Below, piece by piece: positions 1 through 59,319 of a DNA stretch of 59,319 nucleotides; position 1 is the first letter of the stretch, and each line of letters begins with the position of its first letter. A program made the position numbers and the translations under genes. This DNA comes from a bacterium (GTDB taxonomy: Bacteria > Elusimicrobiota > Elusimicrobia > Elusimicrobiales > UBA9959), in contig JAJZOZ010000003.1 in assembly GCA_021811405.1 (NCBI GenBank), forward strand, positions 1 through 59,319, in the 5' to 3' direction. Under the pieces are notes generated by a model. It was given only the letters and a program-made list of their open reading frames with translations, was not told where the DNA came from and did not search any database.

Positions 1-637
1 CTATGTCCCTGAAGAGGCGGCCCAGCTGGGGGGTATCGATGTTATGCTTGGTCACGAAGTCGTCGGAGATGCCCTTGCCGGAGCCGCGCCGCTCCTCCAC
101 CGGGTTTCCCTTGATCCAGCCGCTGCCGTGGTCCCAGAGTATCAGCATGAACTTCTTGGCCGGGAAGCGGCGCTCCGCCCAGAGGACGAAATCCTTGACG
201 GAGGCCGGGTCGCCCATGTCCACGGCCGAGGCGGTGCTCAGCACGCGGGAGGCGATGTTCACGGTGTCCGTATCCCTGGAGACCAGCACGCGGGCCAGCC
301 TGTTGTTGGACCGCTGCCCTATCTCCACGACCACGTTCACCCCGGGCGTGGAGCCCACCTGCTCCATCTCGTTGAGGTCGGCCAGGCCGTCGCCCTCCAG
401 GTTGTTCTTGCCGTTGAGGAAGACCATCACGGTCCATTCCTTGACCGCGGCGGCCCCGGAGTCGTCGGCGGGGAAATCCACGGCGACCGGCGCCGGCGCG
501 GCCGCGCGCGGGGCGGCCAGCTCCTGGCGGGCGTTCTCGAGCGCGTCGCGGAAACCCTGGCCGGTGAAATCCTGGGCGTAGAGGCCCCCTCCAGGGATTA
601 TGAGAGCTGCGATAACTGCTTTGAGCACGGTTTTCAT
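1..637 (-). CDS. Secreted clostripain-family (peptidase C11) cysteine protease, 3' end outside window
   Basis: Not in ORF track because it runs off the edge. Manual translation from ATG 637: MKTVLKAVIAALIIPGGGLYAQ (signal peptide)...KEWTVMVFLNGKNNLE...DMGDP...LILWDHGSGW (C11 catalytic-His motif). RBS AAGGAGG upstream. Confidence 0.85.
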   Translation of the reverse strand, partial: MKTVLKAVIAALIIPGGGLYAQDFTGQGFRDALENARQELAAPRAAAPAPVAVDFPADDSGAAAVKEWTVMVFLNGKNNLEGDGLADLNEMEQVGSTPGVNVVVEIGQRSNNRLARVLVSRDTDTVNIASRVLSTASAVDMGDPASVKDFVLWAERRFPAKKFMLILWDHGSGWIKGNPVEERRGSGKGISDDFVTKHNIDTPQLGRLFRDI

Positions 638-765
638 AAGGCCTCCTTTGGATGAATCTCGCTGAGATGTTGTACCACCAGGGTTGACGAATGTCAAAGT
701 GCTAAGGACCCTGCCCCTACTGGGTCTTTGGTCCCATTCCCGGCCCGTTTCGGTATAATAGAGGT

Positions 766-1218
766 ATGAAGGAATATTCCGAGCCCCGCATGCACACGGC
801 GGAGCACCTGCTGAACCAGACCATGGTCCGCATGTTCGGGCGCGGCCGGGCTTTCAGCTCGCATATAGAGCGTAAGCGGTCGAAGTGCGATTACCGCTTC
901 GACCGCGACCTCTCCGGCGAGGAGAAGGCGGAGCTGGAGCGTCGCGTGAACGAGGCGGTGCGCGCCGACCTGCCCGTCCGGGAGGAGTTCCTGTCCCCGG
1001 ACGAGGCCCGCAGGACGCTGGACCTCGGCCGCCTGCCGGAAGGCGCCGGGACGGATAAGGTGCGCGTAATAAGGATAGGCGATTACGACTCCTGCGCCTG
1101 CATAGGCCCTCACGTGCTTTCCACCGCGGAGATAGGGACATTCCGCATAATCTCCAGCAGCTTCGCCGAAGGCGTGCTGCGCATAAGGTTCAGGCTCGAT
1201 GCCCCCGGCGGCTCCTGA
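766..1218 (+). CDS. Free-standing AlaX/ThrRS-AlaRS SAD-type aminoacyl-tRNA editing protein
   Basis: HTAEHLL (HxxxH) and CACIGPHV (CxxxH) zinc-binding editing motifs, 150 aa. Confidence 0.8.
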   Translation: MKEYSEPRMHTAEHLLNQTMVRMFGRGRAFSSHIERKRSKCDYRFDRDLSGEEKAELERRVNEAVRADLPVREEFLSPDEARRTLDLGRLPEGAGTDKVRVIRIGDYDSCACIGPHVLSTAEIGTFRIISSSFAEGVLRIRFRLDAPGGS

Positions 1219-1234
1219 ACCGGGAAGCCGGGTG

Positions 1235-2178
<944 letters not shown>

Positions 2179-2182
<4 letters not shown>

Positions 2183-3012
2183 GGATATTCATGGCGGGCG
2201 GCCTCGGCTTCGTGGGAAAGGCGGTGGCCGACAGGCTGGCCGCGCACGAACTTATCATACCCACCCGGGACCTGGGCAAGCTGAAGGCTTCCGGCCTTAA
2301 GGGGGAGTTCCCGCTTTTTTCCGACGACCTGGCGGCGCTGGTACGGTCCGTCTCCCCGGATGTGGTAGTCAACCTGCTGGGCATAATAAGGGAGACGCCC
2401 GGCTCCGCTTTCGGCCTGGTGCACGTGGAGTACACGCGGCGCCTGCTGGCGGGCGCCAAGGCCGCCGGGGCGAAGAAATTCATACAGATGTCGGCGCTGG
2501 GCGCCGCCCCGGACGCTGCGTCCGCCTACCACCGCACCAAGTTCGAGGGCGAGGAGCTGGTGCGCGCTTCCGGCCTTCCTTACGTCATCTTCAGGCCTTC
2601 CTATATTACGGGTCCCGGCCAGGGGCTGAGGGCCGAGCTCAGGAAGCTGGCGCGGCTGGCGCCCGTCTTCGCGGCGCCCTCGGACGCCCTGCTGGCCCCG
2701 GTGGCCGCGGGGACCGTGGCGGATTGTTTCGGCAGGGCCGCGGAGGACCCGGCCGTGAAGGACGAGACCTTCGAGCTGGGCGGGGAGGAGGTCATCAGCT
2801 TCAGGGAGCTGCTGGCCCGGGAGCTGGCGGCCGAAGGCGTCCGGCGGCCGGTCATCGGCCTGCCGCGCCGCCTGTTCTACCCGCTGCTGCCGCTCTTCGC
2901 CCTGTTCGACCCGCCGCCCATGACGCGCGAGCAGTACCTGATGACCGCCCGGCCCAACGTCCCCTCCGGCCGCCTGCGCGGCGTCCGCGACCTGCTCGGC
3001 CGCCACGCTTAG
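2179..3012 (+). CDS. NAD(P)-dependent epimerase / NDUFA9-like extended SDR protein
   Basis: MRIFMAGGLGFVG Rossmann motif, MSALGA, YHRTK (YxxxK), FRPS. Real start is ATG 2179 overlapping the rluA stop, not 1288. Confidence 0.85.
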
Positions 3013-3076
3013 CGCGGGGCTGGCGTTCCGGGCCGGGGTCTGGTATGCTATATCCGGTTATTATAGGAGAACTTTT

Positions 3077-4096
3077 ATGAAGATCAAGTACCTGTTCATG
3101 GCCGCCGCGATCATAACGCCGGTCTATCTGCTCCTGGAGCCGGGCCCGGCCCGGCCGCCGGCGGACCTGCGGGACGCCGTTTCCGACGGGGCCTTCGGCG
3201 AGCTGAGCGGTTCCGGAGCGGCCTCGGCCGCGCCGGAGGTGCCGGCCCCGGAGACGGACCGCTCCTCGGCCAAGTCCATCTACGGCGACGACGACAGGCT
3301 GGACTATTACGAGGCGCCGGCGGACATGCGCGCGCTGGCCGATTCCGTGGTCTCGCTGTGGAACTCGCGCTGGGTGAGGGCGGACGGGGAGAAGGCGAAC
3401 CTCTTCACCGTACGCCTGGGGGCGGCCGAAAGCCTCTGTCCCGGGGAGAAGTTCGCCGACCAGCCCATAGGGGCTTTCTGTTCCGGCACCCTGGTGGGCG
3501 ACGATATCGTGATGACGGCCGGGCACTGCATCACGGACCAGGCGAAGTGCGACGCCACCAGGATGATCTTCGGCTTCTCGGTGCCGAGCGCGGGCGCGTA
3601 CCCGGCCTCCGTACCGCTGTCCGACGTCTATTCCTGCAAGTCCATCATCAAGCGCGACCTGGACACGCACCCCGGCTTCTTCGCCAGCGTCTTCAACGGC
3701 GGGCCCGGCCCGGATTTCGCGCTGGTGAGGCTGGACCGCAAAGTGGCCGGCCGCAGGCCGCTGCCCATACACAGGGGCGCGAAGCCCTCCGCCGGCGACC
3801 CGCTGTTCGTGATCGGCCACCCGGTGGGCCTGCCGGTCAAGGTGGCCGGCAACGCCAAAGTGCGCGACGCCTCCCCTAAGTATTTCTTCAAGGCGGACCT
3901 GGACACCTTCGGCGGCAACTCGGGCAGCGCGGTCTTCAACGCCCGCACCAGGCAGATAGAGGGCATACTGGTGCGCGGCGACACGGACTTCAAGCCTTCG
4001 CCGGCCGGCTGCAACGTGGCTGCCGTGATGCCGCAGGACGGCGGCAAGGGGGAGGCCGTCACCAAGATCTCGGTGCTGGAGAAGTATATACCTTAA
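3077..4096 (+). CDS. Secreted trypsin-like (S1B/V8-like) serine protease
   Basis: N-terminal hydrophobic segment, FCSGTLVG, TAGHC, DFALVRL, DTFGGNSGS catalytic triad motifs. Confidence 0.85.
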   Translation: MKIKYLFMAAAIITPVYLLLEPGPARPPADLRDAVSDGAFGELSGSGAASAAPEVPAPETDRSSAKSIYGDDDRLDYYEAPADMRALADSVVSLWNSRWVRADGEKANLFTVRLGAAESLCPGEKFADQPIGAFCSGTLVGDDIVMTAGHCITDQAKCDATRMIFGFSVPSAGAYPASVPLSDVYSCKSIIKRDLDTHPGFFASVFNGGPGPDFALVRLDRKVAGRRPLPIHRGAKPSAGDPLFVIGHPVGLPVKVAGNAKVRDASPKYFFKADLDTFGGNSGSAVFNARTRQIEGILVRGDTDFKPSPAGCNVAAVMPQDGGKGEAVTKISVLEKYIP

Positions 4097-4121
4097 AAAG
4101 GCAAGCCGCGCAGCGGCCGCA

Positions 4122-4150
4122 GGCCGCCGGGTCAGCCCGGCGGCCTTTTT
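4122..4150 (+). terminator. Rho-independent terminator
   Basis: ggccgccggg-tcag-cccggcggcc followed by T-tract. Confidence 0.75.
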
Positions 4151-4276
4151 CCTGCCTGGGAAATAGGGCCTACGGCCGGCCGGGACCAAAGGGAAAAATT
4201 TTATTGACTTTGCTCAATTGATTTTGCACAATTCCTGTTAGTTGTAAAACCTTTCGGCTGCAGAAGGAGCGACCAG

Positions 4277-5131
4277 ATGATGAAGACGATAGCGGCGGCG
4301 GTCCTGGCCCTGTCCATGACGCCCGCCAACGCGGCGAACATTACCTTTGACAACGCGGGCAGGAACGTGCTGCCCGCCGTGCGCGGGATGGAGATGCCTT
4401 CCCGCCCCGCCCCGGTGCTCGTGGCGGCCAGCGCCTCCGAGCGCTTCGGCTCCGAGAAGATAGTGGGCGGCATGGAAGCGTCCAAGGGCGAATTCCCCTT
4501 CATCGTCTCCCTGCAGGCCGGCTACTACGGCCACTTCTGCGGCGGCTCGCTGATCAGGAAGAACTGGGTGCTCACCGCGGCGCACTGCGTCGAGGGCGGC
4601 TACCTTAAGAGCGTCAAGATCGGCCTCTTCAACCAGGGCGACACCGCCGGCGTCGAGAACTTCACCGTGGCCGAGGTGGTCAAGAACCCGGGCTGGGACT
4701 CCAACACGATGGTCAACGACTTCGCGCTGATACGCCTGAACGGCGAGTCCAAGTACGCTCCGGTGAAGCTCAACTCGGCCGAGATAGCCGAGGGCACCGT
4801 CTTCACGACCGCCGGCTGGGGCACCACCAGCGAGAGCGGCAGCGTCTCCAAGAAGCTGCTGAAGGTCTCCGTTCCTTTCGTGAACAGGACCGAGTGCGAC
4901 GCCGCCTACCCGGGCAGCCTCGCCGACAGCATGATCTGCGCAGGCTACAAAGAGGGCGGCAAGGACTCCTGCCAGGGCGACAGCGGCGGCCCGCTGCTGA
5001 TGGGCTCCGGCTCCTCCCGCGTGCTCGCCGGCGTGGTGAGCTGGGGCGAGGGCTGCGCCCGCCCCAACAAGTACGGCGTCTACTCCAAGGTGAGCGGCGC
5101 CTACGACTGGATAAACAGCGTCGCGAAGTAA
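4277..5131 (+). CDS. Secreted trypsin-type (S1A) serine protease
   Basis: Signal peptide, KIVGG activation site, LTAAHC, NDFALI, DSCQGDSGGP (Asp S1 pocket), VSWGEGCA. Confidence 0.93.
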   Translation: MMKTIAAAVLALSMTPANAANITFDNAGRNVLPAVRGMEMPSRPAPVLVAASASERFGSEKIVGGMEASKGEFPFIVSLQAGYYGHFCGGSLIRKNWVLTAAHCVEGGYLKSVKIGLFNQGDTAGVENFTVAEVVKNPGWDSNTMVNDFALIRLNGESKYAPVKLNSAEIAEGTVFTTAGWGTTSESGSVSKKLLKVSVPFVNRTECDAAYPGSLADSMICAGYKEGGKDSCQGDSGGPLLMGSGSSRVLAGVVSWGEGCARPNKYGVYSKVSGAYDWINSVAK

Positions 5132-5149
5132 GCGGGACGCTTTCCGCGG

Positions 5150-5181
5150 AAAGGCCCGGCGCGAGCCGGGCCTTTTCTTTT
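5150..5181 (+). terminator. Rho-independent terminator
   Basis: aaggcccggc-gcga-gccgggcctt followed by T-tract. Confidence 0.8.
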
Positions 5182-5221
5182 GCGGGTCTTTGTGTTAGAC
5201 TTTAGCTATCCGGGAGGCAAT

Positions 5222-5761
5222 ATGAAATCAGCCAGGTATCTTTTTGCGGCGGTCTTCCTTTTCTCCGGCGTCTGCCGGCTTTCGGCCGACGAGGTCTCCG
5301 ACTCCGCCCGCGGGGCGGTAAAGGAGGCGGAGGCCAAGATACAGGCCGAGGTGGTCGCGCCCATACTGGGCCCGGGCAGGGCCTACGCCTTCCTGGAGGC
5401 CGAGGCCATAGTCAAGGTGACCAACGACGAGGTCACCAAGTCCGGGGTGGGCAAGACCAGGAAGTCCCGGAAGGCGGGCGAGGCCGAGAAAGGGGAGCAG
5501 GACGAGGCCGGCAGCATGCAGGAGCAGTCGGCGCGGCAGGAGAAGAACAGCTCGGAGAAGAAGAAACACGTTTCGCTGGAGCTCAGGAAGATGAAGCTGC
5601 GGGTGCTCTACGACAGCGCCTCGGTGGGGAAGCCCGCGCTGGAGGCCCTTAAGGCCGCCCTGCTGGGCCTGTATGCCGACAAGCTGGAGGCCGGGGACAT
5701 CGTCTTCGTGCCGGCGCCATTCTACCGCGGGAATTCCAATCCGGAGGCTTCGGCAGGGTAG
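5222..5761 (+). CDS. Hypothetical exported protein
   Basis: ATG 5222 with GGAGG RBS, signal-peptide-like N-terminus, charged middle. Confidence 0.65.
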   Translation: MKSARYLFAAVFLFSGVCRLSADEVSDSARGAVKEAEAKIQAEVVAPILGPGRAYAFLEAEAIVKVTNDEVTKSGVGKTRKSRKAGEAEKGEQDEAGSMQEQSARQEKNSSEKKKHVSLELRKMKLRVLYDSASVGKPALEALKAALLGLYADKLEAGDIVFVPAPFYRGNSNPEASAG

Positions 5762-5781
5762 CGCTGAAAGCAGCCTTCGGC

Positions 5782-5814
5782 AAGGCCGCCGGTCCACCGG
5801 CGGTCTTTTCTTTT
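5782..5814 (+). terminator. Rho-independent terminator
   Basis: aggccgccgg-tcca-ccggcggtct followed by T-tract. Confidence 0.7.
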
Positions 5815-5864
5815 GGGGCGGCCTGTATTGCCGGCCGGTCCGGTTTATTGATATCATTATCTAT

Positions 5865-6242
5865 ATGATTTCGAATTTTATCCTTTATGTCCGCGACCAG
5901 GCGAAAAGCCGCGAATTCTACGCCATTACTCTGGGCATGTCCCCGAGGCTGGACGTACCGGGGATGACCGAGTTCCAGCTTTCCGCGGGCTGCGTGCTGG
6001 GGCTGATGCCGGAGAAGGGCATAAAGCGCCTGCTGCCGGGCCTGCCGGACCCGGAGGCTGCCAGCGGGACGCCCAGGGCGGAGGTCTACCTGACGGTGGG
6101 CGATCCCGCGGCGTACCATGCCAGGGCCCTGGCGGCCGGGGCCCGGGAGCTGAGCCCGCTGGCGCCCAGGGACTGGGGGGACAAGGCGGCCTACAGCCTG
6201 GACCCGGACGGCCACGTGCTGGCCTTCGCGGCCCGCCAGTAG
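5865..6242 (+). CDS. VOC/glyoxalase-family protein
   Basis: ILYVRDQAKSREFY, DWG..AYSLDPDGHVL motifs; start at ATG 5865. Confidence 0.85.
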   Translation: MISNFILYVRDQAKSREFYAITLGMSPRLDVPGMTEFQLSAGCVLGLMPEKGIKRLLPGLPDPEAASGTPRAEVYLTVGDPAAYHARALAAGARELSPLAPRDWGDKAAYSLDPDGHVLAFAARQ

Positions 6243-6249
6243 AAAGCGC

Positions 6250-6278
6250 TTTACACCTCCGGCGAGTTTTGTTATAAT
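6250..6278 (+). promoter_or_regulatory. Sigma70-type promoter of ribosomal superoperon
   Basis: TTTACA (6250-6255), 17-nt spacer, TGn-TATAAT (6273-6278). Confidence 0.75.
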
Positions 6279-6284
6279 TATCCT

Positions 6285-6555
6285 GTAGTTGATCGCGGCT
6301 GCGCCGCGGTTTCTTTGAAAAGAAGTTTTTATTATTACGCCGCCGCGTTCTACGGAATACGGGCGGCGGCCCTATAGACGGAGCGGCCTTGATTCCCTCC
6401 GCCTGCGGGCTAATCATAGAAACGAGACATAAAGCAGTGCCATAACCGGAGCCGAAAGGTCCCGGCGCGGTTCGTTCGTCGTCTTCCGGAAACCGGGAGC
6501 ACCGGCGTCGTCGCCGGTCTTCCCGACGTGAAGGCCAAGCAAGGAGCGCAGAACT
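6285..6555 (+). promoter_or_regulatory. Long structured 5' leader of rplC (candidate ribosomal-protein leader RNA)
   Basis: No + strand ORF in the track; several hairpins, e.g. ccggagcc-gaaa-ggtcccgg, cttccgg-aaa-ccgggag, accggcg-tcgt-cgccggt. Confidence 0.5.
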
Positions 6556-7344
6556 ATGACAGAAGAGAACAAAGAGAACACGGCCCCCGAGGCGAAGCCC
6601 GAGGTCCAGCAGCTTCCCCCGGCGCATAAATTTCTGATCGGCGAGAAGATGGGCATGACCCAGGTCTTCGACGCCGCCGGCAACCTGCACGCGGTCACCG
6701 TCGTGAAGGCCGGCCCCTGCCGCGTGGCCTACACCCGCACGCAGGAAAAGGACGGCTACCAGGCCGTCTGTCTCGGCTTCGGCCACAAGAAGGAAAAGAA
6801 CTCCCTCAAGGCCGAGCTCGGCCTCGCCAAGAAGCTCGGCACGCCGGCCCTGAAGTACCTCAAGGAATTCCGCGTGGCCGACCTCGCCGGCGCCGCCCAG
6901 GGCCAGACGGCCGGGGTGGAGCGCTTCGCCGAGGGCGAGTGGGTGGACCTGCAGGGCGTCTCCAAGGGCCACGGCTGGGCCGGCGCGATGAAGCGCCACA
7001 ACTTCCGCGGCCAGCCCGCCAGCCACGGCGCCAGCGACCGCGAGCGCGCCCCGGGTTCCCTCGGTTCCCGCCGCTCCCTGGGCCGCGTGCTCCCCGGCCA
7101 GCGCATGGCCGGCCACTGGGGCGTAGAGACCGTCTCCGTGCAGAAGGTGAAGATCATAAAAGTGATCCCCGAGGAGAACCTGATCCTCGTGAACAGCGGC
7201 ATCCCCGGCGCCGCCGGCAGCATCGTGCACATCACTCTGACCAACAAGCGCGTCCCCAAGCCGGTGGTTGCCGCAGCCAAGGCCAAGGGCAAGAAGGACG
7301 CCAAGCCCGCCGCCAAGAAGCCGGCCGCGCCGGCCAAGAAATAA
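6556..7344 (+). CDS. rplC: 50S ribosomal protein L3
   Basis: GEKMGMTQVF, DGYQAV, SKGHGWAGAMKRHNF, GQRMAGHWG. Confidence 0.98.
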   Translation: MTEENKENTAPEAKPEVQQLPPAHKFLIGEKMGMTQVFDAAGNLHAVTVVKAGPCRVAYTRTQEKDGYQAVCLGFGHKKEKNSLKAELGLAKKLGTPALKYLKEFRVADLAGAAQGQTAGVERFAEGEWVDLQGVSKGHGWAGAMKRHNFRGQPASHGASDRERAPGSLGSRRSLGRVLPGQRMAGHWGVETVSVQKVKIIKVIPEENLILVNSGIPGAAGSIVHITLTNKRVPKPVVAAAKAKGKKDAKPAAKKPAAPAKK

Positions 7345-7362
7345 GGCCAGGGAGGAACTAAC

Positions 7363-7989
7363 ATGGAAACCAAGCTCTTCGACCTGAAAGGACAGGAAGT
7401 CGGCAAGTTCAGCCTGCCGGCCGAGATATTCTCCGCCAAGCCGGACGCCCACTTCATCCACGAAGTGGTGAAGTACTACCTCGCCAACAAGCACCGCGGC
7501 ACCGCCTGCACCAAGACCCGCTCCGAGATCTCCGGCGGCGGCAAGAAGCCCTGGAAGCAGAAGGGCACCGGCCGCGCCCGCGCCGGCTCCACCCGCTCCC
7601 CGCTCTGGCGCAAGGGCGGCGTGGTGTTCGGCCCGAAGCCCCGCTCTTTCCGCCAGTACCTGCCGCAGCAGAAGCTGCGCCAGGCCCTGCTCGAGGCCCT
7701 CTCCTCCCGCGCCGCCGACGGCGCCGTGGTGGTCATAGAGAACCTGGCCCTCGAAGCCGCCAAGACCAAGTCGCTGAACGCGCTGCGCAAGGGCCTCGGC
7801 GCGAAGAACGTGCTGTTCGTCACCGACAAGATGGACAAGAACTTCCGCGTGGCCGCCAAGAACCTGCCCGACTTCGGGTGGTGCCTGGCGCAGAACCTGA
7901 ACGCCTACGAGGCGATGCGGAACTCCAAGCTGGTTTTCACCGCCGCCGGCCTGAAGGTCCTGGCCGACAGCGTCAAGGAGGCAAAATGA
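7363..7989 (+). CDS. rplD: 50S ribosomal protein L4
   Basis: TKTRSEISGGGKKPWKQKGTGRARAGSTRSPLW. Confidence 0.98.
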   Translation: METKLFDLKGQEVGKFSLPAEIFSAKPDAHFIHEVVKYYLANKHRGTACTKTRSEISGGGKKPWKQKGTGRARAGSTRSPLWRKGGVVFGPKPRSFRQYLPQQKLRQALLEALSSRAADGAVVVIENLALEAAKTKSLNALRKGLGAKNVLFVTDKMDKNFRVAAKNLPDFGWCLAQNLNAYEAMRNSKLVFTAAGLKVLADSVKEAK

Positions 7990-8276
7990 ACTTTACCGAA
8001 GTGCTGATAGCCCCCATCCTCAGCGAGAAGAGCGTTATCACGAAGGACGAGCAGAACCGCTACACCTTCCGCGTCAACCCGAAGGCCACCAAGCCCGAGA
8101 TCAAGAAGGCCGTTGAGACCCTTTTCAAGGTGAAGGTCTCGACGGTGCGCACCGCGATGCTCCCGGGCAAGCTGCACCGCGTCGGCCGCTACGAGGGCTA
8201 CCGCTCCGACTGGAAGAAGGCGATAGTCACGGTCAAGGCCGGACAGAAGATAGACATGACGGACCTGCCGAAGTAA
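7986..8276 (+). CDS. rplW: 50S ribosomal protein L23
   Basis: PILSEKS, YTFRV, ATKPEIKKAVE, WKKAIVT; ATG 7986. Confidence 0.97.
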   Translation: MNFTEVLIAPILSEKSVITKDEQNRYTFRVNPKATKPEIKKAVETLFKVKVSTVRTAMLPGKLHRVGRYEGYRSDWKKAIVTVKAGQKIDMTDLPK

Positions 8277-8308
8277 GGCCGGCCGGAGAAAAATAGGAAG
8301 AGAAAGAT

Positions 8309-9148
8309 ATGCCTATAAAATCATACAGACCCTACACCCCCTCGAGGCGCACGATGCAGATGGCCGATTACTCGGACATCACCAAGCTCGAGCCCGAGAA
8401 GCGGCTGGCGACCGGCCTGCGCAAGCACGGCGGCCGCAACAACACCGGCATGGTCATGGTCCGCCACCACGGCGGCGGCCACCGCCGGCGCTACCGCGTG
8501 ATAGATTTCAAGCGCGAGAAGTTCGGCGTGCCCGCGAAGGTCACGGCGATCGAGTACGACCCCAACCGCAACGCCCGCATAGCCCTGCTGGTCTACGCGG
8601 ACGGCGACAAGCGCTACATCCCGGCCCCGCTGGGCTTAGGCGTGGGCGCCGTCGTGATGAGCGGCCCGAAGGCCGAGATCAAGATGGGCAACGCGCTGCC
8701 GATGGCCAGCATCCCCGACGGTACCTTCATCCACGCCATCGAGATGATCCCCGGCAAGGGCGCTCAGTTCGTGCGCGCGGCCGGCACCCAGGCGCAGCTG
8801 ATGGCCAAGGAGGGCGACTACGCCCTCGTCAAGATGCCGTCCGGCGAGATCCGCAAGGTGCTCAAGAACTGCATGGCCACGATCGGCCAGGTGGGCAACA
8901 TCGAGCACAACACGATCACCCTCGGCAAGGCGGGCCGCAAGCGCCACCTGGGCATCCGCCCGACGGTGCGCGGCGCCGCGATGAACGCCGTGGACCACCC
9001 GCTCGGCGGCGGCCGCGGCCATTCCAAGGGCAACAACGTGCCCCGCTCCCCCTGGAACCAGCCTTCCAAGGGCTTCAAGACGAGGACCAAGTCCAAGATC
9101 TGGAGCTGGATGATAGTGCAGGACCGCCGCAAGTCGACGGCCGCGTAA
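8309..9148 (+). CDS. rplB: 50S ribosomal protein L2
   Basis: [33 protein letters not shown]. Confidence 0.99.
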
Positions 9149-9163
9149 CGGAGGAAATGAGAA

Positions 9164-9451
9164 ATGAGCAGATCTTCTAAAAAAGGCCCCTACGTGGACC
9201 AGAAGCTCCTGGCAAAGGTCCAGGCCGCCGCGCAGAGCGGCGCGAAGACGCAGATCAAGACCTGGTCCCGCGCCTGCACGATAACCCCCGACTTCGTCGG
9301 GCAGACGCTGCTGGTGCACAACGGCCGCAAGTTCCTGCCGGTCTACGTCACCGAGCGCATGGTAGGCCACAAGCTGGGCGAGTTCTCGTTCCCGCGGCTG
9401 TTCAAGGGCCACGGCGCCTCGCATACCAAGGAAGCGAACGCCCTGACCTAA
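9164..9451 (+). CDS. rpsS: 30S ribosomal protein S19
   Basis: [28 protein letters not shown]. Confidence 0.98.
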
Positions 9452-9482
9452 GGGACGACAGCCTAATTAACGGAGAGATATT

Positions 9483-9851
9483 ATGGACGCTAAATGCCAT
9501 CTTAAATACCAGCGCTACGGCCGCCGCAAGGTAGCCCAGCTGCTAGACCAGGTGAGGGGCAAGTCCCTTTACGAGGCCCAGTACATCCTGGCCGCCCTCC
9601 CGAGGCGGGCCACCGACGTCGTCGGCAAGGCCATCAAGTCCGCGGGCGCCAACCTGTCGGTCAAGCTCGGCAGGAAGCTGGACCTCAAGCAGGTCTGGGT
9701 CACCGAGTGCTTCTCCGACCAGGGGCCGATGAAGTTCCTGCGCCGCGTGCAGCCCGGCCCGCAGGGCCGCGCGATGCCGTTCAAGCGCAAGATGTGCCAC
9801 ATCAGCGTGGTCGTCTCCGACACGAAGAAGAAGTCCAAGGAGAGCAACTAA
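9483..9851 (+). CDS. rplV: 50S ribosomal protein L22
   Basis: RKV..LLDQVRGK, KAIKSA.AN, DQGP, GRA, HISVVV; operon position. Confidence 0.95.
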   Translation: MDAKCHLKYQRYGRRKVAQLLDQVRGKSLYEAQYILAALPRRATDVVGKAIKSAGANLSVKLGRKLDLKQVWVTECFSDQGPMKFLRRVQPGPQGRAMPFKRKMCHISVVVSDTKKKSKESN

Positions 9852-9852
9852 T

Positions 9853-10590
9853 ATGGGTCAGAAAATACATCCCAAGGGCCTCAGGCTCGGCTATATCCAG
9901 GACTGGCAGTCCCGCTGGTTCTCGCCCAAGAAGATGCCCGAGCTGATCCGCGAGGACTTCGAGATCCGGCACATGGTGGCCGAGCGCTTCGCCACCGCCT
10001 CCGTCAGCACGGTGGACATAGAGCGCGCCGGCGCGTACCTGAAGGTCACGATCCACACCGCCCGCCCGGGCGTGGTGATCGGCCGCAAGGGCGCCGACAT
10101 CGAGGCCCTGAAGAAGGCCGTCGAGCGCCTGACCCGCCGCAAGGTCTTCATCAACGTCTCCGAGATCAAGATCCCCGAGCTCGACGCCCACCTTGTCGGG
10201 CAGAGCGTCGCCCAGCAGCTCGAGAAGCGCATCAGCTTCAAGCGCGCGATCAAGCGCGCGATGGAGCGCACGATGAGCTCCGGCGCCCTGGGCATAAAGG
10301 TGATGGCCTCCGGCCGCCTCGGCGGCGCCGAGATCGCCCGCCGCGAGTGGTACCGCAAGGGCCGCGTGCCGCTGCAGACGATATCGGCCGACATCGATTA
10401 CGGTCTCACCGAGGCTCACACCTCGATGGGCAAGATCGGCATAAAGGTCTGGATCTTCAAGAAGCTGTTCTTCGCGAAGACGCCCCGCGAGCTGCGCGAG
10501 CAGCTGATGAAGCTGGAGGCCGAGAACCCCAGCGAGGTCCCGGTGATGGACGAGGCCGCTGCCGCGCGCCGCGAGCAGCCGTCCGCCTGA
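9853..10590 (+). CDS. rpsC: 30S ribosomal protein S3
   Basis: MGQKIHPKGLRLG, TARPGVVIG, SGRLGGAEIAR, GRVPLQT. Confidence 0.98.
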   Translation: MGQKIHPKGLRLGYIQDWQSRWFSPKKMPELIREDFEIRHMVAERFATASVSTVDIERAGAYLKVTIHTARPGVVIGRKGADIEALKKAVERLTRRKVFINVSEIKIPELDAHLVGQSVAQQLEKRISFKRAIKRAMERTMSSGALGIKVMASGRLGGAEIARREWYRKGRVPLQTISADIDYGLTEAHTSMGKIGIKVWIFKKLFFAKTPRELREQLMKLEAENPSEVPVMDEAAAARREQPSA

Positions 10591-10614
10591 GAGCTTTAGC
10601 CAAGGAGCATAACC

Positions 10615-11028
10615 ATGTTGATGCCTAAGAGAGTCAAGTACCGCAAGCCGCATTCGGCCCCCCGCATAAAGGGCCCCGCGAAGCGCGGCACCACGCTGGC
10701 CTTCGGCGAGTACGGTCTGAAGGCGCTGGAGCCCCGCTGGATCACCGCCCGCCAGATAGAGGCCTGCCGCGTCTGCATCGTGCGCTACCTGCGCAAGAAG
10801 GGCAAGATCTGGGTCCGCATATTCCCCGACAAGGCCATTACGAAGCATCCCGCCGAGACCCGCATGGGTAAGGGCAAGGGCGCGCCGGACCACTGGGTGG
10901 CCGTCGTGAAGCCGGGCCGCATGCTGTTCGAGGTGGAGGGCCTGGACCTGACCACCGCGAAGGAAGCTTTCACCCGCGCCGGCCACAAGCTGCCGATCAA
11001 GACGCGCTTCGTCAGCCGCGAGAACTAA
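10615..11028 (+). CDS. rplP: 50S ribosomal protein L16
   Basis: [28 protein letters not shown]. Confidence 0.98.
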
Positions 11029-11043
11029 AGGAGCCCCTGACCT

Positions 11044-11268
11044 ATGAAAAGAAAAGACAAGGAAAACCTGAGGAACATGGGCGACGCGGAGCTCGCCGCC
11101 CAGGCCGCCGACCTCAAGAAGCAGATCTTCCAGATCAAGTTCAAGCGCACCGCCGCCCCGGTAGAGAACCCGGTGCAGCTGCGCACCGCCCGCCGCAAGA
11201 TAGCGATGATCAAGACCTATCTCCGCGAGCGCGCGATCGCCAAATCCAAGGCCGAGGTGAAGAAATGA
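11044..11268 (+). CDS. rpmC: 50S ribosomal protein L29
   Basis: LRNMGDAEL, ENPVQLRTARRKIA; operon position. Confidence 0.93.
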   Translation: MKRKDKENLRNMGDAELAAQAADLKKQIFQIKFKRTAAPVENPVQLRTARRKIAMIKTYLRERAIAKSKAEVKK

Positions 11269-11537
11269 CCGAGAATACCGAGAGCAGGAACCAGCGCAAG
11301 ACGCTGCGCGGCGTGGTGGTCTCCGACAAGATGGCCAAGACCCGCGTGATCAGCGTGGACCACACGATCAGCCACAAGGTCTACGACAAGACCCTGCGGC
11401 GGCACCGCAAGTTCTACGCCCACGACGAGGCCAACGAGTCCAAGGCCGGCGACCTGGTGGAGATAGCCAGCACCCGCCCGCTGTCTTCGCTCAAGCGCTG
11501 GCGCGTCGTCCGCATACTGGAGAAGGCCGCCAGGTAA
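11265..11537 (+). CDS. rpsQ: 30S ribosomal protein S17
   Basis: GVVVSDKMAKT, AHDE.N, TRPLSSLKRW. Confidence 0.97.
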   Translation: MTENTESRNQRKTLRGVVVSDKMAKTRVISVDHTISHKVYDKTLRRHRKFYAHDEANESKAGDLVEIASTRPLSSLKRWRVVRILEKAAR

Positions 11538-11560
11538 GGCGGTTCTAAGGGAGAAATATA

Positions 11561-11929
11561 ATGATACAGCTTAGAACCATACTCAACGTCGCCGACAACT
11601 CCGGCGCCCGCAAGCTGCAGTGCTTCCACGTCAACGGCGGCAGCTACCGCAAGTACGCCTTCCTGGGCGACACGATAGTGGCCTCCGTGCGCGACGCGAT
11701 CCCGCACGCCGCCATCAAGAAGGGCGACGTGGTGAAGGCCGTGGTGGTGCGCGTCTCCAAGGAGACCCGCCGCCCCGACGGTTCCTACATACGTTTCGAC
11801 GACAACGCGGTCTGCGTGATAGACGACAACGGCGAGCCCAAGGGCACGCGCGTTTTCGGCCCGGTGGCCCGCGAGCTGCGCGCGAAGAACTTCCTGAAGA
11901 TAGTCTCGCTCGCTCCCGAAGTGCTTTAA
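11561..11929 (+). CDS. rplN: 50S ribosomal protein L14
   Basis: [32 protein letters not shown]. Confidence 0.99.
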
Positions 11930-11941
11930 AAGGCGGAAATT

Positions 11942-12250
11942 ATGCTTAAACTGAAGAAGAAAGACACCGTTATAGTGCTCGCCGGCAGGGACAAGGGCAA
12001 GAAGGGCGAGATCAAGGAGATCATGCCCGCCGACCGCAAGGTGGTCGTGATGGGGATCAACATCGTCTCCAAGCACAAGAAGACCACGAAGGACCAGCCC
12101 GGCGGCATCCACAAGGTGGAGGCCCCGCTGGCCATCTCCAACGTGCAGCTGGTCTGCCCCAAGTGCGGCAAGCCGGCCCGCGTGAAGGTGACCGTGCAGG
12201 GCGGCGAGAAGCTGCGCGCCTGCAAGAAATGCGGCGAAGCGATAGTTTAA
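11942..12250 (+). CDS. rplX: 50S ribosomal protein L24
   Basis: KKKDTVIVLAGRDKGKKG, EAPLAISNV. Confidence 0.97.
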   Translation: MLKLKKKDTVIVLAGRDKGKKGEIKEIMPADRKVVVMGINIVSKHKKTTKDQPGGIHKVEAPLAISNVQLVCPKCGKPARVKVTVQGGEKLRACKKCGEAIV

Positions 12251-12261
12251 CGAGGTAACAT

Positions 12262-12945
12262 ATGGCGAAGGAAACCCCCAAGGAAGCTACCAAGGAGCAG
12301 CAGAAGCCCCGCAAGAAGGAGCACCAGCAGCAGAAGCTGGAGCTCACCGCGGTGCCCAAGGGCGCCGTGGCCCCGATGCCGAAGGGCTACAAGGTCCGCG
12401 TCAGCGACCTGTACCGCGAGAAGGTGCAGCCCGCGCTGATGAAGGACTTCAGCCTGAGCTCCCCGATGGCCTGCCCGAAGATGACCAAGATAGTCATCAA
12501 CATCGGCGTTACCGAGGCCAAGGAGAACATCCAGGCCCTCGACCTCGCGAAAGAGGACCTGATGCTGATCTCCGGCCAGGCCCCGCAGGTGCGCAAGGCC
12601 AAGAAGTCCATCTCCAACTTCAAGCTGCGCGAGGGCATGCCGATAGGCGTGCGCGTCACGCTGCGCGGCGCGAGGATGTACGAGTTCTTCGACCGCTTCG
12701 TCAGCCTCTCGGTGCCCCGTATCCGCGACTTCCAGGGCTTCGACCCGCGTTTCTTCGACGGGCGCGGCAACCTGAACATCGGCCTCAAGGAGCACCACAT
12801 CTTCCCCGAGGTCAACATGGAGAAGTCCCCGAAGGCGCGCGGCATGAACATCTCGTTCGTGACCACCGCCGGCGACAACGCGAAGGGCAAGGCGCTGCTC
12901 GAGTACCTGGGCATGCCGTTCAAGAAGCCCGAGGCGAAGAAGTAA
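12262..12945 (+). CDS. rplE: 50S ribosomal protein L5 (with N-terminal extension)
   Basis: KIVINIGV, AKKSISNFKLREGMPIG, VTLRG, PRIRDFQG, FDGRGN. Confidence 0.98.
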   Translation: MAKETPKEATKEQQKPRKKEHQQQKLELTAVPKGAVAPMPKGYKVRVSDLYREKVQPALMKDFSLSSPMACPKMTKIVINIGVTEAKENIQALDLAKEDLMLISGQAPQVRKAKKSISNFKLREGMPIGVRVTLRGARMYEFFDRFVSLSVPRIRDFQGFDPRFFDGRGNLNIGLKEHHIFPEVNMEKSPKARGMNISFVTTAGDNAKGKALLEYLGMPFKKPEAKK

Positions 12946-12969
12946 TTTTAAAGGGAACAGGAGAAAGAA

Positions 12970-13155
12970 ATGGCTACATACGCTTGGATGGCGAAGATGC
13001 GCAAACCCCAGAAGTTCTCTACGCGCTTCCGCAACCGCTGCCAGATCTGCGGCAGGCCGCGCGGCTACTACCGGGACTTCGGTCTCTGCAGGATCTGCCT
13101 GCGCAAGATGGCGCACGAGGGCCTGATCCCCGGCCTGAAGAAGTCCAGCTGGTAA
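12970..13155 (+). CDS. rpsN: 30S ribosomal protein S14, zinc-binding type Z
   Basis: 61 aa, [24 protein letters not shown]. Confidence 0.97.
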
Positions 13156-13181
13156 CGCGAATTCAAGGAAGGAGAGAAACA

Positions 13182-13589
13182 ATGGATCCCATATCTAACA
13201 TGCTGTCGGCGATAAAGAACGCCACCTCCAAGAAGAAGGAGCGCGTGGACGTGCCCTTCTCCGGCATCAAGGCCGGGCTGGTGAAGCTGCTCAAGGACGA
13301 GGGCTTCGTCTCGAACTTCAAGGTGCTCGACCCCAAGATGGACAAGACGATCGACCGCCGCGGCGTGATCCGCATCACGCTGAAGTACACCAACGACAAG
13401 CAGCCCGTGATCAACGGCCTGCGCCGCGTGTCCCGCCCCGGCCTGCGCGTCTACCGCGGCCACGAGGAACTGCCGCGCGTGCGCGCCGCCTTCGGCGTGA
13501 CGATAGTCTCCACTTCCAGGGGCCTGCTGACCGACTCCGAGGCCAAGAAGCAGAAGCTCGGCGGCGAGGTCGTCTGCCAGGTGTGGTAA
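13182..13589 (+). CDS. rpsH: 30S ribosomal protein S8
   Basis: MDPISNML, LKDEGFV, SRPGLRVY, STSRG, GGEVVCQVW; ATG 13182. Confidence 0.98.
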   Translation: MDPISNMLSAIKNATSKKKERVDVPFSGIKAGLVKLLKDEGFVSNFKVLDPKMDKTIDRRGVIRITLKYTNDKQPVINGLRRVSRPGLRVYRGHEELPRVRAAFGVTIVSTSRGLLTDSEAKKQKLGGEVVCQVW

Positions 13590-13614
13590 CGGACAAGCTA
13601 TAAGAGGTAAAACC

Positions 13615-14181
13615 ATGAGCAGAATCGGAAAGAAACCCATATCGATGCCCGACAAGGTAAAGGCCCGCGTGGACGGCCGCACCGTGCACGTGGAGGGGCC
13701 GCTCGGCAAGCTGGACTACAGCCTGCCCGAGGGCATCAACGCCGCCGTCGCCGGCAACGTGATCAACGTCAGCATAGCGCAGGGGGCCGCCGACAAGGCC
13801 GCCCTGTTCGGCACCACCCGCGCCCGCATCAACAACATGGTCGCCGGCGTGACCAAGGAGTTCGAGAAGGTGCTCGAGATCAGCGGCGTGGGCTTCAAGG
13901 GCTCCGTAGAGGGCAACCGCGTGTCGCTGACGCTCGGCTTCTCCCATCCGGTGCTGATGGACATTCCGAAGGGCATCAAGATGTCCTTCGACCCGAAGCA
14001 GACCGTGCTGACGATCAAGGGCATAGACCGCGAGGCCGTGGGCAACCTGGCCGCCCAGATCAAGAGGGTCAAGAAGCCCGAGCCCTACAAGGGCACCGGT
14101 ATCAAGTACCAGGGCGAGCACATCATCCGCAAGGCCGGCAAGACCGCGGCCGGGGCCGGCGCCGGGGCCGCCAAGAAATAA
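13615..14181 (+). CDS. rplF: 50S ribosomal protein L6
   Basis: MSRIGKKPI, GTTRA, LGFSHP, PEPYKGTGI. Confidence 0.98.
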   Translation: MSRIGKKPISMPDKVKARVDGRTVHVEGPLGKLDYSLPEGINAAVAGNVINVSIAQGAADKAALFGTTRARINNMVAGVTKEFEKVLEISGVGFKGSVEGNRVSLTLGFSHPVLMDIPKGIKMSFDPKQTVLTIKGIDREAVGNLAAQIKRVKKPEPYKGTGIKYQGEHIIRKAGKTAAGAGAGAAKK

Positions 14182-14211
14182 GGGCGCAAGCACGACAGGA
14201 GAACGAGCAAT

Positions 14212-14574
14212 ATGATAAGCAAACAGGAAAGATACGAGTTCCGCAAGGTCCGCTCCCGCAACAGGCTGTTCGAGAACGGCATCAAGAGGCCGCGCCTCAG
14301 CGTGTACCGCGGCGCCAAGCACCTCTACGCGCAGGTCGTCGACGACGTGAAGGGCACCACCCTCGTCGCGGCCTCCAGCGTGGACAAGGAACTGAAGGGC
14401 AAGCTGAAGTCCGGCAAGAGCATCGCCTCCGCGAAGGTCGTAGGGGCTCTGCTGGGCAAGCGCGCCGTGGCGAAGGGCGTGACCGAGGTCTGCTTCGACA
14501 GGGGCGGCCGGATATACCACGGCCGCATCAAGGCGCTGGCCGACGCGGCCCGCGAAGCCGGACTGAAATTCTAA
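14212..14574 (+). CDS. rplR: 50S ribosomal protein L18
   Basis: [37 protein letters not shown]. Confidence 0.98.
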
Positions 14575-14587
14575 GGGAGAAGCCAAA

Positions 14588-15142
14588 ATGCTCAGAAACC
14601 AGAAACAGCTCAAGACCAGCAAGGAACTCAGCGCCCAGGGCAAGCCCGCCGGCGAGGCTATGGAGCTCGACCTGACGGACGCGAAGGAAGAGAAGGTCGT
14701 CACCGTGGTCATCAACCGCGTCACCAAGGTCGTCAAGGGCGGCAAGCGCTTCTCCTTCAACGCCCTCGTCGTGGTGGGCGACAGCAACGGCAAGGTCGGC
14801 GCCGGCCTCGGCAAGTCCAACGAGGTGCAGGGGGCCATCCAGAAGGGCACCGCGGGCGCCCGCAAGGAGATGTTCCAGTTCCCGATCGAGAATTTCACGA
14901 TCCCGCACGAGGTCGAGGGCAAGTTCGGCTCCGGCAAGGTGTGGATGAAGCCCGCCGTGGGCGGCACCGGCCTGATCGCCGGCGGCGGCGTCCGCGCCGT
15001 GCTGGAAGCGGCCGGCGTCAAGAACATCCTGACGAAGAACCTCGGCACCCGCAACGCGTTCAACACGGTCTACGCGACGATCGACGCGCTGAAGAAGCTG
15101 CGCACCAGGGACGAGGTCATGAAGCTCCGCGGCAAGGAATAA
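14588..15142 (+). CDS. rpsE: 30S ribosomal protein S5
   Basis: [31 protein letters not shown]. Confidence 0.98.
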
Positions 15143-15179
15143 GGCCGCCCCGGATACCAAAGCATACAGGAGAATAACT

Positions 15180-15650
15180 ATGGTCGCACTCAACAATCTC
15201 AAGCCCAAGTACGGTTCCGTGCACAGGAAGAAGCGTCTCGGCACGGGACAGGGTTCCGGTCACGGGCAGACCTCTACCCGCGGCCAGAAAGGCCAGAACT
15301 CCACTTCCGGCGGCCCCAAGCCGTCCGGCTTCGAGGGCGGCCAGACCCCGCTGCTGAGGCGCGTTCCGAAGAGCGGCTTCAACAACGTGAAGTTCCGCAC
15401 CGAATACCAGTGGGTCAACGTCTCCTCGCTGGAGAAATATTTCGCCGCCGGGACTGAAGTCACCCCCGAGGCCATGGTGAAGGCCAGGCTGGTCAAGAAG
15501 CCCGAGCTGATAAAGGTGCTGGGCGACGGCGAGCTGAAGAAGGCCCTGAACGTGAAGGCTCACGCTTTCTCCGCCTCCGCCAAGGAGAAGATCGAGAAGG
15601 CCGGCGGCAAGGCCGCCCTGATAGAGGCTCCCAAAACGGATAAGAAATAA
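15180..15650 (+). CDS. rplO: 50S ribosomal protein L15
   Basis: GSGHG, RGQKGQ, GFEGGQTPL, KVLGDG, KIEKAGG. Confidence 0.98.
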   Translation: MVALNNLKPKYGSVHRKKRLGTGQGSGHGQTSTRGQKGQNSTSGGPKPSGFEGGQTPLLRRVPKSGFNNVKFRTEYQWVNVSSLEKYFAAGTEVTPEAMVKARLVKKPELIKVLGDGELKKALNVKAHAFSASAKEKIEKAGGKAALIEAPKTDKK

Positions 15651-16981
15651 TGCAGCAAATAGCCGATATTTTTAAGATACAGGACCTTAAAAAGCGGATA
15701 TTCTTCGTGCTCGGGGCGCTGGCCGTCTACCGGCTCGGCGCCTCCATCCCGATACCCGGCATCAACACGGCGGCCCTTCACGCGCTGTTCGAGTCGCAGA
15801 AAGGCTCGCTGCTCGGGTTCCTGGACATCTTCTCCGGCGGAGCGCTGGGCAAGTTCTCCATCTTCTCGATGGGCGTGATGCCGTACATCAACGCGTCCAT
15901 CATCATGAGCCTGGTGCAGGGCGCCCACATCTTCCCCACGCTGGACAGGCTGGCCAAGGAAGGCGAGAGCGGCCGCAAGAAGATAACCCAGTTCTCCCGC
16001 TGGTTCACGCTGTTCCTGGCGGCGTTCCAGTCCCTGGGCCTCACGATCGCGCTGACCAAGATGGGCGCCAACGGCGACGGGCCCCAGATAGTGGCCAACC
16101 CGACCTTCGGCTTCTACTTCGTCACCGTGCTCACGCTGGTCACCGGCACCATCTTCGTGATGTGGCTGGGCGAGCAGATCACCGAGCGCGGCATAGGCAA
16201 CGGCATCTCGCTGATCATCTTCGCCGGCATCGTGAACCGGCTGCCCTCCGCCGTGATGGGCATGATCGAGCTGATAAGGATCGACGAAATAAGCCTGATC
16301 TCCGGCCTGCTGATCCTGGCGGCGGTCCTGGCCATCATCGCGTTCGTCGTCTGGGTGGAGACCGCCCAGCGCAAGATCCCGGTGCAGTACGCGCAGCGCA
16401 TGGTGGGCCGCAAGATGTACGGCGGCGCCTCCACGTTCCTGCCGCTGAAGGTCGACCAGAGCGGCGTCATCGCCGTGATCTTCGCGGTGTCGCTGCTCTC
16501 CGTGCCGTACACGATAGGCTCCTTCAACCCGCAGGCCGCCTGGGCCCAGAAGCTGATGTCGCTGATGAACCACACCAGCGTGATCTACCAGCTGACCTAC
16601 GTGGCGCTGATCATCTTCTTCTGCTACTTCTACAACTCCGTCAGCATTAACCCGAAGGACCTGGCCGAGAACATGAAGAAGTGGGGCGGCTTCATCCCTG
16701 GCATCCGCCCGGGCGAGCCGACGGCCCAGCACATCGAGTGGGTGCTCAACCGCATCACGCTGGGCGGCGCGCTGTTCGTGGCCGCCATCGCCGTACTGCC
16801 CGACTACCTGCGGGCCAGGTTCAACGTGCCGTTCTACTTCGGCGGCACCTCGCTGCTGATCGTGGTGGGCGTGGCGCTGGATACGATAGCGCAGACGGAA
16901 GCGCACCTGGTGATGCGCAACTACGAGGGCTTTTACAAGAACTCCAAGGTAAAAGGCCGCTGGTTCAACGTCGGGACCTGA
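15650..16981 (+). CDS. secY: Preprotein translocase subunit SecY
   Basis: Multi-TM, SIFSMGVMPYINASII, WLGEQITERGIGNGISLIIF, FIPGIRPG, GGTSLLIVVGV. Confidence 0.99.
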   Translation: MQQIADIFKIQDLKKRIFFVLGALAVYRLGASIPIPGINTAALHALFESQKGSLLGFLDIFSGGALGKFSIFSMGVMPYINASIIMSLVQGAHIFPTLDRLAKEGESGRKKITQFSRWFTLFLAAFQSLGLTIALTKMGANGDGPQIVANPTFGFYFVTVLTLVTGTIFVMWLGEQITERGIGNGISLIIFAGIVNRLPSAVMGMIELIRIDEISLISGLLILAAVLAIIAFVVWVETAQRKIPVQYAQRMVGRKMYGGASTFLPLKVDQSGVIAVIFAVSLLSVPYTIGSFNPQAAWAQKLMSLMNHTSVIYQLTYVALIIFFCYFYNSVSINPKDLAENMKKWGGFIPGIRPGEPTAQHIEWVLNRITLGGALFVAAIAVLPDYLRARFNVPFYFGGTSLLIVVGVALDTIAQTEAHLVMRNYEGFYKNSKVKGRWFNVGT

Positions 16982-17024
16982 CCCGGGCCGCGGCGACCGG
17001 CCCGGGAACAGGCTGGAGGGAAGC

Positions 17025-17666
17025 ATGAATATTATCCTGCTGGGGTACCCTGGTTCCGGGAAAGGGACACAGGCCAAGGTTCTTTCTCAGAAGCTGAACA
17101 TGTTCCACGTCTCCACCGGGGATATCTTCCGGGAGGAGCTGGCGAAGAAGACGCAGCTCGGCCAGGAAGTGGCCGGCTACCTTAACGCCGGACGGCTGGT
17201 GCCGGACAAACTGGTCCTGGAAGTCCTGAAGTCCAGGCTGGGCGCTGAGACGCGCGGCCTGCTCTTCGACGGCTTTCCCCGCACCGTGGAACAGGCGGAA
17301 GGACTGGACAGCTGGTTCATGTCGCGCGGCCAGGCGATAGACGCCGTCGTCTTCCTCAACGTCACCGAGGAGGAGGTGGCCAGGCGCCTCGGCGCCAGGC
17401 GCACCTGCACCGGCTGCGGCAGGATCTATAACACTATTTCGGCCCCGCCGGCCAAGGAGAACGTCTGCGACGCCTGCGGCAAGCCGCTGATGGTCCGCGA
17501 CGACGACAAGCCGGCGGTAATAGAGCGCAGGCTCCAGGTCTACCGGGACCAGACCGAGCCGCTGCTGGCCTACTACAGGGCCTCCGGCAGTTTTTACGAG
17601 GCGGACGGCTCGCAGTCCCCGGAAGCGGTCGCGGAGAAGGTCTCCGCCCTGCTGCGCAAGCCGTGA
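17025..17666 (+). CDS. adk: Adenylate kinase (zinc-lid type)
   Basis: GYPGSGKGTQ, STGDIFR, DGFPRT, CTGC..CDAC lid. Confidence 0.97.
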   Translation: MNIILLGYPGSGKGTQAKVLSQKLNMFHVSTGDIFREELAKKTQLGQEVAGYLNAGRLVPDKLVLEVLKSRLGAETRGLLFDGFPRTVEQAEGLDSWFMSRGQAIDAVVFLNVTEEEVARRLGARRTCTGCGRIYNTISAPPAKENVCDACGKPLMVRDDDKPAVIERRLQVYRDQTEPLLAYYRASGSFYEADGSQSPEAVAEKVSALLRKP

Positions 17667-18412
17667 TCGAGATAAAGACCCCGGCGGAGATAGAGAGCAT
17701 GCGCCGGGCCTCCCGCGTGGTGGCCGAAGTGCTGGCGCAGCTCAAGCCCCTGGTGAAGCCCGGGGTGACCACGGCGGAGCTTGACAAATTCGCGGAGAAG
17801 CGCGTGAGGGAGCTGGGAGCGGTGCCCGCCTTCCTCGGCTACCGCGGTTACCCCGCCACGCTGTGCGTCTCCATCAACGAGGAGATAGTCCACGGCATAC
17901 CCAGCCCGAAGAGGGTGGTCCGGGAGGGCGACATAGTCAGCCTGGACATGGGCGCGGTCTGCGGAGGTTTTTACGGAGACGCGGCCGTTACGGTGGCCGC
18001 AGGCGAGATCTCCGGGCAGGCGAGGCGCCTGATGGAGGTCACGAGCGGGTCGCTCGAGGCCGCGCTCTCCAAGGTGAGGGCCGGCGCGCGGCTGGGAGAC
18101 GTTTCCCGCGCGGTGCAGGAGTACGCGGAGGGCAACGGGATGTCGGTCGTCAGGGAGTTCACCGGCCACGGCATAGGCAGGCATCTCCACGAGGAGCCCT
18201 CGATACCGAATTTCGGGAAACCCGGCACCGGGCCGGTCCTGAAGCCGGGTATGACCCTGGCGATAGAGCCGATGCTCTGCCTCGGCAGGGCGGACGTGAT
18301 AGTGAAGAACGACGGCTGGACGGCCGTCTCGGCGGACGGGAGCCTGGCCGCCCATTACGAGCACACGGTGGCCGTTACGGAGGATGGCTGCGACGTGCTG
18401 AGCAGGGCGTAG
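17663..18412 (+). CDS. map: Methionine aminopeptidase type I
   Basis: CVSINEEIVHGIP, GDIVSLD, GHGIG, AIEPM, AHYEHT; GTG start. Confidence 0.97.
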   Translation: MIEIKTPAEIESMRRASRVVAEVLAQLKPLVKPGVTTAELDKFAEKRVRELGAVPAFLGYRGYPATLCVSINEEIVHGIPSPKRVVREGDIVSLDMGAVCGGFYGDAAVTVAAGEISGQARRLMEVTSGSLEAALSKVRAGARLGDVSRAVQEYAEGNGMSVVREFTGHGIGRHLHEEPSIPNFGKPGTGPVLKPGMTLAIEPMLCLGRADVIVKNDGWTAVSADGSLAAHYEHTVAVTEDGCDVLSRA

Positions 18413-18436
18413 TTTCGGAGGAAAGCCCTTATTTTG

Positions 18437-18442
18437 TATAAT
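18437..18442 (+). promoter_or_regulatory. Candidate internal -10 element upstream of infA
   Basis: Perfect TATAAT in AT-rich spacer, 8 nt before the infA ATG, no SD. Confidence 0.5.
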
Positions 18443-18450
18443 ATATAAAT

Positions 18451-18672
18451 ATGTCCGAGAACAGCGACAAGATAGAGCTCGAGGGGATAGTCAAGGAGTC
18501 CCTTCCCAACGCCACATTCAAGGTAGAGATAGCCCCCGGCAAGACGATACTCGGCATAATCTCCGGCAAGATGCGCATCCATCATATCAAGATCCTGCCG
18601 GGGGACAAGGTGAAGCTGGAGCTCTCGCCCTACGATCTCAGCAAGGGCCGCATAGTTTACAGAGAGAAATAA
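18451..18672 (+). CDS. infA: Translation initiation factor IF-1
   Basis: [32 protein letters not shown]. Confidence 0.98.
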
Positions 18673-18711
18673 GCCGCCAGCGCGGCGTAAAACAGTTCAG
18701 AGGTGCTTCTA

Positions 18712-18825
18712 ATGAAAGTAAGAGCGAGCGTCAAGAAGATTTGCAATAAGTGCAAAATAGTGAAGCGCAAGGGCGTCGTACGCGTCATCTGCGGCGACCC
18801 CCGCCACAAGCAGCGCCAGGGCTGA
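18712..18825 (+). CDS. rpmJ: 50S ribosomal protein L36 (zinc type)
   Basis: Below ORF-track cutoff; manual translation [37 protein letters not shown]. Confidence 0.97.
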
Positions 18826-18889
18826 TGCCCCAGGCTGGTGACCAGCGTCATCCGCCGGTGACCGATTACAGCAGCAGCAAGGAGAAAGT

Positions 18890-19288
18890 ATGGCACGTAT
18901 AGCAGGTGTGGACTTACCGAGAGAGAAAAAGATCAGCGTGGCCCTGGCCTACGTTTACGGCATCGGCCGCCCGCTGGCCGCCAAGATCCTGGCCGCCCTG
19001 AGCGCCCAGATCAACCCGGATACCCGGGTGAAGGACCTGAACGAAGACCAGGTCGGTCTGCTTAACTCCGTCATTTCCAAGGAGTACAAGGTGGAGGGCG
19101 AGCTCCGCAGGGAGATCACCGCCAACCTGAAGCGCTACGTCGAGATCAACAGCTACCGCGGCTACAGGCACCGCAGGAACCTGCCGGTGCGCGGGCAGCG
19201 CACCCGCACCAACGGCCGCACCCGCAGGGGCCGCCGCCGCACGGTAGGCTCCGCCAACAAGGCCGCCTCTCCCACCGGAAAGGCCTAA
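18890..19288 (+). CDS. rpsM: 30S ribosomal protein S13
   Basis: [31 protein letters not shown]. Confidence 0.98.
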
Positions 19289-19346
19289 GCCGCAAGCCCC
19301 CGCCGCCGCGGCGGGGGGAGAAAACTAAAAAGGAAGATCCAAGACT

Positions 19347-19775
19347 ATGGCAGAAGAGAACAACAACCAGCAGCCCGAAGGGGCGAAGAAGCCCGAGCAG
19401 AAGGCGGCCCCCCGCCGCCGCTACCGCAGCGTGCCGTTCGCCCGCGTGTACGTGAACTGCTCGTTCAACAACACCATCATCACCTTCACCGACGAGAAGG
19501 GCGGCGTGATAGCCTGGTCCACCTCCGGCGGCAACGGCTTCCGCGGCACCAAGAAGGGCACGCCGTTCGCGGCGCAGATCACCGCCAGCAAGGCGGCGGC
19601 CCGCGCGGCCGAGTACGGCGTGCGCCAGGCCATGGTGTTCGTCAGCGGCCCCGGCCCCGGCCGCGAGACCGCGATCCGCGCCGTCGCGCAGAGCGGCATA
19701 CACGTGGTGTCTATCAAGGACGTCACCCCGATACCGCACAACGGCTGCAGGCCCCCTAAGGCCCGCCGCGTGTAA
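19347..19775 (+). CDS. rpsK: 30S ribosomal protein S11
   Basis: [37 protein letters not shown]. Confidence 0.98.
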
Positions 19776-19804
19776 CGCCAGAGACAAGCAAGGAGACCTT
19801 TACA

Positions 19805-20452
19805 ATGTCGAGATATACCGGACCCAGCTGCAAGAAGTGCACGAAAGTCAACCAGAAGCTGTTCCTGAAGGGCACGAAGTGCCATACTAACTGCGCCGTT
19901 GACAAGGCGCAGCGCGCCGAGAAGGAGAAGCGCTTCTCCTCCGGCGGCCGCCCGAACAAGATGTCGGACTACGGCAAGCACCTGCGCGAGAAGCAGATCG
20001 CCCGCCTCGCGGCCCAGGTCAACGAGGCGCAGTTCAAGCGCTTCTTCTCCAAGGCCTCCAAGGACAAGGGACAGACCGGCGCCGCGCTGCTGCGCTTCCT
20101 CGAGGTCAGGCTCGACAACGTCGTGCGCCGGCTCGGCTTCGCGGTCTCGCTGAAGGGCGCCCGCCAGCTGGTCAACCACGGCCATATCTGCGTCAACGGC
20201 CGCGTGCTCTCGATCCCCTCCGCCATGCTGAAGCCCGGCGACGAGGTCTCGATCAACCCGGCCAGCCCGAAGATAGCCGATACGCTGCTGGTAAAGCAGG
20301 GCCTCGAGCACGCCGAGAAGACCTCTTACCGCCCCAGCTTCCTGTCGTGGGACGCCGGCTCCAAGAAAGGCAAGCTCGTGCGCTGGCCCGACCGCGCGGA
20401 GTCCAGCATCTCCGTCGACGAGCAGCTGATAGTCGAATTCTATTCCAAGTAA
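19805..20452 (+). CDS. rpsD: 30S ribosomal protein S4
   Basis: MSRYTGP, SDYG..LREKQ, RLDNVV.RLGF, ARQLVNHGH, LIVEFYSK. Confidence 0.98.
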   Translation: MSRYTGPSCKKCTKVNQKLFLKGTKCHTNCAVDKAQRAEKEKRFSSGGRPNKMSDYGKHLREKQIARLAAQVNEAQFKRFFSKASKDKGQTGAALLRFLEVRLDNVVRRLGFAVSLKGARQLVNHGHICVNGRVLSIPSAMLKPGDEVSINPASPKIADTLLVKQGLEHAEKTSYRPSFLSWDAGSKKGKLVRWPDRAESSISVDEQLIVEFYSK

Positions 20453-20465
20453 GCGAGGAGACCGA

Positions 20466-21431
20466 ATGTCAACTTTCTCTAAACAGCTCGTTATCCCCGA
20501 AGGCCTCAACGTCGAGGATAAGACCAGGACCGAAAACTACTCCAAGTTCACCGCCGAGCCCTACGAGAAGGGTTACGGCCACACGATAGGCAACTCGCTG
20601 CGCCGCATCCTGCTGTCGTCCCTCGAGGGCGCCGCGGTGGTCGCCGTGCGCATCAAGGGAGCCCGCCATGAGTACTCCGCCGTCAACGGCGTGCAGGAGG
20701 ACGTGGTCAACATCATCCTGAACCTGAAGCGCCTGCGCGTGCGCCTGAAGGGCGAGGGCCCCGAGACGCTGCTGATCAGCGTTAAGGGCAAGAAGGAAGT
20801 GAAGGCCTCCGACATCAAGGAGAACGCCAACGTCGAGGTCATCAACAAGGACCTCGTGATCGCGCACGTCGAGTCCGGCGCCGAGTTCGAGGCCGAGCTC
20901 GAGATAGCCAAGGGCGCCGGCTACCTGACCTCCGACGAGATCCGCTCCCGGATGAACCTCCCGATGGAGTTCATCCCGATGGACGCGATCTTCTCCCCTA
21001 TCCAGAAGGTCCATTACACCGTCGAGAACGCCCGCGTGGGCCAGCGCACCGACTACGACAAGCTCGTGCTCGAGGTCTGGACCGACGGGACGATGACGCC
21101 GGCCGACGCCGTCTCCAACACCGCGGCGCTGCTGCGCCGCTCGATCATGCCGTTCCTGCCGGCCGAGGAGGCCGCCAAGGAGCCGGTGAAGGCCGAGGAC
21201 AAGGCCGAGACCGCCGGAGAGTCCTCCTCCAAGCTCGACCAGGGCGTGGAGATGATAGAGCTCTCCTCCCGCGCCTCCAACTGCCTGAAGGTGGCCGGCA
21301 TCCAGACGATAGGCGAACTGGTCAGCAAGACCGAGGGCGACCTGCTGTCCGTGAAGAACTTCGGCCAGAAGTCGCTGGACGAGATAAAGGAAAAGCTCAA
21401 GGAAATGGGCCTTTCCCTCGGGATGAAGTAA
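20466..21431 (+). CDS. rpoA: RNA polymerase alpha subunit
   Basis: GYGHTIGNSLRRILLSS, DAIFSPI, RVGQRTDYDKL, alpha-CTD NFGQKSLDEI. Confidence 0.98.
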   Translation: MSTFSKQLVIPEGLNVEDKTRTENYSKFTAEPYEKGYGHTIGNSLRRILLSSLEGAAVVAVRIKGARHEYSAVNGVQEDVVNIILNLKRLRVRLKGEGPETLLISVKGKKEVKASDIKENANVEVINKDLVIAHVESGAEFEAELEIAKGAGYLTSDEIRSRMNLPMEFIPMDAIFSPIQKVHYTVENARVGQRTDYDKLVLEVWTDGTMTPADAVSNTAALLRRSIMPFLPAEEAAKEPVKAEDKAETAGESSSKLDQGVEMIELSSRASNCLKVAGIQTIGELVSKTEGDLLSVKNFGQKSLDEIKEKLKEMGLSLGMK

Positions 21432-21456
21432 CTCAACTTACGTCAAGGAACGCATT

Positions 21457-21798
21457 ATGATAAAGAATCTGGGCGCGAGAAAACTTTCCAGGACCGGTTC
21501 GCACCGCCGCGCGATGTTCTCCAACATGGCCTCCAGCCTGCTGCTGCACGAGAAGGTGCAGACCACGCTGCCCAAGGCCAAGGAACTGCGCAAGGTGGCC
21601 GAGCGCGTGATAGCCGACGCGAAGAACAACCGCCGCGTCGAGGTGCGCCGCGTGATCAAGGACAAGGCCGTCTACCAGAAGGTGTTCGAGGTGATAGCGC
21701 CGCGCTACAAGGAACGCGCGGGCGGCTTCACCCGCATCCTGAAACTCGGCCCCCGGAAGGGGGACGCGACGGAAGTCGCGCTGGTGAAGCTGGTCTAA
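21457..21798 (+). CDS. rplQ: 50S ribosomal protein L17
   Basis: [31 protein letters not shown]. Confidence 0.97.
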
Positions 21799-21805
21799 GA
21801 CAAAA

Positions 21806-22840
<1,035 letters not shown>

Positions 22841-22895
22841 CGGCCGGCGTCCCGCCCGGCCGCGGTTCCAGGAGGGTCCCCCCGGGGGACTGGCG

Positions 22896-23753
22896 ATGAG
22901 CAGAGAGAAAGACGCCGCCAATTACGCTTTAGTTTCCTTCGCCGTTCTGTCGGTCCTCCTCCTTCTTTTCCCCGCTTCCCGCCTGGCCCACACGGCCCGC
23001 GTCATAGCCAGCTACAGCCTTTACCCGTCGCTGCATTACGGCGCCAAGTACGCCCATTTCGTCCGCAACGTGCCGTCCAACGTGGTGGCCCTGCTCGAGA
23101 CCGACCAGGAGAACAGGACCCTGCGCGCCAGGAACAAGGAGCTGGAGCTGCAGCTGCAGCGGGCGGCCGTGATCGAGGCCGACAACGAGCGCCTGGCCGC
23201 GGCTATGCGCCTGTCGCGCTACCTCCCGTGGGCCGGGGCGTGGGCCCGCGTGATCAACAAGGACCCCTCCGACTGGTACGGCTCCTTCTTCATAGACAAG
23301 GGCTCCGACGACGGCATTGCGGTAAACGACACCGTGCTCGGCCTGCAGGGCGAGAAGGCCGGCCTGGCCGGCCGCGTCTTCGAGGTCTATCCCAAGTTCT
23401 CCAAGGTGCTGCTGCTGACCAACCCGTCGGCCTCGGCGGTCTGCTCGATAGCGCCGGCCGGCATGGAGGCGCTCGTGGAGGGCCGCGGCACCTGGCGGCT
23501 CAAGATGAACTACGTGCCCGAGGACTCCGGGGTCGCCGAGGGCGCGGAACTGGTGACGGCCAAGGGCGGACTGCTGTTCCCGGCCGGCGTGCCGGTGGGC
23601 ACGGTGACCAAGGTCTATCCCCGCGAATCCTCGATGAACTTCATCACGGCCGAGGTGCAGCCGCTGGTGAACGTCAACATCCTCAAGGAAGTCTACGTCG
23701 TGCGCAGGAAGCTGCCGCTCGAGTTCCCTGAGCGGGCGGGGGACGCCCGATGA
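22896..23753 (+). CDS. mreC: Rod shape-determining protein MreC
   Basis: N-terminal TM, coiled coil, IDKGSDDGI, FPAGVPVG; operon position. Confidence 0.92.
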   Translation: MSREKDAANYALVSFAVLSVLLLLFPASRLAHTARVIASYSLYPSLHYGAKYAHFVRNVPSNVVALLETDQENRTLRARNKELELQLQRAAVIEADNERLAAAMRLSRYLPWAGAWARVINKDPSDWYGSFFIDKGSDDGIAVNDTVLGLQGEKAGLAGRVFEVYPKFSKVLLLTNPSASAVCSIAPAGMEALVEGRGTWRLKMNYVPEDSGVAEGAELVTAKGGLLFPAGVPVGTVTKVYPRESSMNFITAEVQPLVNVNILKEVYVVRRKLPLEFPERAGDAR

Positions 23754-24229
23754 CCCTGCTGCTGGAAATACTGGTCTACCTCTTCACCGGCGTCTTCTAC
23801 TGGTGGTGGACGCAGAACCTGACCTTCTTCGGGCTGGCCCCCAACTTCATCTTCGCCGGGGCGCTCTGCGCGGCGATACTCGCGGGCCCGGTCAAGGGCA
23901 TAGCCTGGGGCTTCTTCCTCGGGCTGTACGCGGACATGCTGGGCTCCGGCCCGCTGGGCGGCTACGCCCTGACCTACACGCTGATGGCCTATATAGTCCA
24001 CCTGGTCAAGCGCCAGTTCGACATGGACAGCTTCTTTTCCCAGCTGGTGGCCGCGGTCTCGCTTTCCTGGATCAGCATGCTTTTCTACATGGGGCTGAGC
24101 CTCGCTTTCGCGAGGATCAACCCGACGGGACTTAAAATTTTCCTGGCGGAACCTTTCCTGAACGCGCTGGCGGTGCCGGCCGTGTTCCAGCTGTTCTACC
24201 GGGCCCAGCGGCGGCTGCACGTGCTATGA
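23750..24229 (+). CDS. mreD: Rod shape-determining protein MreD
   Basis: Hydrophobic 159 aa, PNF, GFFLGL..D; position between mreC and mrdA. Confidence 0.88.
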   Translation: MTLLLEILVYLFTGVFYWWWTQNLTFFGLAPNFIFAGALCAAILAGPVKGIAWGFFLGLYADMLGSGPLGGYALTYTLMAYIVHLVKRQFDMDSFFSQLVAAVSLSWISMLFYMGLSLAFARINPTGLKIFLAEPFLNALAVPAVFQLFYRAQRRLHVL

Positions 24230-26079
24230 TCGACCGCCAGACCTCGCAGGAAAGGCTCGATCTCCTCTGGGTGCTGGCCTCCTCCGCCGCTCTTATCTTC
24301 CTCGTCCGCCTCGTCAGCCTGCAGGTCATCGGCGGCTCCTATTACAGGGAGCTGGCCGAGAAGAACCGTACCCAGGTCATCAGCCAGACGGCCCCGCGCG
24401 GGCGCATCTATTCGGCGGACGGCGAGGCCATAGCCACCAGCCGGCCTTCCTTCAGCCTCATCTATTTCCCGGGCCAGACCAAGCCCGGCCCCGAGCTGGA
24501 CCGCATGGCGCGCTCGCTGGCCGGCCCGCTGCGCGCCGACACGGAGGACCTGCGCAGGACGATAAGCAGGGCCGCCACCAGGGAGACGCCGGTGCGCCTG
24601 GCCGAGAACCTGCCGGCCAAGGTGATGCTGGCGCTCTCCGAGCTGAAGGCCGTCTACCCCGGCATAGACATTATCGTCGAAGCGAGGCGCTATTACCCTT
24701 TCGGGGCGTACCTCAGTCACCTGGTCGGCTACATAGGCAAGATGGATTCCAGGGACTGGTCCCGCCTCTCCGGGGAGAAGACCTACTCGATGGACTCCCG
24801 CCTCGGCAAGGCCGGGCTCGAGAAGACGTACGAGAAGGAACTGAAGGGCAAGGACGGCGGCATCTACCTGGAGGTGGATTCCCGCGGCAAGCTGAACCGC
24901 GTGCTCGAGAGCCGCAAGTGGTCGCCGGGGGCCGATATCTACCTGACGATAGATTCCAAGGCCCAGGCGGCCGCCGAGGAAGGCCTGAAGAAGTCCGTCA
25001 GCGGCAAGGGCGCCGTGGTGGCCCTGGACCCGCGCACCGGCGCCGTGCTCGCCTTCGCGTCTATGCCGGACTACGACCCCAATATGTTCGTGCTGTCCGG
25101 TTCCGAAAAGGAAGGGCTGGCCGCCGGCGAGGTGCTGCCGGAGTTCAACGTGGCCCTGCAGGGCACCTACCCGCCCGGCTCCATCTTCAAGATCGTCACC
25201 TCCGCCGCCATACTGGAGAGCGGCCGCGTCTCGCCCGAAGAGCGGGTCTTCTGCCCCGGCTGGTACGACGCCGGCAGCAGGATCTTCAAGTGCTGGGACA
25301 AGAAGGGGCACGGCAGGGTGGATTTCATAGAAGGACTGGCCAAGTCCTGCGACGTCTATTATTACACGATGGGGCAGCGGGCCGGCGCGCTGGCCATAGA
25401 GAAGTACGCGCGCGCCTTCGGCCTGGGGCGGCCTTCCGGCATCGCGCTGCCCGACGAGAAGTCCGGCAACGTTTTCGGTCCCAGCAAGCGGGCCGACAAG
25501 AAGAGCTACTGGTTCATAGGCGATACGCTGAACCTGGCCATCGGGCAGGGCGAGACGCTGGTCACGCCGATGCAGGCCGCCGACATGATAGCCGCGGTGG
25601 CCAACGGCGGCGTCTTCCACAGGCCGTATTACGTCGACCGCATAGTCCGCGGCGACGGCCAGGTGCTCAAGCGCTCCAAACCGGAGACCACGGGCGAAGT
25701 GGAGCTCAAGGACAGCACCTGGGCGCTTATCCGGGAGGGCCTGCACAGCGTGGTCGACGAAGGCACCGGGCGGGCGGCGCAGATAAAGGGCGCCGAGGTC
25801 TACGGCAAGACCGGCACGGCGCAGAACCCGCACGGCAAGGACCACGCCTGGTTCGTCTCCTACGCCACCGTAAACGGCCAGCCGTCCAAGGTGGCCGTGG
25901 CCGTGCTGGTGGAACACGGGGAACACGGCGCCTCGGCTGCCGCGCCGATAGCCAAGGCCGTCATAGAGGCAGTCCTCAGGAACGACCTCGCCGTCAAGCA
26001 GGCCGGGCCGGCCCCGGCGGGCGCGCCGGCCCCGTCCACGTCGGCCCCGGCGGGCGCGCCGGCGCGGGAGGCCACATGA
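24226..26079 (+). CDS. mrdA: Penicillin-binding protein 2
   Basis: APRGRIY, GSIFK (SxxK), SCD, KTGTAQ. Confidence 0.95.
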   Translation: MIDRQTSQERLDLLWVLASSAALIFLVRLVSLQVIGGSYYRELAEKNRTQVISQTAPRGRIYSADGEAIATSRPSFSLIYFPGQTKPGPELDRMARSLAGPLRADTEDLRRTISRAATRETPVRLAENLPAKVMLALSELKAVYPGIDIIVEARRYYPFGAYLSHLVGYIGKMDSRDWSRLSGEKTYSMDSRLGKAGLEKTYEKELKGKDGGIYLEVDSRGKLNRVLESRKWSPGADIYLTIDSKAQAAAEEGLKKSVSGKGAVVALDPRTGAVLAFASMPDYDPNMFVLSGSEKEGLAAGEVLPEFNVALQGTYPPGSIFKIVTSAAILESGRVSPEERVFCPGWYDAGSRIFKCWDKKGHGRVDFIEGLAKSCDVYYYTMGQRAGALAIEKYARAFGLGRPSGIALPDEKSGNVFGPSKRADKKSYWFIGDTLNLAIGQGETLVTPMQAADMIAAVANGGVFHRPYYVDRIVRGDGQVLKRSKPETTGEVELKDSTWALIREGLHSVVDEGTGRAAQIKGAEVYGKTGTAQNPHGKDHAWFVSYATVNGQPSKVAVAVLVEHGEHGASAAAPIAKAVIEAVLRNDLAVKQAGPAPAGAPAPSTSAPAGAPAREAT

Positions 26080-27416
26080 TAGACACGCCCGGAGCTTCGC
26101 TGAGGAAGAACAGGATGGACTGGGTCCTGTTCATCGCGGCCATGGCCCTGCTGGCCGTCGGCACCATAGCCATACTTTCCTCGGTCGCCGCCCTGCCGGG
26201 CCAGGCGCGCATAGTCCGCGTGCAGTTCACCGCCATCCCGCTGGCGCTGATAACGCTGGCGGCGGTCTGGAGCGTGAATTACCAGGTCTACCAGGACCAG
26301 TGGAAATTCGTCTACGGGGCGCTGCTGGTCTTCCTGGCCGGCGTGCTCTTCATCGGCGTAGTGGACAAGGGCGCCCGCTCGTGGTACCGCCTCCCTTTCT
26401 TCTCCATACAGCCTTCGGAGTTCTCCCGCGTCGGGCTGATACTGGTGCTGGCGAACTTCCTGGACAAGCGCATGGGCAAGATAAAGGAGCTGAGGACGGT
26501 GCTCGGGGCGTTCGCGCTCTGCGTGCCGGTGTTCCTGCTGCTGATAAAGCAGCCGGATTTCTCGGCGATACTGATAACCTTCCCGGTGGCGCTCATCATG
26601 CTGTTCGCGGCCGGCGCCAGCGTCTTCCACCTCTCCATCATAGTCGGCTACGCGGTCATCTCCGCCCTCTTCCCGGTGCTGTGGACGATCATAAACCTGA
26701 ACCCGGAACTGCTGGACAACTCGCTGGTCTCCTATTTCTTCCACCTCTCCGACTCCTGGGCCGGGGCGGCCGCGTTCGTGGCGGCCGCGGCGTTCGGCTT
26801 CTGGCTGCTGTGGCGCCTTTCGGTGCAGCTGTACGCGAACCTGTCCGGGGTCTATTTCGCCGGGGCGGCGCTGGTGCTGATACTCGGCTTTTTCTCCGGC
26901 GTGATGGTGAAGAACCAGATGAAGGATTACCAGCAGAAGCGCCTGGAGGTCTTCCTGTCCCCGGAATCTGACCCGCGCGGCGCCGGCTACAACCTGCTGC
27001 AGGCGCGCATAGCCATAGGCTCCGGGGGCATACTGGGCCGGGGCATCTTCTCCGGCACGCAGTCGCGCCTGGGTTTCGTGCCCGAGAGGCACACCGACTT
27101 CATCCTCGCCGTGGTGGGCGAGGAGATGGGCTTCTGGGGCATGCTGCTCGTCACGGGACTGTACGCGCTGCTGATGCGGCGCGTCATGCTGGGCGCGCGG
27201 CTGGCGAGGGACCGCTTCGGTTACCTGGTCAACTGCGGGATCTTCGGCATGTTCCTCGTCTATTTCTGCATAAATTTCGGCATGCTGCTGGGGCTGGCCC
27301 CGGTGGCGGGCGTGCCGCTGCCGCTGGTCTCGTACGGCGGCTCCAACCTGGTCGCCACGATGATGGCCCTCGGCATAGCCGAATCGGTCTACGCCAGGAG
27401 GTACGCGCTGGTCTGA
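26076..27416 (+). CDS. rodA: Rod shape-determining protein RodA (SEDS)
   Basis: IQPSEF, QPDF, IAIGSGG, PERHTDFI, PLVSYGGS; ATG 26076. Confidence 0.95.
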   Translation: MIDTPGASLRKNRMDWVLFIAAMALLAVGTIAILSSVAALPGQARIVRVQFTAIPLALITLAAVWSVNYQVYQDQWKFVYGALLVFLAGVLFIGVVDKGARSWYRLPFFSIQPSEFSRVGLILVLANFLDKRMGKIKELRTVLGAFALCVPVFLLLIKQPDFSAILITFPVALIMLFAAGASVFHLSIIVGYAVISALFPVLWTIINLNPELLDNSLVSYFFHLSDSWAGAAAFVAAAAFGFWLLWRLSVQLYANLSGVYFAGAALVLILGFFSGVMVKNQMKDYQQKRLEVFLSPESDPRGAGYNLLQARIAIGSGGILGRGIFSGTQSRLGFVPERHTDFILAVVGEEMGFWGMLLVTGLYALLMRRVMLGARLARDRFGYLVNCGIFGMFLVYFCINFGMLLGLAPVAGVPLPLVSYGGSNLVATMMALGIAESVYARRYALV

Positions 27417-27444
27417 CCGGGGGGCCTGTCATTAAGACAACATT

Positions 27445-28122
27445 ATGAACGAAGGACCAAGGTCACGCATAAGGCTCAAGTTCGCGCGCCTAGCCGCGGC
27501 GAAGGACACGACGCACCTGGAACAGATAAAGGAACTGCGCTCGCGCGCCGCGCGCTCGGGGCTGAAGTTCTGGCCCGCCAGGATAGGCGGACAGGCGGCG
27601 CCGAAGATGGCCTTCGGCCCGGCCGCGTCGGTGGGCCACGAGAGCCTCTGCGAGTACGCCGACCTCTACCTGGAGGAGTTCGCCAGGGAGGACGCGGCCG
27701 CCGAGAAGCTCCGCCCGTTCGACGACGAGAATTTCAGGCTGATCTCCGCCAGGCGGGTGCCGGTCTTTTTCCCGGCGATAGAGGCGGCGGTCAACGCGGC
27801 GGAGTACTTCATGGAGGCGGATTTCCCGGCCGGTTTCTCGGACGCCGCGGTGGACGCCTTCATGGCCCGCAAGAGCGTGGAGTGGGAGAAGGTGAAGTCC
27901 ACCGGCGAGCGCAAGACGCTCGACGCCAGGGCCCCGGTACTCTCGGCCTCGTTCGACCGGGAGGCCTCGCTGCTGAAGGTCACGCTGAAGCTGGAGCCCG
28001 GCAAGAACATCAAGCCGGAGGTGGCCGCCGAACTGATGGCCGGCGCCCGTCCCGTTTTCAGGCGCATAGTGCGCAGGGAGCTGTACTGGTTCGGCTCGGG
28101 AGGCCGGCTGGAAGTTTTTTAG
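27445..28122 (+). CDS. DUF2344 / TIGR03936-type radical-SAM-associated protein
   Basis: RIRLKFAR..HLE, PKMAFGPAASVGHESLCEYAD pattern; typical position between rodA and rng. Confidence 0.75.
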   Translation: MNEGPRSRIRLKFARLAAAKDTTHLEQIKELRSRAARSGLKFWPARIGGQAAPKMAFGPAASVGHESLCEYADLYLEEFAREDAAAEKLRPFDDENFRLISARRVPVFFPAIEAAVNAAEYFMEADFPAGFSDAAVDAFMARKSVEWEKVKSTGERKTLDARAPVLSASFDREASLLKVTLKLEPGKNIKPEVAAELMAGARPVFRRIVRRELYWFGSGGRLEVF

Positions 28123-28143
28123 CGATCCCCAAGGAGAGACAAT

Positions 28144-29592
28144 ATGACGAACAAGAAAGTAAAAAGAGAGATTTTCGCGAACACCTCGTTCGAGGAGACC
28201 CGCATAGCTATACTGGAGGACGGCAAGCTCAGCGAGCTGTTCTGGGAGCGCAGGAGCTCGGGCAACATCGTGGGCAACATCTACAAGGCCCGCGTCGAGA
28301 ACGTGCTGCCCGGCATCTCGAGCGCGTTCATGGATATAGGCCTCGACAAGAACGCCTATATCTACATTTCCGACGTGCTCGGCAACCAGAAGGACGCGAT
28401 AGACAAGCTGCTGAAGAAGGACCAGGAGGTCATGGTGCAGGTGACCAAGGACGCCATCGGCACCAAGGGCATGAAGGTCACGATGGACGTCTCGCTGCCC
28501 GGCCGCTACCTGGTGCTGACCCCGTTCCAGGACTTCGTCGGCGTGTCCAAGAGCATCGAGGACGACGGGGAGCGCAAGCGCCTGTCCGCGATCATGCGCA
28601 AGATAGCCGACTCCAAGATGCTGGGGACCAAGGGCTGCATCGTGCGCACCGAGGCCGAAGGCGCCACCGAGGAGGAGCTGGAGCGCGAGATAAAGTACCT
28701 GCTGCGGATGTGGGACACCGTACAGGGCCGCTACGACAGCTCCAGGCCGCCCGCGCTGCTGCACAAGGACCTGGATATGACGATGCAGGTCGCCCGCGAC
28801 ATCCTTTCCGACGAGACCGCGATCTACATGCTCGACAACAGGGACGATTACAACAACGTGGCGGAGCTGGCCGCCAAGATCTCTCCCGACCTGAAGGACC
28901 GCGTTAAGTACTACGACAGCAAGACGCCGATCTTCAAGGCCTTCGGCATAGAGAAGGGCATAGAGGAACTGCGCAAGATAAAGGTGCCGCTGCCGAACGG
29001 CGGTTCCATCATCATCCAGGAGGCCGAGTCCCTCTGCGCGATAGACGTGAACACCGGCCGCTTCACCGGCAACAAGTCGCAGGAGGAGACCGTCACCGCG
29101 ACGAACATAGAGGCCGCCCAGGAGGTGGCCAGGCAGCTGCGGCTGCGCAACATCGGCGGCATCATCGTGATAGACTTCATAGACATGAAGAAGGCCTCCA
29201 ACCGCAGCAAGGTGGTCAGCTCGCTGGAGGCGGCCGTGGCCCGCGACCGGGCCAAGATCCGCATCCTGCCGATCACCAGGCTCGGCCTCGTGGAGATGAC
29301 CCGAGAGCGCAAGCGCGAGAGCACCAACAGCCTGCTGACCGAGGAGTGCCCCGAGTGCCACGGTTCCGGGCGCGTGCTCTCCAGCGAGAGCATACGCATT
29401 CAGATCCAGCGGGAGATACACAACATCACGATGGGCCGTCCCGGCGGCAGCCTCCGGGTGATCACGCACCCCATCCTGGCCGAGGTGCTGAAGAAGAAGC
29501 AGGCGATGATGGAGAAGAACGTCCACCGCAGCGTAAAGCTGGCCTCGGACCCGCAGCTCACCTGGGAGGACTACCGGATAATCCTCGAGTAG
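28144..29592 (+). CDS. rng: Ribonuclease G/E family
   Basis: GNIYK.RV.NVLPG, SLPGRYLV, IDVNTG, LRNIGGIIVIDFIDM, CPECHG. Confidence 0.95.
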   Translation: MTNKKVKREIFANTSFEETRIAILEDGKLSELFWERRSSGNIVGNIYKARVENVLPGISSAFMDIGLDKNAYIYISDVLGNQKDAIDKLLKKDQEVMVQVTKDAIGTKGMKVTMDVSLPGRYLVLTPFQDFVGVSKSIEDDGERKRLSAIMRKIADSKMLGTKGCIVRTEAEGATEEELEREIKYLLRMWDTVQGRYDSSRPPALLHKDLDMTMQVARDILSDETAIYMLDNRDDYNNVAELAAKISPDLKDRVKYYDSKTPIFKAFGIEKGIEELRKIKVPLPNGGSIIIQEAESLCAIDVNTGRFTGNKSQEETVTATNIEAAQEVARQLRLRNIGGIIVIDFIDMKKASNRSKVVSSLEAAVARDRAKIRILPITRLGLVEMTRERKRESTNSLLTEECPECHGSGRVLSSESIRIQIQREIHNITMGRPGGSLRVITHPILAEVLKKKQAMMEKNVHRSVKLASDPQLTWEDYRIILE

Positions 29593-29666
29593 CGTTGCGC
29601 GGGCGGTCCCGGTAATTGTTAAATAGTACGCGGTAAGGGGCGGCGCCCTTTCCCGACGACACGGAG

Positions 29667-31337
29667 ATGAGAGAAATGCTGAAACGCTTATCCATGCTAT
29701 TGCTTCTCGGGGCGCTCTGCGCGCCGGCCCAGGCCAGGGTGGACCAGATCTCGTACATGAAGAACGGCGTCTACTCCGGCAAGATCGGCACCTACACCCT
29801 GGGAGGGGCCAGCTACCTGGACGCCTCCGAGGCGGCGAAGCTGATCGGCGGCAAGATCTACTGGTACCCGGTCTCCGGCAAGCTGCTGCTGCAGATCAAG
29901 GGGAAGAGGGTGGTGTTCTTCCTGAAGTCGGACTCGATCACGATCAACGACGAAAAGGTGGAGTACCCGAACCCCATGATAGTCCGCGGCGGCAAGGCCT
30001 TCCTCGCGCTCAGCTTCTTCGTCTCCGGCCATTTCTCGGAGGCTTTCGGCTTCAGCCTCGAGTACAACAAGGACGCGGGGACGCTGTCGGCTCAGCGCGC
30101 CGTCAACATCACCTCCGTCAACTACTTCTCGCACTCGGACAAGACGCGCATAGTGGTCTACATGGAGGAGCCGCTGGAATGGCAGTCGTCGCAGAAGGAG
30201 AACAACCTCTTCAAGGTCAACATCTTCGGCGGCGTGATAGCCCGCGAGGAGAAGCTCTCCATCGGAGACGGCGTGCTGAAAAGCGCCGACCTGATGCAGG
30301 AGAACAAGACCGCCCGCCTGGTGCTGGACCCGGACGAGAATTTCGGAGAGGTCAAGGTGTTCAGCCTTTCCGACCCGGACCGCCTGGTGATAGACGTTTC
30401 AAAGAAGATCGCCCCCGTCCAGCAGAGCATTGGCGGCACGCCTTCCGCGGGGGCCTCGCCGTCCGCTGCCGTCTCCGGGGCAGCCGATACGGCCGCTGCT
30501 GCGGCCGCAGCTCCGGCGGCAGCGGCCGCCGTCGCCGCTTCTATCACCCCGGTGATCTCCCCTTCAGGAGCGGGCGAGGCCGCCCCCGCCCAGCCGTCCC
30601 AGCCGCTCCAGCCTTCCGTGCTGCCGGCCATACCGGATAAGATCGAGGTCGGGGCCGGGAAGAAGCGGGTGGTCATAGACGCCGGCCACGGCGGAAAGGA
30701 CCCCGGCGGCCGCAAACTGTTCGGGCTGAAGGAGAAGGACCTCAACCTCTACGTCGCGCAGGACCTCTACAAGCTGATGAAGGCGGACGACATGTACGAC
30801 GTGCTGATGACGCGCAACAGCGACGAGTTCATCCCGCTGGCGGACCGCTCGGTCATCGCGAACAATTTCAAGGCGGACATCTTCATCTCCATCCACGCCA
30901 ACGCCTCCAGCGACCGGCGCGAGAAGGGCTTCGAGATCTACTTCATGTCGGAGAAGGCCTCGGACCCCTGGGCGGCGCAGGTGGCCGACTACGAGAACTC
31001 CGTGGTCGGCATGGAGGACGGGGGAGGCCAGCAGGACCCGGCCGCTATGCTGCTGCACTCGATGGCGCGCAACGAGTACCTGAACGAGGGCAGCAAGCTG
31101 GCCGGCTTCGTCGGGGCGGAGATGGAGAACCGGACCCCTTTCAGGAACCGGGGCGTCAAGCAGGCGGCCTTCTACGTGCTGCGCGGCACCTACGCGCCGG
31201 GCATCCTGGTGGAGATGGGCTTCATGACCAATTCCAACGACCAGAAGAACATGAACAGCGGCAAGGTGCGGGAGAAGATAGCTTCCGCCATCTACCGCGG
31301 CGTGCAGGACTACGCCAAGAAAAAGGGATGGAAGTAG
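29667..31337 (+). CDS. N-acetylmuramoyl-L-alanine amidase (Amidase_3 with AMIN-like domain)
   Basis: Signal peptide, PDRLVID, Ala/Pro linker, IDAGHGGKDPG, EKDLNL, SIHAN, LVEMGF. Confidence 0.93.
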   Translation: MREMLKRLSMLLLLGALCAPAQARVDQISYMKNGVYSGKIGTYTLGGASYLDASEAAKLIGGKIYWYPVSGKLLLQIKGKRVVFFLKSDSITINDEKVEYPNPMIVRGGKAFLALSFFVSGHFSEAFGFSLEYNKDAGTLSAQRAVNITSVNYFSHSDKTRIVVYMEEPLEWQSSQKENNLFKVNIFGGVIAREEKLSIGDGVLKSADLMQENKTARLVLDPDENFGEVKVFSLSDPDRLVIDVSKKIAPVQQSIGGTPSAGASPSAAVSGAADTAAAAAAAPAAAAAVAASITPVISPSGAGEAAPAQPSQPLQPSVLPAIPDKIEVGAGKKRVVIDAGHGGKDPGGRKLFGLKEKDLNLYVAQDLYKLMKADDMYDVLMTRNSDEFIPLADRSVIANNFKADIFISIHANASSDRREKGFEIYFMSEKASDPWAAQVADYENSVVGMEDGGGQQDPAAMLLHSMARNEYLNEGSKLAGFVGAEMENRTPFRNRGVKQAAFYVLRGTYAPGILVEMGFMTNSNDQKNMNSGKVREKIASAIYRGVQDYAKKKGWK

Positions 31338-31359
31338 CCGGGAGGCCGGAGCTGGCGGC

Positions 31360-32154
31360 ATGAAGCACACTAGGCGGCCGATAGGCATATTCGATTCCGG
31401 ACTGGGCGGGCTCACCGTCTTCAAGGAACTCCGGGCCATGCTGCCCGGAGAGGACATAATCTATTTCGGGGACACGGCCCGGGTGCCCTACGGCACCAAG
31501 TCGCCGGAGGCGGTGAAGGCCTTCTCCCGGGAGATCGCCGCGTTCCTGCTGGGCAGGAAGATAAAGCTCCTGCTGGTGGCCTGCAACACGGCCTCCTCGC
31601 TGGCCCTGGAGGAGATCCGCTCGATGTCGCCGGTGCCGGTGCTGGGCGTGATAGCCCCGGGGGCGGGCGCCGCCCTCAGCGAGGCGCCGCACGGCGGCCG
31701 CGTGCTGGTCATCGGCACTTCGGCCACGGTGGCCAGCCGGGCCTATTCCCGCGCCCTTTCCGGAGGACGCGTGCGCGTTACGGAAAAGGCGTGCCCGCTG
31801 TTCGTGCCGCTGGTGGAGGAGGGCTGGTGCTCCAAGCCGGTGGCCGCCGAGGTGGCGAGGGAATACCTGGCGCCGTTCCGGGGAAAGGCCGACGTGCTGA
31901 TACTCGGCTGCACGCATTACCCGATGCTCAAGAATGTCATAGCCCGCGTGGTGGGTCCCGACGTGCGGATAATAGACTCCGCCCGGGCGGCGGCGCAGGC
32001 CGCCCTCGGCGAGCTGGAGAGGCGCGGCCTGCTGGCCGGCGGGAGCCGCGGCCGCTCCGAGTTCATAGTCAGCGACGCGCCGGAGCGGTTCTCGGCGCTG
32101 GCGCTGAAGCTGCTCGGGATAAGGACCGGCAAGGTGAAGGTCAAAAGATTCTGA
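31360..32154 (+). CDS. murI: Glutamate racemase
   Basis: FDSGLGGLTV, PYG, ACNTAS, LGCTHYP. Confidence 0.97.
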   Translation: MKHTRRPIGIFDSGLGGLTVFKELRAMLPGEDIIYFGDTARVPYGTKSPEAVKAFSREIAAFLLGRKIKLLLVACNTASSLALEEIRSMSPVPVLGVIAPGAGAALSEAPHGGRVLVIGTSATVASRAYSRALSGGRVRVTEKACPLFVPLVEEGWCSKPVAAEVAREYLAPFRGKADVLILGCTHYPMLKNVIARVVGPDVRIIDSARAAAQAALGELERRGLLAGGSRGRSEFIVSDAPERFSALALKLLGIRTGKVKVKRF

Positions 32155-32185
32155 AGTTCCTTTCGAGGCAGAACGGAGGCAGGAT

Positions 32186-32587
32186 ATGAAAAAAGCGTTG
32201 GCAGCTGTACTGGCCCTGGCTTGCGCCGGGGTGCTGCTGGCCAAGGACCAGCCGGCCCAGCCCGCGCCCGCGGCGGCGAAGGCCGCGGCGGCCCCGGCCA
32301 AGGCTACGGACGACCAGGAAGACAGCGGCGTCCTCATCGACTCTACTAAATACGACGCCGAAGACTCGGACGCAGGCGCGGAGACGCAGGCCTACGGCGC
32401 GACCGGGGTGCCGGGGGGGATCCCGACCTCCTACGGCCAGTGCCGGGGGGTAATGAACGAGGGCGGGCGCAGCCTGCTGGTCTTCGAGAGCCTGGACGAC
32501 GGGACTATCTCCCTCGTGCAGGTGACTTTCGGGAAGGCCGGCGCAGGCTGGAAGCTGGCCGGCCGGATACCCCGCAGCGGCGAGTGA
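32186..32587 (+). CDS. Hypothetical exported protein
   Basis: Signal-peptide-like N-terminus, Ala/Pro linker, host-like codon usage. Confidence 0.7.
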   Translation: MKKALAAVLALACAGVLLAKDQPAQPAPAAAKAAAAPAKATDDQEDSGVLIDSTKYDAEDSDAGAETQAYGATGVPGGIPTSYGQCRGVMNEGGRSLLVFESLDDGTISLVQVTFGKAGAGWKLAGRIPRSGE

Positions 32588-32683
32588 GCCGGGCCGCCCG
32601 GCCTGACGTTTCCGCCGCCGCCGGCATAATTGCTAAAATATGCCTGACGGGAGAGCGCCCGCTTTCCCGCCAGGGAGGAAGAT

Positions 32684-32869
32684 ATGAAACGCAAGGACCT
32701 GGTTAGACATCTCACGAGCAAGGGCTGCGTGCTCTCCCGCGAAGGCGGAAAGTACTCCATCTTCACGAATCCGGTCAACAACAAAGAGGTGCCGGTGACG
32801 CGGCACAACGAGATAGCCGACTTCACTGTCCGCAAGATCTGCCGCGACCTCGGCGTGGACCAGCCCTGA
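32684..32869 (+). CDS. HicA-family protein, orphan, catalytic His apparently replaced by Tyr
   Basis: 61 aa MKRKDL..L...GC...REGGKYSIF.NP....VPVTRHNEI; GGAGG RBS; no hicB neighbour. Confidence 0.8.
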   Translation: MKRKDLVRHLTSKGCVLSREGGKYSIFTNPVNNKEVPVTRHNEIADFTVRKICRDLGVDQP

Positions 32870-33261
32870 TGAAGGTCACGGCGGCGGCCCTGATGCTGCT
32901 CGCCGCCTGCGCCTGCGCCGCGGCGAAGCTCGACGTCATACAGGTGGGGCCGTGGTTCCAGCCGCGGGACTGGCGTAAGGTGGAGGTTTTCACCTCGCGC
33001 GACCAGACCGCCAGGCCCTGGGGCGGGATAGCCATAATACACAGCCCAAGGGTAAAGGCTTCCGGCAGCGAGGCGGCCCTCGAGAGGATGAAGCTGCAGG
33101 CCCGCCGGCAGGCCGCGGAACTGGGGGCCGACGCAGTCATAATCTCGGTGGACTCGGCCTCAGCCGGGCCGGAAATGGGGGTCTACGAGGAACCGGAGCT
33201 TTTCGTCAGCGCGCTGGCCATCAAATATGTCACAGAGGTCTCTACCCCCGCCGCGAAATGA
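32869..33261 (+). CDS. Hypothetical lipoprotein (YbjQ/heavy-metal-binding-like fold possible)
   Basis: Lipobox-like LAAC/ACA, ARRQAAELGADAVII; TGATG overlap with hicA. Confidence 0.65.
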   Translation: MKVTAAALMLLAACACAAAKLDVIQVGPWFQPRDWRKVEVFTSRDQTARPWGGIAIIHSPRVKASGSEAALERMKLQARRQAAELGADAVIISVDSASAGPEMGVYEEPELFVSALAIKYVTEVSTPAAK

Positions 33262-33934
33262 GGTAAGGATAGCGCTGGACCGCGCCGAAGCCCGCACCTG
33301 GCGCGGCCGCGGCATAGTGATAGACCTTTTCCGCTTCTCCAACACGATCTGCGCCCTGCTCGAGAGCGGGCGGTCCGACGTCAGGGTCTACGCAGCGCCC
33401 TCCATGGCGCTCGCCGCCAGGCGCGCGACCCCTTCGGCCGACATCTTCTCCGAGATCGCGCTGGGTCCCGGCGTTGAACAGTACGACAACTCGCCCTACG
33501 CCGCCCTGCGCGGCTCCGATCCTTCCCGCCCCGCTTTCTCGGTCACCAATTCCGGCTCGCCGGCCGCCGCGTCGCTGCTGCTGGCCGGGGAGATACTGGT
33601 CGCCTGCTTCGCCAATTTCCCGGCCTTGGCGGCCTACTGCCTGGCTAAGCCCATGCCCACGCTGATAGTGCCGGCCTGCCTCTTCTACGACGCCGGCCAC
33701 GTCGAGGACCTGATCTGCGCGCGCGCGCTGACCGAGGAGCTCGAGGGCCGGGACGCGTTCCCGGCGGCGCTGGAGGAGATACACGCCAGCGGCCGGGTGC
33801 TGGACTTCCTGGCTTTCAGGCCGGAGACGGGGCGGCGCGACATGGACATGATCCTTAAGAAGGGAACGATGAAGGCCGTACCCGGCATCCGCTTCAAGGC
33901 CGGCGCCGGCATAGTCAGGAACGCTGCCGCCTGA
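33227..33934 (+). CDS. ComB-like (2-phosphosulfolactate phosphatase family) protein
   Basis: VIDLFRFSNTI, NSP, TNSGS, EDLICA motifs. Confidence 0.72.
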   Translation: MSQRSLPPPRNEVRIALDRAEARTWRGRGIVIDLFRFSNTICALLESGRSDVRVYAAPSMALAARRATPSADIFSEIALGPGVEQYDNSPYAALRGSDPSRPAFSVTNSGSPAAASLLLAGEILVACFANFPALAAYCLAKPMPTLIVPACLFYDAGHVEDLICARALTEELEGRDAFPAALEEIHASGRVLDFLAFRPETGRRDMDMILKKGTMKAVPGIRFKAGAGIVRNAAA

Positions 33935-33960
33935 CGCGGCGCCGCGCCTGGACAGGACAT

Positions 33961-34638
33961 ATGACCAAGAAAAAAGCCGTGGTGCTGTTCTCCGGCGGCC
34001 TGGATTCCACCACCGCCCTCTGCTGGGCGCTGGACAGGGGCTACGCCTGCGAGGCCGTCTCTTTCGACTACGGGCAGCGCCATTCCCGCGAGAACGCGGC
34101 CGCGCGCGCCATAGCCCGGCGGCTGGGCGTGAAGCTCCACGAGATCAAGCTGGACTTTCCCTGGCTGGCGACCAGTTCCCTGGTCAACAGGAGGATGAAG
34201 CTGCCGGACCTGCCGGCCGGGGAGATAGGCCGTAAGGGCGATATCCCGTCGACCTACGTTCCCGGGCGCAACCTGGTATTCGCCTCCATCGGCTTCTCGC
34301 TGGCGGATTCTTCGGGCGCGGCCGCCGTGGTGCTCGGTCCCAACGTGCTGGACTATTCCGGCTACCCGGACTGCCGGCCAGAATTCTACCGCGCGCTGCA
34401 GAAGGCAGCGGCCTTCGGCACCCGCCGGGGCGCCTCCGGGCGGCCGATAAGGATACTCACGCCGCTGATAAGGCTGAGCAAGGCCGGGATAGCCAGGCTC
34501 GGCGTCAGGCTCCGGGCCCCGCTGGAGCTGACCTGGTCCTGCTACAGCGGCGGGCGGCGGCCCTGCGGCCGCTGCGACTCCTGCAAGCTGCGGGCCAAGG
34601 GCTTCGCCGAGGCAGGGCTGAAGGACCCCGCGCTCTGA
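33961..34638 (+). CDS. queC: 7-cyano-7-deazaguanine synthase
   Basis: SGGLDSTT, DYGQRH, TYVPGRN, YPDCRPEF, TWSCY..CGRCDSC. Confidence 0.97.
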   Translation: MTKKKAVVLFSGGLDSTTALCWALDRGYACEAVSFDYGQRHSRENAAARAIARRLGVKLHEIKLDFPWLATSSLVNRRMKLPDLPAGEIGRKGDIPSTYVPGRNLVFASIGFSLADSSGAAAVVLGPNVLDYSGYPDCRPEFYRALQKAAAFGTRRGASGRPIRILTPLIRLSKAGIARLGVRLRAPLELTWSCYSGGRRPCGRCDSCKLRAKGFAEAGLKDPAL

Positions 34639-34644
34639 ACCCCT

Positions 34645-35349
34645 ATGAAACCGCTCACCGCCCCGGTGGCCGAGATCTTCTGCTCGCTGCAGGGCGAAGG
34701 CCTTTACGCCGGGCAGCGGCAGGTCTTCCTGCGCTTCGCCGGCTGCAACCTGGACTGCGGCTACTGCGACGAACCGGCCGCCCTGGCCGCGGCCGCGGCG
34801 GAAACGCTGTCGGTGGATGAAGCCGCCCGCCGGGTGATAAAGCTGGCCCGCGCCAAGAAGTCCGGGGACGTTTCGCTTACCGGCGGAGAGCCGCTGCTGC
34901 GCTGGCGCTTCATAAAGGCGCTGGCCCCGAAGTTTAAAAGGGCGGGGCTCCGCCTGCACCTGGAGACCAATGGGGTCCTTTACCGGGAGTTGGCGAAGCT
35001 GCGCCGTTCGGTGGACGTGGTGGCCATGGATATAAAGCTGCCTTCCTCGACGGGACAGCGCGGCTTCTGGACGGCTCATGGCCGCTTCCTGGCCCTGGCT
35101 CCGGAAAAGACCTTCATCAAGACGGTGCTGACGTCGGAAAGCACGATGGCGGATTTCGCTAAAGCCGTCAGGCTGGCCGCCGGGGTTCACTCCGAAGTTC
35201 CCTTTTTTATACAGCCTGCCACGCGCCGCCGCGGGGTGAGCAGGCCGCCCTCGGAACGTTTCGTGCGCGAGGCGTCGTGTCTAGCGGCGGAGAAGCTGAG
35301 GCACGTGACGGTGCTGCCGCAGCAGCACCCAATTTGGGGTGTTAAGTGA
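34645..35349 (+). CDS. queE: 7-carboxy-7-deazaguanine synthase (radical SAM)
   Basis: [35 protein letters not shown]. Confidence 0.93.
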
Positions 35350-35351
35350 GA

Positions 35352-35479
35352 GTCAGTCCCGGCAGACCGGAACGCAAAACGCGTTCGGCCACACCGTGGC
35401 CTCACTCATCATTCAGGCTCGGCGCTATGCAAGCCTCGCCTTCACGAAGGTTTTGCTTATCCGGCCTGCCGTGCCTGAC
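35352..35479. repeat. 128-nt imperfect palindromic element (MITE/REP-like or ncRNA)
   Basis: Ends gtcagtcccggcagaccgga / tccggcctgccgtgcctgac pair (17 of 20); inner gcaaaac/gttttgc stem and two sub-hairpins. Confidence 0.55.
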
Positions 35480-35518
35480 AATGGGCAATGATTTTGTAAA
35501 TGAGGAAGGGGAGGTCTT

Positions 35519-35824
35519 ATGAGCGAGGGAACGTTTTTGATTGACTGTCCGTGCTGCAAGGCGCGCATAGAGGTGGACCGCAAGACCGGCAAGGTGCTCA
35601 GGCACTGGGACAAACCGCAGGTCAAGGAAGGCGGCGACCTGATGGCCGAGGCCATGAAGAAGATGCAGGCCGACAAAAGCCGCCTGGACGACTATTTCAA
35701 CAACGCCGGCAAGTCCATGGAGGAGAAAAAGAAGGAATTGGAGGAGAAGTTCCAGAAAGAGAAGAAGCGCATAGAGGAGTCCGGGGATACCTCCAGGCCG
35801 GAGAATCCGTTCGATTGGGATTGA
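35519..35824 (+). CDS. Small hypothetical protein with CPCC (zinc-knuckle-like) N-terminus and charged C-terminus
   Basis: GGAGG RBS, IDCPCCKARIEVD, ends PENPFDWD. Confidence 0.75.
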   Translation: MSEGTFLIDCPCCKARIEVDRKTGKVLRHWDKPQVKEGGDLMAEAMKKMQADKSRLDDYFNNAGKSMEEKKKELEEKFQKEKKRIEESGDTSRPENPFDWD

Positions 35825-35901
35825 CATATAATATAGATATCAATAAGGGACCCGCGCGCCCGCGCGGGTACATTGGCCCGGTCCCAGGACCGCTAACCCA
35901 T

Positions 35902-35931
35902 AGGGCCCAGAAAAGTCTGGGCCCTTTTTTT
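35902..35931 (+). terminator. Rho-independent terminator
   Basis: agggcccaga-aaag-tctgggccct followed by T-tract. Confidence 0.75.
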
Positions 35932-35989
35932 GTCCCAGCCTGCCTTTACGGCCCTTACGGCGGCGGCTTGAAGGCCGTATACTATAGGC

Positions 35990-37558
35990 ATGACGAACAA
36001 AAAGACCGCCCTTACCCTGCTCCTCTCCTGCGTCATGTCCCCCGGCTTCGCCGCGGCCCAGGCTTACGGCCCCGCGGCCGCGCAGCTGGGACTGGGCGCG
36101 GACACGTACAAGGCTTCCCCCATACCCCAGCCCAAATCGGACGGCGGCGGCGTTCCCCAGCAGTTCTCCGGCCCCGAGCCGGTCTCCTACGCCGGCACCG
36201 CCGTAACGCTCTGGCACGCCCTCGGCACCCAGATCTCGGACCTCGGCTGGCTGCCCGGCACCGGGGCCCCTTCCTTCGAGCAGATCTCCGAGCGCGTGAT
36301 CAAGGCTTCCAAGTCCGAAGCTTTCCCCGCCCGCCGCGCCGGCCAGCCCTCGCTGTTCACGGAGCCCGGCTTCGTCTCTGAGTTCGAGCGCGTCACCGGC
36401 GCCGGCTTCACCTCCGCGAACTATGCCCGCTTCCTGATAGACGGCGAGGCCTCCTTCCAGGCCAAGGACGCGCTGATAAAGAGCGCCAAGAAGAGCCTGC
36501 TGATCTCCAGCTGGGCCTTCTACGACGATACCACCGGCTACGAAGCCGCCCAGATGCTGATAGCCAAGCACAAGGAGGGCGTGGACGTGAAGGTGATCAT
36601 CGACGCCACCGTGGCCAACAGCCACGGCAAGAAGGTGGTCAAGATGATGGAGGACGCCGGGATATCCGTGGTGCGCCACAAGGACCTCGAGCGCTCCGGC
36701 GACATCTGGCACGTGAAGGTGATGATAGCCGACGACCAGTACGCGGTGGCCGGCGGCATGAACTTCGGCGACGTCTATTCCCACAAGGCCGGCACCATAC
36801 TCTGGCGCGATACCGACGTGCTGTTCTCCGGCCCTGCCGTGGCCGAGGCCAAGCGCCTGCTGGGCGACGTCTGGAACAGGCAGGTGTCCGCCCGCAAGCT
36901 CGGCTTCAAGTCCGTGGACGTGCGCGCTCCCCAGTCCGCGGAGTACGAGGGCGGCTCCGCCCGCGTGGCCGTGGTGCTGCAGAACCCGCCCAAGAGCTCC
37001 CCTATCCTGGTCAGCATCGTCAAGGCCATGTACGGCGCCACCCGCAACATCAACATCGAGAACGCCTACTTCGTGGCGGTGCCGGCGGTGACGCAGGCCG
37101 TGCTCGAGGCCCGCGCCCGCGGCGTCGAGGTCAATATCCTCACCAACTCCAGCCAGAGCATAGACTCGGAGGGCAAGCCCATAGTGGACGCGATGGCCAA
37201 GTGCCTGATACCGCTGCAGAAGGCCGGCGTCAACATCTACCTGAAGCAGGGCGACATGCAGACCCTGCACTCCAAGTTCATGACCGTGGACGGCGAGTTC
37301 GCCGACATCGGCTCCTACAACCTGCACCCCCGCGGCGAGCGCATAGACACCGAGGTGAACGTGAACGTCCTCGACCGCGCCTCGGTGGCGCAGCTGGACG
37401 CGGCCTTCGCCCGCGACCTGGCCGCCGCCAGGAAGATCAGCGACGCCAGGGAGCTCGAGACCAAGCCGGGCATGGTGTCGCAGATCATGTCGCAGTTCTT
37501 CTACGCGCAGCTCGAGCAGCAGGCTCCCGGCGCGGACGGCCTGATACAGGAGCGGTAA
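35990..37558 (+). CDS. Exported phospholipase D / cardiolipin-synthase-like protein
   Basis: Signal peptide, two HKD motifs (HVKVMIAD, HSKFMTVD), GGMN, GSYN. Confidence 0.9.
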   Translation: MTNKKTALTLLLSCVMSPGFAAAQAYGPAAAQLGLGADTYKASPIPQPKSDGGGVPQQFSGPEPVSYAGTAVTLWHALGTQISDLGWLPGTGAPSFEQISERVIKASKSEAFPARRAGQPSLFTEPGFVSEFERVTGAGFTSANYARFLIDGEASFQAKDALIKSAKKSLLISSWAFYDDTTGYEAAQMLIAKHKEGVDVKVIIDATVANSHGKKVVKMMEDAGISVVRHKDLERSGDIWHVKVMIADDQYAVAGGMNFGDVYSHKAGTILWRDTDVLFSGPAVAEAKRLLGDVWNRQVSARKLGFKSVDVRAPQSAEYEGGSARVAVVLQNPPKSSPILVSIVKAMYGATRNINIENAYFVAVPAVTQAVLEARARGVEVNILTNSSQSIDSEGKPIVDAMAKCLIPLQKAGVNIYLKQGDMQTLHSKFMTVDGEFADIGSYNLHPRGERIDTEVNVNVLDRASVAQLDAAFARDLAAARKISDARELETKPGMVSQIMSQFFYAQLEQQAPGADGLIQER

Positions 37559-37577
37559 GCTCAGCGCAGGCCGGGCG

Positions 37578-37611
37578 GAGGAGCCGGGGCTATGCCCCGG
37601 CTCCTCTTTTT
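37578..37611 (+). terminator. Rho-independent terminator
   Basis: gaggagccggggc-tat-gccccggctcctc followed by T-tract. Confidence 0.8.
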
Positions 37612-37645
37612 AATGGTAAAACGCGCTCAAAAAATCTAAAATAAT

Positions 37646-38188
37646 ATGATGCACAAGGACCTGCAGGAGATACTTATCTCCCCCGAGGAACTCTCTTCCG
37701 GCATCGGAAAGCTGGGGGAAAGGATCTCCGCGGACTACGCCGGCCGCTGCCTTACGCTGGTGGGCGTGCTTAAGGGCTCCGTCTTCTTCCTGACGGACCT
37801 GGCGCGCCGGATCACCACGGACGTGCGGCTGGACTTCATGATGCTCTCCTCCTATGCCGGCGCGCAGTCCACCGGCGTGGTGCGCATAGCGCTGGACCTC
37901 AAGGAGAGCATAGAGGACTCGGACGTGCTGATAGTGGAGGACATCGTGGACTCGGGTCTGACGATGAACTACCTGCTGCCGAACCTGAAGACCCGCCGCC
38001 CCCGGTCCCTTGAGATCTGCACCCTGCTGGACAAGCCGAGCCGCCGCAAGGCGCAGGTGCCTATAAAGTACGCCGGCTTCACTATCCCCGACAAGTTCGT
38101 CGTCGGCTACGGCCTGGACTATAACGGGATCTACCGCAACCTGCCGTACATAGGCGTGCTGAAGGAAGGAGTCATAGAAGGTAACTGA
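37646..38188 (+). CDS. hpt: Hypoxanthine phosphoribosyltransferase
   Basis: GVLKG, VLIVEDIVDSGLT, LLDKP, FVVGYGLDY, YRNLP. Confidence 0.96.
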   Translation: MMHKDLQEILISPEELSSGIGKLGERISADYAGRCLTLVGVLKGSVFFLTDLARRITTDVRLDFMMLSSYAGAQSTGVVRIALDLKESIEDSDVLIVEDIVDSGLTMNYLLPNLKTRRPRSLEICTLLDKPSRRKAQVPIKYAGFTIPDKFVVGYGLDYNGIYRNLPYIGVLKEGVIEGN

Positions 38189-38190
38189 CC

Positions 38191-39999
<1,809 letters not shown>

Positions 40000-40070
40000 C
40001 GGGCATAGGCCTCGATGCCGCGCGCGCATAGCGCGGGCCGCCGGGAGCGGCCGGCGCCGGAAGCGAGCTA

Positions 40071-40886
40071 ATGTACTTTAACTACCTGAGGACCCTGGCG
40101 GACATCGCGGCGGTATACTACATAGTGTACCGCCTGATCCTGCTGCTGAAAGGCACCAGGGCCATGCAGGTCATCTGGGGCGTCTCCATACTGGCGGTGA
40201 TAACCGCGCTGGCGCAGCTGCTGCGGCTGTCGGCCACGGTCTGGCTGATGCAGCAGTTCTGGGTGGCCGGCATGGTGCTGCTTATAGTCGTGTTCCAGCC
40301 GGAGATCCGCTTCGCGCTGGCCAATATCGGCTCCAACCCGCTGGGCCGCGTGATGGTGTCGCAGGAATACAAGTTCATCGGCGAGATGATGGAAGCCGTG
40401 CGCTCCGCCGCCGCCGAGAAGATGGGCATGCTGATAGTGCTGGAACAGGACATGGCCCTGCGCGACATCGTGGAGACCGGCGTGCGCGTGAACGGCGAGA
40501 TCTCCAAGGAGCTGCTGCTGACCGTCTTCCACGAGAACACGCTGCTGCACGACGGCGCGGCCGTCATAGCCAACAACAGGCTGGTGGCGGCCGGCTGCAT
40601 CCTGCCGCTGACCGAGCAGCAGGAACTTTCCAAGATCCTGGGCATGCGCCACCGGGCCGCCCTCGGCCTCTCCGAGGTGGCCGACGCCATAATCGTCATC
40701 GTCTCCGAGGAGACCGGCGCGCTGGCGGTGGCGCGCAACGGCAAGCTGCAGCAGCACGCGGACCCGAAGGACCTCGAGAGCATGCTGTACCAGCTGTACC
40801 GCTCCAAGGCGGAAAAGACGCTGCTGCGCCGCGCCCCGAGGCCGGAAGCCCAGGCGCCGCGCCCCGACAACCAGCCGCAGGCCTGA
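40071..40886 (+). CDS. cdaA: Diadenylate cyclase CdaA/DacA
   Basis: Three TMs, VFQPEIR, LHDGA, GMRHRAALG, VSEETG. Confidence 0.95.
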   Translation: MYFNYLRTLADIAAVYYIVYRLILLLKGTRAMQVIWGVSILAVITALAQLLRLSATVWLMQQFWVAGMVLLIVVFQPEIRFALANIGSNPLGRVMVSQEYKFIGEMMEAVRSAAAEKMGMLIVLEQDMALRDIVETGVRVNGEISKELLLTVFHENTLLHDGAAVIANNRLVAAGCILPLTEQQELSKILGMRHRAALGLSEVADAIIVIVSEETGALAVARNGKLQQHADPKDLESMLYQLYRSKAEKTLLRRAPRPEAQAPRPDNQPQA

Positions 40887-40890
40887 CCGT

Positions 40891-40992
40891 ATGAACGTTC
40901 CCGAGCTCTTTACCCGCAACTGGCAGATAAAGCTGCTTTCCCTCATCATCTCCCTGCTCATCTGGTATTTCATCACCGGCGGCAGACCTTAG
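40891..40992 (+). CDS. 33-aa membrane micropeptide resembling the N-terminal anchor of CdaR/YbbR
   Basis: Manual translation MNVPELFTRNWQIKLLSLIISLLIWYFITGGRP*; 4 nt after the cdaA stop; N..KLLSL..S..IW pattern. Confidence 0.7.
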   Translation: MNVPELFTRNWQIKLLSLIISLLIWYFITGGRP

Positions 40993-41110
40993 GCCGGCCC
41001 CGGCGGTCCAATAGGTCCATACCGCGCTGGGCCCAATACCTCCCCTGCCGGGGGACTTTCGCCTCTTACCCGTCCTCTCCGCTCCTGCCATAATATAGAC
41101 AGGAGATACG

Positions 41111-42226
41111 ATGCCCTCATACCTGATAGCCCTCGTTTCCGCCTTCCTTCTTTTCCCGTCGTCCGGCGCCTTCGCCCAGGAGCTCAGGCTGCCGGAGCCC
41201 GGGCCTGTCGCGGTGCCCGCGGCCGCCTCCGCTTCCGAGGACGCAGCCGCCCTGGCCGCGGATTACGACGAGCTCTATGCCGCCCTCGAGGCCTACTCCA
41301 ACGCCGCTTTCTTCTCTCCCCAGTCCAGTCCGCAGTTCCTGGAAGCCTCCGCGGCCGGCCAGTACCTGCGCGCCAGGCTGGAGGAGACGGCGGCCCGCAT
41401 AGAGCGCGCCTCCGGAGTGCCGTTCGTCCCGCCGGTCTTCCGGGGCGCTGCGCGCGTCTCCTACCGCGTCAGCCGGGAGCTGGACGGGGTGTTCGGCCCC
41501 TATTCCCCGGATGCCGGCCGCGGCGGCGCGGAAGGGGAGACCTACGATATCCGGCAGGGCTACTGCCGCGTAAGGTACGTCAAGAACAACGTGCCTTTCC
41601 TGGTGCAGTCCGACGCCTTCCTGAAGAAAGGCGAGGTCATCATTACTTTCGACGACGGCCCGGGCCCGCTGACCGACGAGGTCTCCGCCGACATGCGCGG
41701 GGCCGGCGTGCCCGCCGTCTTCTTCGTCCTGGGCTCCAAGCTGGGCGCGGAGGGGAAGGAGCGCATCTCCCGGGAGGCCGCCGACGGCCACTCGGTGGCG
41801 GTGCACGGCTACTGGCACGCCACGGAGTCCGGCAAGCCGCTTACCGCCTATACGACCGGTAAGATAGTCGAGCAGTTCGGCGGGGTGAAGAACGCCATCC
41901 GCCAGGCTTCCGGCTCGACTCCCGCCTTCTTCCGTCCTCCTTACGGGATAATCACGCCGGAGGCCGTGAAGGCCCTGGATTCGGAGCTGGGCCTGGTCCC
42001 GGTGGGCTGGACCGTGGACACGCTGGACTGGTCCACCAAGGACCCGGAGCAGCTTTTCCAGAACACGATCTCGCTGATACAGAGGCGCGGCAAGGGCATA
42101 GTGCTGATGCACGACATACATCCGCAGAGCCGCACCGCCGTGAAGCGGCTGGTGAAGTGGCTGGCCGAGAACGGCTACAAGACCGTCTCCCCGGACAGGC
42201 TGGCGAGGGCTTACAGGGGCAGGTAG
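41111..42226 (+). CDS. Exported polysaccharide/peptidoglycan deacetylase (CE4, NodB homology)
   Basis: TFDDGP, HGYWH, FRPPYG, DTLDW, LMHD; signal peptide; AGGAG RBS. Confidence 0.9.
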   Translation: MPSYLIALVSAFLLFPSSGAFAQELRLPEPGPVAVPAAASASEDAAALAADYDELYAALEAYSNAAFFSPQSSPQFLEASAAGQYLRARLEETAARIERASGVPFVPPVFRGAARVSYRVSRELDGVFGPYSPDAGRGGAEGETYDIRQGYCRVRYVKNNVPFLVQSDAFLKKGEVIITFDDGPGPLTDEVSADMRGAGVPAVFFVLGSKLGAEGKERISREAADGHSVAVHGYWHATESGKPLTAYTTGKIVEQFGGVKNAIRQASGSTPAFFRPPYGIITPEAVKALDSELGLVPVGWTVDTLDWSTKDPEQLFQNTISLIQRRGKGIVLMHDIHPQSRTAVKRLVKWLAENGYKTVSPDRLARAYRGR

Positions 42227-42241
42227 CCCGCCGCGCGCCGC

Positions 42242-42283
42242 GCGGAGGCCGGCCGGGAGCGTCCCGCCGGCCTCCGCTGTTTT
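42242..42283 (+). terminator. Probable terminator hairpin
   Basis: gcggaggccggc...gccggcctccgc followed by tgtttt. Confidence 0.6.
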
Positions 42284-42313
42284 CCGGCGGTTCAGATTTA
42301 CTAGAATCCTAAT

Positions 42314-43063
42314 ATGCGCCCGGTTTCCGTCTACGCCCACAGGGGAGGGATGGCCAGGGCCCCGGAGAACACCCTGGCCGCTTTCCGCCGGGCCTATTCC
42401 GACGGGGCCGCGGCCATAGAGTGCGACATCCGCCGCACGGCCGACGGCCAGTTCGTCGCCTTCCACGACAGGAACGCCGGCAGGCTCTGCGGGCGCTCCT
42501 GGGAGATAGCCCGCGCCTCCTGGGGGCATATCAAGACGCTGCGCGTGGCGGGGCGGGAGCCCATACCCCACCTGGACGACATCCTCAATTTCATGATACT
42601 GCGCCCCGGCCTCGAGATGTACTTCGAGCTCTCGCTGGACGGCCCTTCGTACGCGGCCGACCTGGCCCGCCAGATAGAGAGGGCCGGGATGCGGTCCAGG
42701 TCCTATCTGCTGGTCTTCTCCAACCGGGCGGGGCAGCTGGCCGCCGCCGCGGAAGCCGTCCCCGGCATAGGCAGGGCGGTCATGCCGCTGTTCCCTTCGG
42801 ACCTTCTCGGCACGGCCAGGGCGGCCGGGGCCTCCAGGGTCTGCGCCGGCTGGGTGGACTGGCCGCTGACGAAGCAGCTGTTCTATTTCGGCGCCTCGGT
42901 CTTCGATCTCCCGCGGCAGATCAAAGAGGCGGCGGCGGAGGGGATAGAGGTCTCCGCCGGCATAGCCAACGGCCCCCGCGACGTGCGGAGGCTGGCGGAG
43001 CTGGGCGCCGGGGCCGTCTGGACCGACGACGTCCCGATGGCGGCGAAATATCTCGGCTTATGA
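42314..43063 (+). CDS. Glycerophosphodiester phosphodiesterase family
   Basis: AHRGG, PENTLAAF, IECDI, FHD, WTDD. Confidence 0.9.
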   Translation: MRPVSVYAHRGGMARAPENTLAAFRRAYSDGAAAIECDIRRTADGQFVAFHDRNAGRLCGRSWEIARASWGHIKTLRVAGREPIPHLDDILNFMILRPGLEMYFELSLDGPSYAADLARQIERAGMRSRSYLLVFSNRAGQLAAAAEAVPGIGRAVMPLFPSDLLGTARAAGASRVCAGWVDWPLTKQLFYFGASVFDLPRQIKEAAAEGIEVSAGIANGPRDVRRLAELGAGAVWTDDVPMAAKYLGL

Positions 43064-43656
43064 AAAAGATAGTGGCCATAAACGGCAGCTACAGGCGCGG
43101 CGGGATCATAGACCAGGCCGTGGAGGCCGCCGCCGCCGCGGCCAGGGCCGGCGGGGCCTCGGTGGAGACCGTGCTGCTGGCGGAGAAGAACATAGCGTTC
43201 TGCACCAACTGCCGCTCCTGCATGCAGGAGCCAGGCGCCGCGCGCGGCGGCTGCCCGCTGCGCGACGACATGGACGCCATCCTGGACGCCGTGGACGCGG
43301 CGGACGGGCTGATATTGGCCGCGCCTGTCAACTGTTTCAACCTGACGGCGGTCTTCAGGAAGTTCATGGAGCGCGGCGGCCCCTACGCCTACTGGCCGTG
43401 GGGGGCCAAGGCCCCGGCCATGCGCCTGGCGCCCGGGGCCAGGAAGGCCGTGCTGATAGCCTCGGCGGCCATGCCGGCCCCGTTCGGCAGGCTGTTCACC
43501 GGCGCGATGCGGGCGCTAAAGCTCACGGCGGCCGGAACGGGCTCGAAGGTGTCGGGCACGCTTTTTATCGGCCTGTCGGCGATGACGGAAAGGCCGGAAC
43601 TGGCGGCCGGAGACAGGCGCAGGGCGGAGGCACTTGGCCGCGGGCTTCTCGCTTAA
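43060..43656 (+). CDS. Flavodoxin-like NADPH-dependent FMN reductase / iron-sulfur flavoprotein
   Basis: INGSYRRGG, CTNCRSC...CP..DDM, ADGLILAAPV; ATG 43060. Confidence 0.85.
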   Translation: MKKIVAINGSYRRGGIIDQAVEAAAAAARAGGASVETVLLAEKNIAFCTNCRSCMQEPGAARGGCPLRDDMDAILDAVDAADGLILAAPVNCFNLTAVFRKFMERGGPYAYWPWGAKAPAMRLAPGARKAVLIASAAMPAPFGRLFTGAMRALKLTAAGTGSKVSGTLFIGLSAMTERPELAAGDRRRAEALGRGLLA

Positions 43657-43665
43657 AGGTAGATT

Positions 43666-44355
43666 ATGTTCAAAAAGATACTTCTCGTGGACGACGACCA
43701 GCTGGTGCTGAATTCGACCCGCCGCTTCCTGGAGGACAAGGGCTTCAGGGTGGCGCCGGCCGCCAACGGCTCCGAGGCCGTGGAACTGGCGCGGGAATCC
43801 CGGCCGGACCTGGTGATCACCGACGCGGAGATGAAGGGGCTCGACGGCTTCACGCTCTGCAAGGCCATCAAGGAGACGGAGGGCTTCTCCGGCATCCCGG
43901 TGATCATCGTCTCGGGCCGGAAGATCAGCGAGGACGACGTCCTGGCGGGCTACAACAAAGGCGCCGACGATTATATCCTGAAGCCGTTCTCCTTCCCGGT
44001 GCTGCTGGCCAAGATCAAGGCGGTGATGCGCCGTTACGAGGGCGTGGCCGAGAAGACGGACAAGATCAGCAGGCTCGGCATGGTGATAGACCCGTCCGGC
44101 CGCACCGTGACGGTGAACGGGGCGCTGGTCGCCCTTACGCGCAAGGAATTCGACCTGCTGATGTCCCTGATAACGGAGGAGGGCAGGCTGCTCTCCGTGC
44201 CCTACCTGCTGGAGACGGTGTGGGGCTACGACCCCGCCAGCTACAACGACCCGCATACGGTCGGGGTGCACGTCTCATCGCTGCGCAAGAAGCTGGGCGC
44301 CGGGATAGGGGCCCATATCGTCAGCGTCACCGGCCACGGCTATAAATTCGAATAA
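43666..44355 (+). CDS. OmpR-family response regulator
   Basis: LVDDD, ITD, GADDYILKPF, LTRKEFDLL, VHVSSLRKKL, GHGYK. Confidence 0.93.
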   Translation: MFKKILLVDDDQLVLNSTRRFLEDKGFRVAPAANGSEAVELARESRPDLVITDAEMKGLDGFTLCKAIKETEGFSGIPVIIVSGRKISEDDVLAGYNKGADDYILKPFSFPVLLAKIKAVMRRYEGVAEKTDKISRLGMVIDPSGRTVTVNGALVALTRKEFDLLMSLITEEGRLLSVPYLLETVWGYDPASYNDPHTVGVHVSSLRKKLGAGIGAHIVSVTGHGYKFE

Positions 44356-44441
44356 AGCGATTTGACGCGGATTTGACCATTCCTTGCTGATAGCCGTAAC
44401 CCCGCTCCGCTAGAATATATTCGCGGAGAAAGGAGGGGGTT

Positions 44442-45350
44442 ATGGAAATCCAGGGCAGAACCATAAAGCTCGCCTTCGCGGCTTCCACGGCCGCGCTGCT
44501 CCTGGCCCCGCCCTGTTCGGCCTCCGAGGACGTCTACAGGAAAATGGCGAACGACTTCGCCCGGTACTCCGCCGCCCGCAACGTGCGGAACCTGGCCGTC
44601 ATCGGCTTCGCCAGGAAGGCCCGCACCTCGCGCGAGGAGAGCGAGTACGTCTCCGAGAAGCTGTTGTCCTCCCTGGTCGCGTCCGGCAAGGTGAACCTGC
44701 TGGAGCGCGCGCAGCTCGGCAAGGTGCTGGAGGAGCGCCGCCTGGCGGCCTCCGGCATCACGGACGAGACGGAGGGGGAACGCAAGCGCATCAACCCCAG
44801 CGACGCGATAATCGTGGGCACCATCTTCGGCACCCGGGACAAGCTCAAGATCATCGCCAAGATGATCGACCCCCTGACCGGCGAGGTGCTTCACACGGTG
44901 GAGGCGCAGGCCGACAGGCAATGGGAACTGATGCCGGACGACCCGGATTTCCAGTTCGAAGTGCCGGACCTGCGCTCGCTGGCGGAGATGTTCCGCGACG
45001 AGGACATCCAGCCCCAGCCGGTGGATTTCCGCGACGCCCCGGCGGGTCTGGGCACCGAGACCTGCAACGCCAGGCGCGCGAGGCTGGCGGCCATGCAGAA
45101 GGCCGCCCTGGCCGCGAAGGCGAAATACTGGGCGATAAAGATGCGGGACCCTTCCTTTTCCAGCGCCGGGCTCAGGCGCAACCCGGGCGGGGAGATCATG
45201 GACAAGGAGGACAGGAAGAAGTTCTACGCGATGCTCAGCGACCTGCACCGCTCCCCCGTCCCGGTCGAGGTTTCCGTTCCCGAGATGAACGCCGTGATAA
45301 AGCTGATGGAAGAGGAGGAGCGCGTCTCCGACGACTGCGGGCTGCACTGA
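44442..45350 (+). CDS. Exported CsgG/FlgO/TolB-N-like domain protein
   Basis: Signal peptide, LAVIGF, LLERAQLGKVLEE, DAIIVGTI, AKMIDPLTGEVL. Confidence 0.65.
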   Translation: MEIQGRTIKLAFAASTAALLLAPPCSASEDVYRKMANDFARYSAARNVRNLAVIGFARKARTSREESEYVSEKLLSSLVASGKVNLLERAQLGKVLEERRLAASGITDETEGERKRINPSDAIIVGTIFGTRDKLKIIAKMIDPLTGEVLHTVEAQADRQWELMPDDPDFQFEVPDLRSLAEMFRDEDIQPQPVDFRDAPAGLGTETCNARRARLAAMQKAALAAKAKYWAIKMRDPSFSSAGLRRNPGGEIMDKEDRKKFYAMLSDLHRSPVPVEVSVPEMNAVIKLMEEEERVSDDCGLH

Positions 45351-45369
45351 CGCGCTCCGGGACGGCCGT

Positions 45370-46953
45370 ATGAACGGCAGGGGCGAAATACTGGTGGTGG
45401 ACGACGATCCTGACATAGCGGAGCTGGTCGCGGCGGGGCTTTCGCGCGCCGGCTACCGGGTCACGCACGCCTGCTGCGGCGAGGAGGCCCTGGAGAAGGT
45501 CGGGTCGGCTGAATTCGACCTGGTGCTGCTGGACATCATGATGCCCGGGATGGGCGGCCTGGCGGCCCTCAGGGAGATCCGGAAAGCGGCCCCGGCCGCG
45601 GAGGTCGTGATGCTGACGGCCCACGCCTCGCTGGATACCGCGGTGGCGGCCATGCGGCTCGGCGCCTCTGACTATATCAGGAAGCCGTTCACCATCGAGG
45701 AGCTGGCCGCCGTGGCGGAGCGGGCCGTGGAGAAGAGGCGCTTCGCCGAGGTGGCCGCGGCCGGTTTCCGCTCCAGGTCGCTCGACGAGGTGGCCGGGCA
45801 CGCGGCGGCGGCGGCGGCCAGGCTGTTCGGGGGGGAGGAGAGCGCCGTCCTGCTGGAGGAGGGCGGCGGCGAGTTCCGCGTGGCCGGCGCCAGCGGCGGG
45901 AACGCGGTCCGCCGCATGGACCTCTACCGCTGCGCGATGTTCCTGCTGGAGGGCTCGGCCGGAGAGCCTCTGGCGCTGGAACCCCCGGCCGAGCCCACGC
46001 TCTCCCCGCTTATCGGCGCGGCGGGCCTGGCCTCGGCCCTGTTCGTTCCGCTGATGGAGGAAGGTAAACTTACGGGGGCCGTCTGCGTGCTGCGCCTTGC
46101 GGGCGAGCGGCCGTTCAGCGAGGCCGAGGCGGGCAGGGCCAGGCTGTTCGGGCCGCTGGTCGCGCTGGCGCTGCGCAACAGCAGGCTCAGCGGCCAGCTG
46201 TGGGAGGCGCGCGAGCAGCTGGTCCAGACTCAGAAGATGGAGGCCCTGGGGCTCCTGGCCAGCCAGATCTCGCACGATTTCAATAATTTGCTCGCCGTGA
46301 TAATAGGCTCCATGCAGCTGATCATGGAGGGTCCGGACCGCGGCCAGGGGAAGCTGCCGGAAGAGGTGCTGAAAATGGCGCGGGACGCGGAGGTGCTGGT
46401 CAAGCAGCTGCTGCAGTTCGCCCGCGGGGCCGAGAGCGAGGCCCGCCCGTCGGACCTCTCCGGCGCCCTCAACGACATGAAGGGGCTGCTGTCCAGGCTG
46501 CCTGGCCCGAAGGTCAGCCCGCGCTATTTCCAGGAGGCCGGGCTGCCGCCGGTCAGGATAAAGCCGGTGCACTTCAAGCAGATAGTCCTGAACCTGGTCT
46601 CGAACGCCAAGTTCTCGGCCTCGGAGAGCTGCGGGGTGACGGTCTCGCTGCGCCGCGCCGGCGCGGCGGAGCCGCTGCCGCCGGGGATGGAGCGGGAAGG
46701 CTGCGTGGTGCTGGAGGTGGCCGACGACGGGCCCGGCATCCCGCGCGAGATAATGCGGTCCATCTTCGAGCCGTTCTTCACCACCAGGGCGGAAGGTAAA
46801 GGCACGGGGCTCGGCCTGCACATAGTGCGCACGCTGGTCACCGGGTGCGGGGGGGAGATACTGGCCGGCAACAAGGAAGGCGGCGGCGCGGTGTTCAGGG
46901 TCTTCCTGCCGTCAGAAGAGGCTAGGAAGCGATCTTCTCCAGCAGGTCCCTGA
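45370..46953 (+). CDS. Cytoplasmic hybrid histidine kinase (REC-GAF-like-HisKA-HATPase)
   Basis: VVDDD/LLD receiver, SHDFNNLL, NLVSNA, DDGPGI, FEPFFTT, GTGLGL. Confidence 0.9.
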   Translation: MNGRGEILVVDDDPDIAELVAAGLSRAGYRVTHACCGEEALEKVGSAEFDLVLLDIMMPGMGGLAALREIRKAAPAAEVVMLTAHASLDTAVAAMRLGASDYIRKPFTIEELAAVAERAVEKRRFAEVAAAGFRSRSLDEVAGHAAAAAARLFGGEESAVLLEEGGGEFRVAGASGGNAVRRMDLYRCAMFLLEGSAGEPLALEPPAEPTLSPLIGAAGLASALFVPLMEEGKLTGAVCVLRLAGERPFSEAEAGRARLFGPLVALALRNSRLSGQLWEAREQLVQTQKMEALGLLASQISHDFNNLLAVIIGSMQLIMEGPDRGQGKLPEEVLKMARDAEVLVKQLLQFARGAESEARPSDLSGALNDMKGLLSRLPGPKVSPRYFQEAGLPPVRIKPVHFKQIVLNLVSNAKFSASESCGVTVSLRRAGAAEPLPPGMEREGCVVLEVADDGPGIPREIMRSIFEPFFTTRAEGKGTGLGLHIVRTLVTGCGGEILAGNKEGGGAVFRVFLPSEEARKRSSPAGP

Positions 46954-47281
46954 TCTCGTCTATCCCGAAAGGCTTTATCAGGAAGCCCTCCACCTCCACT
47001 CCGGGCAGCAGCGGGCTCTTCAGGTTGGAGACGGAGCCGGTGATGGCCACGATCTTCAGCCCCGGCCGGCGCTCGCGGATCCTCCTGATCACCTCTTCGC
47101 CGCGCATGTCCGGCATCTTCAGGTCGCAGATCACGGCGTCGAAGCCCGCGGCCTCCACCGCCGCCAGGGCCTCCCGCCCGCAGGAGGCCTCCGCTATCTC
47201 CCAGCCGCGGCTGGCCAGGGCCCGGCGCACGTACTTGCGCACCAGCTCCTCGTCGTCGACTATCAGGACTTTGCCGGGCAT
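46922..47281 (-). CDS. Single-domain response regulator
   Basis: IVDDE, ICDLKMP, ITGS, KPF; 119 aa. Confidence 0.9.
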   Translation of the reverse strand: MPGKVLIVDDEELVRKYVRRALASRGWEIAEASCGREALAAVEAAGFDAVICDLKMPDMRGEEVIRRIRERRPGLKIVAITGSVSNLKSPLLPGVEVEGFLIKPFGIDEIRDLLEKIAS

Positions 47282-47283
47282 GG

Positions 47284-48822
47284 TCAGGGTACCGGCAGCT
47301 CTATGGTGAAGCTGGAGCCCTTTCCCGGGGCCCCTTCCGCGGAGATCCTGCCTTTGTGGGAGTTGATTATCCCCAGGCAGACGGAGAGCCCCAGCCCCGT
47401 CCCCTGGCCCACCGGCTTGGTGGTGAAGAAAGGGTCGAACAGCTTGCCGGCTATCTCCGGCTTTATCCCGGCGCCGGTGTCGGAGACCGTGCTGACTACG
47501 GCCTCCCCGCGCAGCTCGGTGGCGACCGTCAGCTGGCCGCCGTCGGGCATAGCGTCGCGCGCGTTGGTGAAGAGGTTCAGGTAGACCTGCATCAGCTGCT
47601 GGAAATCCGCGCTCACCAGCGGCAGTCCCGGCGCGAGCCTCTTCTCGATGCGGATATGCTGCAGCTCCATCTGGCGCGAGCAGAGCGTCAGGGTCTCCTC
47701 TATCACCTCATTGACGCTGCAGGGCTCCATGTGCTCCTTCTCCTGGCGGGAGAACGACAGCAGCGAGACGATGATCTTCTTGCAGCGGAAAACGGCCTTC
47801 TCTATGTCCTTCAGGTCGGCGTAGTTCTGGCTGTCCTTCGGCGTGTTCTCCAGCACCAGCTGGGTCAGGCCCAGTATGCCGGACAGCGGGTTGTTGATCT
47901 CGTGGGCGAGGCCGCCGGCCAGCTGGCCGAGGGCGGACATCTTCTCCGCCTGGATCAGCTGCTCCTGCGTCTCCCTCAGCCTGCGGTAGAGGCTGGAATT
48001 GCGCAGCGCCAGGTTCACCAGCGAACCGAAGATCCTGGCGCGCTGCAGGTCGTCCTCGGTGAAATGCGCCTCGCTGGCCAGGCGGTTGATGTTGATGAGG
48101 CCGGTGGGCCTGTTCTCCTCCATCAGCGGCAGGAAGAGCGAGAACTTCACCCCCTCCAGCCCGCCGAGGTCCGCGAAATCTGCGTTCCCGGAAGGGTTCT
48201 CCACGAGGATCAGCGGCCTGGGGGCGCCGTCCAGCCGCTCCAGCGTCCGCGCGCACATGGCCAGCCGCTGCTCCTTCACGGGCCCGTCCTCCACTCCGGC
48301 CGACACCGCTATGCGCGGCTTGCCGTCCTTGTCCGACAGCACGAGCAGCGACTCCTCCGCCTTGAGGATGCGGGCCACCGAGTCCACTATGACCCGGAGC
48401 TGCTCCTCCGGCTTCACGGTGGAGAAGATGGCCCTGGTGATATCGTTGAACCTGCGCTTCTCGAGAGCCCGCTCCACCATCCCCAGCAGCTCCCTGACGT
48501 CGAAAGGCTTGTGCAGGTAGTCGAAGGCGCCCTTGCGCAGGCTCTGGATGGCCGTGCCCATGGTGCCGTGGCCCGTGGCGATGATGACCTCTATCTCGGG
48601 GTCCAGCTTCTTCAGCTCTCCGAGCGCGGTGATGCCGTCCATGCCCGGCATCTGTATGTCCATGATGGCCAGGTCGAAGTCGCCTTCGGCCGCCAGCTTC
48701 ACCGCCGTCTCGCCGTCCCCGGCCACGGAGATCCCGTAGCCGTTGGAGGTGAGCGCGTAGGAGATCAGCTCCGCGATCTGGGGTTCGTCGTCCACCACGA
48801 GGATGTTGGCTTTGGCGGTCAT
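47284..48822 (-). CDS. Cytoplasmic hybrid histidine kinase (REC-GAF-like-HisKA-HATPase)
   Basis: VVDDE/IMD receiver, AHEINNPL, NLFTNARDA, DTGAGI, FDPFFTTK, GTGLGL. Confidence 0.92.
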   Translation of the reverse strand: MTAKANILVVDDEPQIAELISYALTSNGYGISVAGDGETAVKLAAEGDFDLAIMDIQMPGMDGITALGELKKLDPEIEVIIATGHGTMGTAIQSLRKGAFDYLHKPFDVRELLGMVERALEKRRFNDITRAIFSTVKPEEQLRVIVDSVARILKAEESLLVLSDKDGKPRIAVSAGVEDGPVKEQRLAMCARTLERLDGAPRPLILVENPSGNADFADLGGLEGVKFSLFLPLMEENRPTGLININRLASEAHFTEDDLQRARIFGSLVNLALRNSSLYRRLRETQEQLIQAEKMSALGQLAGGLAHEINNPLSGILGLTQLVLENTPKDSQNYADLKDIEKAVFRCKKIIVSLLSFSRQEKEHMEPCSVNEVIEETLTLCSRQMELQHIRIEKRLAPGLPLVSADFQQLMQVYLNLFTNARDAMPDGGQLTVATELRGEAVVSTVSDTGAGIKPEIAGKLFDPFFTTKPVGQGTGLGLSVCLGIINSHKGRISAEGAPGKGSSFTIELPVP

Positions 48823-48961
48823 GATAGTATTGAATTGTATAAAAAAAGACGGGGAGGAAAAGGGGGGCGACAGGGAGTATCCCCCCGGAAGAATTAAGAA
48901 AGCCCCTCGCGCGTCCGCCTTTCGAATCCCTCACGCGCGACATAATGATGGCGCGCTCCTC

Positions 48962-49007
48962 AGCTTTTTAAAGCAAAAAACCCACTTGCGTGGGTTTTTT
49001 AAAAAGC
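48962..49007 (-). terminator. Terminator downstream of tRNA-Ser
   Basis: aaaaaaccca-cttgcg-tgggtttttt hairpin with extended agcttttt/aaaaagct arms. Confidence 0.7.
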
Positions 49008-49009
49008 TT

Positions 49010-49094
49010 CGGAGAGGGAGGGATTCGAACCCTCGAGGGTGTTACCCCTACAGGTTTTCGAGACCTGCTGTTTCAACCGCTCACACACCTCTCC
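49010..49094 (-). tRNA. tRNA-Ser(CGA), CCA not encoded
   Basis: Acceptor GGAGAGG/CCTCTCC, discriminator G, anticodon arm CAGGT-CTCGAAA-ACCTG, long variable arm, GGTTCGAATCC T-arm. Confidence 0.95.
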
Positions 49095-49181
49095 ACAATG
49101 CCGCAGCAGCGGCAAAACTAGATTATATAAAATCGGGAAGCCGGGCGGGCGTCCGGGCGGGAATATTGCTCGGAATTTGAA

Positions 49182-49211
49182 TTGCCCGCCCGACTGCGGA
49201 AGAAATATAAT
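49182..49211 (+). promoter_or_regulatory. Promoter for mgtA (likely leaderless transcript)
   Basis: TTGCCC, 18-nt spacer, TATAAT ending 7 nt before ATG 49219. Confidence 0.55.
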
Positions 49212-49218
49212 CCTATTA

Positions 49219-51876
49219 ATGAGACTGCCGTTCGAAAAACTGGTCCCTTCCCGCGTCAGGCAGGGCGTGAAGTCCCAGGCCTCCGTCCTGTCGGACAACG
49301 ACCGCCGCCTGCAGGGCGTCTGCGCGCTGCCGGCCGACAAGGCCCTGGCGGAGCTGGGTTCCTCCCCCGCGGGCCTGGCCCCTGGGCAGGCCGCAGCGGC
49401 AAGGGAGCGCTGGGGTTTCAACGCGCTGTCCAGGAAAGAGAAGAAATTTTTCGTCTTCGAGATACTCGACCGCTTCAAGAACCCGCTGGCCGTGCAGCTG
49501 CTGGTGATTGGCATCATCTCGCTGTGGATCGGAGACGTGCGCTCCGCGGTGGTGGTGGGCGGGATGGTCTTCCTGAGCGTGGTGCTTTCGTACGTGCAGG
49601 AGACGCGCTCCGGCAAGGCCGTGGAAGAGCTGCAGAAGATGGTGCAGGCCAACACGCTGGTGCTGCGCGGCGGCAAGGAGACCGAGATCCCCACCGTCGA
49701 GCTGGCGCCGGGCGACGTCGTGGTGCTGCACGCCGGCGCGATCATCCCGGCCGACCTGCGGCTGATCTCCGCCAAGGACTTCTTCCTGAGCCAGTCGGCG
49801 CTGACCGGGGAGTCCATGCCGATAGAGAAGGCCGCCGAAATTTCCGGCGAGCCGCCCGCCTCGGTCATAGAGCTGCCGAACGCCTGCTTCCAGGGCAGCT
49901 ACGTGGTCAGCGGCTCCGCGCGCGGCGTGGCCGTCAATACCGGCGAGCGCACCTACCTCGGGTCCATCTCGGCGCGGCTGGCCGGCGAGAAGACGCAGAC
50001 CAGCTTCGACCGGGGCATCCAGGACTTCACCTGGCTGATGATCCGCTTCATGGTGGTGATGGTCAGCCTCGTGTTCCTGATCGTGGGGCTGACAAAGGGC
50101 GACTGGCTGCAGGCGCTGCTGTTCGCGATGTCGGTGGCCGTCGGCCTCACCCCGGAGATGCTGCCGATGATCCTGACGGTGAACCTCTCCAAGGGCGCGC
50201 TGGTGATGTCGAAGAAGAAGGTCATCGTAAAGCGTCTCCACTCCATCCAGAACTTCGGCGCGATAGACATACTCTGCACGGACAAGACCGGCACGCTGAC
50301 GCAGGACCGCATAGTGCTGGAGAGGTTCGTGGACGTGGCCAACCAGCACAGCGACGACGTGCTGCGCTACGCCTACATGAACAGCTACTACCAGACCGGC
50401 CTGCGCAACCTGCTCGACCGCGCTATACTCTCGCACACGGACCTCGACGTGGAGCGCAGCTGCCGCAAGGTGGACGAGATCCCGTTCGACTTCCAGCGCA
50501 AGAGGATGTCCGTCATCATAGAGTACGAGGGCTCGCACGTGATGATCACGAAGGGCTCGGTGGAGGACATCTACAGCGCCTGCGGCTCCTACCAGCTCGA
50601 CGACGAGGTGCTGCCGCTGATAGACGTGATCAAGCGCGACCTGATGGAGGAGTACGAAAGGCTCTCCCGCGCGGGCTACCGCGTGCTGGCCGTGGCCTAC
50701 AAGGAATTCCCGAAGGACAGGACCTCGTTCGGCGCGAAGGACGAGTCCGACCTGGTGCTGCTGGGCTACCTCGCCTTCTTCGATCCGCCGAAGGACTCCG
50801 CGGCCCGGGCGCTGGCGGGCCTGGAGCGCATGGGGGTCGGCATAAAGATACTCACCGGCGACAACGAGCTGGTGACGCAGAAGATCTGCAAGGATGTCGG
50901 CCTGGGCGAGGGCGGGGTGCTGACCGGGGCGCAGCTGGCGGCGATGAACGAGACCGAGTTCGCCGCCGCGGCCGGGAAGGCCAGGGTGTTCGCCCGGCTC
51001 TCCCCGGCGCAGAAGGAGCAGGTGATAGCCGCGCTGCAGAAGGCGGGCCACGTGGTGGGCTTCCTCGGCGACGGCATCAACGACGCGCCCGCGCTGAACC
51101 TCGCCGACGTGGGGATCTCGGTGGACACGGCCGTGGACGTGGCCAAGGAATCCGCCGACATCATCCTGCTGGACAAGGACCTCGTGGTGCTCGAGGAGGG
51201 CATCATAGAGGGCCGCAAGGTCTTCGGCAACATCACGAAGTACATCAAGATGGGGGCGAGCTCCAACTTCGGCAACATGTTCAGCGTGGTCGGCGCCAGC
51301 TACTTCCTGCCTTTTCTGCCGATGCTGCCGATCCAGATCCTGATGAACAACCTGCTCTACGACATCTCGCAGACGGGCATCCCCACCGACAAAGTGGACG
51401 AGGAGTACCTGCAGAAGCCCAAGAAGTGGAACATCGGCAACATCAAGAAGTTCATGCTCTTCGTCGGGCCCATCAGCTCCATCTTCGACTACGCCACGTT
51501 CTTCCTGATGCTCTACGTCTTCGGCTGCGCGGCCTTCCCGGCCTCGGCGGGCACGCCGCAGGCGGCCTACCTCGAGAAGCTTTTCCACACCGGCTGGTTC
51601 GTGGAGTCGCTGCTGACGCAGACCTTCATCGTCTACATCATCCGCACGAAAAAGATCCCCTTCCTGCAGAGCACGCCGAGCATGGGCATGGTCTTCGCCA
51701 CCGCGATGGCCGTGACGGTGGGCGTGTTCCTGCCGCATACCCACTTCGCCGGCAAGCTGGGCTTCGTGCCGCTGCCGGGCGCCTACTGGCTCTGGATAGC
51801 CGGCTTCCTGCTGGCGTACGCCGTGCTGACGCACAACGTCAAGACCTGGTTCTACCGCAAGTTCGGAGACGACTGA
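49219..51876 (+). CDS. mgtA: Magnesium-translocating P-type ATPase (P3B)
   Basis: LTGES, AVGLTPEMLP, DKTGTLT, DEIPFDF, GDGINDAP, SSNFGN, LFHTGWFVES. The ORF-track start overlaps the tRNA, so ATG 49219 was used. Confidence 0.95.
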   Translation: MRLPFEKLVPSRVRQGVKSQASVLSDNDRRLQGVCALPADKALAELGSSPAGLAPGQAAAARERWGFNALSRKEKKFFVFEILDRFKNPLAVQLLVIGIISLWIGDVRSAVVVGGMVFLSVVLSYVQETRSGKAVEELQKMVQANTLVLRGGKETEIPTVELAPGDVVVLHAGAIIPADLRLISAKDFFLSQSALTGESMPIEKAAEISGEPPASVIELPNACFQGSYVVSGSARGVAVNTGERTYLGSISARLAGEKTQTSFDRGIQDFTWLMIRFMVVMVSLVFLIVGLTKGDWLQALLFAMSVAVGLTPEMLPMILTVNLSKGALVMSKKKVIVKRLHSIQNFGAIDILCTDKTGTLTQDRIVLERFVDVANQHSDDVLRYAYMNSYYQTGLRNLLDRAILSHTDLDVERSCRKVDEIPFDFQRKRMSVIIEYEGSHVMITKGSVEDIYSACGSYQLDDEVLPLIDVIKRDLMEEYERLSRAGYRVLAVAYKEFPKDRTSFGAKDESDLVLLGYLAFFDPPKDSAARALAGLERMGVGIKILTGDNELVTQKICKDVGLGEGGVLTGAQLAAMNETEFAAAAGKARVFARLSPAQKEQVIAALQKAGHVVGFLGDGINDAPALNLADVGISVDTAVDVAKESADIILLDKDLVVLEEGIIEGRKVFGNITKYIKMGASSNFGNMFSVVGASYFLPFLPMLPIQILMNNLLYDISQTGIPTDKVDEEYLQKPKKWNIGNIKKFMLFVGPISSIFDYATFFLMLYVFGCAAFPASAGTPQAAYLEKLFHTGWFVESLLTQTFIVYIIRTKKIPFLQSTPSMGMVFATAMAVTVGVFLPHTHFAGKLGFVPLPGAYWLWIAGFLLAYAVLTHNVKTWFYRKFGDD

Positions 51877-52652
51877 TGAAAAGCATACTCACCGCGCTTC
51901 AGGAAGGCAGGCTGATAGAGCTGCCCGAGACCGACAAGGAAAAGGCCCTGCGCTACCTGGCCACGATACTGGAGGCCATCCCCGACGTCAGCGCCAACGT
52001 GGACGTGGCCGAGGGCGTGCTGGAGCGCGAGAAGTCGGCCAACACCGGCATCGGCCGCGGCTGGGCCTGCCCGCACATACGCGTGGACGGGGACGGCGAG
52101 CTGTTCTCGGTGCTGGGCTGGAGCCCGGCCGGCATAGACTACGGCGCGCCCGATGGTAACAAGGTGCACCTGCTCGTGATGTACTACATCCCCGGCAACC
52201 AGCGGATGGCCTACCTGAAGGAGCTTTCCGGGCTGGCCAAGTCGATACAGGCGGGCCGGGGCATAGAGAACATAGAGAAAGCGGCCGCGCTCAACGACGT
52301 GCGCAACGAGCTGCTGAACTGGGTCTCCGCCTCCATAGACACCACGATGCCGCAGGCCAAGGCGCGCATGATCAAGCTGGAGGCGAAGCAGGCCCTGGCG
52401 GCCGAGCAGGCGCTGGCCGCCCCGCAGGCGCTGGAGCGGCTCGTCCCGCTCTACCTGCTGGCCGGCGCGGGGCCGAAGCACATAGCCCTGTCCCAGGACG
52501 CCGAGCTGGTGAAGCTGCTGGAGGCGGCCGAGATCGGGCCTATCGGGGAAAAGCAGGATTTCGAAGCGGGGTCCTACAAGGTGTTCGTCAGGTCGCGTTC
52601 CGCCTACAAGGCCGACCGGGTGCTGTACGACTGCATAGCGGTAAAACGCTGA
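51876..52652 (+). CDS. PTS EIIA type-2 (Ntr/Fru-like) domain protein with C-terminal extension
   Basis: VLEREKSANTGIGRGWACPHIR, GIDYGAPDG..VHL; TGATG coupling to mgtA. Confidence 0.85.
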   Translation: MKSILTALQEGRLIELPETDKEKALRYLATILEAIPDVSANVDVAEGVLEREKSANTGIGRGWACPHIRVDGDGELFSVLGWSPAGIDYGAPDGNKVHLLVMYYIPGNQRMAYLKELSGLAKSIQAGRGIENIEKAAALNDVRNELLNWVSASIDTTMPQAKARMIKLEAKQALAAEQALAAPQALERLVPLYLLAGAGPKHIALSQDAELVKLLEAAEIGPIGEKQDFEAGSYKVFVRSRSAYKADRVLYDCIAVKR

Positions 52653-52670
52653 GCCCGCCGCCGGGAAGCG

Positions 52671-52703
52671 AAAAAAGACAGCCCCGGGCTGTCTTTTTTC
52701 TTT
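52671..52703. terminator. Bidirectional terminator
   Basis: aaaaaagacagcc-ccg-ggctgtctttttt. Confidence 0.8.
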
Positions 52704-52797
52704 ATAAAACCGCGGAGTCTCAGGAATGAAGTTCGAGACTACTTCGCGCAACATCCCGAGGAATCATTATAAATACCGCTTTCGATCCGTTTTAGCG

Positions 52798-52967
52798 AAG
52801 GAGTCCCGCTCTTATCCGCGAGATGTCGTCGCAGGCGTGGCCACGAAGCGCGGCCCCGCACTGCTCCTTGCCGCGAGAAGCGGGGTCCGCAGGCTCGCCC
52901 ACACGCCGGCCCATTGGTGGGCCGGCTGCGGGCTCGCTCTGCTCCACCATAAGGTGTCCCGCTCTTA
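52798..52967. repeat. 17-bp near-perfect direct repeats flanking a GC-rich multi-hairpin
   Basis: aaggagtcccgctctta (52798-52814) vs aaggtgtcccgctctta (52951-52967). Confidence 0.7.
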
Positions 52968-53405
52968 AACTGCTTTATAATTATTCCCCGCGCGCACTGC
53001 AAAGAAAAGAGCTGAACCTATTATATTACAGATTCGCCCGCGCCGCCAATGGCTTCGGCTGAAGCCACTCGCGGCGCGGGCCTGTTCCTGTTAATGTCAA
53101 CTGACCTTATGCCGGTGGCCCCGATTTGATAAAACACCGCCCCGGCGTCCGCTTCGCGGCCGCCGCGGCGGTCTTTATGTAATTGTTTGTAGCCACCGGA
53201 AGAGGCGGAAACTGCAAAGAACAAGCGGTAGGCCCAGGCCGGCAGCGGCTGGCCGTTTGAGGGCCGCCGCCTCCGGCCTGGCCCGGCTTACAATGTTCCC
53301 ACCCATTTATGGTACAGCAAAATTACCCACCCGATTTGAGGGAGAAGACTATAGGCGCTTATAAAGTATGTGCTTTCATCACGACATGCCGTTGTCGGGA
53401 TGCTC

Positions 53406-53414
53406 TGCTATAAT
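53406..53414 (+). promoter_or_regulatory. Extended -10 promoter of the cyclase-like/HEPN cassette
   Basis: TGcTATAAT about 55 nt upstream of ATG 53469. Confidence 0.55.
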
Positions 53415-53468
53415 AAGCGTGTTGGGCAACAAAATACCTGCAAGCGTTTATCCTGGGGAAATACGAGT

Positions 53469-54128
53469 ATGGACTTCTCTTTCGCGCAATTCAAGAACAG
53501 GTGGGTGGCCTATTTCGACCTTCTTGGCTTTTCAAGCATGGCTTCTAGTAATTCTGATTTTGGACGCCAGTTGGTTCTTGATATATACGCTGAAGTAATC
53601 GAAAAGGTGAAAGATGTTTCCAAGGAAGCTGCTGGCCATTCCGCCCCTGTAATGCCAGTCTGGTTCTCGGATAGTTTCCTGATGTATACGCCAGGGGATA
53701 CTCCGCTGGAATACCGGGCAATAATATCTGCTTCGAAGCGGTTCATCGAAAAGCAGATCCGGGGCGGCATTCCCGCTTGCGGGATTATAGGTTTCGGCGA
53801 ATTGTTCGCTCATGCCGAGAAAAACGTTTTTATCGGGAAAGTCCTATGCGATGTTGTGCGCCTGGAACAGAACCTGCACTCCGTCGGATTATTTATAAGC
53901 GATGACGCGGTTAAAAAGGCAAGGTCCTATAACTTGCAGCCAACGCGGCACGGATTTCAGCCCATGGGGGAAAAGGGATTTGCTTATACGTTTTACGGAG
54001 GCCCGGCCAACTTCCGGAATCCTTGCCTTTCAAAGCTTGAGGAAATGCAGAGACTGGCCCCGCCAGCAGCCAAAGACAAATATGAGGGCGTGATAAAACA
54101 TGTCGAGAAATTTGCCCGCAAAATATGA
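53469..54128 (+). CDS. Class III nucleotide-cyclase-like (palm-fold) protein
   Basis: VAYFDLLGFS (first metal Asp), WFSDSFLMY (second Asp), GIPACGIIGFGEL, FIGKVLCDVVRLEQ aligned by eye to the cyclase core; ATG 53469 preferred. Confidence 0.65.
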   Translation: MDFSFAQFKNRWVAYFDLLGFSSMASSNSDFGRQLVLDIYAEVIEKVKDVSKEAAGHSAPVMPVWFSDSFLMYTPGDTPLEYRAIISASKRFIEKQIRGGIPACGIIGFGELFAHAEKNVFIGKVLCDVVRLEQNLHSVGLFISDDAVKKARSYNLQPTRHGFQPMGEKGFAYTFYGGPANFRNPCLSKLEEMQRLAPPAAKDKYEGVIKHVEKFARKI

Positions 54129-54829
54129 AACAGAAACTTCAGGACCACCCTATATTTACGGAAGCCTTCAAGGCAACACTTGATTTGTCCGAGGACACAC
54201 GGTTCCTACTACTGGCCGGGAAATCCACCTACCAAGGGAAAGAGGTTTTGTTTAAAACGCATGTATGGCTCGGGAAGTTCTGCGCGTTCATGGAGCAACT
54301 TAAGTATGCGGCAGGGATGCTTTCAAAGTATCGAGGAAGCGCCGCTTCCTCCGGCGCAACGCGGTATGACCATATCCAATACGCGATTGAAAACTTTTAT
54401 ATTCGCTATCCATCGGCGCTGGACAGGGCGCTCCGAGCCGTAAATGAGGCCTTCGGTCTTGGATTTAAACCGCGCAAGTGCCGGTACGATAATGTGACGA
54501 ATTCTCCCGGGGTTAAGGGAACTTCCGTGGCGGCGGCCCTCACGGTTATCCACGGCACGACCAGGAAGTACAAAAACGAACGCGACATTATCGCCCATTA
54601 CGGGAATTATGAGGATGATACTTTGCGGGCTATCGGGGCCTATTGTATCGCCAGGAAGATCGACCCGCAAAAATTCTCAAAATGGGATGTCCACAACAAA
54701 ACCATGGCCGATAGTTATGTTAAGGAAAAGAAACGCGAATTCTTCGGGGATATAGTGGTCCTGGAGAAGTTCCTGTACATCTTTTTTGATGCACTTTCTA
54801 TAAAAATATCTGGGAGTCAGAATAGCTGA
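54125..54829 (+). CDS. Cthe_2314-like HEPN domain protein (putative RNase)
   Basis: YAIENFYIRYPSALD...N..FGLG, RDIIAH (Rx4H); ATGA overlap with upstream gene. Confidence 0.72.
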   Translation: MKQKLQDHPIFTEAFKATLDLSEDTRFLLLAGKSTYQGKEVLFKTHVWLGKFCAFMEQLKYAAGMLSKYRGSAASSGATRYDHIQYAIENFYIRYPSALDRALRAVNEAFGLGFKPRKCRYDNVTNSPGVKGTSVAAALTVIHGTTRKYKNERDIIAHYGNYEDDTLRAIGAYCIARKIDPQKFSKWDVHNKTMADSYVKEKKREFFGDIVVLEKFLYIFFDALSIKISGSQNS

Positions 54830-55049
54830 TTTATGTGCTGATGTCTTAAAATGCGGATAGACTTCGCGGTCGCCGTCTCCGGCTTGGCCCGCTTTACAAC
54901 AGATTGTTGGTCTACCAAACGATTATTGTTATAGAATCAGATTGTACGGGGGCCCCATTCTTTCAGAACATTATCTTGGTCGAGGCTTCAAAAGCAGACG
55001 AGTCCCTAGACGGTTCCAGGCTTTAAAGAGACTGCACGGAGATTGATAA

Positions 55050-56141
55050 ATGACCAGAGAGACCGAGCTTCTTGAAGAGATCTATGCCGAGTTTATCAAT
55101 ACTGGACAATTCCCCAGGAGGGAATATTTCAGAAATTCACATCACCAGGACCTCGATATTTTAGACAGCCTAGAAACAAAAGGGACTTTCAATAACCGGG
55201 ATGGTCTATATGCAATACCCATAACTAAGCTTCCCGAGATTAAATATTGGGAATCCGAGAAAGTCCTACCGAATAGAATACTGCCTGTCCTGAAAGAGTT
55301 CCGTCTTGAGAACATGGAGAAAGACAGGACCGTCGGGGAAATCGAGCAGGCTCTGGTCGGCACGCCGGGAATAACTTCCAAAGATATTCAACGCGCTATC
55401 TATTATCTCCAGGAAGCCTGCTTCTTTGAAAGCTATCAAGGGGGACCGAATGCCGGTGGTTATAAGACTGTTCGCCCTAGGGAAGAAGTCCTGCGTTATT
55501 CAACTATTGATAAGCGTATTGAGTCGCTGAAAGGGCAAAGAAAGGCGGCTTCTCCGTTGGCATTCTTGGGGGTCCCTAAAATGATCCAGCCTAAGGGGCC
55601 TTCTCTTTGTGCTCCCAACGAGGCTTGGGCGGAAATCCAAAAAGAATATGACTGTAGCAAGGCTAAGTTCGCTCGCCAGATTAATTTTCTGCCGCGCTTC
55701 AAAAGAGAGGTCGTAATTCGCGATGTCGCACAGGCATTTAGTTGTTTAAAGGCCGGGTTTTATAAGCCAGCCGCTATATTGGCCGGCGGCGCTATAGAGG
55801 AACTGTTGCGGCTCTATTTGAAACACCACGCATTTCCGACCAAGAATAAAACTTTTGAAAACTATATCGATGACTGTGAGCAGCATAAGCTCTTACGGTC
55901 AGGAATCGCTCATCTGACCCACGCGGTCAGGAATTTCAGGAATTTCGCCCATTTGGCTAAAGAGATTTCCAAGAAGCGGTCGATTTCAAAATCAATTGCT
56001 ACTGGCGCAGTAAGCGCGGTCTTCACTATCGTAGGGAATTTTGAAAAGCCGCTCCCGGAGAAGAAGAAGGCGAAAACAATAAAGGGGTCTGGCAGGATAT
56101 TGCGGTTCAAGATCAAAAAGCACGGAGGGGGAAATGGTTAA
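55050..56141 (+). CDS. Two-domain protein with C-terminal DUF4145-like HEPN domain
   Basis: AFSCLKAGFYKPAAILAGGAIEELL and VRNFRNFAH motifs; unknown N-terminal domain. Confidence 0.62.
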   Translation: MTRETELLEEIYAEFINTGQFPRREYFRNSHHQDLDILDSLETKGTFNNRDGLYAIPITKLPEIKYWESEKVLPNRILPVLKEFRLENMEKDRTVGEIEQALVGTPGITSKDIQRAIYYLQEACFFESYQGGPNAGGYKTVRPREEVLRYSTIDKRIESLKGQRKAASPLAFLGVPKMIQPKGPSLCAPNEAWAEIQKEYDCSKAKFARQINFLPRFKREVVIRDVAQAFSCLKAGFYKPAAILAGGAIEELLRLYLKHHAFPTKNKTFENYIDDCEQHKLLRSGIAHLTHAVRNFRNFAHLAKEISKKRSISKSIATGAVSAVFTIVGNFEKPLPEKKKAKTIKGSGRILRFKIKKHGGGNG

Positions 56142-56427
56142 GGTAAATATCCAGCAGAAGGACGGACATGTCAGAGTCGAGGTCTTAATTGAGAGGGCCG
56201 CCAATGATTCAAAGTGGCATCGCCTTGAGGTCGCCACTAACGACGGCTTCAAATGGGATGCCCCGGTGAAGATCGATCTTCCGAATAGTGATAATTGTGG
56301 TGTTACGGACCTGGCCCCTGAATCGGAGCGATTGGTTGTGACATGGGATGGAGAAGTTGTTGCGAAAGAGAAGCTGACATTGTCAGACCGAAGTCGGATG
56401 ATTTCGGCTAAATATGACGTCCAGTGA
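56134..56427 (+). CDS. Hypothetical protein, 97 aa, beta-rich
   Basis: GGAGG RBS, overlaps upstream stop by 8 nt. Confidence 0.6.
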   Translation: MVKVNIQQKDGHVRVEVLIERAANDSKWHRLEVATNDGFKWDAPVKIDLPNSDNCGVTDLAPESERLVVTWDGEVVAKEKLTLSDRSRMISAKYDVQ

Positions 56428-56452
56428 TGGGCGTTGCTCTGAGTGAGTCTCT

Positions 56453-58321
56453 ATGGCAACAATAATCCCGGCTGAAGCATTAAATGCGGCAACGGGTGGA
56501 GAGAGAAAACTCTTGCGGAAACTTCATGCCGGGCTGCCGCCGGAATGTCTGCTTTGGCATGGAGTAGAACTGCCGGGGAGTTATCAGGCGGATGTCGTCT
56601 GTTATATCCCGGCGCGCGGGCTCATAATCTTCGAGGTGAAGGATTGGGGGCGAGACACGATCCTCACGTGCAATAAAGACGGCTGGGTGATCTGCGACGA
56701 GGGCAAGGATAAGGGAGTCAAATCCCCGTTAACTCAGGTCCGCAACTACTTTTATCGGCTCAAAGAACTATTCGAGAAGAAAAATCTGCTTTTGGCTGAA
56801 GGAGGCAGCTATAAAGGCAAGTTCAAGATCCCTATTGCTTATGCCGTGGTATTCCCAAACATAAGCCGCGCTGATCTGCCCGAAGGAATCGGGGATGTTC
56901 TGCCATACTCCCGCATACTTTCCAGGGAAGATCTGGATGCGCTCGGAGACTCCGTAAAAGGGCCGGAAGCGACGGCTTTCCTGGGCAAGTATTTCAGCGA
57001 GCACTTCTGGCCCAATGAAGCGCTGAATGAGAACGAACGCAATATCCTTATCTCGACGATCTACCCGGAAAAGAGCTATTCGCCCAAAAGCAAGAATGGC
57101 GCGGTGAATTATTTCCTTGATGGCCGTCAGGCTCAGTTGGTGGAGCGTCTGGAATCGGGGCACCATATCATCCGCGGCATCGCCGGCAGCGGCAAGTCAT
57201 TGGTGCTTTGTGCTAAAGCGCAGCTTCTGGCCAGAAGCAAACCGGATGCCAAGATCCTGCTGGTCTGCTTCAATACCAGTCTGAAAAGCCAGCTGGATTT
57301 TTATCTTCAGAGTTTCAACGGAGATAAATCTTCAAGCACTTCCGGAGTGATACATGTTTTCAACTTTCATAAGTTCATTGACTGGCAGGCCAAAAAAGCC
57401 GGGGACGAAGAGGCGTGCCAGAAACATTTGAATGATTCCTGGGAGCATGGCGATGACGACGGGCAAAGCGCCATGCTGGGGGAATATCTGCGGGGGTTGG
57501 CTCTCCGGCCGGATACAGTTAAATACGATGCGATCTTGATAGATGAAAGTCAGGACTTCCATTATTCCTGGCTGAAGGGGCTGCGGGCTTTTATCAAGCC
57601 GGAACCGCATTTACTTATCCTGGCCGAGGACTTTAACCAGAAAATATACCATCGGAAGTTCACTTACAAGGGCGCAGATATCAATGTCCAGGGCCGGGTC
57701 AGGAAACTTCCGATGATCTATCGCAGTACGAGAGAGATAATTGTTCCTGCCATGAGATATCTTCACGGAGAAAAATTCGAGGACAGCGCCAAACAGTATC
57801 TGACTATGGAGGATTGCGTTGCCAATAATTCCAGCGGTAATATGCCGGACCTGCGGCTTTTCCCTAATGATGTAGAAGTCTTCAAGTTCATCGTTGATGA
57901 TATCCGGGCGCAGGTCGAGAATGGCGCAGCCTTTTCGGATATCGGGGTGTTCCACCCTTTCCACAACGGTACTCAGCGGATCGCTGAATATCTGGAAAAG
58001 CATGGAATCCCGGTCTACTGGCTTGCCAAGGACAACCTTGCTAAGAAAAATTTCAGCTTGTCGCGGAATGCTGTCGTGGTAAGCACGATCCATTCGGCTA
58101 AAGGCTTGGAGTTTGACCATGTCTACTTCTCGGGCATTGAATGTTTCCCTTTGGAAAATCTCAAGCTTACCGAAAGAGAGAATGCCTCAATTGTCTATGT
58201 CGGCATGACAAGGGCAAAAAGGCGGGTCGTGCTGATTTCGACCAAAGAAAATCAGACTATTCTGAAGCTGAGGGCGGCCCTGGCTCAATGCGCTGACAAT
58301 TCGGGGGACATGGCCTTGTAG
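56453..58321 (+). CDS. NERD nuclease fused to SF1 (UvrD-like) helicase
   Basis: GERK, ADVV..IFEVKDW, SPLTQV (NERD); GIAGSGKS, IDESQDF, YRST, STIHSAKGLEFD, YVGMTRAK. Confidence 0.88.
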   Translation: MATIIPAEALNAATGGERKLLRKLHAGLPPECLLWHGVELPGSYQADVVCYIPARGLIIFEVKDWGRDTILTCNKDGWVICDEGKDKGVKSPLTQVRNYFYRLKELFEKKNLLLAEGGSYKGKFKIPIAYAVVFPNISRADLPEGIGDVLPYSRILSREDLDALGDSVKGPEATAFLGKYFSEHFWPNEALNENERNILISTIYPEKSYSPKSKNGAVNYFLDGRQAQLVERLESGHHIIRGIAGSGKSLVLCAKAQLLARSKPDAKILLVCFNTSLKSQLDFYLQSFNGDKSSSTSGVIHVFNFHKFIDWQAKKAGDEEACQKHLNDSWEHGDDDGQSAMLGEYLRGLALRPDTVKYDAILIDESQDFHYSWLKGLRAFIKPEPHLLILAEDFNQKIYHRKFTYKGADINVQGRVRKLPMIYRSTREIIVPAMRYLHGEKFEDSAKQYLTMEDCVANNSSGNMPDLRLFPNDVEVFKFIVDDIRAQVENGAAFSDIGVFHPFHNGTQRIAEYLEKHGIPVYWLAKDNLAKKNFSLSRNAVVVSTIHSAKGLEFDHVYFSGIECFPLENLKLTERENASIVYVGMTRAKRRVVLISTKENQTILKLRAALAQCADNSGDMAL

Positions 58322-58414
58322 CGTGATGGCTTTTTGAGTCCGAATGACTCACTAAATATAGCTTTGCCTGTATCGGGCCGGGCGATTATTGTAGAATAAT
58401 CCCAAGGTTAGGCT

Positions 58415-59113
58415 ATGGGCAACACGATTCTGATCGTTGAAGATGATACGCCACTACGTAAGTCGCTGGTGAAATATTTTTCAGTTTGTGGTTTTACGGT
58501 GTATTCCGCCGGCAGTTGCCCGGAGGCCGTAGAACTGGTTTTTCGGCACCTGCCAGATTGTTTCTTGCTCGATTACCACCTTGGCGACGAGACCGCCCTG
58601 CTTATCTGCCTCTCCGTGCGCGGCTGCACGCAGCTCCGTGAAGCCCCGATAGTGATATTGAGCGGCGATGAGCAGCAAGTCGCCGACTGCTATGATAGCT
58701 GCCAGGCTGATGCCTTCGTGTTGAAAGGACACGGGCACAAGGCGGCTTTGGCCGCGATACAGCGGCAGTTGCGCCGTGTGGGCAAGCCGTGCGAGCCACA
58801 ACCCTCCGACCTGGTCTTGGACCATAAAGGGCAGCGGGTAATCAGGAACGGGGCAACGCTGGCTAAACTTTCCCCGGAACAGTTCAAACTTTTCTCGTTT
58901 CTCTTCGAGAATCGGCCGCGCTGCGTTCCCGGCAGTGAAATTATTGCGCAGGTATTTACCGAACCTCCACGCGACCTGGCGGAAGCGCTTGCCGCTCTGG
59001 TGTACAGGCTGCGTCAGACGCTCGGCCATCCCTATGCCCGCAGGATAGCCCGCAAAAAAGGGCGCGGCTGGGCATATATACAGCCGCGGCAGTATACCAA
59101 AACGCCTGTTTAG
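58415..59113 (+). CDS. Orphan response regulator (REC + winged-helix)
   Basis: IVEDD, LLDYHL, ILSGD, FVLK, LSPEQFKLF, LVYRLRQTL, KGRGW. Confidence 0.82.
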   Translation: MGNTILIVEDDTPLRKSLVKYFSVCGFTVYSAGSCPEAVELVFRHLPDCFLLDYHLGDETALLICLSVRGCTQLREAPIVILSGDEQQVADCYDSCQADAFVLKGHGHKAALAAIQRQLRRVGKPCEPQPSDLVLDHKGQRVIRNGATLAKLSPEQFKLFSFLFENRPRCVPGSEIIAQVFTEPPRDLAEALAALVYRLRQTLGHPYARRIARKKGRGWAYIQPRQYTKTPV

Positions 59114-59319
59114 CGGATTTTGTGGCAATTTCCGCAACACGATTTTCCCCGACGTAAAACCCTCTCCAAAATGACGCACGCGCCATTGACAAAGTGGTAA
59201 CTCTCTGCCAAGATATATCCGGGCACGCGGGGACTTCACTGTGATTTGCATACTTCAGCGGCGGTGCGGCCTGGCCGTGGGGCGGCCATTTGTAACCGGT
59301 GAGGGAGCTGATCTGCGCG

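What the first reader, a model, noticed from the sequence alone, without database searches (positions are those of the whole stretch)
53469..54829. Class III cyclase-like enzyme + Cthe_2314-like HEPN RNase: candidate new defence or toxin-antitoxin system
Seen: a two-gene operon (ATGA overlap, own extended -10) in lower-GC DNA flanked by repeats. Gene 1 keeps both metal-binding Asp motifs (FDLLGF, FSDS) but has DVVRLE where canonical cyclases have NxAxRLE. Gene 2 has an intact Rx4H. Known: Pycsar pairs class III cyclases with cNMP-binding TM or TIR effectors, and HEPN-MNT pairs use a Pol-beta nucleotidyltransferase to AMPylate the HEPN. This pair fits neither, and I see no cNMP-binding domain. 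Inference: either nucleotide-signal activation of an RNase, or a palm-fold enzyme acting as a modifying antitoxin in abortive infection.
Basis: partly seen in the sequence, partly recalled or inferred. Interest (0 to 1): 0.75.

Follow-up and report, generated by a model that had tools for sequence, protein, structure and literature searches.

The report
Cyclase-fold enzyme paired with HEPN RNase
A small mobile pair of overlapping genes in an uncultured Elusimicrobia genome joins a probable RNA-cutting HEPN protein to an enzyme shaped like a nucleotide cyclase. The pair is real, rare and unnamed, and is probably a toxin with its regulator used in phage defence, but this is untested.

Summary
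Gene 1 (53469-54128) and gene 2 (54125-54829) overlap by ATGA and lie in a 5.6-kb low-GC island (52706-58320). That island was missing from 9 of 9 syntenic same-genus loci.

Gene 2 is a Pfam HEPN_Cthe2314 protein (E 8.6e-12) with an invariant Rx4H motif. Gene 1 matches no Pfam, PADLOC or NCBIfam model. Its AF2 model (pLDDT 86) is a class III cyclase catalytic domain (Z 16.3 to a guanylate cyclase). It belongs to a large unnamed family of ~230-aa proteins (7238 representatives at E<=1e-3) with both metal-binding Asp residues invariant.

The pair recurs with the same 4-nt overlap in three DNA loci. One of these (L016) shares only the cassette and a displaced 354-nt noncoding element with the window. 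Both genes are under purifying selection (dN/dS 0.10-0.15).

Most distant relatives of gene 1 have no HEPN neighbour. Two of them sit beside other HEPN families, and many lie among Abi, restriction-modification and toxin-antitoxin genes.

My best reading (0.4) is a toxin-antitoxin-like abortive-infection module in which the cyclase-fold enzyme holds a sensor-less HEPN RNase in check by nucleotide chemistry. Activation by a signal (Pycsar-like) is the main rival. I rate it an unnamed new variant of a known kind. The mechanism is untested, and the complex predictor was unavailable.

The parts
52706..58320 (.). Low-GC accessory island that carries the pair plus a separate three-gene module
   Evidence: L001 aligns to the window at 89% identity only over 52706-58320, and its left flank is non-homologous. 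In 9 of 9 syntenic same-genus loci homology is lost at ~52650-52878. GC profile.
52706..53405 (+). Conserved GC-rich noncoding leader: a dispersed repeat (~52720-52895) and three hairpins (52979-53332)
   Evidence: 93% identical to L001. Repeat copies on contigs C157, C2, C103 and C72. Hairpins. Part of it (52979-53332) is also in L016, 3.5 kb upstream of the pair there. No Rfam family reached threshold.
53406..53414 (+). Extended -10-like promoter element TGcTATAAT
   Evidence: Read and conserved in L001. Consensus match only, not shown to function.
53469..54128 (+). Gene 1: 219-aa class III cyclase-fold protein of an unnamed family (metal Asp residues D17 and D68)
54125..54128 (+). ATGA stop/start overlap (translational coupling)
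   Evidence: Kept in 3 of 3 DNA loci: window, L001, L016.
54125..54829 (+). Gene 2: 234-aa HEPN_Cthe2314 protein with R153-x4-H158, followed by Y159 and Y162
   Evidence: Pfam PF18730, E 8.6e-12, 45.8 bits against a 27.1-bit cut-off. The motif is invariant in 5 of 5 homologues. The AF2 model is all-alpha. HEPN chains appear among the top fold matches, but weakly.

Best explanation
The two genes form one mobile toxin-with-regulator module of the abortive-infection or toxin-antitoxin kind. Gene 2 is a small, sensor-less HEPN endoribonuclease (the toxin or effector). Gene 1 is made first and translationally coupled to it. It is a class III cyclase-fold, two-metal nucleotidyl-transfer enzyme that keeps the RNase off in uninfected cells.

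I think it most likely does this through nucleotide chemistry. One route is covalent nucleotidylylation of the HEPN near its Rx4H site, analogous to MntA acting on HepT. The other is constant production of an inhibitory nucleotide, analogous to Panoptes. Loss or blockage of gene 1 activity during infection would then free the RNase.

Shown here: the two folds, the intact catalytic motifs, co-inheritance as a cassette, purifying selection, island location, and the absence of a known sensor domain. Inferred: RNase activity, toxicity, the sign of regulation, and the chemistry.
For: - **One unit.** The ATGA overlap and gene order are kept in window, L001 and L016, with dS of ~1.4-1.7 between L016 and the other two loci. 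dN/dS is 0.10-0.15 for both genes, and dS is similar for the two genes. L016 shares the cassette (53374-54814) and, displaced about 3.5 kb upstream in L016, the noncoding element 52979-53332. Its flanking genes are different. At protein level the partners share contigs in two more cases: P0003/P0016 and P0006/P0017.
- **Effector.** Gene 2 matches PF18730 over its cut-off, and R153/H158 are invariant in 5 of 5 homologues.
- **No sensor.** Pfam finds only the HEPN domain in 234 aa. The model is all-alpha with no beta-rich domain.
- **Enzyme.** The gene 1 model has pLDDT 86.4. Its best fold matches are class III cyclases: Z 16.3, rmsd 2.7 over 164 residues to 3et6, and Foldseek E 7e-6. D17, D68, G123 and Y205 are invariant in 114 family members.
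- **Antitoxin-first order with coupling** matches the HepT/MntA layout. In that system a Tyr next to the Rx4H site is poly-AMPylated (PMC7641770, passages read). Here Y159 and Y162 flank H158 and are invariant.
- **Defence setting.** The low-GC island is missing from 9 of 9 syntenic congeners and sits beside a NERD-UvrD gene that matches a PADLOC model.
- **Family neighbours.** Relatives of gene 1 lie next to AbiH, AbiEi/AbiEii-like, Type ISP, WYL, BrnT/CopG and IS200 genes. Two lie next to other HEPN families (L024 AbiV, L086 RNDFAH protein) and one next to an MBL RNase-like gene (L005).
- **Precedent.** The Panoptes paper notes that palm-domain mCpol genes are sometimes coupled or fused to HEPN RNases (PMC12657218, section 12).
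Against: - I have no evidence of binding or modification. The complex predictor was unavailable.
- The HepT signature is RX4HXY. Here the Tyr residues are at +1 and +4 from the His, not +2.
- As far as I recall, no class III cyclase-fold enzyme is known to modify a protein.
- The window clade replaced the family's near-invariant R104 (100 of 114) with Cys, and also lost Y130, E134, Q136 and W138. By my recollection of cyclase structures R104 may be the triphosphate-binding Arg. That could mean weakened catalysis, which would favour a plain binding antitoxin.
- Cthe_2314 HEPN genes were reported with no conserved partner (PMC3710099 Table 1), so such HEPNs do not obviously need an antitoxin.
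- Only 2 of about 58 distant loci of the gene 1 family showed a HEPN-family neighbour. Several members sit between kdsB and pyrG, which is a housekeeping setting.
Confidence: 0.4

Rival explanations
1. Positive signalling, like Pycsar, CBASS or type III CRISPR. Gene 1 senses infection and makes a cyclic or linear nucleotide that binds and activates the HEPN RNase.
For: The fold is that of cyclases, including the Pycsar cyclases (7r65 Z 12.7, 8jsz Z 13.2, 8jsf Z 12.0). The metal Asp pair is invariant. The layout is a two-gene cassette in a defence island. mCpol-HEPN operons are noted in print, with the sign of regulation left open. A 2026 preprint title and abstract (seen only in the listing) reports a HEPN defence protein, ApeA, activated by deoxydinucleotides.
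Against: The HEPN protein has no CARF, SAVED, cNMP-binding or other known sensor domain. No PADLOC Pycsar or CBASS model matches either protein. At the motif position where I recall the cyclase transition-state Asn and Arg, the family has I/V and E/K/R. Gene 1 has no extra sensing domain in its 219 aa.
Confidence: 0.2
2. Type II-like toxin-antitoxin pair. Gene 1 neutralises the HEPN simply by binding it, and its cyclase-like chemistry is vestigial or used for something else.
For: Antitoxin-first coupled gene order. The window clade lost several family-conserved residues: R104C, Y130V, E134Q, Q136L, W138S.
Against: D17 and D68 remain invariant, including in the HEPN-linked clade, and dN/dS is low. 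Binding could not be tested.
Confidence: 0.15
3. Two independent single-gene defence or accessory genes that merely travel together, with no joint mechanism.
For: Both families mostly occur without the other. Cthe_2314 context was 'None detected' in 2013, and most gene 1 relatives have no HEPN neighbour.
Against: The 4-nt overlap is kept at dS ~1.4. The cassette is shared with L016, where the flanking genes differ (apart from a displaced 354-nt noncoding element). In 5 of 5 cases where it could be checked, the close HEPN homologue shares a contig with a gene 1 homologue.
Confidence: 0.1

Closest known systems
HepT/MntA (HEPN/MNT) type VII toxin-antitoxin system
   Same: It is a two-gene module with the nucleotidyltransferase gene first and a small HEPN RNase with Rx4H second. 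The antitoxin there acts by transferring AMP to a Tyr beside the active site (PMC7641770, passages read). HepT chains are the best, though weak, Foldseek matches of the gene 2 model (6m6u_H, probability 0.96, E 0.17).
   Different: The upstream enzyme here has the class III cyclase palm fold, not the Pol-beta MNT fold with GSX10DXD. The HEPN belongs to the Cthe_2314 family and has RX4HY..Y rather than RX4HXY. No modification has been shown.
Pycsar (PycC cyclase plus cNMP-sensing TM or TIR effector)
   Same: It is a two-gene defence cassette built around a class III cyclase-fold enzyme. Pycsar cyclase structures align at Z 12-13.
   Different: No PADLOC Pycsar model matches. Adenylyl and guanylyl cyclases match better (Z 14-16) than the Pycsar cyclases do. 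The partner is a HEPN without a cNMP-binding domain.
Panoptes and other mCpol operons, including the mCpol-HEPN operons and fusions noted in that paper
   Same: A minimal palm-domain nucleotide synthase is encoded next to a toxic effector. The signal can be inhibitory. HEPN partners of mCpol are mentioned (PMC12657218 abstract and section 12).
   Different: Gene 1 groups structurally with class III cyclases (Z up to 16.3) rather than with GGDEF or Cas10-type palms (Z <= 10.3), and no Pfam family matched it at E<=1. The effector is not S-2TM-beta, CARF or SAVED.
Type III CRISPR Cas10 with Csm6/Csx1 (CARF-HEPN)
   Same: A palm-domain nucleotide synthase controls a HEPN RNase.
   Different: There is no CARF domain, no CRISPR array and no Cas genes in the island. 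Cmr2 aligns only at Z 9.2.
Class III adenylyl/guanylyl cyclases (Pfam Guanylate_cyc)
   Same: Same fold and the two metal-binding Asp residues in matching motifs. Automatic names for sister clusters read 'Guanylate cyclase domain-containing protein'.
   Different: There is no Pfam PF00211 match even at E<=1. The Asn/Arg and base-specifying positions, as I recall them, are not conserved. The family has its own C-terminal helical extension with an invariant K204-Y205.

Membership tests
HEPN superfamily, Cthe_2314 family (PF18730) | Match to the family HMM over the curated cut-off | tested here: met
   45.8 bits against a 27.1-bit cut-off, E 8.6e-12. The L016 homologue scores E 1.5e-10.
HEPN superfamily, Cthe_2314 family (PF18730) | Rx4-6H catalytic motif with a polar residue after the Arg | tested here: met
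   R153-D-x-I-A-H158 is invariant in 5 of 5 sequences. Motif definition taken from PMC3710099.
HEPN superfamily, Cthe_2314 family (PF18730) | All-alpha HEPN fold | tested here: inconclusive
   The model is all-alpha, but its pLDDT is 70.9 and only one of five models was good. HEPN chains appear among the top hits (4nqf Z 8.9, 2hsb Z 8.1, 7ae2 Z 7.3), mixed with generic helical bundles at the same Z.
Class III nucleotidyl cyclase catalytic domain | Cyclase-homology palm fold | tested here: met
   Z 16.3, rmsd 2.7, 164 residues aligned to 3et6_B, and 25 cyclase entries lead the list. Foldseek gave 110 matches at E<=0.001, led by CyaC.
Class III nucleotidyl cyclase catalytic domain | Two metal-binding Asp residues | tested here: met
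   D17 and D68 are invariant in 114 of 114 sequences. Their equivalence to the cyclase Asp residues rests on motif likeness as I recall it, not on a residue-level structural alignment.
Class III nucleotidyl cyclase catalytic domain | Transition-state Asn/Arg pair and base-specifying residues (recalled from cyclase literature) | tested here: not met
   Column 127 is I48/V47 (window Cys). Column 131 is E40/K21/R14 (window Arg). The Pfam Guanylate_cyc HMM gives no match at E<=1.
Pycsar | PycC-type cyclase recognised by PADLOC models | tested here: not met
   0 PADLOC families matched P0001 at E<=1. Among 114 family members there were only two single weak hits, to unrelated models.
Pycsar | Effector with a cNMP-binding domain fused to TM or TIR | tested here: not met
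   Gene 2 has only the HEPN match.
HepT/MntA type VII toxin-antitoxin | MNT (Pol-beta fold) antitoxin with GSX10DXD | tested here: not met
   Gene 1 has the cyclase palm fold. No NTP_transf-type Pfam match.
HepT/MntA type VII toxin-antitoxin | RX4HXY motif in the HEPN | tested here: not met
   The sequence is R-D-I-I-A-H-Y-G-N-Y, with Tyr at +1 and +4. Motif.
HepT/MntA type VII toxin-antitoxin | Covalent nucleotidylylation of the toxin | not testable with these tools
   This needs mass spectrometry of the co-expressed proteins.
Panoptes / mCpol systems | mCpol (minimal Cas10-type) palm domain | tested here: inconclusive
   No Pfam family matched at E<=1. GGDEF and Cas10-type palms score Z <= 10.3, against 12-16 for class III cyclases. 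No mCpol structure appeared in the rows shown, which does not exclude it.
Panoptes / mCpol systems | S-2TM-beta, CARF-2TM or SAVED-2TM effector | tested here: not met
   Gene 2 is a soluble all-alpha HEPN.

The most novel reading that the evidence does not exclude
Gene 1 would be the first class III cyclase-fold enzyme that acts as an enzymatic antitoxin. It would either nucleotidylylate a sensor-less HEPN RNase or feed it an inhibitory nucleotide. More broadly, the unnamed ~230-aa family (7238 representative clusters, invariant D..D..G..KY) would be a widespread defence-island enzyme that has been recruited repeatedly to control different RNases: Cthe_2314, AbiV and MtlR/DUF4145-like HEPNs, and an MBL beta-CASP protein.
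Probability: 0.25. Interest if true: 0.8.

Novelty: new variant of a known kind. Interest (0 to 1): 0.58.

Why it matters
HEPN RNases are among the commonest suicide effectors in prokaryotic immunity, and how the small, sensor-less ones are controlled is largely unknown. Cyclase-fold enzymes are known in defence only as makers of activating signals (Pycsar).

A cyclase-fold protein that restrains or switches a bare HEPN would add a new control logic. It would also give a first functional handle on a very large family of cyclase-like proteins that no Pfam, NCBIfam or PADLOC model covers. If the family does sit in defence islands as the sampled loci suggest, it is a sizeable blind spot in current defence-system catalogues.

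Tried and rejected
- Complex prediction of gene 1 with gene 2 was unavailable, so binding is untested.
I redid it with the 13-sequence alignment.
- The treekit tree build was killed. I replaced it with mafft plus FastTree. I did not inspect support values, so I use the tree only qualitatively.

**Searches that found nothing useful**
- Viral contigs: no relative of either protein.
- Plasmids: nothing for gene 2, and two weak partial hits for gene 1.
- Fused forms of 435-2000 aa: none found, which is weak evidence.
- PDB by sequence: nothing for either protein or for the family profile.
- Rfam on 52400-59319: only sub-threshold hits.
- No direct repeats bracket the island.

**Candidate HEPN neighbours rejected**
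- The unknown downstream neighbours in L056 and L041 are not like the HEPN (hhalign probability 0.1), and neither is the one in L003.
- The L037 neighbour had only HEPN_Swt1 at E 0.2. It has a TM segment and no Rx4H, so I rejected it.

**Literature**
- Three searches found no paper that pairs a class III cyclase-like protein with a HEPN: 'HEPN' with 'class III nucleotidyl cyclase' (0 papers); 'HEPN' with 'guanylate cyclase' and 'abortive infection' (0 papers); and 'Pycsar/HEPN/effector/cyclase' (15 papers, none on such a pair judging by title and abstract start).
- Burroughs et al. 2015 (NAR), which I recall surveying nucleotide-centric conflict systems, is not held and may mention related pairs.
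- DefenseFinder models and the supplements of the cited papers were not consulted.

**Earlier scan notes**
- They mention a 'HEPN/cyclase pair' and a cyclase-fold pair in other genomes. I could not compare sequences with them.
Full report
**What is there.**

Gene 1 runs from 53469 to 54128 (+, 219 aa, P0001). Gene 2 runs from 54125 to 54829 (+, 234 aa, P0002). They share the four bases ATGA. A TGcTATAAT element lies at 53406-53414 (read). It is conserved in the sister locus L001. The -35-dependent promoter scan did not list it.

GC falls from 0.58-0.70 to 0.44-0.53 across ~53200-58400. The window is the whole contig C220 of an 88%-complete, 2.83-Mb assembly. Earlier notes of this scan call the organism an uncultured Elusimicrobia bacterium. 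The nearest public locus, L001, is titled an Elusimicrobiaceae MAG.

**The island.**

L001 aligns to the window at 89% identity over exactly 52706-58320. Its left flank is unrelated. I fetched nine same-genus loci that share the upstream mgtA and PTS-EIIA genes. All nine lose homology at ~52650-52717 (one at 52878), and none carries any of the island.

In the 401 genomes sampled from the window's phylum, PF18730 scores over its cut-off only in the window's own genome (1 of 401). That sample included 20 same-genus genomes, none with a match. So the pair lies in a recently acquired 5.6-kb accessory island.

The island also holds a second module (55050-58321), described below. Its 760-nt leader is GC-rich and noncoding. 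The first ~190 nt of the leader is a dispersed repeat found on four other contigs. The leader also contains three conserved hairpins. I found no direct repeats at the island ends.

**Gene 2.**

Pfam gives HEPN_Cthe2314 at E 8.6e-12 (45.8 bits against a 27.1-bit cut-off) over residues 74-166. PADLOC and NCBIfam give nothing meaningful.

Only four 90%-identity clusters, the query's own included, were found among 5.8 billion proteins. Together with the L016 copy, that gives five sequences in which R153-D-x-I-A-H158-Y159-G-N-Y162 is invariant.

The AF2 model is all-alpha but only moderately confident (pLDDT 70.9). HepT and other HEPN chains are among its best fold matches, but at scores that helical bundles reach by chance. 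The HEPN call therefore rests on the HMM and the motif. There is no room for a known nucleotide-sensor domain, and no sign of one.

**Gene 1.**

No Pfam, PADLOC, NCBIfam or PDB sequence match was found. An AF2 model built on 13 homologues has pLDDT 86.4.

Foldseek gives 110 PDB matches at E<=0.001, led by class III adenylyl and guanylyl cyclases. An aligner that does not depend on Foldseek gives:
- Z 16.3 (rmsd 2.7, 164 residues) to a guanylate cyclase, with cyclases filling the first 25 rows
- Z 12-13 to the Pycsar cyclases
- Z <= 10.3 to GGDEF domains
- Z 9.2 to Cmr2 (all)

A profile search of 1.84 billion representatives finds 7238 proteins at E<=1e-3 and 246 at E<=1e-30, nearly all 210-270 aa.

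In a 114-member alignment D17, D68, G123 and Y205 are invariant. W12, L19, G20, F66, S67, F70, F92, P102, G105, G140 and K204 are nearly so. None of the 114 members hits a Pfam, PADLOC or NCBIfam family in any consistent way. Automatic cluster names read 'Guanylate cyclase domain-containing protein'.

The motifs line up with the cyclase motifs as I recall them. By that alignment, the positions of the cyclase transition-state Asn and Arg are I/V and E/K/R in this family. I therefore file it as cyclase-fold, not as a proven cyclase.

The window's clade also departs from its own family: R104 to C (R in 100 of 114), Y130 to V, E134 to Q, Q136 to L, W138 to S.

**Is the pair a unit?**

Yes, with good confidence.
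- The cassette recurs in L001, in the same island.
- It also recurs in L016, a metagenome contig that shares only 53374-54814 (73% identity) and a 354-nt piece of the leader placed 3.5 kb away. L016 has quite different neighbours: NUDIX, GrpB, adenosine deaminase and DUF952 upstream, and three unknown genes downstream.
- The ATGA junction is kept in all three loci. Between window and L016, dS is 1.42 for gene 1 and 1.48 for gene 2, and dN/dS is 0.105 and 0.138.
- Two further partner pairs share short contigs at protein level.

In every case that could be checked (5 of 5), a close homologue of this HEPN has a gene 1 homologue on the same contig.

**The wider family.**

I looked at about 58 distant loci:
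- 9 from species genomes
- 22 non-duplicate loci from metagenomes
- 17 from the window's phylum, where 17 of 401 genomes match at E<=1e-8
- 3 extra paralogues in one genome
- 7 from a second phylum, where 8 of 401 genomes match at E<=1e-20

Many contigs are short, so not every neighbour was visible. I scanned the ORFs of 70-80 aa or more that flank the matches.

Most loci show no HEPN neighbour. Two do:
- L024 has an AbiV-family HEPN (E 2e-22) 100 nt upstream.
- L086 has a 183-aa protein 37 nt downstream with an RNDFAH motif and sub-threshold matches to two HEPN-clan models, MtlR at 6.7e-5 and DUF4145 at 1.1e-3.

L005 encodes a cyclase-like protein 62% identical to that of L024. It is followed by an MBL/beta-CASP RNase-like gene.

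On a FastTree tree (support values not inspected), the three HEPN-linked lineages sit far apart.

Other neighbours include AbiH, AbiEi plus an AbiEii-like NTase, a DNA methylase, a Type ISP restriction enzyme, a WYL regulator, YgjP/T5orf172, a terminase, BrnT/CopG, IS200 and HNH repeats.

Against a pure defence picture, four loci (L009, L027, L034, L039) place the gene directly downstream of kdsB, with pyrG next in the two where the downstream side was scanned (L009, L027). Others sit beside argG or sua5.

I read the family as sporadic and often island-borne, with repeated but not obligate links to RNases.

**Mechanism.**

A 234-aa HEPN with an intact active site and no sensor needs some control. 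The gene in front of it is co-translated with it, encodes a two-metal nucleotidyl-transfer fold with both Asp residues kept, and is under purifying selection.

The nearest worked example is HepT/MntA, where the upstream nucleotidyltransferase poly-AMPylates the Tyr of RX4HXY. Here invariant Tyr residues flank the His, but not at the +2 position.

A second precedent is Panoptes, where a minimal palm enzyme makes a nucleotide that keeps the effector off. That paper notes that mCpol genes are sometimes coupled or fused to HEPN RNases, and leaves the sign of regulation open.

I therefore favour negative, nucleotide-dependent control (0.4) over the alternatives:
- infection-triggered activation (0.2)
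- a plain binding antitoxin (0.15)
- mere co-travel (0.1)

None of these is shown. The complex predictor was unavailable.

**Novelty.**

The 2013 HEPN survey lists 'None detected' for Cthe_2314 gene context. PADLOC 2.0 has no model for either protein. My literature searches found no paper on a class III cyclase-like protein paired with a HEPN. Burroughs et al. 2015 is not held, and I saw neither DefenseFinder models nor paper supplements.

The logic (palm enzyme plus HEPN; nucleotidyltransferase plus HEPN toxin) is known. The cyclase-fold family and this pairing are not named. Hence my rating of 'new variant of a known kind'.

Noticed in passing
window 55050-58321: A second, separable module sits in the same island. 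It has three genes. The first encodes a 363-aa protein with a C-terminal DUF4145 match (a HEPN-clan family; Pfam E 1.1e-5). The second, a 97-aa ORF with no match, overlaps the first by 8 nt. The third is a 622-aa NERD + UvrD helicase that matches PADLOC model PDLC01087 'NERD+UvrD' at E 6.9e-77. The module is present in L001 but not next to the pair in L016.
   Followed up: partly
window 52979-53332 (also L001:5207-5560 and L016:12-365): A conserved GC-rich noncoding element with three long hairpins. In L016 the inner stem of the first hairpin is replaced by a different self-complementary sequence. In L016 the element lies 3.5 kb upstream of the pair, with four other genes in between. No Rfam family matched. 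It could be an island-end or recombination element, or a structured RNA.
   Followed up: partly
window 52706-52895: A dispersed repeat of ~100-175 nt has copies (74-95% identity) near the ends of contigs C157, C2, C103 and C72 of the same genome. It also occurs downstream of the EIIA gene in two same-genus loci, L065 and L070.
   Followed up: partly
L009, L027, L034, L039: In several Planctomycetota/Sedimentisphaerales-like loci a member of the cyclase-like family sits directly downstream of kdsB (CMP-KDO synthetase), with pyrG (CTP synthase) next in the two loci where the downstream side was scanned (L009, L027). This is a conserved housekeeping placement, quite unlike the island setting.
   Followed up: no
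L024:3341-4669 and L005:45-2098: Two cyclase-like proteins that are 62% identical have different RNase-type neighbours. L024 has an AbiV HEPN upstream. L005 has an MBL/beta-CASP (RMMBL) protein downstream.
   Followed up: partly
L086:447-1829: A divergent cyclase-like gene is followed after 37 nt by a 183-aa HEPN-like protein (RNDFAH motif; Pfam MtlR 6.7e-5, DUF4145 1.1e-3). The gene order is the same as in the window.
   Followed up: partly
G415 (genome of L007): L078-L081: One Planctomycetota MAG carries four paralogues of the cyclase-like family on four contigs. One of them (L080) is followed by a BrnT/CopG toxin-antitoxin pair.
   Followed up: no
window 49009-49095; L066, L072, L073: The tRNA-Ser(CGA) upstream of mgtA in the window has look-alike stretches (72-78% identity) directly downstream of the EIIA gene in three same-genus genomes. 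That is the position where the island sits in the window, so this spot may be a variable, tRNA-associated hotspot.
   Followed up: no
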